Origin: Candidatus Electronema halotolerans
GTDB lineage: Bacteria > Desulfobacterota > Desulfobulbia > Desulfobulbales > Desulfobulbaceae
Assembly: GCA_942493095.1 (NCBI GenBank)
Contig: OW818675.1
Location: forward strand, 1,560,001 to 1,592,000
Direction of reading: 5' to 3'
Length of the DNA: 32,000 nucleotides
The notes beneath the pieces were generated by a model. The model did not search any database and was not told the origin of the DNA. It worked only from the letters and a program-made list of their open reading frames with translations. A program made the position numbers and the translations under genes. Positions 1 to 32,000 of the stretch are shown here, in pieces. Each line of letters starts with the position of its first letter. Positions within the stretch are counted from its first letter, which is position 1.

Positions 1-589
1 CAGCAGCGACATGTTTTTCGTTCAGATTTTTAAATTCAAGCGGAATGCTGATGATCTGAAGTTTGTTCTCCTTCTTCCGCAGAAGAATAATGTAATCTCC
101 GGCACTCTGGGTCGGGCCGCCTGCTGCTGCTGCCGCCTCGATAACCGCAGTTTTCGCTTTCAGGACAAACTTGCCTGGACTGTTGACATCACCCAAGACA
201 TAATAACATTGTCCGGCCAAATCCTGCGGCATGACTGTCACCCTTGGATTTTTATAATACAAAGCCAGCTTCTTGGTCAGCGCGGCTTGTAGTTCATCCA
301 CCGTCAAGCCTGCCGCCTGCACAGAACCGATGAGCGGATAATGAATGGCTCCGACAGGATCAACTGTCACCTGTCTGGTCAGAGTGTCCTGCCCCCAGAC
401 TTCGATGTTCAGGGAATCTCCGGCAGCCAGCCGCAGCTCCTTTGGGCCGTCTTGGTCCACAGCCTGCTCCGCCTTTTTGTCAACAGCAGCCGGATAGTCC
501 TTGACTGAAAATTCCACCTCCTTTTCACTGCATCCGCCAGTCAGGAGGGCAAAACAGCAGCAGAGGAGCAGGGCAAGCGCCTTGATCAT
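1..589 (-). CDS. Polysaccharide export protein (Wza / Poly_export + SLBB type), N-terminal part; continues past the window start
   Basis: It is absent from the ORF track because it is open-ended. Hand translation from the ATG at 589 gives MIKALALLLCCCFALLTGGCSEKEV...GDSLNIEVWGQDTLTRQVTVDPVGAIHYPLIGSVQAAGLTVDELQAALTKKLALYYKNPRVTV...YYVLGDVNSPGKF. This shows a signal peptide with a lipoprotein-like Cys and the classic Poly_export motif. An ATGA start/stop overlap at 586-589 links it to the upstream dehydrogenase. Confidence 0.75.
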   Translation of the reverse strand, partial: MIKALALLLCCCFALLTGGCSEKEVEFSVKDYPAAVDKKAEQAVDQDGPKELRLAAGDSLNIEVWGQDTLTRQVTVDPVGAIHYPLIGSVQAAGLTVDELQAALTKKLALYYKNPRVTVMPQDLAGQCYYVLGDVNSPGKFVLKAKTAVIEAAAAAGGPTQSAGDYIILLRKKENKLQIISIPLEFKNLNEKHVAA

Positions 590-1764
590 GATTTGTCGTC
601 CACCTTGATGATGATTTTGCCGTCCTTCCGGGTGGAGGAACGCTGGATGGCGTGGATGGTTTCGGCAAAGGGCAGGCGGGCGGTGATCATTGCTTCAATG
701 GGCAGCCGCCCGGCGGCCAGCAGGCGGATGATGTTCGGGAAGATGCCGCAGCCTGCATGGCCTCGTGCGCCGACAATCCGGTTTGCGCCTGTGACCAAGG
801 TGTCCAAGGTGATCGGCACTGCCCGGCCTGCCCTGCCCAGATAGACAATCACTCCGTTGACCGCCAGCGAGGCTTCCATTTCCGGGATGGTCTGCCACGC
901 CGCGCCTGCCGCCTCCACCTGCACATCCGCGCCTCTGCCCGCAGTCTGCTCCAAGACGATGTCTCTGGGACGGATGCCCGCCGCTGCCACCTCGTTAAAA
1001 TCATATACTTGAGATGCGCCCATTTTGGCGGCAATGGCCAGACGTTCCGGGATAAAGTCAAAGGCCAGCACCTGACTGGCTCCGCTGGCCATTGCCAAGG
1101 CCACAGCCCCCAAGCCTATCGGTCCTGCGCCATAGACCGCGACTGCCGCGCCAGGCAGAAAACCGCCCGCGCTGATGAACAGGCCATTGTAGGCGCAGCC
1201 GACCGGCTCAATCAAGGCACCAATATCAAACAGCAGCTCGTCGCTGTAGTGCCGGGCAAGGCTGTCAATCTTCCAAACCTGCCGACTGCTGACCACGGCA
1301 TAGTCAGCCAAGGCTCCATCCACGGTGATGCCTGCCAATTCCGCCTGACAGCACTGGTTGGGCGCGCCGCTCCGGCAGGGGGTGCAGGTCCCGCACCAGA
1401 CAATGCTTTCCGCTGCCACTATATCGCCGGGCGTGACATTGCTGACACTGCTGCCGACTTGCTCGACAAGGCCGGAATATTCGTGGCCAATGATGCAGGG
1501 CAGCTTGGCCGGGCCGGAAAAGATGATATAGCCGTCCGCATCGGTTTCATAGAGATGGGTGTCAGACCCGCAGATGCCGCAGCGTTTGACCCGAATCAGC
1601 ACCTCGTGGGCCGCAAGGTCGGGAACAGGCCGCACCTCCTGAAAAAAGCGGGAATTCTTCCAAACCTGAGAGCCGGACACTGCCCGCTTCCTGCGTTCTT
1701 CCTCTAAGCTGAGGGGATAGTCCGGGCGCGGCGACCAGTCCGCATCGACAATAAATGCCTTCAT
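586..1764 (-). CDS. Zinc-dependent medium-chain alcohol/polyol dehydrogenase
   Basis: Part of track ORF 586..1779. It carries the GICGSDTHLYE and GHEYSG zinc-ADH motifs and a GAGPIGLG Rossmann motif. I prefer the start at MKAFIV (ATG 1764), which forms an ATGA overlap with the ligase stop at 1761-1763. Confidence 0.85.
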   Translation of the reverse strand: MKAFIVDADWSPRPDYPLSLEEERRKRAVSGSQVWKNSRFFQEVRPVPDLAAHEVLIRVKRCGICGSDTHLYETDADGYIIFSGPAKLPCIIGHEYSGLVEQVGSSVSNVTPGDIVAAESIVWCGTCTPCRSGAPNQCCQAELAGITVDGALADYAVVSSRQVWKIDSLARHYSDELLFDIGALIEPVGCAYNGLFISAGGFLPGAAVAVYGAGPIGLGAVALAMASGASQVLAFDFIPERLAIAAKMGASQVYDFNEVAAAGIRPRDIVLEQTAGRGADVQVEAAGAAWQTIPEMEASLAVNGVIVYLGRAGRAVPITLDTLVTGANRIVGARGHAGCGIFPNIIRLLAAGRLPIEAMITARLPFAETIHAIQRSSTRKDGKIIIKVDDKS

Positions 1765-3284
1765 AACGTTTGCCAGCACTCCAATGGCAGAGCCTTTTTG
1801 TTGATCTTGCCGCCCCCGGTTTTCGGCAGGGCAGCAAGCAGGGTGAAACGTCGCGGCACCATATAGGAGGCAAGACGATTCCGGCAGAACATGGTCAGCT
1901 CATCCGCCGCAAGCTGCGCCCCTGCTTTGGGCACAACAAAGGCCTGCGGCACTGAACCGTGCCGCCGTTCATTCATGCCGATCACTGCCGCCTCGTGGAT
2001 GCCGGGATGTCGGAGCAGCACCTGCTCTATTTGCAGCGGATAGACTTTCAGACCCGCCACCTTGATCATACCACTTTTCCGCTCGGCAAAATGATAAAAA
2101 CCACCGCTGTCCTGCCACGCCAGATCACCGCTGCAATACCAGCCTGCCTGGGCCGGGAAAGGCATTTCACCCCAGTATGCGCTGACCACTGCCGGACCAG
2201 ATAAAAGCAGCTCGCCGATTTCACCGTGCCGCACCTCGCGGCCCTGCTCATCAACCAATTTGACTTGATAATGCGGACAAGGCTTGCCCATCCCTCCGTC
2301 AGCCCGGCGGCAGCCAAGCGCATTGGCCAAGGCAATGCCGGTGGTTTCCGTGCTGCCCCAGACCGGCAGCAGCGGCACCTGAAAGGCGGCAAGAAAATTC
2401 TCCTGCAAGGCGGGCGGAGTGAACATGCCGCCGCTCTCAGCTATCCGCAGGCTCGGCAGCGGCGTGTCCGCGCAGTGCTCGGCCAGCATCTTGTACATCA
2501 CTGCCAACCCCATCACGCAGGTGACGTGATATTGCTTGATGGCCCGGACTATGGCTTTTGGATTGATCTCCGGCAGCAGGACCAGCGAGCCGCCGGTATA
2601 AAGTGCTCGGCTGAACAGCTCATGCGGATGGGCAAAGGCAGCAAAGATGCAGAGATGGACATCCGCTTCAGTCAGCGCAAATGCCTCTATCGCCGAGCGG
2701 GTATTCCAATAGATGTTGGCATGAGTGCAGACCGCACCCTTGGGCTGCCCGGACGAGCCGGAGGTGAAGTTCAGATAAGCGGTTTCTTCCGGGCTGATCT
2801 GCGGCAGCTCAGGCAGAGGACTGTGCTGGAGACAATCGCTCCAGTTGACAAACGAGGAGCGATGCTCTTCCGTTGCCCTGCCCACCGAAATAACCACTGC
2901 GCCGCATTCCCTAAGAAAATCCTGCACCTCGCTGCTGATCACGCTTGCATCAACAACAATGACTGCCGGGGCCAGCAGGGCAAGCGTGGTTTTGATGCTT
3001 TCCGGGCTGTCCAAATAGTTGACCGGCACTGGCAGACAGCGGGCTAAATTGGCGGCAAAAAATGAAAGCACCAATTCCGGCCTGCGCGGCAGCAGGAGGC
3101 AGACTCGCGCTCCAGCCTGCACGCCGTTCCCGGCCAGAAAACCTGCCAAGCGCAGGGCTGTGCGCTGGCTCTCCGCAAAAGAGAAACTGCCGTGGGCCGA
3201 ATAAATAAAGGTTTTTTCCGGCTGCACCCCCGCCTGATGGGACAGAGTGCCGGTCACAGTCTGCACCTGCGACGAAAAGGACAT
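1761..3284 (-). CDS. AMP-dependent acyl-CoA synthetase/ligase (ANL superfamily)
   Basis: 507-aa ORF with the AMP-binding signature FTSGSSGQPKG, the later GWYCSGDL motif and a PKTGGGKINKK C-terminal lysine motif. Confidence 0.85.
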   Translation of the reverse strand: MSFSSQVQTVTGTLSHQAGVQPEKTFIYSAHGSFSFAESQRTALRLAGFLAGNGVQAGARVCLLLPRRPELVLSFFAANLARCLPVPVNYLDSPESIKTTLALLAPAVIVVDASVISSEVQDFLRECGAVVISVGRATEEHRSSFVNWSDCLQHSPLPELPQISPEETAYLNFTSGSSGQPKGAVCTHANIYWNTRSAIEAFALTEADVHLCIFAAFAHPHELFSRALYTGGSLVLLPEINPKAIVRAIKQYHVTCVMGLAVMYKMLAEHCADTPLPSLRIAESGGMFTPPALQENFLAAFQVPLLPVWGSTETTGIALANALGCRRADGGMGKPCPHYQVKLVDEQGREVRHGEIGELLLSGPAVVSAYWGEMPFPAQAGWYCSGDLAWQDSGGFYHFAERKSGMIKVAGLKVYPLQIEQVLLRHPGIHEAAVIGMNERRHGSVPQAFVVPKAGAQLAADELTMFCRNRLASYMVPRRFTLLAALPKTGGGKINKKALPLECWQTL

Positions 3285-3360
3285 CGGTTCAGGGAAAAAT
3301 AAAGCGAATCAGGACAGCAGCGTTACAGAGAAAAGGAGAGCTGGATGCAGAGGGGTTCGA

Positions 3361-3395
3361 TTCGCTGCCAGAGGCCGGGATGCTCCGGCAGCGAA
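3361..3395 (-). other. Stable stem-loop between tatA and the ligase gene
   Basis: TTCGCTGCC (3361-3369) pairs with GGCAGCGAA (3387-3395), a 9-bp perfect stem with extra inner pairs. No U-tract follows on the minus strand, so it is more likely a processing or stability element than a terminator. Confidence 0.3.
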
Positions 3396-3400
3396 GCACG

Positions 3401-3655
3401 TTACTTTGTCAGCACCCTGCCAATATCTTTGGCCTTGTCGATCTTGTCCTGCACTGCGGCAACCTCGCGCACACCGGGCAGTTTTTTGGTCATGCCCTCC
3501 AAGCCGACCGCGTCTTCAACCTCATTCAGCCCATCTTTGAATGAACGAATGGCCTTGCCCAGACCTGCCCCGACCTCCGGCAGCTTCTTACCGCCAAAGA
3601 GAAGAAAGGCAATAGCCATGATGGCAATCAGTTCAGGGGTTCCAAGTCCAAACAT
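3401..3655 (-). CDS. tatA: Twin-arginine translocase TatA/E family protein
   Basis: MFGLGTPELIAIMAIAFLLFGGKKLPEVGAGLGKAIRSFKDG is the canonical TatA TM helix plus amphipathic helix. An AAGGAG Shine-Dalgarno sequence lies 9 nt upstream. Confidence 0.85.
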   Translation of the reverse strand: MFGLGTPELIAIMAIAFLLFGGKKLPEVGAGLGKAIRSFKDGLNEVEDAVGLEGMTKKLPGVREVAAVQDKIDKAKDIGRVLTK

Positions 3656-3658
3656 GCT

Positions 3659-3844
3659 TCATATCTCCTTGCTGTCCTTTTCGTCAATTGCTTTGGCATC
3701 GTCGTCCGGCTTTTTGACGCTGTCCTTGAAGTTTCTAATTCCTTTGCCAATCCCTGAGCCGATCTCCGGCAGCCTGCCGGCTCCGAAAATGATCACAGTA
3801 ATGATCAGAATGACAAGCAGTTCAGGCATTCCAAGACCAAACAT
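3659..3844 (-). CDS. tatA: Twin-arginine translocase TatA/E family protein, second tandem paralog
   Basis: Track ORF 3659..3892 trimmed to the internal [47 protein letters not shown] sequence lies 7 nt upstream of the ATG at 3844. Confidence 0.8.
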
Positions 3845-3951
3845 AACTGCACCTCCAGATTGAATTTTCAGACAAAGGCATCGACCGGACATCCTTCAAT
3901 GTAGCATTGCGCACTGACTGCTGTCAACAAGGATTCCTTGTCTTCTCAGAG

Positions 3952-4935
3952 TTAGGCTGCTGACTTGGGAAATGGCTTTTCAGCACGAACGCTGGAAGAA
4001 GACGGCGCAGGCCGTTTGCCACTTTGCTGCTGGATGGCGGACATGGCCGTGGCGATCATGCCTGCCACATCAGTCAGATTGCCGGGCAGAATCATGGTGT
4101 TGTTTTCTTTGGCCAGCTTGCCGAATTCATCCAGATATTTTTTGGCCACATCCAAGCGGGCCGCCTCGATGCCGCCAGGCACGGCCAGCGACTCAGCAAC
4201 TTTGCGAATGCCCTCAGCCGTGGCGCTGGCAACCTTGAGAATTTCCTGCGCCCGGCCTTCAGCCTCGTTGATCCGCTTCATCTTCTCACCTTCAGACTTG
4301 GCGATAGCCTCCTGCCGGTCACCCTCAGCCCGGTTGATCACGGCCTGCCGGTCGCCTTCAGAACGGGCGATTTCAGCCCGCTTCTCGCGTTCAGCCCGCA
4401 TCTGTTTTTCCATGGCTTCCAAAATTGAGGGATTTGGCTTTATATCCTTGATTTCGTAGCGAAACAACTTGATGCCCCAGTTCTGCGCCGCCTCGTCCAG
4501 CGCCTCGACCACCTGCTGATTGAGAGTTTCTCTGGATTCAAAGGTCTTGTCCAAGGGCATTTTGCCAATCGCGGAACGGAGCGAAGTCTGGGCCAACTGC
4601 GAGGCAGCTCCGTAATAGTTCTCAACCCCATAGACTGCCTGTCTGGAGTTGACCACTTGGATATACATGACACCATCCACGGCAAGACTGACATTGTCGG
4701 CAGTGATGCAGGTCTGGCTGTCAATGTCAACAGCCCGTTCCTTGAGATTGGTCTTATAGGCGACCTTATCCAAAAAAGGAACCAGAATATGAAAGCCCGC
4801 CTCCAGCGTGGTGCGGTATTTACCGAGCCTTTCGACAATATACTCCTGCCGCTGCGGCACAACAATCGCTGTTTTCAGCAGGACAATGACAATAAAGATG
4901 ATCAGCGCAATGATGCCGAACAGAAAGCCGCTCAT
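3952..4935 (-). CDS. SPFH/band-7 (stomatin/QmcA-like) membrane protein
   Basis: N-terminal TM helix, then an SPFH core (VVPQRQEYIVERLGKY..., TADNVSLAVDGVMYIQV) and a coiled-coil tail rich in E/R/A. ATGA overlap with nfeD at 4932-4935. Confidence 0.9.
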   Translation of the reverse strand: MSGFLFGIIALIIFIVIVLLKTAIVVPQRQEYIVERLGKYRTTLEAGFHILVPFLDKVAYKTNLKERAVDIDSQTCITADNVSLAVDGVMYIQVVNSRQAVYGVENYYGAASQLAQTSLRSAIGKMPLDKTFESRETLNQQVVEALDEAAQNWGIKLFRYEIKDIKPNPSILEAMEKQMRAEREKRAEIARSEGDRQAVINRAEGDRQEAIAKSEGEKMKRINEAEGRAQEILKVASATAEGIRKVAESLAVPGGIEAARLDVAKKYLDEFGKLAKENNTMILPGNLTDVAGMIATAMSAIQQQSGKRPAPSSSSVRAEKPFPKSAA

Positions 4936-5408
4936 TTCCCTTCCTCCTTGTCCGCATCCAGCCTGCGGACTTTGATAATAAGGTCTTTCCGCTCCACCAC
5001 CGCCACTACAGCGCCTGCGGGGATCGGCTCATCCGCAACAGACAGCCATGAGGAGCCGCCGTATTTGACCCGGCCCCTTGCCGGAGGCGAGATGGCTTCG
5101 GTCACCACGCCGGTGGCCGGAGCAGAATCAACATTTACTGAATCGCTATTCTCAGTTTCTTTGCCGAAAAAAATCGAGCGGAGCCATGATCTGAGCAGGA
5201 ACAAGCTGATCAGAGAACTGACTAAAAAAACTGACAGCTGGGTGTTTAAAGACAAGCCGGCCATTGCCAGCACCGCCGCCACGCACCATGCGCCGATGCC
5301 AAAGAAAAACATGATGAAGCCGGGCAGAATCAGCTCGGCAACAAAGAAGCCGATGCCCAGCAGGAACCAGATCAGCACCGGCGAAAGCAGGGAGTAAATA
5401 TCTGTCAT
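4932..5408 (-). CDS. NfeD family membrane protein (stomatin operon partner)
   Basis: Multi-TM N-terminus plus a C-terminal OB-like motif (GRVKYGGSSWLSVADEPIPAGAVVAVV). It sits immediately upstream of the SPFH gene, and AAGGAG precedes the ATG. Confidence 0.85.
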   Translation of the reverse strand: MTDIYSLLSPVLIWFLLGIGFFVAELILPGFIMFFFGIGAWCVAAVLAMAGLSLNTQLSVFLVSSLISLFLLRSWLRSIFFGKETENSDSVNVDSAPATGVVTEAISPPARGRVKYGGSSWLSVADEPIPAGAVVAVVERKDLIIKVRRLDADKEEGK

Positions 5409-5493
5409 TTTCGCTCCTTGGCAAAAGTCAGAACAGATGCGGCGCGTTGCTTGAGGGCATTATACTCTGTTCCGGCCCGAAGAAAAAGCCTGA

Positions 5494-6708
5494 TCAGACA
5501 AAAATCACCTTGCAGAAACGCCGCTTGCCCACTTTGAGGAGCAGCTCGCCGGAAGTTGGCATCAGCGTGTTGACATCTGTCGCCTTTTCGCTGTCAACTG
5601 TGACCGCGTTCTGCTGGATCATCCGGCGGCCTTCAGAAACAGAAGCCACCAGCCCGGCATCCAAGAGCAGGCGCGGCAGGGGAATGCCTTCGTCCTGTTT
5701 TGCCAGTATTTTTTCTGGAATCTCGTCAGGCAGCTCGTGCTTTTTGAAGACCTGCTCAAAATGCTGCTCTGCTGCGTCTGCTGCCGCCTGATCGTGGAAA
5801 CGGGCCACTAATTCCTTGGCCAGCCGCACCTTGACTGCCTTGGGATGGGCTTTGCCTTGGGCCACGTCCTCTTTCAGCCTGCTGATTTCAGCCAAAGACA
5901 AATCACTGAGCAGCTCATAATAGCGGAACATCAGCTCATCACTGATGGACAGCGTCTTGCCGAAAATCTCATTGGGCGGCTCGCAGATGCCGATGTAATT
6001 GCCCAGTGATTTGCTCATCTTGTTGACCCCGTCCAAGCCTTCCAGCAGGGGCGTGGTCAGGACAACTTGGGGCTGCATTCCTCTGGAACGCTGCATCTCC
6101 CGGCCCATGAGCAGGTTGAAAAGCTGGTCTGTGCCGCCCAGCTCCACGTCCGCCTCTAAAGCAACCGAGTCATATCCCTGAAACAACGGATAGAAAAATT
6201 CGTGAATGGAAATAGGCTGGTTAGAGCTGAAACGTTTTTTAAAATCGTCCCGCTCCAGCATCCGGGCCACAGTCAGCTCTGAGGCCAGTTTGATCATGTC
6301 ATGGGCTGAGAGCTGGCCCAGCCAGTCCGCGTTGAAGACCACCTCGGTTTTCTCCGGGTCCAGCAGCTTGAAGACTTGGCTTTTGTAGGTCTCGGCGTTG
6401 CAGAGCACCTCTTCCCGGCTCAGGGCTGGCCGGGTTTCTGACTTGCCGGTCGGATCGCCGATCATGGCCGTGAAGTCGCCGATCAGAAAGCAGACCTGAT
6501 GGCCGAGATGCTGGAACTGGCGCAGCTTCTGGAGCAGCACGGTGTGGCCGAGATGCAAATCAGGGGCAGTCGGATCAAAACCGACCTTGACCCGGAGCGG
6601 TTTGCCGCTTTGCCAGGCAGATTCAAGTTTCTTGGTCAGCTCCTCTTTGGAGACCAGCCCTTCGCAGCCCCGCTCTATCAGGGCAAGCTGTTCCTCAACC
6701 GTTGGCAT
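5494..6708 (-). CDS. tyrS: Tyrosine--tRNA ligase
   Basis: HLGH motif (APDLHLGH), KMSKS motif and a C-terminal S4-like domain. I prefer the start at MPTVEEQL (ATG 6708). The longer track ORF (to 6747) would overlap the 3' end of rny. Confidence 0.92.
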
Positions 6709-6715
6709 TGTCGTC

Positions 6716-8281
6716 TTATTTTGCATATTCCACTGCTCTGGTCTCACGAATCACCGTAACCCGTATCTGGCCGGGATAGGTGAGCTTTTCCTCAATGGCC
6801 TTGGCAATGTCGCGGCTCATCAGGGTTGCCTCGTCATCCTTCACCTTATGACTGTCCACAACGATCCGCAAGTCACGGCCTGCCTGCACTGCATACGATT
6901 TATCCACGCCCGGAAAGGCATTGGCAATATTCTCCAAGTCCTCCAGCCGCTTGACATAGCTTTGCAGCATTTCCTTGCGCGCTCCAGGCCGGGCACCGGA
7001 AAGCGCGTCCGCCGCCTGCACAAGAATGTCCAGCACCCCCTGCGGCGGCACTTCCTCGTGATGCGCGCCAATGGCATAGACAATATCGTCGCGCTCGCCG
7101 TATTTTTTCGCCAGATCGCGGCCAATGGCGGCATGAGAGCCTTCCACCTCGTGATCAACCGCCTTGCCGATGTCATGAAGCAGGCCAGCCCGCTTGGCCT
7201 TTTTCACATCCATGCCCAGCTCGGCAGCCATTATGCCGCAGAGAAAGGCCACTTCCAAGGAGTGCTGAAGGATGTTCTGGCCATAGCTGGACCGGTATTT
7301 CAACCGTCCGATCAAATTGACCAAATCAACATGGATGCCATGCACACCCACATCAAAGGTGGCTTTTTCGCCTGCCTCCTTGATCTCCACATCCAAGTCG
7401 TTGGTGACTTTGGCCACCACCTCCTCAATCCGGGCTGGATGAATTCTGCCGTCAGAAATGAGTTGAAGGAGCGACTGCCGGGCCACCTCGCGCCGGATCG
7501 GGTTGAAGCCGGAGAGGATCACCGCTTCCGGGGTGTCGTCAATAATGATGTCAATGCCGGTGGCCGCCTCAATGGCCCGGATGTTGCGGCCTTCCCTGCC
7601 AATGATCCGGCCCTTCATCTCGTCATTGGGCAGCGGCACCATGGACACCGTCCTGTCCGCCACATAATCCCCAGCATAGCGGGCAACAGCCAAGGCAAGG
7701 ATGTTTTTTCCTTTGCGGTCCGCCTCCAGCTTTAGCTCGCTCTCTATTTTGGTCAGCCGCTTGGCCGCGTCCATGCGGGCCTCGCTTTCCATAGAGTCCA
7801 TGAGCAGCTTTTTGGCCTCATCGCAGCTGATGCCGGATAGCTGCTCCAATTTGCGCCGCTGCTCAACGATAAGGGACTCAGCCTGCTGCTCCCGCTGGGC
7901 CGCGTTCTGCTCCCGCACTGTCAATTTCTTCTCTGCAGTGGCCAGTGCTGTTTCCTTATCCTTCAGCTCATTCAGTTCCTCATGAACCTTGTCTAATTTT
8001 CGCTCCAGCCGCCGCTGCTCGTTGTCAATTTCCTTCCGGGAAGCCTTGATCTCCAGCTCGGCTTCTTTTTTGGCCTGATATATCTCCTCCTTCATCTGGA
8101 GAAGATTCTCCTTTTTGATCTGCTCGGCCTCGTGAATGGCGTTTTCAATAATCAGCCGCCGCTGATTTTCGATATCAGCCTGCTCCCCCTCAACCAGCTT
8201 TTTTCGGAGAAAAAAACCGGCGGCTGCGCCCGCAGCCAAGGCCAAGCAGAACAGAAGCACTGTTATTCCACTCAGTAACAT
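6716..8281 (-). CDS. rny: Ribonuclease Y
   Basis: N-terminal TM helix, long coiled coil, KH domain ([15 protein letters not shown]) and HD domain ([12 protein letters not shown]). Confidence 0.95.
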
Positions 8282-8619
8282 AATTGCATACCTGTATTAT
8301 TGACAGCAGTTTCCTCCTTGTCAGGGGAGAAGAACTGCGGAATAGGAAAATCGCTGACAACAGCACCTTGCGGTCAAAGGCAAGGCAGGGGAGGAGGGAA
8401 AAGGCTCTTCAGCGCGATGAAGCAGAGACAGACTCCGGCAGCAGGCTGCGCCGCCGCATTCCGCGCCGCAGCTGGGGGGAAGGGGGTTGCATGATATATG
8501 ACGAACCTGATTTTGTCAGAGTTGTTCTGCGCCAAACGGCCTTGCGTCCGCCAATTCTCTCAGCTCTGTCTCCTGCTGCGCCGCTCTGAAGCAGCAGGTC
8601 CGATGACGGCCAAGATTAT

Positions 8620-8810
8620 AAAAAAACCCGCGCTGCCGTGTCAACAGAATGATTAAACCTATAGTAAAATAGGTGGGCGCGCCATGCTGGCATCGGGAAA
8701 TCCGCAAGGTTTTCCGTCAGACCAGCAGATAGGAGCTGCCCTATCAATGAGAGTTGGCTCAATACTCCGTTGATCACCAACAGCGCAGGAAAGGCTGCTG
8801 TCTCTTTCTT
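8620..8810 (-). ncRNA. ssrS: Candidate 6S RNA (about 190 nt); ends approximate
   Basis: It lies in a 650-nt non-coding gap downstream of the zapB-like gene. Hand folding gives a closing stem 8781-8789/8627-8635 (9 bp, one G-U) followed directly by a U7 run. Further helices are 8769-8773/8641-8645 and 8722-8727/8685-8690, with an apical hairpin at 8696-8715. A large asymmetric central bubble lies between them. A possible TTGTCT-N18-TATTTT promoter lies just upstream. Confidence 0.35.
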
Positions 8811-8938
8811 CCTGTTTTATAAAATAAAAACGCAAAAAAAGCAAAGACAATTTTTTCGTTTTCCGATCTCAGGACAGCGGCGGAGAGGGCGACGGGCCAT
8901 GAAATCAGCTAATTGCCCGGCAAAATTTTTTCCTCAGC

Positions 8939-9226
8939 TCAGTCCTTCTTGTCCGGCTCCCCCTTGCCGAGCTTGGGACCGGCAGGCTTGGGCGCAAGCT
9001 CTGTTTCCCAGTCCTCAATCCGGCCCAGCAGACCGGAAACCCGGTTGGACACTTCTGACCGCTGCTTGTGCAGCTCATCAATTTCCAGCTTGAGCAGCTC
9101 GCACTCCTCCTCCCGGTCGCGGAGCTTTTTCTCAAAAGCCTGAAGCTTGCTCTTCTGCTCCCTGAAACGGCTGATCAGGGTTTCGACAAGCTGTTCAAGA
9201 CGGACTATTTCCTCATTGTTCTGCAT
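8939..9226 (-). CDS. zapB: ZapB-like coiled-coil cell-division protein
   Basis: 95 aa, entirely heptad coiled coil, with LLGRIEDW resembling the LLGRMEEV end of E. coli ZapB. AGGAGG Shine-Dalgarno sequence upstream. Confidence 0.5.
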   Translation of the reverse strand: MQNNEEIVRLEQLVETLISRFREQKSKLQAFEKKLRDREEECELLKLEIDELHKQRSEVSNRVSGLLGRIEDWETELAPKPAGPKLGKGEPDKKD

Positions 9227-9340
9227 GACGCGCTCCTCCTTGCAAGGCTCTGCGAGACAATTCGTGCTGCACGTTCAGACTGCGGAACAGAAAGTACTTA
9301 CCAGTTTTGGCCCTTGGCGGCAATCTAAAAATTCCAGCGG

Positions 9341-9823
9341 TCAGCGAAAACACTGCCAGCGCACCGGGCGGCCCTCTTGATACGGCAGGCAGCCGTAAAA
9401 AGGCCGGGGATCGTCATCAAAGACCAAGGGCAGAAAATAGCGGTCGCCTTCCCACAAGGGCAGATGATCTAGGGCGGCCAAGGGATGCCAAGCAAGCTCG
9501 CCTTCGGGGCAACGTTTTTTGGGCTGGCCGACAAAAGCGGTGATCAGAAAAATGAAGCCGAGCCAGTCTTCTCCGTCGGCTCCGAAGCCGGGCCAATTCA
9601 CCGTGCCGCGCAGATGCAGCTCCTGGCAGAGAATGCCTGCCTCCTCCTCAATTTCCCGCACCATGCAGGTATGCACATCCTCGTCAGGCCGCATCTTGCC
9701 GCCCAAGCCGTTGTATTTGCCGAAATGCTGATCATCCTGCCGGGCATTGCGGCGCAGGAGCAAAACCTGGCTGCGGTCCGGGGAAAGGACATAACCAAGG
9801 GTGCCGATGATGGGTTTGTACAC
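9341..9823 (-). CDS. NUDIX hydrolase (MutT-like)
   Basis: Nudix box GGKMRPDEDVHTCMVREIEEEAGI (GX5EX7REUXEEXGU). Confidence 0.85.
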   Translation of the reverse strand: MYKPIIGTLGYVLSPDRSQVLLLRRNARQDDQHFGKYNGLGGKMRPDEDVHTCMVREIEEEAGILCQELHLRGTVNWPGFGADGEDWLGFIFLITAFVGQPKKRCPEGELAWHPLAALDHLPLWEGDRYFLPLVFDDDPRPFYGCLPYQEGRPVRWQCFR

Positions 9824-9943
9824 GATCTGTTTTGGCAGAGGAGAGCTTTTTACCTGTTTTTTGTCAAAAGTATGCTACAATTGACCACAACAGCCTTGGA
9901 CAGCGACGCAAGGGGCAGCTCTTTTTCCCCGCATCATAATGCC

Positions 9944-11356
9944 ATGCAGTCAGCCGTGAAACATATTCTTTTCGCCCTCTTTTTTGTTGTTCTGGCCGTC
10001 TGGCCGGTCTCAGCCCAGTTCACCAGCGCAGGCTGGGTGACTGTTCCGGCTGACACCGGCTTTCCGATGTATCCGATCATCATGCCAAACATCCGTTTCT
10101 GGGAGAAAATCTACGGCACCTACACAGAGAATCAAGGGGTGCTGCACGACCGGGACAACTTGGATGTGATTTACGGCACGGTCAATTTTGTCAGCAAGCA
10201 TACTCCAGGCGCAGCGAAAATCAATGAAAAACTGATCGACTTCTCCCGCCAGAACTATAAAAACATGCTCATCAAATTTGCGACAGGCGGCAAGGCGGAG
10301 AACAAGGAGGAGCAGCGGATTTATCTGCTCTTTGCCCGGAGAACGCCGGAGGTCTTTCGGGAAGCCAGTGAGAACATCCGCCTCCAGACCGGCCTCAAGC
10401 GGCATTTCCGGGACGGCGTGATCCGCTCCGGCGCGTACATGCCCATGATCAAACGGGTGCTGCGCCAGCAGGGCCTGCCCGAAGAATTGGCCTATCTGCC
10501 CCATGTTGAATCCTCCTTCAATCCCAAGGCCCATTCCAAGGCCGGAGCTGCCGGGCTGTGGCAGTTCACCCGCAGCACAGGCCGGGACTTTATGACCATC
10601 AATGAGCTGGTTGACGAACGCTATGATCCGCACATCGCCACTGAGGCGGCAGCCCGTTTTTTAAAAGGAAACCACCGCAGTCTCGGCTCCTGGCCGCTGG
10701 CCCTGACAGCCTACAATCACGGGCGGGCCGGGATGTTGCGGGCCAAAGAGCAGTGGGGTTCCTATCCAGCTGTTTTCGCCCGGCATAGCAGTGCAACATT
10801 CGGTTTTGCCTCGAAAAATTTTTATTCTGAATTTGTCGCCGCCTACCGGGCAGCCAAACGCCTAGAGGCTGACCACAGCGTAATCCGCGACCGGCCTTGG
10901 GCCAGCGCGACCCTCCATCTCAAAGGCTATGCCGCTGTCAAGGACCTGCTCCGCTATTTCGGCGTTTCTGCTGACGAATTCCGCCGCCTCAATCCTGCCC
11001 TGCGCCAGCCTGTGCTGGATGGAGAGAAATACATTCCCAAAGGCGTGAAACTGCATCTGCCTGCGACCCATTTCATCCGTGAGCGCATCCGCACACTGCC
11101 GGACAGACTCCTTCACAGCAGTCAGTTAGCTGACAGCAGGCCGGAGACAGGAAGCCGGAGAACTTATACGGTTAAGCGGGGTGACACCGCCTTGGGCATT
11201 GCCAGACGCTTTGGCATCACGCTGGACACCCTGCGACGGCTCAACCGATTGAACAAAAAGGCGGATGTGCAGATCGGCCAGCGGCTGACCGTTCCCGGCA
11301 GCAGCGGCAGTTCCAGCCGCCGCATGATCAAGAGCAAAGCAAAACGAAGACCCTGA
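9944..11356 (+). CDS. Membrane-bound lytic murein transglycosylase (MltD-like) with C-terminal LysM
   Basis: Track ORF 9485..11356 trimmed to MQSAVKHILFALFFVVLAVWPVSAQ (signal peptide). SLT catalytic motif PHVESSFNPKAHSKAGAAGLWQF. LysM motif YTVKRGDTALGIARRFGITLDTLRRLN. The upstream 153 codons overlap the NUDIX gene in antisense. Confidence 0.85.
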   Translation: MQSAVKHILFALFFVVLAVWPVSAQFTSAGWVTVPADTGFPMYPIIMPNIRFWEKIYGTYTENQGVLHDRDNLDVIYGTVNFVSKHTPGAAKINEKLIDFSRQNYKNMLIKFATGGKAENKEEQRIYLLFARRTPEVFREASENIRLQTGLKRHFRDGVIRSGAYMPMIKRVLRQQGLPEELAYLPHVESSFNPKAHSKAGAAGLWQFTRSTGRDFMTINELVDERYDPHIATEAAARFLKGNHRSLGSWPLALTAYNHGRAGMLRAKEQWGSYPAVFARHSSATFGFASKNFYSEFVAAYRAAKRLEADHSVIRDRPWASATLHLKGYAAVKDLLRYFGVSADEFRRLNPALRQPVLDGEKYIPKGVKLHLPATHFIRERIRTLPDRLLHSSQLADSRPETGSRRTYTVKRGDTALGIARRFGITLDTLRRLNRLNKKADVQIGQRLTVPGSSGSSSRRMIKSKAKRRP

Positions 11357-11363
11357 AAAAAAC

Positions 11364-11726
11364 ATGGATATTTCAAAGACCATAGCAGAACTGAAAAAAC
11401 GGCCTGACTTCTGTGAGAAAGTCGGCATGATCCTGATTCACAACGGCGTGGTGCGGAGCTGGTCGCGCAAGGACGGCGCAGGAGTCAGCGGGCTGGAAAC
11501 CCAAGTTGATCACGAGCAAATTGCCCGGCTCCGCCAAGAATATTTAGCTTGGCCCGGCATTTACGAAATCATCATTGAAACAGACTCTGGCAGTTTTCAA
11601 CCCGGCGATGACCTGCTCTTCATCATTGTGGCCGGTGATCTGCGCGAGCATGTCAAACCGGTGCTGTCCGAGCTGCTCGACCGGGTCAAGGCCGAGGCAG
11701 TGCGGAAAAAGGAGTTTGCCGCCTGA
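11364..11726 (+). CDS. Small MoaE-fold (molybdopterin synthase large subunit-like) protein
   Basis: The pattern G-ILIHNGVVR...PGDDLLFIIVAGDLREH...LDRVKAEAVRKKE parallels MoaE (F-G-VR ... GD--V-V-V--HR ... LK---P-WK-E). It is short, and no other moa genes are nearby. Confidence 0.45.
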   Translation: MDISKTIAELKKRPDFCEKVGMILIHNGVVRSWSRKDGAGVSGLETQVDHEQIARLRQEYLAWPGIYEIIIETDSGSFQPGDDLLFIIVAGDLREHVKPVLSELLDRVKAEAVRKKEFAA

Positions 11727-11734
11727 GCAGCACC

Positions 11735-13168
11735 ATGTCCGCTGTTGCTGCCCAGCCCAACCGGCTGATCCGCTGGGCCTTTGCCTGCCAGCCAGACGAG
11801 GGGCGGCCAGCCGCCCTCCTGCGCAGTCTCCTCCGCATCCTCCTGATTCTCTGGCATGAATTTTTTGCCAGCAGCATCTCGCTGCGGGCCGCCGCTCTGA
11901 CCTTTTCCGTGGTTCTGGCAATGGTGCCCTTGCTGGCCATGAGCACCGCCATTCTCAAAGGCCTTGGCAATGGGCAGCAGATGCGGATTGCCGCCTACCG
12001 GCTGATTGATCAGCTTGACCCGGAAGCGGCAATGAAGGCGGCAGCGCAGCAGGAGGAGCAGGAAGCTGCTGCCCCGGAGGAGCCGGAAAAACCGGAGCTG
12101 CCCAGCCTCAACCGCCATCTGCACAATGCGGTGGACAGCATCTTTGACTATGTGGAAAACACCAACTTTGCCGCTCTTGGCGCGTTTGGCATTGCCGGGC
12201 TGCTGATTGTGGTGATCACGGTGCTGAACGCGATTGAGGATGCGATGAACGCGATTTGGCACACGCAGCGGGGCAGGTCGATTTTCCGCAAGATCATGGA
12301 CTACTTAGCCCTGCTCGTTCTCCTGCCGATCTCGGTCAATCTCACCTTGGCCGCCGAGGCGGTGCTGACCTCGCAGAAGATCATGAAATATTTTGCCGCC
12401 GCCATTCCCTCGGCTTGGACGGTCGGCCTGCTCCTCAAACTGCTGCCCTTTGTCTTCATCACCCTGTCGCTGATGATGATGTACCTGTTCTTTCCCAGCG
12501 TCAAGGTCAGAACTGGCGCGGCCCTCTGCGGCGCGCTCTTCGGGGCCGTGTTCTGGTTCATTGTCCAGCGGCTCTACGTGATGCTGCAAGTCGGGGTGGC
12601 CAATTACAACGCCATCTACGGTTCTTTCGCCACTGTGCCGCTTTTCCTGGTTTGGATGCAGCTTGGCTGGATATTCATTTTGCTCGGCGCAGTGCTGGCC
12701 TACGCTATCCAAAACCATAACCACTACCGGCTGCCCGGCAGGGAGAGCACGGCCCGGCAGCGGCTTCAGCAGGCCTTTGATGTCCTGCTCACGGTCTATG
12801 GCAATTTTGCCCGCGCCGAGGCCACGGAAGAGGAGCGGCTGGCCCAAGGCTGCGCAGTCTTGAATGAAGCTGATCTTGATCAGACCGTGCAGCTGCTGAT
12901 CAGCGGCGGCCTGCTGCACGAAGTTGAGCGGAACGGCGCGCTGGCGTATATTCCGGCCCGGCCTGCGGAGCAGCTTGATGCCGCCTCTGTGGTGCGGCTG
13001 ATTTTCGGACACAGCTCAGAAAAAGACTCCGCAGGCGGCAGGCTGGCCGGACAAGTTGCTCAGGCAGCGGAAGCAGCAATTGCGCCTGCGGCATTCGCCC
13101 TCTTGAACATCAATGAATTGACAGCATCTCATGAAAAAAACAGTTCCTTCTCCGCAACTCAGTCCTGA
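11735..13168 (+). CDS. YihY/BrkB (ribonuclease BN-like) family inner-membrane protein with C-terminal soluble extension
   Basis: SLRAAALTFSVVLAMVPLLA signature and six predicted TM segments. An acidic insert lies between TM1 and TM2. Confidence 0.8.
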   Translation: MSAVAAQPNRLIRWAFACQPDEGRPAALLRSLLRILLILWHEFFASSISLRAAALTFSVVLAMVPLLAMSTAILKGLGNGQQMRIAAYRLIDQLDPEAAMKAAAQQEEQEAAAPEEPEKPELPSLNRHLHNAVDSIFDYVENTNFAALGAFGIAGLLIVVITVLNAIEDAMNAIWHTQRGRSIFRKIMDYLALLVLLPISVNLTLAAEAVLTSQKIMKYFAAAIPSAWTVGLLLKLLPFVFITLSLMMMYLFFPSVKVRTGAALCGALFGAVFWFIVQRLYVMLQVGVANYNAIYGSFATVPLFLVWMQLGWIFILLGAVLAYAIQNHNHYRLPGRESTARQRLQQAFDVLLTVYGNFARAEATEEERLAQGCAVLNEADLDQTVQLLISGGLLHEVERNGALAYIPARPAEQLDAASVVRLIFGHSSEKDSAGGRLAGQVAQAAEAAIAPAAFALLNINELTASHEKNSSFSATQS

Positions 13169-13934
13169 GATCAGCCTGATTGACACCCACTGCCATTTGG
13201 ACATGGCTGCCTATCAACCTGATCTGGATCAGATTATTGCTGATGCCCGCCGCTGCGGCGTGACCCGGATCATCACCATTGGCATTGATTTACCCAGCTC
13301 ATGCCGGGCCGCAGAGCTGGCGCAATGCTATGCAGGCGTGTATGCGGCGGTCGGCATTCATCCTCATGATGCGGAGAGCGCAGACGAGGAGACGTTCCGG
13401 CGGCTTGCAGAACTGGCTGCCGCGCCCAAGGTGGTTGGTTACGGGGAAATCGGTTTGGATTATGCCAAGAACTATTCGCCCAAGGAGGTGCAGCTCCGGG
13501 TCTTTGCCCGCCAGCTTGAGCTGGCTAAAGAACTGCGCCTGCCGCTGATCATCCATGACCGGGATGCGCACGAGGACACCCTGCGGCTGCTGCGAGAGCA
13601 AGGGCCGTTTCCGCACGGCGGAGTCATGCACTGTTTTTCCGGCGATGCGGAATTGGCCCGGCAGGTGCTGGACTTAGGTTTCTATGTCTCCATACCCGGC
13701 ATTGTCACCTTTCCCAATGCGGCAATGATGCGGGAGGCGGTTCGAGAAGTGCCGACAGACAGGCTGCTGCTGGAAACCGACGGCCCTTTTCTTGCGCCAG
13801 TGCCGTTCCGGGGCAAGCGCAATCTGCCGCAATATCTCCTGCACACGGCTGCGGCAGTTGCGGAACTGAAAGGCGTTTCTCTTGACGATATAGCCCGGCA
13901 GACCACTGTCAATGCTGAGAAATTATTTTTCTAA
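13131..13934 (+). CDS. tatD: TatD family metal-dependent hydrolase/DNase
   Basis: LIDTHCHLD start motif, GEIGLDY, and the IHDRDAHED and ETDGPFL motifs. It overlaps the yihY-like stop by 38 nt. Confidence 0.9.
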   Translation: MKKTVPSPQLSPEISLIDTHCHLDMAAYQPDLDQIIADARRCGVTRIITIGIDLPSSCRAAELAQCYAGVYAAVGIHPHDAESADEETFRRLAELAAAPKVVGYGEIGLDYAKNYSPKEVQLRVFARQLELAKELRLPLIIHDRDAHEDTLRLLREQGPFPHGGVMHCFSGDAELARQVLDLGFYVSIPGIVTFPNAAMMREAVREVPTDRLLLETDGPFLAPVPFRGKRNLPQYLLHTAAAVAELKGVSLDDIARQTTVNAEKLFF

Positions 13935-14149
13935 TAAATACATTATCTTGATCACTGCTCTCTTCCGCATCGACGGACAACTTACTCATGTTGATGATGA
14001 GGTTAAAGAGCAAATTCCCTTCCGTCATCCTATCCACTGACCGACCCAATCACAATCACCGCAGGCAGCAGTATCCTCCAGTGCAATATGCCGAAATGAC
14101 GTGGAAACACAGGGGGCCGCCCCTACGCTCATTTTTTTGACCATGAGAG

Positions 14150-14178
14150 TTGACATTTCTGTTCAGACATGCTATGAG
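14150..14178 (+). promoter_or_regulatory. Putative sigma-70 promoter of the RHS gene
   Basis: TTGACA (14150-14155), a 17-nt spacer, then TATGAG (14173-14178). GAGGA Shine-Dalgarno sequence 5 nt before the GTG at 14218. Confidence 0.35.
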
Positions 14179-14217
14179 CTTTTTCATTCATTTTTCAGAT
14201 CATAGCTGAGGATTTCC

Positions 14218-17200
14218 GTGAAGAAAACAATCCTGCTGTCTCTTGCCGCGATGTTGTGCTGTTTCCTGCTGCCCTCAGCATGGGCTGACAAGACGGACAG
14301 CTCCCTGCTGCGCATGTTCATGATGATACGAACAGCTTCCTCGCCCAAGGTGTCTTTGAGCGCAGAACCGGCTGCGATCAAATTGGGTGGAACAGCAACG
14401 CTGACGTGGATCAGCAAGAACGCGGACACGGTCAGCATTGACAACGGCATTGGCGCAGTCGATCTGAACGGCTCTCAGTCTGTGGCTCCGACGACGACCA
14501 CAACTTACACCATCACTGCTGCCGGAGCAAAAGGCACAGTTACGGACAGTGTCACAGTCACGGTGCTTCAGCCGCCTGTGGTTTCTCTGGCTGCTGATCC
14601 GACTTCCATCATAGAAGGGAGCAGCTCAACCCTGACGTGGACCAGCACCAATGCGGATTCCGTCAGCATAGACAACAATATCGGCACGGTCGCTGCAAGC
14701 GGCACAAGAAGCGTTTCTCCTTCAGCAGACACGACCTACAAAATTACCGCAACCGGCCCCGGCGGCACGGCCTCGGATACTGCTGCAATTACAGTTTCGC
14801 CTGCTGATGCCCCTGCAATTACGATTTCCGCAGCATCGGAGAGCATTGCCCTTGGTGCTTCCACGGAGCTGTCTTGGCAGAGCCAAAACGTTGACAATAT
14901 CAGTATTGACAACGGGATTGGCGAAGTTGCGGCAAATGGTTCTCAGAGCATCACTCCCCAGCATACCACAACTTATACGATTACCGGTTCAGGAGACAAA
15001 GGCACGGTCAGCGCGCAGGTGACGGTACAGGTGACAGGCAATCCGGCAGCACCGCCGGAAGGCTCGTTTGGTGAGCAATATGAAGACCTTATGCCGCCGG
15101 ATGCGACGATTGATGAATACGATGCCAAGCGGTTTTCGCTGATCACCGGCATGGTGCATGATCTGCAAGATGCGCCGTTAGAGGATGTGCGCGTCACGGT
15201 GCATGATCATCCTGAATACGGCACTGTAAAGACCGCTGCGGACGGCAGGTTCACCCTTCCGGCAGAAGGCGGCGGCACTATGACCATTGCCTATAAACGG
15301 GCCGGGTATATCACCGCGCATCGTCAGGTCTATGTGCCGTGGAATGACATTGCGGTTGCGGAAACGGTGCAGATGCTGGTTGAAGATTCAGCGGCCACGC
15401 AAGTCACTTTTGACGGCAATCCTGCAACCATAGCCACGCATGTAAATACGCCGGTTACGGACGAGTTCGGCAGCCGCTCTGCGACCATCGTTTTTCAGGG
15501 CGACAACATGGCCCATCTGGTTGATGAGCAGGGCAACATAATTCAGGACTTGCCGAACATTACGGCCAGAGCCACAGAGTTCAAGACGCAGGAGTCCATG
15601 CCTGCGGTTTTGCCGCCAAATTCCGCCTATACCTACTGCACGGAACTGTCCGTGGATGGCGCGGCGCGAGTGCGCTTTGACAAGCCGGTCACTGTCTGGG
15701 TGGACAACTTCCTCAAATTTGATGTCGGCGAAAAAGTGCCGGTTGGCTATTACAACCGGGATCGCGGAGTTTGGGTGCCGTCTGAGAACGGCCTTGTGGT
15801 CAAGCTCTTGGATACGGACAGCGACGGCGTTGCGGATGCCTTGGATTCGGATGGCGACGGCCAGCCGAATGATCTGAATAATAACGGTTCTTTTGCTGAT
15901 GAAGTGATTGGCTTGGAAGATGCGAGCCGGTATGTGCCAGGAAAGGAATTTTGGCGGGTAACTGTCACCCATTTCACGCCGTGGGACTGCAACTGGCCGT
16001 ATGGCCCGCCCGCTGATGCGACAGGGCCGAATCCTAATGGTGTTCCTGATGCGGAAGAACCTATAAATGATGCTGCGGAAGAACCTATAAATGATGCCAA
16101 TAACGGACTGAAAAAGGATGACACGGACTGCAACGGCTCTTACATCAAAAAACGCGGGCGGATTGTTCATGAAGATATTCCGATTCCCGGAACGGGCATG
16201 ACCCTGCATTACGCCTCTAATCGGGTGGAGGGCTACAAGCAGGTCATCACGGTTCCGGCCAGCGGCGACACGGTGCCGGACAGTCTGAAGAGCATCATTG
16301 TTGAGGTGAAACTTGCCGGGCGCACGCTGACGCAGACTTTAGAACCGCAGCCGAATAAGCAGGCGCAATTTGTCTGGGATGGTTTGGATTATTTGGGCCG
16401 CGAAGCAGGAACTGTGCAAGCTGATGTGGCTGTGGGTTTTGTCTATGATGCGGTGTATTACACAGCCAGAAATGATGTTGCCAATGCCTTTGCTCAGGCT
16501 GGAAGCGAGGTGAGCGGTATTCGGGCGCGGCAGGAGGTTACTTCGTGGCAGCGTTTTCAGCTTCAAATTAGCGCAGGCAAAGCTGCGGGCAACATTGCTG
16601 AAGGCTGGAGCCTGTCTGATCATCATGTCCTTGGAAGAGGTGCTGCATACCTTAACAAAGGGTATGGCTCCTTTTTGGAAAATAACAACACGCAAATCAT
16701 AACAACCGTGGCTGGTAACGGCTTCTATGGCTCCAGCGGTGACGACGGTCCGGCAACCGAGGCCAAGCTGAATAATCCAAGCGGAGTGGCGACAGATAAA
16801 GCGGGAAATATATTTATTGCCGATAGAGGAAACCATCGCATCCGCAAGGTGGATACAAACGGCATTATAACAACAGTGGCAGGCACCGGCTCTGAAGGCT
16901 ACAACGGCGACAACATTCCAGCTATTGATGCCAAACTTGCTGAACCAAGAGATGTCGTGGTCGATCAGCTCGGCAATATTTTCATTGCCGAATACGATAA
17001 CCATCGCATCCGCAAGGTGGATACAAACGGTATTATCACCACAGTGGCAGGCAACGGTGCTACAGGTAATGGCGGTGATGGCGGTCGAGCTATTGATGCC
17101 GAACTTCAGAATCCTTATCAATTGGCAGTGGATGAAAGCGGCAATATCTTTATTGGGCACAATACCAGCCCGATTAGCAGGTATATTCGCAAAGTGGATA

Positions 17201-20200
17201 CAAACGGCATCATTACCACTATAACAAAACCCTACAAAATAGGAGGATTAGCAGTCGATCAGGCTGGCAATCTTCTCTTTGCCAATTCAATGTTCGCTCG
17301 TATCAGTAAGATTGATTCCAGCACCGGCATCATGACTACGGTGGCCGGAAATGGCTCTGGGGACTACAGCGGCGATGGAGGCCCGGCAACCGAGGCCAGT
17401 CTTCATAATGCAGTGGATATTACTTTAGACCAAGCTGGAAACCTCTTTATTGCCGACTATGACAACAAACGTATCCGCAAGGTTGCGAACGGGATTATCA
17501 GCACAGTGGCTGGAAATGGGTCATCAGGCTCTGAAGGCGACGGCGGCCCGGCTGCTGCCGCCAGTCTTTTTGAGCCTAACAGGGTGGCAGTGGATCATGA
17601 AGGCAATATTTTCATTGCTGAGTATGGTCACCACCGCATCCGCAAAGTTGCCGCTGCATCCGCTGTGTTCAGGTCGCATCTAATGGAAGCAGGCGACATC
17701 CCCTTTGCCGACTCCAACGGCCTTGGCTACATCATGTCCGCTGCTGGTCTCCATAAAAAGACCATTGATTTAGACAGCGGCCTTGTTGTGCAGAACTTCG
17801 CATATGATAGCGACAACAACCTGATTTCCATCACCGACCAGTTCGGCAATGTCACGGCGATTGCGCGGGATGCAAACGGCACACCGACTGCCATTGTCTC
17901 GCCGGACGGCCTGCGCACCGAGCTGCACATCAACGCGGACAAGCAGCTTGCCAAGATCGTTTACCCGGACAGCAGCGCCTACAATTTCACCTACAGCCCG
18001 GACAGCCTGATGACGGTTGAGACGGAGCCGAACGGCAACCGTTTTGAACATCATTTTGATGCCAACGGCAAAATCGCTGAGGTGCTTGACGAGGAAGGCG
18101 GCCAGTGGCAATACTCGCGGCAGCGGCTGGCGAACGGCGAGGTGCGGATTGAATCAGTCACGGCTGAGGGCAACCGCACGGTAAATCTGGATACCAACGC
18201 TTCCACTGGGGCCTTTTCCACTGTCACCATTGACCCCAGCGGCAACGAAAGCAGCTTCAGCCGTTCTGCTGACGGCCTCAGTGAAACACGGGAACTTTCC
18301 TGCGGCATGACAAGCTGGACAGACTACGGCTTGGATGCGGAATACAAGTACAAGGTCGCGCAGAGCACAGGCACGCAGTCGCCTGCCGGACTGACCAAAG
18401 TCGCCCAAATAGATAAAACCTATCAGGATACGAATACAGACGAGATACCTGACCTGATCAAGGAAACGCTCTCCCGCGACGGCAGACTGACAACCCTTGT
18501 TCATAACACCCTGATCGGGGAAAAGACTGTCACTACGCCGAAAGGCAGGAAAGTGACGGCCAAGTATGATCCGGCGACCCTGCTCACCAAGAGCGTGGAA
18601 ATTCCCGGCCTTTCTCCGACCAACTATGCCTACGACAGCAAGGGCCGTTTGACCTCGGTCACGACGGATGAGCGGACAGCGGCGTTCAGCTATAACGCGC
18701 AGGGTTTTCTTGCCTCGCAGACTGACCCGGAAGGGCGCACCACCTCCTACAGCCATGATGCGGTGGGCAGAGTGACCAAGATAACCCGGCCTGATGCCAG
18801 CACGGTTCAGTTCAGTTATGACAGCAACGGCAATATGACCGCGCTGACCAATCCATCAGCGACAAATCATCTGTTCGACTACAACAAGGTCAATAAGCAG
18901 AACGCCTACAATACACCGATCAGCGGCTCATACAGCTACGTTTATGACAAGGACAGGCGGCTGAAGCGAACGGATTTCCCGTCAGGCGCGCAAATCAGCA
19001 ATATCTACACCGACAATCTGCTGACCCAGACGCAGACTCCTGAAGGCAATATTGATTATACGTACCTTTGCAGCTCCAAGGTTGGTTCGATCAGCAAAGG
19101 CGGTGAAACTATTGCCTACAACTATGACGGCAGTTTGCTCACCTCGGAAAGCAAGAGCGGCACAGTCAATCAGACGCTGACGTTCTCGTATAACAACGAC
19201 TTCGATCTGTCCGCAATCACGTATGCCGGAAGTACGGAAAATCTCAGCTATGATGACGACGGCCTGCTGATCAGTTCTGGTGCTTATGCCATAAGCAGAA
19301 ATGCGGCCAATGGTCTGCCGGAGCAGGTCAGCGGCAATGCTCTGAGCCGCAGCCGGACCTTTAACGGCTACGGCGAACTGACTGCGGAAAACTCGATGGT
19401 CAATACGCAGCCTGTCAACGGCTGGTCTGTGACTCGGAATAAGAACGGCAGAATACTGAGCAAAACCGAGAATGTGAACGGCAGCACGGTTGATTATGCG
19501 TATTCATACGACAACATGGGCAGACTGCTGACTGTGAAAAAAGGCGGCACGCTTGTGGAAGAGTATCAGTACGGCTTGAACGGCAGCCGCACGCATGAAA
19601 TGAACAGCCTCAAAGGTGTATCGAGCCGGGATTATAGCTATTCGGAGGAAGATCATCTGCTCTCCGCAGGCGATGTAAGCTATGCGTTCAATGCGGACGG
19701 CTTCCTGACCAGCAAGACCCAAGGTGCTGAGATAACCGCCTACAATTATTCCTCTCGCGGCGAGCTGCTGCAAGTCGCTCTGCCGGACGGAAAGAGCATT
19801 GAATACCTCCACGACCCGCTGGGCCGCAGGATTGCCAAGAAGGTCAACGGCACGATTGTGGAAAAATACCTCTGGCTTGGCCTGACCAAGCTCATGGCAA
19901 TCTATGACGGCAGCGACAACCTGCTGATGCGCTTTGAATATGCGGACGGCAGAATGCCCGCAGCCATGACCGCCAGCGGCGCGACCTATTATCTCAGCTA
20001 TGATCAGGTCGGCTCGCTGCGCACGGTTGCCGACGCGACCGGCAGCGTGGTCAAGGAAGTCAGCTATGATTCCTTTGGCACGATTCTTTCTGACAGCAAT
20101 TCCGCCTTGGCCGTGCCTTTCGGCTTTGCAGGCGGCCTGCATGATCGGGATACCGGATTGGTCAAATTCGGCTTCCGGGATTACGCCCCGGCAATTGGCC

Positions 20201-26588: not shown

Positions 26589-27337
26589 AACGGCTTTTTG
26601 TTCTCCTGCTGACGCTCTGCTGTGTGACTGTCAGTGCCGCCTCTGCCCTGCAAGACACGGCAGGAGCACTTTTTAGGCAGGCCAACGATGCCTATCTCAA
26701 AGGCCGCTACCGGCAGGCTGCCAACCTGTATCTGCAAGTGGCGCATAATGCGGGGGTTTCCGCCGAGCTGCTCGGCAGCCTGGCAGACAGCTATGCGGCT
26801 GCCGGACAGACCGGGCTGGCTGTGCTCAACTATGAGCGCGCCCTGCGGTTGGCTCCGAGCAACGCTGTTTTGCGGGCGGATTTGCAGCAGCTCCGCAAGG
26901 AGACAGGACTGTTCCAAAAGCAGACTTGGCCGGAACGGCTGGCCGGACTGCTGGGCGCAGACCAGTGGCTGCTGCTCTCCGGCACAGCCTTTGTCCTCCT
27001 CTCTCTGACCGTGCTGGCTGTCGGCTTGTTAGGCCGAAAACGCTTTCCGCAGGCCGGACGGCTCAGTCTTCTTTTCCTCATCATCACCCTGCTGCCGCTG
27101 CCCCCAGCCCTGTTCCGTTATCAGGCGTGGCAGGACGGCGTGGTCATCAGCAGCAAAGTCAAGCTGCTCATCTCGCCCTTTGCTGGTGCTGAAGCAGTCA
27201 GCCCGCTCAAGGAAGGCAGCATTGTCCGGCCCTTGGATAAAGAATACGGTTCGTATGCCTTAGTCCGCGCTGCCAGCGGCCAGCAAGGCTGGTTAGACAA
27301 AAGCAGTTTTCAGCAGATTGCGGCCCTGCCGCTCTGA
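26585..27337 (+). CDS. BatE-like TPR plus bacterial SH3 domain protein
   Basis: Track ORF 26399.. trimmed to MKRLFVLLLTLCCVTVSAASA (signal peptide); its ATG forms an ATGA overlap with the batD stop. It has TPR motifs, two TM segments and an SH3-like end (GSIVRPLDKEYGSYALVRAASGQQGWL). Confidence 0.65.
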   Translation: MKRLFVLLLTLCCVTVSAASALQDTAGALFRQANDAYLKGRYRQAANLYLQVAHNAGVSAELLGSLADSYAAAGQTGLAVLNYERALRLAPSNAVLRADLQQLRKETGLFQKQTWPERLAGLLGADQWLLLSGTAFVLLSLTVLAVGLLGRKRFPQAGRLSLLFLIITLLPLPPALFRYQAWQDGVVISSKVKLLISPFAGAEAVSPLKEGSIVRPLDKEYGSYALVRAASGQQGWLDKSSFQQIAALPL

Positions 27338-27364
27338 CCGCACACATATTCAAGGACTTTCATC

Positions 27365-28384
27365 ATGCACGTTATTGTCACTGGCGGGGCTGGCTACATT
27401 GGCACGCACACCTGTCTGGAGCTGCTCAAGAGTGGTCACGAAGTGACTGTGATTGACAACTTGGCCAATGCCAGCCAGGAAGGGCTGCGGCGGGTGGAGC
27501 GGCTTGCAGGCAAAGCACTGCGTTTTTTTCAGGCTGATCTGGTTGACTTGTCAGCCACAGACTATGTCTTCCGCCAATGCCCGGACGCGGCAGCGGTCAT
27601 CCATTTCGCCGGTCTCAAGGCGGTGGGCGAATCCTCGGAAAAGCCGCTGCTCTATTATCACAACAACCTCACCGGCACGCTCAATCTCTGTCAGGCCATG
27701 CAGCGGCACGGGGTGAAAAATATTGTTTTCAGCTCCTCAGCCACGGTCTATGGCGACCCGGCCTCAGTGCCGATCACCGAGGATTTTCCGGCAGGCATCT
27801 GCACCAATCCCTACGCCCGCACCAAGGCCATGATTGAGGACATCCTCCGTGATATTCATACGGCGGACAGTACGTGGAACGTGATTCTGCTCCGTTATTT
27901 CAACCCAGTGGGCGCGCATGAAAGCGGCGAGATCGGTGAAGACCCGAACGGCATTCCCAACAATCTGATGCCTTATATTGCCCAAGTGGCCGTGGGCAGG
28001 CTCAAGCAGCTCTCTGTGTTCGGCAACGACTATCCCACCCCGGACGGCACCGGCGTGCGCGATTACATTCATGTGGTCGATTTGGCCAAAGGGCATCTCT
28101 GCGCCTTGGAAAAGCTGGCAGATCAGCCGGGCGCAATTGCCTACAACTTGGGCACCGGGCAGGGCTGTTCCGTGCTGGAGATGATCAAGGCCTTTGAAGA
28201 GGCATCAGGCAGAACGGTTGCTCACGTCATTGCCCCGCGCCGGAAAGGAGACATTGCCTGCTGCTATGCTGACCCCTCGCGGGCGGAAAAGGAACTGGGC
28301 TGGAAGGCGGAACGGGGCATTGCCGCAATGTGCGCGGACACATGGAACTGGCAGTCAAAAAACCCGGAAGGATACCGGCGGTGA
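27365..28384 (+). CDS. galE: UDP-glucose 4-epimerase
   Basis: VTGGAGYIGTH start, YARTK (YxxxK) catalytic motif and the DYIHVVDLA motif. Confidence 0.93.
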   Translation: MHVIVTGGAGYIGTHTCLELLKSGHEVTVIDNLANASQEGLRRVERLAGKALRFFQADLVDLSATDYVFRQCPDAAAVIHFAGLKAVGESSEKPLLYYHNNLTGTLNLCQAMQRHGVKNIVFSSSATVYGDPASVPITEDFPAGICTNPYARTKAMIEDILRDIHTADSTWNVILLRYFNPVGAHESGEIGEDPNGIPNNLMPYIAQVAVGRLKQLSVFGNDYPTPDGTGVRDYIHVVDLAKGHLCALEKLADQPGAIAYNLGTGQGCSVLEMIKAFEEASGRTVAHVIAPRRKGDIACCYADPSRAEKELGWKAERGIAAMCADTWNWQSKNPEGYRR

Positions 28385-28422
28385 AACAGTCCTTGCCTGA
28401 TCACGATTTTGCTGTCAATCAG

Positions 28423-28457
28423 CTTCTGCCGGGCCTCAGACAAAAGCCCGGCAGAAG
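28423..28457. terminator. Hairpin between convergent galE and the small Lys-rich ORF (bidirectional terminator candidate)
   Basis: CTTCTGCCGGGC (28423-28434), an 11-nt loop, then GCCCGGCAGAAG (28446-28457). The stem is 12 bp and perfect. U-tracts are poor on both sides. Confidence 0.45.
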
Positions 28458-28465
28458 CAATCCGC

Positions 28466-28603
28466 CTACTTGCCTGCTTTTTTCGGCGGCTTCTCTGGGG
28501 CAGCAGCCTGCGCAACCGGCGCGGCCTTGACCTTCTGGTCATGCTTCTGGGCCATCTGCTTCTTATTTTTCTCCTTGTCTTTTTTTCCGCCTTTATCTCC
28601 CAT
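28466..28603 (-). CDS. Small (45 aa) lysine-rich protein, below the ORF-track size cutoff
   Basis: Hand translation: MGDKGGKKDKEKNKKQMAQKHDQKVKAAPVAQAAAPEKPPKKAGK. A perfect AAGGAG lies 6 nt upstream of the ATG at 28603. The stop is followed by the 12-bp hairpin. Confidence 0.55.
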   Translation of the reverse strand: MGDKGGKKDKEKNKKQMAQKHDQKVKAAPVAQAAAPEKPPKKAGK

Positions 28604-28700
28604 TTTCCGCTCCTTGCGTGGTGTCAGTTTTTTTCGGGAGAAATCTCCCGCCTGTTTTGTATCAATCCTGTCCTCAGCGACTTATGGAACATCGACCCCA

Positions 28701-28729
28701 AATTTATTTCGACAGAAGGCACTTGTCAA
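28701..28729 (-). promoter_or_regulatory. Putative sigma-70 promoter for the small Lys-rich ORF
   Basis: The minus strand reads TTGACA (28729-28724), a 17-nt spacer, then TAAATT (28706-28701). This predicts a leader of about 90 nt containing a CGGGAGA/TCTCCCG hairpin. Confidence 0.35.
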
Positions 28730-28772
28730 GAAAGAAATTTGGGCGGCCAGCCCTGCCAGGTCCAAGGCTCTT

Positions 28773-29963
28773 CTATAAGGCTGATTGCAGCACGTCGATG
28801 ATATCCGCTTTGCTCAGAGCTGGGCGGCCAAGGAGCTTGCCGTCCGCATCATGGGCGACCAGCGCGGCATCCTCGGCGTACTGAGCAAACAAGGCATCGT
28901 TGATGCCAAGTTCTGACAGGCGGACAGGGCAGCCGATGGACTTGAGAAACTCCTCAAAGCGGTTGATGCCTTCCAAGGCGCAGGCAAGGTCATCGCTCCC
29001 TTTTGCCTTGAGGCCAAAGACCCGTTCGGCAAACTGGACAAATTTATTGGGACGCACCTTGGCGGCAAAACGCATCCAAGCCGGGTTGACAATGGCCAAG
29101 CCAGCACCATGCGTGATGTCATGGTGGGCGGAAAGCGCATGTTCAATCATGTGAACAGGAAAGCCCGCACTTCCGGCCCCGGCCTGGACCCAGCCGTTCA
29201 GAGCGACAATCGAGGCCCACTGCACTTGAGTGCGCGCTTCAAGGTCGCTGCCGTCAGCAATCGCCTTTTTGCCCCACTCCATCGCATTGATGATCACCCC
29301 TTCCGCAAAACGATCCTGAATCGGCGTGCCGTCGGCTCCGTTGAAATAGCCTTCAGTCACATGGGTGATGATGTCGCAGACCCCGTAAGCGGTCTGATCT
29401 TTGGGCACGCTCAGAGTCAGTTCCGGGTCAACCACCGCAGCTTTGGGATAGAGGCAGGCCGCTTGGACAAAGGATTTCACCTTGCTTGCCTCATTGCTGA
29501 TCACCGCGCCGCAGTTCATTTCCGAAGCAGTGGCCGCCAAGGTCGGCACCGTGATGATCGGCAGGGCCTTGGTCGGGATGGCCCAGTTTTCCTGTCCATG
29601 ACCGATCAGATTCCAAGGGTCGCCATCATAGAGAACAGCAGCCGCAATCACCTTGGCAGCATCCATTGTGCTGCCGCCGCCTAAAGCAATGACCACGTCA
29701 CAGCCTTCTGCTCTGGCCATGTCCGCGCCGCGCTGCACAGAAGTGATGCGCGGGTTGGGTTCAATGCCGGAGCATTCTGTCACGGCAAGCCCGGCAGCCT
29801 TCAGACTGGCCACTGCCCGGTCAAATGCGCCGCTGCGCTTGATGCTGCCGCCGCCCGTGACGAGCAGCGCCTTTTTGCCATGCCTGCTGGCCACTTCACC
29901 AAGTTGTGCGAGTTTGCCTGCGCCAAAGATCAGATGGGTCGGGTTGTGGAATTCAAAGTTCAT
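28773..29963 (-). CDS. Iron-containing (group III) alcohol dehydrogenase, butanol dehydrogenase/YqhD-like
   Basis: MNFEFHNPTHLIFGAGK start, the GGGS-MD-AK motif (ALGGGSTMDAAK) and the His cluster HALSAHHDITHGAGLA. Confidence 0.9.
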   Translation of the reverse strand: MNFEFHNPTHLIFGAGKLAQLGEVASRHGKKALLVTGGGSIKRSGAFDRAVASLKAAGLAVTECSGIEPNPRITSVQRGADMARAEGCDVVIALGGGSTMDAAKVIAAAVLYDGDPWNLIGHGQENWAIPTKALPIITVPTLAATASEMNCGAVISNEASKVKSFVQAACLYPKAAVVDPELTLSVPKDQTAYGVCDIITHVTEGYFNGADGTPIQDRFAEGVIINAMEWGKKAIADGSDLEARTQVQWASIVALNGWVQAGAGSAGFPVHMIEHALSAHHDITHGAGLAIVNPAWMRFAAKVRPNKFVQFAERVFGLKAKGSDDLACALEGINRFEEFLKSIGCPVRLSELGINDALFAQYAEDAALVAHDADGKLLGRPALSKADIIDVLQSAL

Positions 29964-29965
29964 GA

Positions 29966-30008
29966 GGAGTGAAGAAGGGTGAAGTTTGAAGGGTGAATGG
30001 TGAAATTC
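29966..30008 (+). repeat. Heptanucleotide tandem array A (GGTGAAG-type on plus strand)
   Basis: TGAA recurs at 29970, 29980, 29987, 29994 and 30001 (spacings 10, 7, 7, 7): TGAAGAAGGG TGAAGTT TGAAGGG TGAATGG TGAAATT. Confidence 0.85.
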
Positions 30009-30012
30009 AGTG

Positions 30013-30363
30013 TCATTTTGCTTTCAGCTTTTTGCATATTGCGGTAAGGATGGCGGTCAGTTCATTGCATTCCTGTTTTAATCCGTCGAGTTGGGTGGAT
30101 TCTATCAGTTCAGCTTCTTCAATCAGTTCGAGCCAGTACAGGCTTTCGTGCGCTTCTTTCACAGCAATGCTGTATTTGGTCAGAAAGTCGGCCTTGCTTT
30201 GCGCGCCTTCTCCTTCGGCGATATTTGCCCCGATTGATGTTCCAGAGCGAAGCAGTTGTCTGCCAAGTGTTTTGTTGATTCCCGGTTTTTGATCAAGGAC
30301 TTGACAGAGTTTTACAATTCGCAGGGCAAATTTCTTTGATCGGTCTGGTAAATCACGTTTCAT
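30013..30363 (-). CDS. Four-helix-bundle protein (23S rRNA intervening-sequence protein / Avd family)
   Basis: 116 aa with the family core LGRQLLRSGTSIGANIAEGEGAQSKADFLTKYSIAVKEAHESLYWLELI. Confidence 0.85.
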   Translation of the reverse strand: MKRDLPDRSKKFALRIVKLCQVLDQKPGINKTLGRQLLRSGTSIGANIAEGEGAQSKADFLTKYSIAVKEAHESLYWLELIEEAELIESTQLDGLKQECNELTAILTAICKKLKAK

Positions 30364-30380
30364 AATTTCATCATTTATTC

Positions 30381-30432
30381 TTTACCCTTCACACTTTACC
30401 CTTCACCTTTCAAACTTCAACCTTCACCTTTT
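30381..30432 (+). repeat. Heptanucleotide tandem array B (TTCACCC-type on plus strand)
   Basis: Seven exact-period heptads start at 30381: TTTACCC TTCACAC TTTACCC TTCACCT TTCAAAC TTCAACC TTCACCT. The hsdS stop codon (30417-30419) lies inside the array. Confidence 0.9.
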
Positions 30433-31697
30433 GGAATGCGCAGTTCGCCGGAGAGGAGTTTTGGGAGCAGGGTGTCGCGGAGGGTTGCAAGTGTTTTGTT
30501 TGAGAAGCAATTTAATGAAATTTTATCAAAGTAACTTGTCCCAATCTGCAAAAAACAATTCATAATTTTTTGTGAAGGCAGCAATATACTTGCCTCATTG
30601 ACATTTCCTTTATTGATATGCTGTTGCGCTCCGCCAGTTTGAGATGAAATAATTCCCTCTATATTGTTTGTTATCCAAAGATAGACGAACTCATTTGGAA
30701 GTTCTTCTTTTCCAAGAATTCCAACAACTGATTGATTAGCACAACATTCAATTTCGTTCAGACTAACCTGACCGAGAGTTGCTCCTGTTATGGCCAGAAG
30801 AGTTGTTCTTTTTGGTAAAAGTTTTGTCGCAGATTTTCGGACTGCTTCCTCAGTAATCAATTCTGAAGGTTCAATAACTCTAAATTCATTAACCTTACCT
30901 GAATTTATCCAAGGAATGCTTCCATTATTCCAAAACTCCTTATTTTTACGTGCAGGAGTTCCACCAAGGATAGTTTCTAATTCATCACCAATTTTTGTAA
31001 TCTCCCACCCCTTGGGAACCCACCCCATTTCATCGCTGTAAACAAACTCATCAGGGAAAAGAGCGCGGATTTCAGCAGGAAGCGGCTTGCGCTTGTCGCC
31101 CAATGCAGCACGAGCAGCAGCACGTCCAGCAATCTCCTCCGGCACTTCCTTGCCGCTGGCAATGGCATTGTCAATCACCGGGTCAAAATCAACAAACCAG
31201 CTTTTGAACAATGCCTGCGCCATCGCCTCCAAGGTTTCATTCATCCGCCGGTTTAACTCGATTCGGTCATCAAGAGAACCAAGAATATGGGCAATGGCTT
31301 TTTGTTCTGAGAGTGGAGGAACTTTAATTTCTATCGGATGGATAAAGTTTCGATTCAAAGACGGTTGAGCACTGCCAGAATTAAATCTGGTAAAATCTAT
31401 TGATTTTAAAAGATAATATGCAAACTTCGGATAATTACCATGAAACTCGTTCACGTAGAGGGCAGTATTCAACGGCCAATAATCAATTGGCGAGTATGAA
31501 ACCACCCCAATAGATCCACCACTGCGACCAATTGTTACACCTGGTCCAGTGGCCTTGCTTTCGTTATGCCATCCTGTAATCCCAAAGGAGCCTAATATTG
31601 GTACCTTTCCTATAGTTCTTTTGCCTTCAGGTAAATCATGTCCTCTTTGTAAGGTCACAAATTCACCAAGCGTTTTGTCCTTCCACTCATTCCCCAT
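30417..31697 (-). CDS. hsdS: Type I restriction-modification specificity subunit HsdS (two TRDs), with no hsdM or hsdR in the window
   Basis: Central conserved region PPLSEQKAIAHILGSLDDRIELNRRMNETLEAMAQALFKSWFVDF and a C-terminal repeat of it (LATLRDTLLPKLLSGELRI). Two variable TRDs. GGAGG Shine-Dalgarno sequence upstream. Confidence 0.9.
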   Translation of the reverse strand: MGNEWKDKTLGEFVTLQRGHDLPEGKRTIGKVPILGSFGITGWHNESKATGPGVTIGRSGGSIGVVSYSPIDYWPLNTALYVNEFHGNYPKFAYYLLKSIDFTRFNSGSAQPSLNRNFIHPIEIKVPPLSEQKAIAHILGSLDDRIELNRRMNETLEAMAQALFKSWFVDFDPVIDNAIASGKEVPEEIAGRAAARAALGDKRKPLPAEIRALFPDEFVYSDEMGWVPKGWEITKIGDELETILGGTPARKNKEFWNNGSIPWINSGKVNEFRVIEPSELITEEAVRKSATKLLPKRTTLLAITGATLGQVSLNEIECCANQSVVGILGKEELPNEFVYLWITNNIEGIISSQTGGAQQHINKGNVNEASILLPSQKIMNCFLQIGTSYFDKISLNCFSNKTLATLRDTLLPKLLSGELRIPKGEG

Positions 31698-31764
31698 AAC
31701 CCAGCACCTCCAAATTCCTCAGAATCACCGAATCAAACTCCGCCGCACCCCACATAACACCTCG
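31687..31764 (-). pseudogene. Possible 3'-terminal remnant of an hsdM gene
   Basis: A frame that opens only after a TGA inside array C reads ...MWGAAEFDSVILRNLEVLGYGE*. It ends 8 nt inside hsdS, the typical hsdM/hsdS overlap geometry. It is too short to be a gene, and the assignment rests on tail resemblance and geometry only. Confidence 0.25.
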
Positions 31765-31790
31765 GCATGAGAGGTAATATATCCCCCCAA

Positions 31791-31840
31791 TCTTCACCCT
31801 TCACCCTTAACCCTTCCCACTTCACCCACCCCTCACTCCC
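31791..31840 (+). repeat. Heptanucleotide tandem array C (TTCACCC-type on plus strand)
   Basis: TTCACCC TTCACCC TTAACCC TTCCCAC TTCACCC from 31793 with exact 7-nt period, then a C-rich tail. The sbcC stop (31822-31824) lies inside the array. Confidence 0.9.
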
Positions 31841-32000
31841 GGCCCTCTGATCAAGCTCCGCCCGCCCGCTTTAGGCAGCACCTCAATTCGACAAGCAATC
31901 CGCTCCTTGAGCGCAGCAACATGCGAAATCACCCCGATCAGCCGCCCTTCGCGGCGCAGCTCGGCCAGACTTTCCAAGGCCGTGTCCAAGGCTGCATCAT
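31822..32000 (-). CDS. sbcC: SbcC-type (SMC-like) exonuclease ATPase, C-terminal 58 codons; continues past the window end
   Basis: Hand translation: DAALDTALESLAELRREGRLIGVISHVAALKERIACRIEVLPKAGGRSLIRGPGVRGG*. It closely parallels the E. coli SbcC tail LDTALDALDALNASGKTIGVISHVEAMKERIPVQIKV. Confidence 0.8.
   Translation of the reverse strand, partial: DAALDTALESLAELRREGRLIGVISHVAALKERIACRIEVLPKAGGRSLIRGPGVRGG

Follow-up and report, generated by a model that had tools for sequence, protein, structure and literature searches.

Teneurins serve as essential wiring receptors in the nervous systems of animals, and the bacterial proteins ancestral to them are of evolutionary interest. A bacterial class of teneurin-like proteins (TLPs) is by now catalogued, has been solved by cryo-EM and is known to cage toxins, and the published accounts cover both its Sec signals and its unsettled delivery route (Raoelijaona et al. 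2026, Nat Commun, PMC13018210; Jackson et al. 2018/2019; Tucker et al. 2012). The class is characterised by a caged toxin, two cleavages, Sec signals and immunity genes (PMC13018210). The bacterial protein cited by Jackson et al. 2019 is from Bacillus, and those in Tucker et al. 2012 are from Syntrophobacter and Desulfococcus. As the class was described and its structure solved between 2018 and 2026, the gene considered here is an addition to a class that is already known, and the novelty implied by the first-pass annotation of this DNA was overstated: the bacterial architecture, the Sec/SPI or SPII signals, the Ig-like N-termini, the polymorphic tips and the missing delivery machinery had all been published. 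What is new here is the family to which the tip belongs, the absence of a candidate immunity membrane protein with a REP-associated tyrosine transposase (RAYT) in its stead, and a DSWGL cleavage motif.

The gene lies in a 32-kb stretch of the genome of the cable bacterium Candidatus Electronema halotolerans (the window; coordinates below are its own, and all features are on the forward strand except for two palindromes, for which no strand is assigned). The open reading frame (14218..20727) has a GTG start with GAGGA ahead of it and runs uninterrupted for 2169 residues; scans for sigma-70 promoters and terminators gave counts near those of shuffled sequence. Translation, HMM matches, AF2 models and homology together give the module order as signal peptide, three Ig-like domains, TTR, an insert with a Ca motif, FN-plug, NHL propeller, YD shell, RHS core and a variable tip of 141 residues. 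When compared by phmmer, the solved TLP of Bacillus inaquosorum (BiTLP, PDB IDs: 9pt5; 9ifo) is a homologue over nearly the full length (query residues 63-2029, E = 6.9e-297), teneurins 2, 3 and 4 score about 1e-90 and T6SS Rhs effectors about 1e-40. The T6SS Rhs and TcB/TcC proteins are thus weaker by some 50 or more orders of magnitude and similar in the shell and core only, leaving TLPs and teneurins as by far the closer relatives. The product is very probably a bacterial TLP, that is, a polymorphic toxin of the RHS/YD superfamily made as a single chain, in which a 16-kDa C-terminal domain is caged. The earlier reading, of a Sec-exported teneurin-like RHS protein with a variable tip, agrees with the HMM, structure-prediction and homology evidence alike, and its teneurin-type domain order is upheld by matches to TTR_TEN1-4, TEN_NHL, TEN_YD-shell and Rhs_assc_core.

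The N-terminus carries a predicted Sec signal peptide of the SPI type (residues 1-23; 14218..14286), with MKK, a hydrophobic core and an AWA/DK junction that follows the -3/-1 rule when read from the sequence; the n-h-c pattern, read by eye from the translation, contains no lipobox. This N-terminus is conserved in an Electronema homologue (L001). It is followed by three tandem Ig-like repeats (residues 44-117, 121-194 and 200-273; 14347..15036), which had been claimed from the translation and which AF2 models as three beta-sandwiches with pLDDT above 90. Their sole Pfam signal is a sub-threshold match to Ig_ADGRF3 (E = 1.6e-5), and an Ig-like repeat is kept in the family consensus; they presumably form an adhesion or stalk module. 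A teneurin-type transthyretin/carboxypeptidase-regulatory-like domain comes next (TTR, residues 301-386; 15118..15375), identified by Pfam TTR_TEN1-4 (PF25020, E = 2e-19), by PF13620 and by AF2.

Between the TTR and the propeller the first-pass annotation had placed a region of roughly 400 residues with a Ca motif, and this can now be resolved into a beta-rich insert (residues ~394-596), a disordered loop (residues 614-647) and an FN-plug (residues ~650-785). The insert (15397..16005) is the equivalent of the bacterial-TLP 'TIP', its phmmer alignment to residues ~480-700 of BiTLP (9pt5) being continuous; no Pfam model covers it, the AF2 model is beta-rich with high pLDDT, and it is strongly conserved across 85 homologues. 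The claimed motif is indeed found within it, as a Ca-type DxDxDG sequence, DTDSDGVADALDSDGDGQPNDLNNNG (residues 532-557; 15811-15888), in which D532, D540 and D543 are invariant in the 85 homologues. A TTR with TIP insert is reported in 96% of TLPs, and both are present here, as judged from PF25020 and the BiTLP alignment. The FN-plug (16165..16572), which would seal the N-terminal mouth of the shell, is a beta-sandwich in the AF2 model and aligns without a break to the FN-plug of BiTLP in phmmer. Its own Pfam family, PF24329, is sub-threshold in this protein (E = 0.007; 17 bits versus a cut-off of 27.8) and is matched in many homologues. For the N-terminal part as a whole (residues 40-835, AF2 pLDDT 82.8), the best Foldseek matches in the PDB are teneurins, with E from 5e-13 to 4e-11.

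The propeller (residues ~826-1150; 16693..17667) is of the six-blade NHL type that had been proposed, with matches to Pfam TEN_NHL (PF25021, E = 1.6e-35) and NHL (PF01436, E = 6.5e-23) and with six 'IITTVAG...RIRKV' blades readable in the translation. It is followed by the YD/RHS-repeat shell (residues 1171-2000; 17728..20217), which matches Pfam TEN_YD-shell (PF25023, E = 2.1e-42) over positions 20-866 of the 909 in the profile, as well as RHS_repeat (E = 1.6e-36), and aligns by phmmer both with teneurins and with 9pt5, the latter with 506.8 bits over residues 1037-2029. The RHS-associated core (20065..20301; NCBIfam Rhs_assc_core TIGR03696, E = 3.7e-18, residues 1950-2028) contains R1987, D2000 and D2024. 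These three are nearly invariant among the 85 homologues, and their spacings of 13 and 24 residues are those of R2103, D2116 and D2140 in BiTLP.

Both autoproteolytic sites of the class can be predicted in this protein. The C-terminal cut would be made by the R1987/D2000/D2024 aspartyl centre after 'DSWGL' (L2028), as judged from the residues present. The motif reads PVGLVDSWGL, with DSWGL replacing the canonical DPxGL (PxxxxDPxGL in TLPs). As a correction, the self-cleavage motif is this PVGLVD-S-WGL, in which Asp2024 is followed by Ser, and not the DPVGL six residues upstream. Among the 85 homologues, 68 have Pro at position 2025 and seven, this protein included, have Ser. The N-terminal site is predicted between G640 and S641 in the loop DCNG/SYI (16135..16140), which aligns with G723 and S724 of BiTLP; the position of Ser641, aligned with S724, is occupied by Ser in 82 of the 85 homologues, and C638 lies close by, as does C719 in BiTLP, where it pairs with C2216. 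By analogy with the published cleavage (PMC13018210), the chain would be cut at this bond.

The C-terminal toxin domain (CTD, residues 2029-2169; 20302..20727) has 141 residues, a mass of 16.0 kDa and six cysteines, and would by its sequence correspond to the short (~15 kDa) polymorphic toxin domain of TLPs. In all 80 related loci the similarity ends at residues ~2024-2037, with a few alignments extending to residues 2053-2090; the tip is therefore polymorphic, as had been claimed. No Pfam or NCBIfam model matched it, and querying a word index with just the tip sequence returned nothing; its family was recovered by exhaustive HMMER search alone. This family consists of Cys/His-rich domains of ~110 residues, in 250 representative clusters at E <= 1e-3, with invariant or near-invariant residues that include F27, H28, C29, E52, D56, H66, H86, D90, G92 and G93 (CTD numbering); the near-invariant first Cys of the family is Pro in the window tip. 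Members lie at the C-termini of eCIS_core/DUF4157 proteins (12 of 71 members), RHS proteins (6) and TEN_YD-shell proteins (2), and also of PAAR and DUF4280 proteins. These carriers are the usual bearers of toxin modules, and the family is a putative toxin domain.

The tip belongs to an unnamed, putative toxin-domain family, new here, whose predicted fold is without a PDB relative: the AF2 model of the tip is confident (pLDDT 92.8), and Foldseek matches nothing in the PDB to it at E <= 0.001. The best match is the AMOP domain of ISM1 (9c6t_B; E = 0.2, probability 0.87, 69 columns), and one of the 71 family members grazes Pfam AMOP at E = 0.039. A clean profile of the domain fails to retrieve 9c6t from the PDB sequences even at E <= 10, which leaves kinship with AMOP as an unsupported lead.

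An immunity gene immediately downstream is reported for almost all TLPs (PMC13018210). In the window this position is taken by a RAYT (20893..21600; NCBIfam NF047646, 83.1 bits with a cut-off of 80; Pfam Y1_Tnp), which is the next gene and begins 166 bp downstream of the TLP. A repeat search places a REP-type palindrome on either flank of it: a perfect one of 52 bp on the left, 76 nt past the TLP stop (20803..20854), which is possibly a hairpin terminator, and a second copy on the right (21574..21623). The small ORFs downstream of the TLP include none that fits an immunity gene. Candidates for such a protein are available from elsewhere in the tip family, since small ORFs with 3-4 TM segments are tightly coupled behind the tip domain in three Rhs-type carriers; their products share a 'GWxxYG...TGG' pattern. 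An HMM made from these three found nothing in the 32-kb window (best E = 2), and a cognate immunity gene was likewise not found adjacent at the most closely related cable-bacterial loci (L001, L002 and L013). Four large Sec-type carriers were examined, and the apparent partner is lacking in all of them; a crude ORF screen of 38 complete related loci found a tightly coupled downstream ORF in no more than about half.

The protein has relatives in at least 956 protein clusters and at 268 or more genomic loci, and its closest homologues belong to the cable bacteria Ca. Electronema and Ca. Electrothrix. A dedicated export or delivery partner was found neither in the window nor as a conserved neighbour across the 80 related loci, which share around the TLP only TLP shadows or fragments, generic histidine kinases and RAYT-like genes. 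RAYT/REP elements adjoin TLP genes at 7 of 81 loci. None of the genes flanking the TLP in the window adjoins it in other cable-bacterial loci. The 21 larger neighbouring ORFs include none for T6SS, Tc or two-partner secretion, which bears out what had been said of the 32 kb. The first-pass annotation called the crossing of the outer membrane and the delivery of the payload unexplained, and the literature also poses this as an open question (PMC13018210).

If the protein works as BiTLP does, the precursor would be exported by the Sec pathway and cut by signal peptidase I after AWA23, as its leader suggests. The YD repeats would form a closed shell that encloses the 16-kDa CTD, with the FN-plug sealing the shell and the NHL propeller to one side. 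Given the conservation of the residues concerned, two autoproteolytic cuts, before Ser641 and after L2028, would then detach the toxin, which would stay caged. The Ig-like repeats, TTR and Ca-binding insert may display the particle on the cell surface or offer it to a target, and a trigger would release the toxin to act in the envelope of the target cell (periplasm or membrane). The envelope is suggested as the site because the tip has conserved cysteines and the candidate immunity protein of other carriers is a polytopic membrane protein.

Could the protein instead serve mainly in cell-cell adhesion or recognition, as animal teneurins do, for instance within or between cable-bacterium filaments, with the tip a vestige or a signal? 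The N-terminus with its Ig repeats is adhesin-like, a cognate immunity gene adjoins neither this TLP nor those at L001, L002 and L013, and the literature leaves a role in cell communication open, with an enrichment in socially complex bacteria (PMC13018210). Against this, the protein has kept the residues of both autoproteolysis centres, of which the C-terminal one has disappeared from animal teneurins (PMC13018210); close relatives exchange tips in the fashion of toxin systems, and the tip is a module shared with T6SS and eCIS cargo, with invariant His, Cys, Glu and Asp residues that are typical of enzymes. We consider such a role unlikely. The missing immunity gene has also to be weighed as a sign of decay, in which the RAYT/REP insertion removed the gene, mutation turned the cleavage motif into DSWGL and function disappeared. 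The RAYT and two REP palindromes do stand where the immunity gene would be expected, and the Pro-to-Ser change in the cleavage motif and the replacement of the first Cys of the tip family by Pro point the same way. However, the 6.5-kb ORF is free of frameshifts and stops, the RBS and predicted signal peptide are intact, the catalytic and invariant residues of scaffold and tip are all retained, and the Ser of the motif recurs in seven of 85 intact homologues, making a disarmed copy highly improbable.

The RHS core and YD shell are common to T6SS Rhs effectors and to the BC component of Tc toxins, and since the genes were visible in 32 kb of the genome only, partner genes might lie beyond the window. 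Several observations nevertheless make delivery by either system scarcely credible. A predicted Sec signal occupies the place where a PAAR, DUF6531, VgrG or SpvB/TcB N-terminus would be, the arrangement of FN-plug and NHL propeller is specific to teneurins and TLPs, and the likeness to T6SS and Tc proteins is restricted to shell and core at the much weaker scores given above. In addition, T6SS or TcA genes are neither in the window nor conserved near the 80 related loci. A self-contained TLP with a caged toxin thus remains the reading that we prefer.

As to what the tip does, a more speculative proposal, which we regard as possible but rather doubtful, is that it is a new enzymatic toxin fold acting in the target envelope and neutralised by a small polytopic membrane protein, with the immunity gene systematically missing in the large Sec-exported carriers. 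If this were true, TLPs without an immunity gene would not be aimed at kin, and might serve against other species or grazers, or act without killing in the periplasm that a multicellular filament shares; the weak, unconfirmed structural echo of AMOP would then hint at a second transfer from a bacterial toxin to an animal adhesion domain. More generally, the locus contributes a well-preserved TLP of a Gram-negative, multicellular cable bacterium, together with evidence that the TLP family in Desulfobacterota is much larger than the 139 genomes reported. The tip family spans the TLP, T6SS and eCIS platforms, and its missing immunity partner offers a handle on targets and delivery.

Several known systems share parts of this design. 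WapA-type Gram-positive YD toxins have signal-peptide export, YD repeats and a polymorphic C-terminus, as is predicted here, and WapA differs in being anchored to the cell wall and in lacking the TTR, FN-plug and NHL of the teneurin scaffold. The TcB-TcC cocoon (PDB IDs: 4o9x; 6h6e) resembles the window TLP in its closed YD cocoon, its beta-propeller and a toxin released by autoproteolysis, which in the TLP is predicted. The window protein, by contrast, is a single gene with a side-folded, NHL-type propeller and an FN domain as its plug, the sequence similarity is weak, and no SpvB-type N-terminus, split B/C subunits or TcA partner is found in the protein or the 32-kb window. With T6SS Rhs effectors (PDB IDs: 8h8a; 7q97; 8qjc; and Tse15) it shares the YD shell, the RHS core aspartyl protease and, by prediction, an encapsulated polymorphic toxin and double autoproteolysis, and its tip family is also borne by DUF6531-Rhs and PAAR proteins. 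It is unlike them in its predicted Sec signal, FN-plug and NHL propeller, and searches of Pfam and NCBIfam found no PAAR, DUF6531 or VgrG-linked N-terminus, in keeping with the earlier claim that neither PAAR nor VgrG is involved.

The metazoan teneurins (chicken Ten2, PDB ID: 6fb3; human Ten4, PDB ID: 7bam) have the same superfold of TTR, FN-plug, NHL and YD shell, with phmmer E about 1e-90 and, for the N-terminal part, Foldseek E about 1e-11 to 1e-13. Pfam gives no match in the window protein to the type II transmembrane segment, intracellular domain, EGF repeats or Cys-rich region of teneurins, and unlike them it has a TIP insert and keeps the C-terminal autoproteolytic centre. There is no match to the teneurin ABD or Tox-GHH either, the tip being of an unrelated family and probably caged, in contrast to the external ABD plus Tox-GHH of metazoan teneurins. 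Closest of all is BiTLP. The window protein differs from it in its Gram-negative host (Desulfobulbaceae), its predicted SPI-type signal without lipobox or cell-wall anchor, a tip of another family, DSWGL for DPxGL, and a RAYT/REP unit with no adjoining immunity gene. The two nevertheless have the same order of modules, from N-terminal Ig-like adhesion domains to a ~15-kDa polymorphic tip, a Sec signal (predicted in the window protein) with dedicated delivery genes absent in both, the same Ser cleavage site, and the same Arg/Asp/Asp centre with identical spacing.

A sequence search of the PDB places the 2169-residue product of ORF 14218-20727 (+) in the published and structurally solved class of bacterial teneurin-like proteins (TLPs). 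The entries 9pt5_A (E = 6.9e-297) and 9ifo_A (E = 5.6e-296), both named "Teneurin-like protein", stand far ahead of all other matches, followed by animal teneurins 2, 3 and 4 (E about 1e-90) and T6SS Rhs proteins (E about 1e-40), with no TcB/TcC, the other comparison proposed in the first-pass annotation, among the 60 matches listed. The teneurin-like identity put forward there was thus correct, both as observation and as interpretation. The two entries are cryo-EM structures of the Bacillus inaquosorum protein (BiTLP; Raoelijaona et al. 2026, PMC13018210), and the modules of the class are N-terminal adhesion (Ig-like) domains, a TTR domain, a "TIP" insert, an FN-plug, an NHL propeller, a YD shell and a tip of ~15 kDa that is severed yet caged within the shell (PMC13018210). 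A bacterial protein of teneurin type with Ig-like domains at its N-terminus had been described earlier (Jackson et al. 2018/2019; PMC5851990, PMC6425310).

The window gene is intact, with a GTG start and GAGGA 5 nt ahead of it. Pfam matches TTR_TEN1-4 (aa 301-386, E = 2e-19), TEN_NHL (E = 1.6e-35) with NHL repeats, TEN_YD-shell (aa 1171-2000, E = 2.1e-42) and RHS_repeat, and NCBIfam adds Rhs_assc_core (aa 1950-2028), which bears out the order of TTR, NHL and YD shell first read from the translation, as do the six legible propeller blades ("IITTVAG...RIRKV", aa ~826-1150). An AlphaFold2 model of aa 40-835 from 75 aligned sequences (the window segment and 74 homologues; mean pLDDT 82.8) has as its top PDB matches fly, mouse, human and chicken teneurins (E = 5e-13 to 4e-11). 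It turns the three suspected Ig-like repeats into three beta-sandwiches (aa 44-117, 121-194 and 200-273), followed by the TTR domain, a beta-rich domain (aa ~394-596), a disordered loop (aa 614-647) and a last beta-sandwich (aa ~650-785) with a sub-threshold match to FN-plug_TEN1-4 (E = 0.007), a domain also on record for many TLP homologues. The Ca-type motif DTDSDGVADALDSDGDGQPNDLNNNG (aa 532-557), earlier assigned to the ~400-aa region after the TTR domain, sits in the beta-rich domain, and its Asp residues are invariant among 85 homologues. Read by eye, the N-terminus (MKK, a 17-residue hydrophobic core, AWA|DK) is a predicted signal-peptidase-I pattern without lipobox, in line with the plain Sec signal peptide first proposed; TLPs carry Sec/SPI or SPII signals (PMC13018210).

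BiTLP has two autoproteolytic sites, G723|S724 in the FN-plug loop and an RHS-core centre formed by R2103, D2116 and D2140 (PMC13018210), and both centres are conserved here. In an alignment of 85 sequences, Ser641 (loop "DCNG|SYI") aligns with S724 and is Ser in 82, while R1987, D2000 and D2024 are nearly invariant. The cleavage motif is PVGLVD-S-WGL, in which the residue after the catalytic Asp is Ser, as in 7 of the 85 homologues, rather than the usual Pro. A "DPVGL" six residues upstream was rejected as the cleavage site, being the conserved DPVN element. The disordered loop also contains a tandem duplication, EEPINDA-A-EEPINDA (window 16054-16098, aa 613-627), just upstream of the predicted G640|S641 site.

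The family is large, with at least 956 protein clusters related to the window TLP in a word-index search (E <= 1e-10); the best 120 of these all have TEN_NHL and TEN_YD-shell, and all but one TTR_TEN. Among the matches listed, the nearest belong to Ca. Electronema halotolerans (84% identity) and to species of Ca. Electrothrix, which makes a cable bacterium the most likely source of the window. In species-representative genomes, 268 related stretches were found, the closest mostly in Desulfobacterota and the remoter ones in Gammaproteobacteria, Myxococcota, Nitrospirota, Planctomycetota, Chloroflexota and others. TLPs have been reported from six phyla including Thermodesulfobacteriota (PMC13018210), and Syntrophobacter and Desulfococcus have the YD repeats nearest to those of choanoflagellate teneurin (Tucker et al. 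2012, PMC3278476).

The flanks are housekeeping genes, upstream RNase Y, TyrRS, an SLT-LysM transglycosylase, MoaE, BrkB and TatD, and downstream GpsA, a Bat-like VWA/TPR cluster and an epimerase. In other cable-bacterial loci the TLP gene has none of them as a neighbour, the behaviour of an accessory gene. Between the genes for RNase Y and the SLT-LysM transglycosylase lies a full-length 6S (SsrS) RNA gene (8621-8794 (-); Rfam RF00013, 56 bits, gathering score 46.4), and the Bat-like cluster after gpsA (22732-27337: VWA/TPR protein, BatD, TPR protein) is unrelated to the TLP. At the window edge, an HsdS type I restriction-modification specificity subunit and a TIGR02436 four-helix-bundle protein (30013-31697 (-)) probably form a mobile defence islet; GC falls to 0.40 over 30001-31000.

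The next gene after the TLP encodes a REP-associated tyrosine transposase (RAYT; 20893-21600; NCBIfam NF047646, 83.1 bits) with one copy of a 52-bp palindrome on either side (CAAAAGGGGACAGATTTATTTTTTTG and complement; 20803-20854 and 21574-21623), a repeat also found in two other Desulfobacterota loci (L081 and L030). The second copy extends over the 3' end of the RAYT gene and over the TTG listed as the gpsA start, so that the true gpsA start is probably near 21656. Within a few kb of the TLP gene, in most cases on its downstream side, 7 of 81 loci (L003, L019, L020, L033, L034, L038 and the window) have RAYT-like Y1 transposase ORFs, an association that may be due to chance. RAYT remnants also come after two further carriers of the window's toxin tip (L081, ~10386-10700; L086, 2578-2874). 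Three Electronema-type loci with differing tips and flanking genes share a 39-bp block, AGCTCGGTAGGTTGGGGATGAAGAACGACCCCCGATAAT, 34-68 nt past the TLP stop (window 20761-20799; L001 14575-14613; L013 3841-3868), which may be another short repeat element or a 3' end conserved with the gene unit; an additional ~90 bp is common to L001 and L013.

The C-terminal payload is variable: similarity to related loci ends at aa ~2024-2037, beyond which the tips of close relatives (85-150 aa) are unrelated. The window tip (aa 2029-2169, nt 20302-20727; 141 aa, 16.0 kDa, 6 Cys) matches no Pfam or NCBIfam model and nothing in the word-index search. One TLP homologue (P0004) has a tip 40% identical to it, and a profile built from these two, searched exhaustively against 1.84 billion representatives, retrieved 250 proteins at E <= 1e-3, 193 of them at E <= 1e-10. 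The domain, of ~110 aa, lies almost always at the extreme C-terminus, with the consensus ..CP..PP..DP.W..Y.G....FHCGY.GYLE.R.PTP..P..ECFYD..G.LVD..H.Y.GCRGTPDQY...D...H...DSGGI; invariant or near-invariant residues include His28, Cys29, Glu52, Asp56, His66, His86 and Asp90 (numbered from aa 2029). In the window copy the first Cys, elsewhere near-invariant, is missing, and there is an insertion that contains a Cys. The tip bears the hallmark of a mobile toxin module, being common to eCIS_core/DUF4157 (12 of 71 scanned carriers), RHS (6), TEN_YD-shell (2), PAAR, DUF4280, PG_binding_1 and DUF6531-Rhs proteins. Its AlphaFold2 model (pLDDT 92.8) has no PDB match by Foldseek at E <= 0.001. The sole suggestive neighbour, for window 20302-20640, is the AMOP domain of human isthmin-1 (9c6t_B, E = 0.2, prob 0.87), and Pfam AMOP touches 1 of 71 tip-family members (E = 0.039), a weak echo for which a sequence-profile search gave no support.

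Three Rhs-type carriers of the tip are followed by a tightly coupled ORF (L083 8260-8619, L084 8434-8763, L086 2241-2588), two overlapping the Rhs gene by 10 and 4 bp and the third starting 27 nt on. The products (119, 109 and 115 aa) have 3-4 predicted transmembrane helices, share the motifs F[LF]F.xSxVxP and GWxx[YF]G...TGG, show a weak but detectable mutual relationship, and are likely a new family of candidate cognate immunity proteins. L083 has, further downstream, an orphan Rhs-tip cassette (8921-9397) paired with a separate partner ORF (9407-9859). In the window, no suitable ORF lies within the 166 bp that follow the TLP stop, and an HMM of the three proteins finds nothing better than E = 2 among the window ORFs. 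The other large Sec-type tip carriers inspected (P0004/L081, P0126/L082, P0209/L088) are likewise without a small membrane ORF, and the closest cable-bacterial TLPs, with other tips, are without a coupled downstream ORF; a crude ORF screen finds one in about half of 38 complete related loci.

By analogy with BiTLP, the precursor would be exported by Sec, its shell would fold around the tip, and the protein would cleave itself twice and be presented at the surface by an Ig/TTR/TIP stalk. The tip would act on an envelope target, as its conserved cysteines and the membrane-embedded candidate immunity protein suggest. A purely adhesive, teneurin-like role would suit the multicellular host and the missing immunity gene, but the protease centres are retained and the tip is enzyme-like and horizontally shared, and we consider such a role improbable. 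The unbroken 6.5-kb reading frame, with its conserved residues, contradicts the reading as a decaying copy. Affiliation to a T6SS or Tc system is contradicted by the N-terminus and by a similarity much weaker than that to TLPs. As already noticed in the first-pass annotation, the 32-kb window contains no T6SS, Tc or two-partner secretion genes; nor is there a conserved accessory gene around 80 related loci. The outer-membrane crossing and payload delivery that it called unexplained are so for the whole class, whose delivery mechanism is stated as unknown since no delivery machinery is evident (PMC13018210).

For the toxin-bearing TLP that we favour, the locus adds an unnamed toxin-domain family and, for it, a candidate membrane immunity partner that the window lacks. 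An immunity gene directly downstream is the one defining feature of TLPs that is missing from the window. The protein itself closely resembles BiTLP, with which aa 63-2029 can be aligned and with which it shares identical spacings of 13 and 24 residues between the RHS-core cleavage residues.

Follow-up and report, generated by a model that had tools for sequence, protein, structure and literature searches.

Genes of the four-helix-bundle (4HB) family and tandem heptanucleotide arrays are linked physically: almost all the 4HB genes examined were flanked by heptamer arrays, which were mostly inverted. In the window (the whole stretch of 32,000 nucleotides that was analysed) two such arrays, B and A, are probably the inverted arms of an IVS-type cassette, which would carry a 4HB gene as its cargo and lie outside rRNA. 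The coupling joins two puzzles that are decades old, namely the function of the 4HB 'S23' proteins, which occur in rRNA, CRISPR-Cas operons, RM loci and housekeeping operons, and the meaning of tandem heptanucleotide repeats, and it puts both within reach of tests in cultured organisms that carry such genes, among them X. campestris (XCC0516), B. thetaiotaomicron (BT_0352) and Nostoc punctiforme (NPUN_RS34315).

Three degenerate GGGTGAA/TTCACCC arrays (A, B and C) were detected in the window, essentially where an earlier note on this DNA had placed them and in the orientations it had described; C and B are direct repeats that flank hsdS, array A is inverted relative to both, and A and B are inverted around the 4HB gene (Table 1). 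The coordinate '30381-32' that the earlier note gave for array B stands for 30381-30432. All three are intergenic tandem heptanucleotides at gene boundaries. Read from the outer to the inner end, array A (+ strand, 29964-30004) consists of the units GAGGAGTGAA, GAAGGGTGAA, GTTTGAA, GGGTGAA and TGGTGAA. Array B (- strand, 30429-30381) reads AGGTGAA, GGTTGAA, GTTTGAA, AGGTGAA, GGGTAAA, GTGTGAA and GGGTAAA, followed by two further degenerate units which reach 30367, and array C (- strand, 31840-31793) reads GGGAGTGA, GGGGTGGGTGAA, GTGGGAA, GGGTTAA, GGGTGAA and GGGTGAA. The rare variant GTTTGAA is present in both A and B at the same outer-to-inner position. A two-unit pattern allowing up to two mismatches had ten matches in the window, all within the three arrays, where 0.24 were expected, and none of 100 shuffled sequences reached ten. 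The period assigned by TRF was 7 for arrays A and C, and 14 and 21 for array B. No Rfam family was found at the arrays, the sole Rfam match in the window being a 6S RNA, and promoter and terminator scans around the block returned no more sites than in shuffled sequence.

Table 1. Coordinates of the heptamer arrays and of the genes discussed in the text.
Feature	Position	Strand	Description
Array A	29964-30008	-	TTCACCC-type on coding strand, ~5 units; putative 3' arm of 4HB cassette
Array B	30367-30432	-	GGGTGAA-type on coding strand, 7 clear and 2 degenerate units; putative 5' arm of 4HB cassette
Array C	31793-31840	-	Third array, same heptamer family as A and B
4HB gene (PF05635/TIGR02436)	30013-30363	-	116 aa, intact, full length
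Orphan hsdS	30417-31697	-	426 aa, two target-recognition domains
SbcC-like ATPase gene, 3' end	31822-32000	-	Runs off the window
Fe-dependent alcohol dehydrogenase (Fe-ADH)	28773-29963	-	Identity confirmed
RAYT	20893-21600		NF047646, 83.1 bits; 9 kb from 4HB gene, no heptamer arrays around

The 4HB protein is assigned by profile match to the PF05635/TIGR02436 (23S rRNA IVS protein) family, membership being taken as a full-length protein (about 110-125 aa) with a match above the curated cut-off. It scored 86.5 bits against PF05635 (E=1.7e-24, residues 7-107, cut-off 33.8) and 108.6 bits against TIGR02436 (E=1.8e-31, model positions 3-109 of 109, cut-off 24), and also matched PDB entry 2RLD (E=2.6e-23 over residues 5-114). 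The protein carries an RSxxSIxANIAEG motif, and at the conserved motif of the 4HB family, GxxRxxxSxxxNxxE (PMC3936711), it reads LGRQLLRSGTSIGANIAEGEG. HsdS matched PF01420 (Methylase_S) in two stretches (E=1.5e-39), and its gene is probably foreign in origin because its GC content is 0.35-0.41. Of a type I RM system the window holds this two-domain HsdS; no adjacent hsdM or hsdR (methylase, helicase-nuclease) was found among its ORFs of at least 150 aa, up to the window end at 32000. The exact HsdS and 4HB protein sequences were absent from database records. The 4HB, HsdS and Fe-ADH gene calls of the earlier note were all upheld, but its 'sbcC' is best called SbcC-like, because the piece is a 58-aa C-terminus with a weak match to TIGR00618 (36 bits, model positions 995-1034 of 1043). 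The description of the block as AT-richer than its surroundings also held, GC being 0.56-0.62 in the flanks but 0.35-0.47 between 29900 and 31700. As described, the SbcC-like gene (TGA at 31822-31824) ends inside array C, and hsdS (TGA at 30417-30419) inside array B.

The putative cassette takes up all of the sequence between hsdS and the ADH gene, its outer limits lying within the hsdS stop codon and just ahead of the ADH start, and it is co-oriented with both neighbours. Array B ends 3 nt before the 4HB ATG; array A starts about 5 nt past the 4HB stop and falls short of the ADH ATG (29963) by 2 nt. The two arms could pair over about 40 bp and so enclose the whole ORF in a stem, as they do in the MFE fold computed for the sense RNA (496 nt; 30445-29950, - strand). 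Array C, at the SbcC-like stop codon, is a third array of that heptamer family. In the most likely mode of action the arms would form, in a polycistronic transcript, double-stranded RNA which, by analogy with the Coxiella IVS, host RNase III may cut. Such a cut would free or insulate the 4HB message without making the flanking cistrons unusable, and this is proposed as the reason why an element placed exactly between ORFs, or within rRNA, can be tolerated. The likeness of the arms may be maintained by slippage and hairpin-templated correction. Sense and antisense duplex energies did not differ (p=0.38, G·U asymmetry test), so a DNA-level structure is equally compatible, and the working mode could be RNA processing, protein binding or DNA recombination. 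Dependence of arm pairing on the (mirror) order of the units was not significant (p=0.09), and fine base-pair covariation is therefore not demonstrated. A simple B/A cassette also leaves unaccounted for the better pairing of A with C (-60.9 kcal/mol) than with B (-38.9 kcal/mol); arrays C and A have the outer motif GGAGTGA in common.

Among known elements the 23S rRNA IVS of Coxiella comes closest; in it an S23p ORF lies inside a 28-bp stem, with heptamers upstream of the ORF (GACAGAT in two to three copies, the number varying between strains) and RNase III cleavage mapped to the first repeat (PMC4990558). The statement in the earlier note that no function has been described for such repeats in this context was thus too strong. 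With the ORF-bearing 23S rRNA IVS of Coxiella and Leptospira the window element shares the PF05635 cargo, terminal inverted repeats that enclose the ORF in a stem of at least 20 bp (28 bp in Coxiella, about 40 bp in the window), tandem heptamers directly upstream of the ORF (array B, 7 to 9 units), a size of about 430-480 nt, and a patchy distribution that reflects horizontal transfer. It differs in that it lies between protein-coding genes (hsdS and Fe-ADH) and not in a 23S rRNA helix, and in that both of its arms are heptamer arrays. RNase III cleavage is experimental in Coxiella, whereas the window element is a predicted dsRNA substrate, and the Coxiella ORF is reported to be decaying, whereas the 4HB ORF is under purifying selection in the orthologous set. 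Insertion sites of the 23S rRNA IVS are helix 9, 25 or 45; a location of the 4HB genes inside 23S rRNA was considered and rejected, as the sarcin-ricin motif was found in none of the fetched loci. Apart from the Coxiella report, no described link between heptamer arrays and PF05635 was found in the mostly open-access literature searched.

The comparative set comprised 73 loci and spanned at least ten bacterial phyla; its 72 genome loci had been picked through relatives of the window's 4HB protein, and other PF05635 subfamilies were covered by the literature alone. Period-7 arrays were present at 62 of 70 full-length 4HB genes (89%). Where arrays stood on both sides, the arms were reverse complements in 48 of 53 cases and their consensus heptamers differed by at most one in 40, while the heptamer sequence itself varied from lineage to lineage across the 73 loci. 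Strict period-7 arrays were found in 35/76 upstream and 23/78 downstream flanks, compared with 0.9% of background windows. Other periods scored about 0 in these flanks, the autocorrelation maxima fell at lags 7, 14, 21 and 28, and the density of TRF period-7 arrays was ~20x higher beside 4HB genes. The mean duplex energy was -44 kcal/mol for cognate flanks and -28 kcal/mol for non-cognate flanks. The spacing of inverted pairs was bimodal: all 35 pairs spaced by 300-520 nt contained a 4HB gene, and the 11 pairs spaced by less than 150 nt were empty hairpins, none with a gene.

At 65 of 68 loci the 4HB gene was co-oriented with the upstream gene. Of 46 cassettes, 35 had the stop codon of the upstream gene between -30 and +15 nt relative to the array start, and 17 had it inside the array. 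A Pfam scan of 68 upstream and 68 downstream neighbours returned housekeeping genes, with Methylase_S at only two of the 68 loci, which rules out an association with RM genes as a general feature. The arrays therefore belong to the 4HB gene and not to RM, and the module of hsdS plus 4HB gene that the earlier note had proposed did not recur. That note had also suggested that GGGTGAA arrays be tabulated by what they flank. In metagenome contigs only 1 of 125 exact (GGGTGAA)3 blocks (~1%) adjoined a 4HB gene, so the arrays are a far broader class than cassette arms, and the claim is narrowed to the statement that 4HB genes sit in such arrays, not that such arrays are 4HB arms. It had further been proposed that the TGA within the unit places stops in all three frames and so caps the upstream gene. 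On the minus strand array B does have stops in every frame (3/2/2), but within its own coordinates the degenerate array C has them in only two of three. Across the loci, stop-bearing heptamers were found in 26/58 sense and 25/58 antisense cases, and upstream arms were pyrimidine-rich in 18/58, with no consistent purine polarity among the arms; this parity and inconsistency rule out the three-frame cap as a selected property.

The loci compared show an architecture that is general across phyla, with lineage-specific heptamers that travel with the gene, both loaded and empty states, purifying selection on the protein, and arms that are conserved and change in concert. Heptamer distance correlated with 4HB protein identity (rho = -0.47) across differing genomic contexts, and 4HB paralogues within one genome had differing heptamers. 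The hsdS-array B-4HB junction of the window was also present, with identical heptamer type, in a Spirochaetia genome (L009), to which it is homologous at the DNA level with a difference of ~2 units; the hsdS 3' end, array B and the 5' half of the 4HB gene were inherited as one unit and have moved horizontally. In the orthologous set, pN/pS was 0.22 for the 4HB gene compared with 0.29 and 0.26 for the neighbouring genes. The arms remained complementary and of the same heptamer family while synonymous sites were near saturation (pS about 0.76), orthologous arms differed at 1.9 positions on average compared with 3.25 for random heptamers, and at one locus (L056) both arms had changed together to a new heptamer. 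Orthologous sites were polymorphic: one and the same junction was occupied by a loaded cassette or by an empty heptamer hairpin, depending on the genome. In Pyrinomonadaceae, at the orthologous PNP-udk site, the empty hairpin is built on CACAGAG, a heptamer other than that of the loaded cassettes, so the comparison does not demonstrate that a single hairpin simply lost or gained the ORF.

An alternative that we regard as rather unlikely is recognition of the REP/RAYT kind, in which a toroidal 4HB oligomer binds the RNA or DNA form of its cognate heptamer repeats. The arrays beside the gene would then be its own binding sites (autoregulation), and distant arrays would be trans targets or products. 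Heptamer type does follow 4HB protein similarity in unrelated contexts, but if gene and arms are inherited together, this correlation would follow without binding. The differing heptamers of paralogues and the purifying selection on the protein are also consistent with recognition. Distant arrays shared the local 4HB heptamer more often than the control (50/176 vs 15/176), yet 72% of them did not match it, and no GGGTGAA array other than A, B and C was found in the 32-kb window. In X. campestris 186 GGGAATC arrays are present, one of them at the 4HB gene. Avd, the sole characterised relative, is a pentameric protein that binds and works with nucleic acid (PMC10053308), and 2RLD has five chains per entry. 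The extended proposal, that each 4HB lineage recognises its own heptamer and seeds, maintains or uses the dispersed genomic arrays of it, is judged unlikely. If true, with the 4HB protein as the heptamer's partner, gene and repeat would form a REP/RAYT-like system whose protein is toroidal and not an enzyme, which would explain the prokaryotic excess of heptanucleotide SSRs, including STRR, and the purpose of the IVS/S23p family.

As in REP/REPIN elements with their RAYT, a small gene lies between inverted copies of a genome-dispersed repeat, the repeat hairpins stand at gene ends, and loaded and gene-less forms occur. The flanked gene, however, is a PF05635 4HB gene without the Y1 (Y1/HUH) transposase fold, the window's RAYT lies well away from it, and heptamer arrays in tandem take the place of the single palindromes of REP. 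We know of no transposition chemistry described for 4HB cassettes, unlike REP/RAYT. The Avd protein of diversity-generating retroelements has a homologous four-helix-bundle fold (Avd_IVP-like superfamily), but no reverse transcriptase domain or template/variable repeat pair was found in the annotated window ORFs (30 kb), and to our knowledge Avd genes have not been described as flanked by heptamer arrays.

The earlier note took the arrays for junction or recombination sequences through which modules (hsdS, 4HB) are swapped, excised or inverted and which end the upstream ORF. We consider this improbable as the explanation; the arrays may have some role in recombination. It agrees with the direct C/B repeats around hsdS and the inverted A, the common outer ends and best pairing of C and A, the AT-rich, foreign character of the block, and the ends of upstream genes within arrays, both here and at the other loci. 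Direct third arrays were also present at L007, L013 and L052, and at L077 (the 89% ADH relative) a three-unit TTCACCC remnant is retained at the ADH ATG following an IS-associated rearrangement. Against it, no recombinase gene was found in or adjoining the cassette, the co-orientation at 65/68 loci indicates that the arms seldom give rise to inversions that become fixed, stop-bearing heptamers were not enriched on the sense strand, and RM genes did not recur as neighbours. Neither an excision nor an inversion variant was present in three near-identical contigs; contigs of this kind are interrupted within the 4HB gene. An empty sbcC-ADH site, which the earlier note had suggested seeking in relatives, was not obtained, and the 93% and 89% ADH relatives differ in synteny.

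That the arrays are ordinary slippage-prone SSRs or terminator-like hairpins with no function tied to the 4HB gene, which would merely land or survive in their loops, seems improbable to a similar degree. Such a reading fits the ~99% of (GGGTGAA)3 arrays without a 4HB gene, the empty hairpins directly after stop codons, at times followed by a T-run (L187), and the heptamer arrays that extend a GC-rich core hairpin at L007. It also fits the general over-representation of heptanucleotide SSRs in prokaryotes (PMC4692102, PMC4679880). Among long SSRs, heptanucleotides are the class with the greatest excess in prokaryotes. However, the reading fits poorly with the contrast between 4HB genes (arrays at 89%) and background windows (0.9%), with arms that move between phyla with the gene and differ among paralogues of one genome, and with arms that stay complementary and within one family despite near-saturated synonymous sites.

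The arrays resemble the described heptanucleotide SSRs (STRR, Xanthomonas GGGAATC and Beggiatoaceae TAACTGA) as period-7 tandem arrays with lineage-specific units, intergenic and tight against ORF starts or ends, with frequent convergent or inverted pairs and a horizontal distribution for which no mechanism has been described. They differ in their unit, GGGTGAA, and in their Desulfobacterota-like genome. STRR repeats have been known since 1990, and the STRR1-3 units are CCCCAGT, TTGGTCA and CAACAGT, in heterocystous cyanobacteria. The window has intergenic tandem heptanucleotides with neither these units nor such a host, and the comparison with STRR made in the earlier note was apt, as both belong to one broad type of heptanucleotide SSR array; 4HB genes with arrays are also contained in records of cultured Nostoc, Anabaena and Treponema. 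In X. campestris, convergent or inverted array pairs are frequent (70) (PMC4692102, PMC4679880). The studies of these SSRs drew no link to 4HB genes, though their own table has an array at XCC0516; this Xanthomonas gene, which lies between accB and accC, is preceded by a GGGAATC array which starts 6 nt past the accB stop (PMC4692102 supplement).

For annotation, inverted period-7 arrays mark 4HB cassettes, and the cassettes account for contig breaks and for odd start and stop contexts of neighbouring genes. In the window the ADH start codon abuts array A and a Shine-Dalgarno sequence is no longer present; in the 93% ADH relative (L076) the array is absent and the ADH has an AGGAG Shine-Dalgarno sequence. 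The window ADH is ~80% identical to that of Desulfosarcina.

The element between the sbcC-like and alcohol dehydrogenase (Fe-ADH) genes is a four-helix-bundle (4HB) gene cassette of the intervening-sequence (IVS) type, with heptamer-array arms and outside rRNA, joined by a third array and by an orphan hsdS that was co-transferred. The three degenerate GGGTGAA/TTCACCC arrays described in an earlier note are present where it placed them, and a two-unit heptamer pattern with two mismatches or fewer gave 10 matches in the window, all in arrays A, B and C (expected 0.24; 0/100 shuffles reached 10). Its AT-rich block was also borne out, with GC going from 0.56-0.62 to 0.35-0.47, and both upstream genes stop within an array: the sbcC-like gene at TGA 31822-31824 in C, and hsdS at TGA 30417-30419 in B. 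The suggestion that the units close all three frames held for B (3/3) and failed for C (2/3). ORF annotation found no hsdM, hsdR, RT or recombinase near the block, and an empty sbcC-ADH site was not found among the relatives and sister contigs searched.

Features of the cassette block and of a related ADH locus (array units given outer to inner)
Feature	Position	Strand	Description
Array A	29964-30004	read on +	GAGGAGTGAA GAAGGGTGAA GTTTGAA GGGTGAA TGGTGAA
Array B	30429-30381	read on -	AGGTGAA GGTTGAA GTTTGAA AGGTGAA GGGTAAA GTGTGAA GGGTAAA, two degenerate units
Array C	31840-31793	read on -	GGGAGTGA GGGGTGGGTGAA GTGGGAA GGGTTAA GGGTGAA GGGTGAA
SbcC-like 3' end		-	only 58 aa visible, weak match
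HsdS		-	two target-recognition domains
4HB protein		-	116 aa, PF05635/TIGR02436
Fe-ADH		-	
IS110-like transposase fragment (locus L077)	2136-2924		upstream of ADH orthologue; TTCACCC remnant abuts start codon

When the sense RNA (30445 to 29950) is folded to minimum free energy, arrays B and A form a stem of ~40 bp that encloses the whole 4HB ORF; counted from the outer end, the rare unit GTTTGAA occupies the same place in both. Array C runs in direct orientation to B. It has the outer motif GGAGTGA in common with A, and its pairing with A is stronger (-60.9 kcal/mol) than that of B with A (-38.9 kcal/mol). The original arm pair may have been C and A, with hsdS and B entering later, or C may be a solo arm. 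At the other end, array A and the ADH ATG are 2 nt apart, and no Shine-Dalgarno sequence is left for this gene. A relative at 93% carries AGGAG and no array, and another at 89% (L077) retains three TTCACCC units at the ATG as a remnant, adjoining the IS110-like fragment. A 45-aa lysine-rich ORF (MGDKGGKKDKEKNKKQ...; 28466-28603, minus strand) with no family match on record lies just downstream of ADH; gene calls on the Logan and JGI sister contigs include it too.

The architecture of the cassette is general. Peptides of the 4HB protein were scanned against one genome per GTDB species, giving 72 loci in Planctomycetota, Chloroflexota, Bacteroidota, Verrucomicrobiota, Spirochaetota, Bacillota, several CPR phyla, Gammaproteobacteria, Acidobacteriota and Cyanobacteriota. 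Tandem heptamers, with a unit that differed by lineage, were picked up on both sides of the gene by a simple period-7 detector. Strict period-7 arrays were present in 35/76 upstream and 23/78 downstream flanks versus 52/5790 background windows; the same strict-array detector gave practically none at periods 4-6 and 8-12, and mean flank autocorrelation had maxima at lags 7, 14, 21 and 28. With TRF, 126 period-7 arrays (including the 14/21/28 multiples) were found in the ~34 kb beside 4HB genes and 187 in the remaining ~1.03 Mb. When gene ends were set by HMM, 62 of 70 full-length genes were flanked by an array on one or both sides. Arrays were two-sided at 53 matches, with a reverse-complement pair in 48; the upstream and downstream consensus heptamers differed at one position or fewer in 40, random pairings centring on 3-4, and the mean flank duplex was -44 kcal/mol for cognate versus -28 for non-cognate flanks. 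The same arms occur in records of cultured Nostoc punctiforme, Anabaena cylindrica and Treponema saccharophilum.

Several individual loci are of note. On an Anabaena cylindrica PCC 7122 plasmid (L209 1036-3127), cas2 and cas1 enclose a 4HB gene of the opposite strand. AAGTAAA-type heptamer arrays flank it on each side, and an inverted array of 16 units follows farther downstream. The occurrence of PF05635 genes within cas operons has been noted (PMC3936711). The arms on T. saccharophilum pTS1 (L210 2125-2934) are among the longest seen, with a 41-unit GGAAAGN array and inverted partner upstream of the gene and 11 inverted units downstream. A Paludibacter MAG holds a ~480-nt array of TTCTTGG/TTCTTGA units (L030 4256-4733) ~5 kb from its 4HB gene.

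The 4HB gene was co-oriented with its upstream neighbour at 65/68 loci and with its downstream neighbour at 54/68. The upstream stop codon fell -30 to +15 nt from the array start in 35/46 cases and inside the array in 17/46, and the median distance from the array end to the 4HB start was 26 nt. Neighbours were housekeeping genes (aconitase-family subunits, PheT, MnmA and others; in Pyrinomonadaceae, purine-nucleoside phosphorylase (PNP) and uridine kinase (udk)), and Methylase_S was a neighbour at only 2/68 loci, so the arrays belong with the 4HB gene and not with restriction-modification. Nor does the three-frame stop generalise: stops occurred on the sense strand of 26/58 upstream arms versus 25/58 on the antisense, and 22 of these arms were purine-rich and 18 pyrimidine-rich.

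The arms move with the gene. Heptamer distance drops as 4HB protein identity rises, also where the genomic contexts are different (rho = -0.47, n = 945), and where one genome has several paralogues, their heptamers differ and each is matched by a complementary partner. A Spirochaetia chromosome (L009) has the junction seen in the window; in L009 the C-terminal conserved region of hsdS is followed by GTGTGAA TGGTGAA GGGTAAA GGGTGAA and the 4HB start, at ~70-79% DNA identity to the window and with arrays that differ by about two units. Hence hsdS-B-4HB was inherited as one piece and transferred between phyla. In L009 (8106-10330) the 4HB gene behind hsdS is chimeric, with ~64 residues 67% identical to the window protein and the rest unrelated, and lies within an apparently complete type I restriction-modification operon.

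The arms are also constrained, as shown by a set of 14-15 orthologous cassettes from Pyrinomonadaceae. In this set purifying selection acts on the 4HB ORF as it does on the adjacent genes (pN/pS 0.22 versus 0.29 and 0.26), and synonymous sites are near saturation (pS about 0.76). One heptamer family is nevertheless kept in the arms, at a mean distance of 1.9 versus 3.25 for random heptamers and 3.72 when set against other cassettes. At one PNP-udk site (L056, ~9860-10300) both arms have changed jointly to GTTTTTA/AAACTAA and are still perfectly complementary, the arm heptamer having switched in concert.

Loaded and empty forms were separated by spacing. All 35 inverted pairs of consecutive arrays with matching heptamers 300-520 nt apart held a 4HB gene, the 11 pairs <150 nt apart held no gene, and no pairs fell at 150-300 nt. 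The empty forms are strong hairpins (z-scores -7 to -12), some directly after a stop codon and followed by a T-run, and some extending a GC-rich core hairpin. Relatives whose uridine kinase is ~80% identical share the PNP-udk junction without the 4HB gene. Four of these loci (L204-L207) carry an empty hairpin, (CACAGAG)3, 45-nt loop, (CTCTGTG)3 (-46 kcal/mol, z = -10.6), and L202 and L203 a degenerate form of it. As this heptamer is unlike that of the loaded cassettes, the comparison shows turnover at the site and not a simple excision footprint.

The reverse sample comprised 120 metagenome stretches picked solely for exact (GGGTGAA)3, with 125 array blocks. A 4HB gene lay beside only one block (L191), and Pfam placed 1/77 adjoining small ORFs in PF05635. 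The probability of an array given a 4HB gene is thus ~0.9 and that of a 4HB gene given a (GGGTGAA)3 array ~0.01. Such arrays form a broad intergenic class in which 4HB genes live. Many lay just upstream of a gene on the TTCACCC strand, and close inverted partners (empty hairpins) were found at 11 loci. In L123 (1-560), inverted (GGGTGAA)6 arrays 389 nt apart, with the polarity of the window cassette, surround a FlgJ/rod-binding-like ORF of ~110 aa and no 4HB gene; this ORF is possibly a non-4HB cargo.

Related elements have been described. Warrier et al. reported a 428-nt IVS in Coxiella 23S rRNA whose S23p (PF05635) ORF is enclosed by a 28-bp stem of terminal inverted repeats and preceded by GACAGAT heptamers in tandem, two or three depending on the strain; excision by RNase III was demonstrated in vitro and mapped to the first repeat (PMC4990558). 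In X. campestris, Rehm et al. listed 186 GGGAATC arrays, 70 in convergent pairs, a mean of 28 nt after the upstream ORF (PMC4692102); array #15 lies 6 nt past the accB stop and overlaps the start of XCC0516 (supplementary table). XCC0516 is the crystallised 4HB protein, a link unremarked in that paper. For TAACTGA arrays MacGregor gave no known mechanism (PMC4679880), and a general heptamer-array/4HB association was stated nowhere in the literature searched, coverage of which was partial.

As the main reading of the cassette we infer that the arms would form a double-stranded RNA stem cut by RNase III, by which insertion between cistrons would be tolerable. The arm duplex has equal sense and antisense energies and unit order is without effect, and therefore recognition of the repeat by the 4HB protein and array-mediated recombination, the latter raised in the earlier note, are both live alternatives to RNA processing.

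Elsewhere in the window, a 235-aa Y1 transposase (20893-21600, plus strand) scored 83.1 bits with the NCBIfam model for REP-associated tyrosine transposase (RAYT; cut-off 80), and no heptamer arrays flank it. A 2169-aa RHS/teneurin-like YD-shell protein with NHL repeats is encoded at 14218-20727 (plus strand); its gene includes a tandem repeat of 168 bp (16798-17155) and an exact duplication of 24 bp (16050-16097). Against Rfam at the gathering threshold, the window gave a single match, 6S/SsrS RNA (8621-8794, minus strand; 56 bits).
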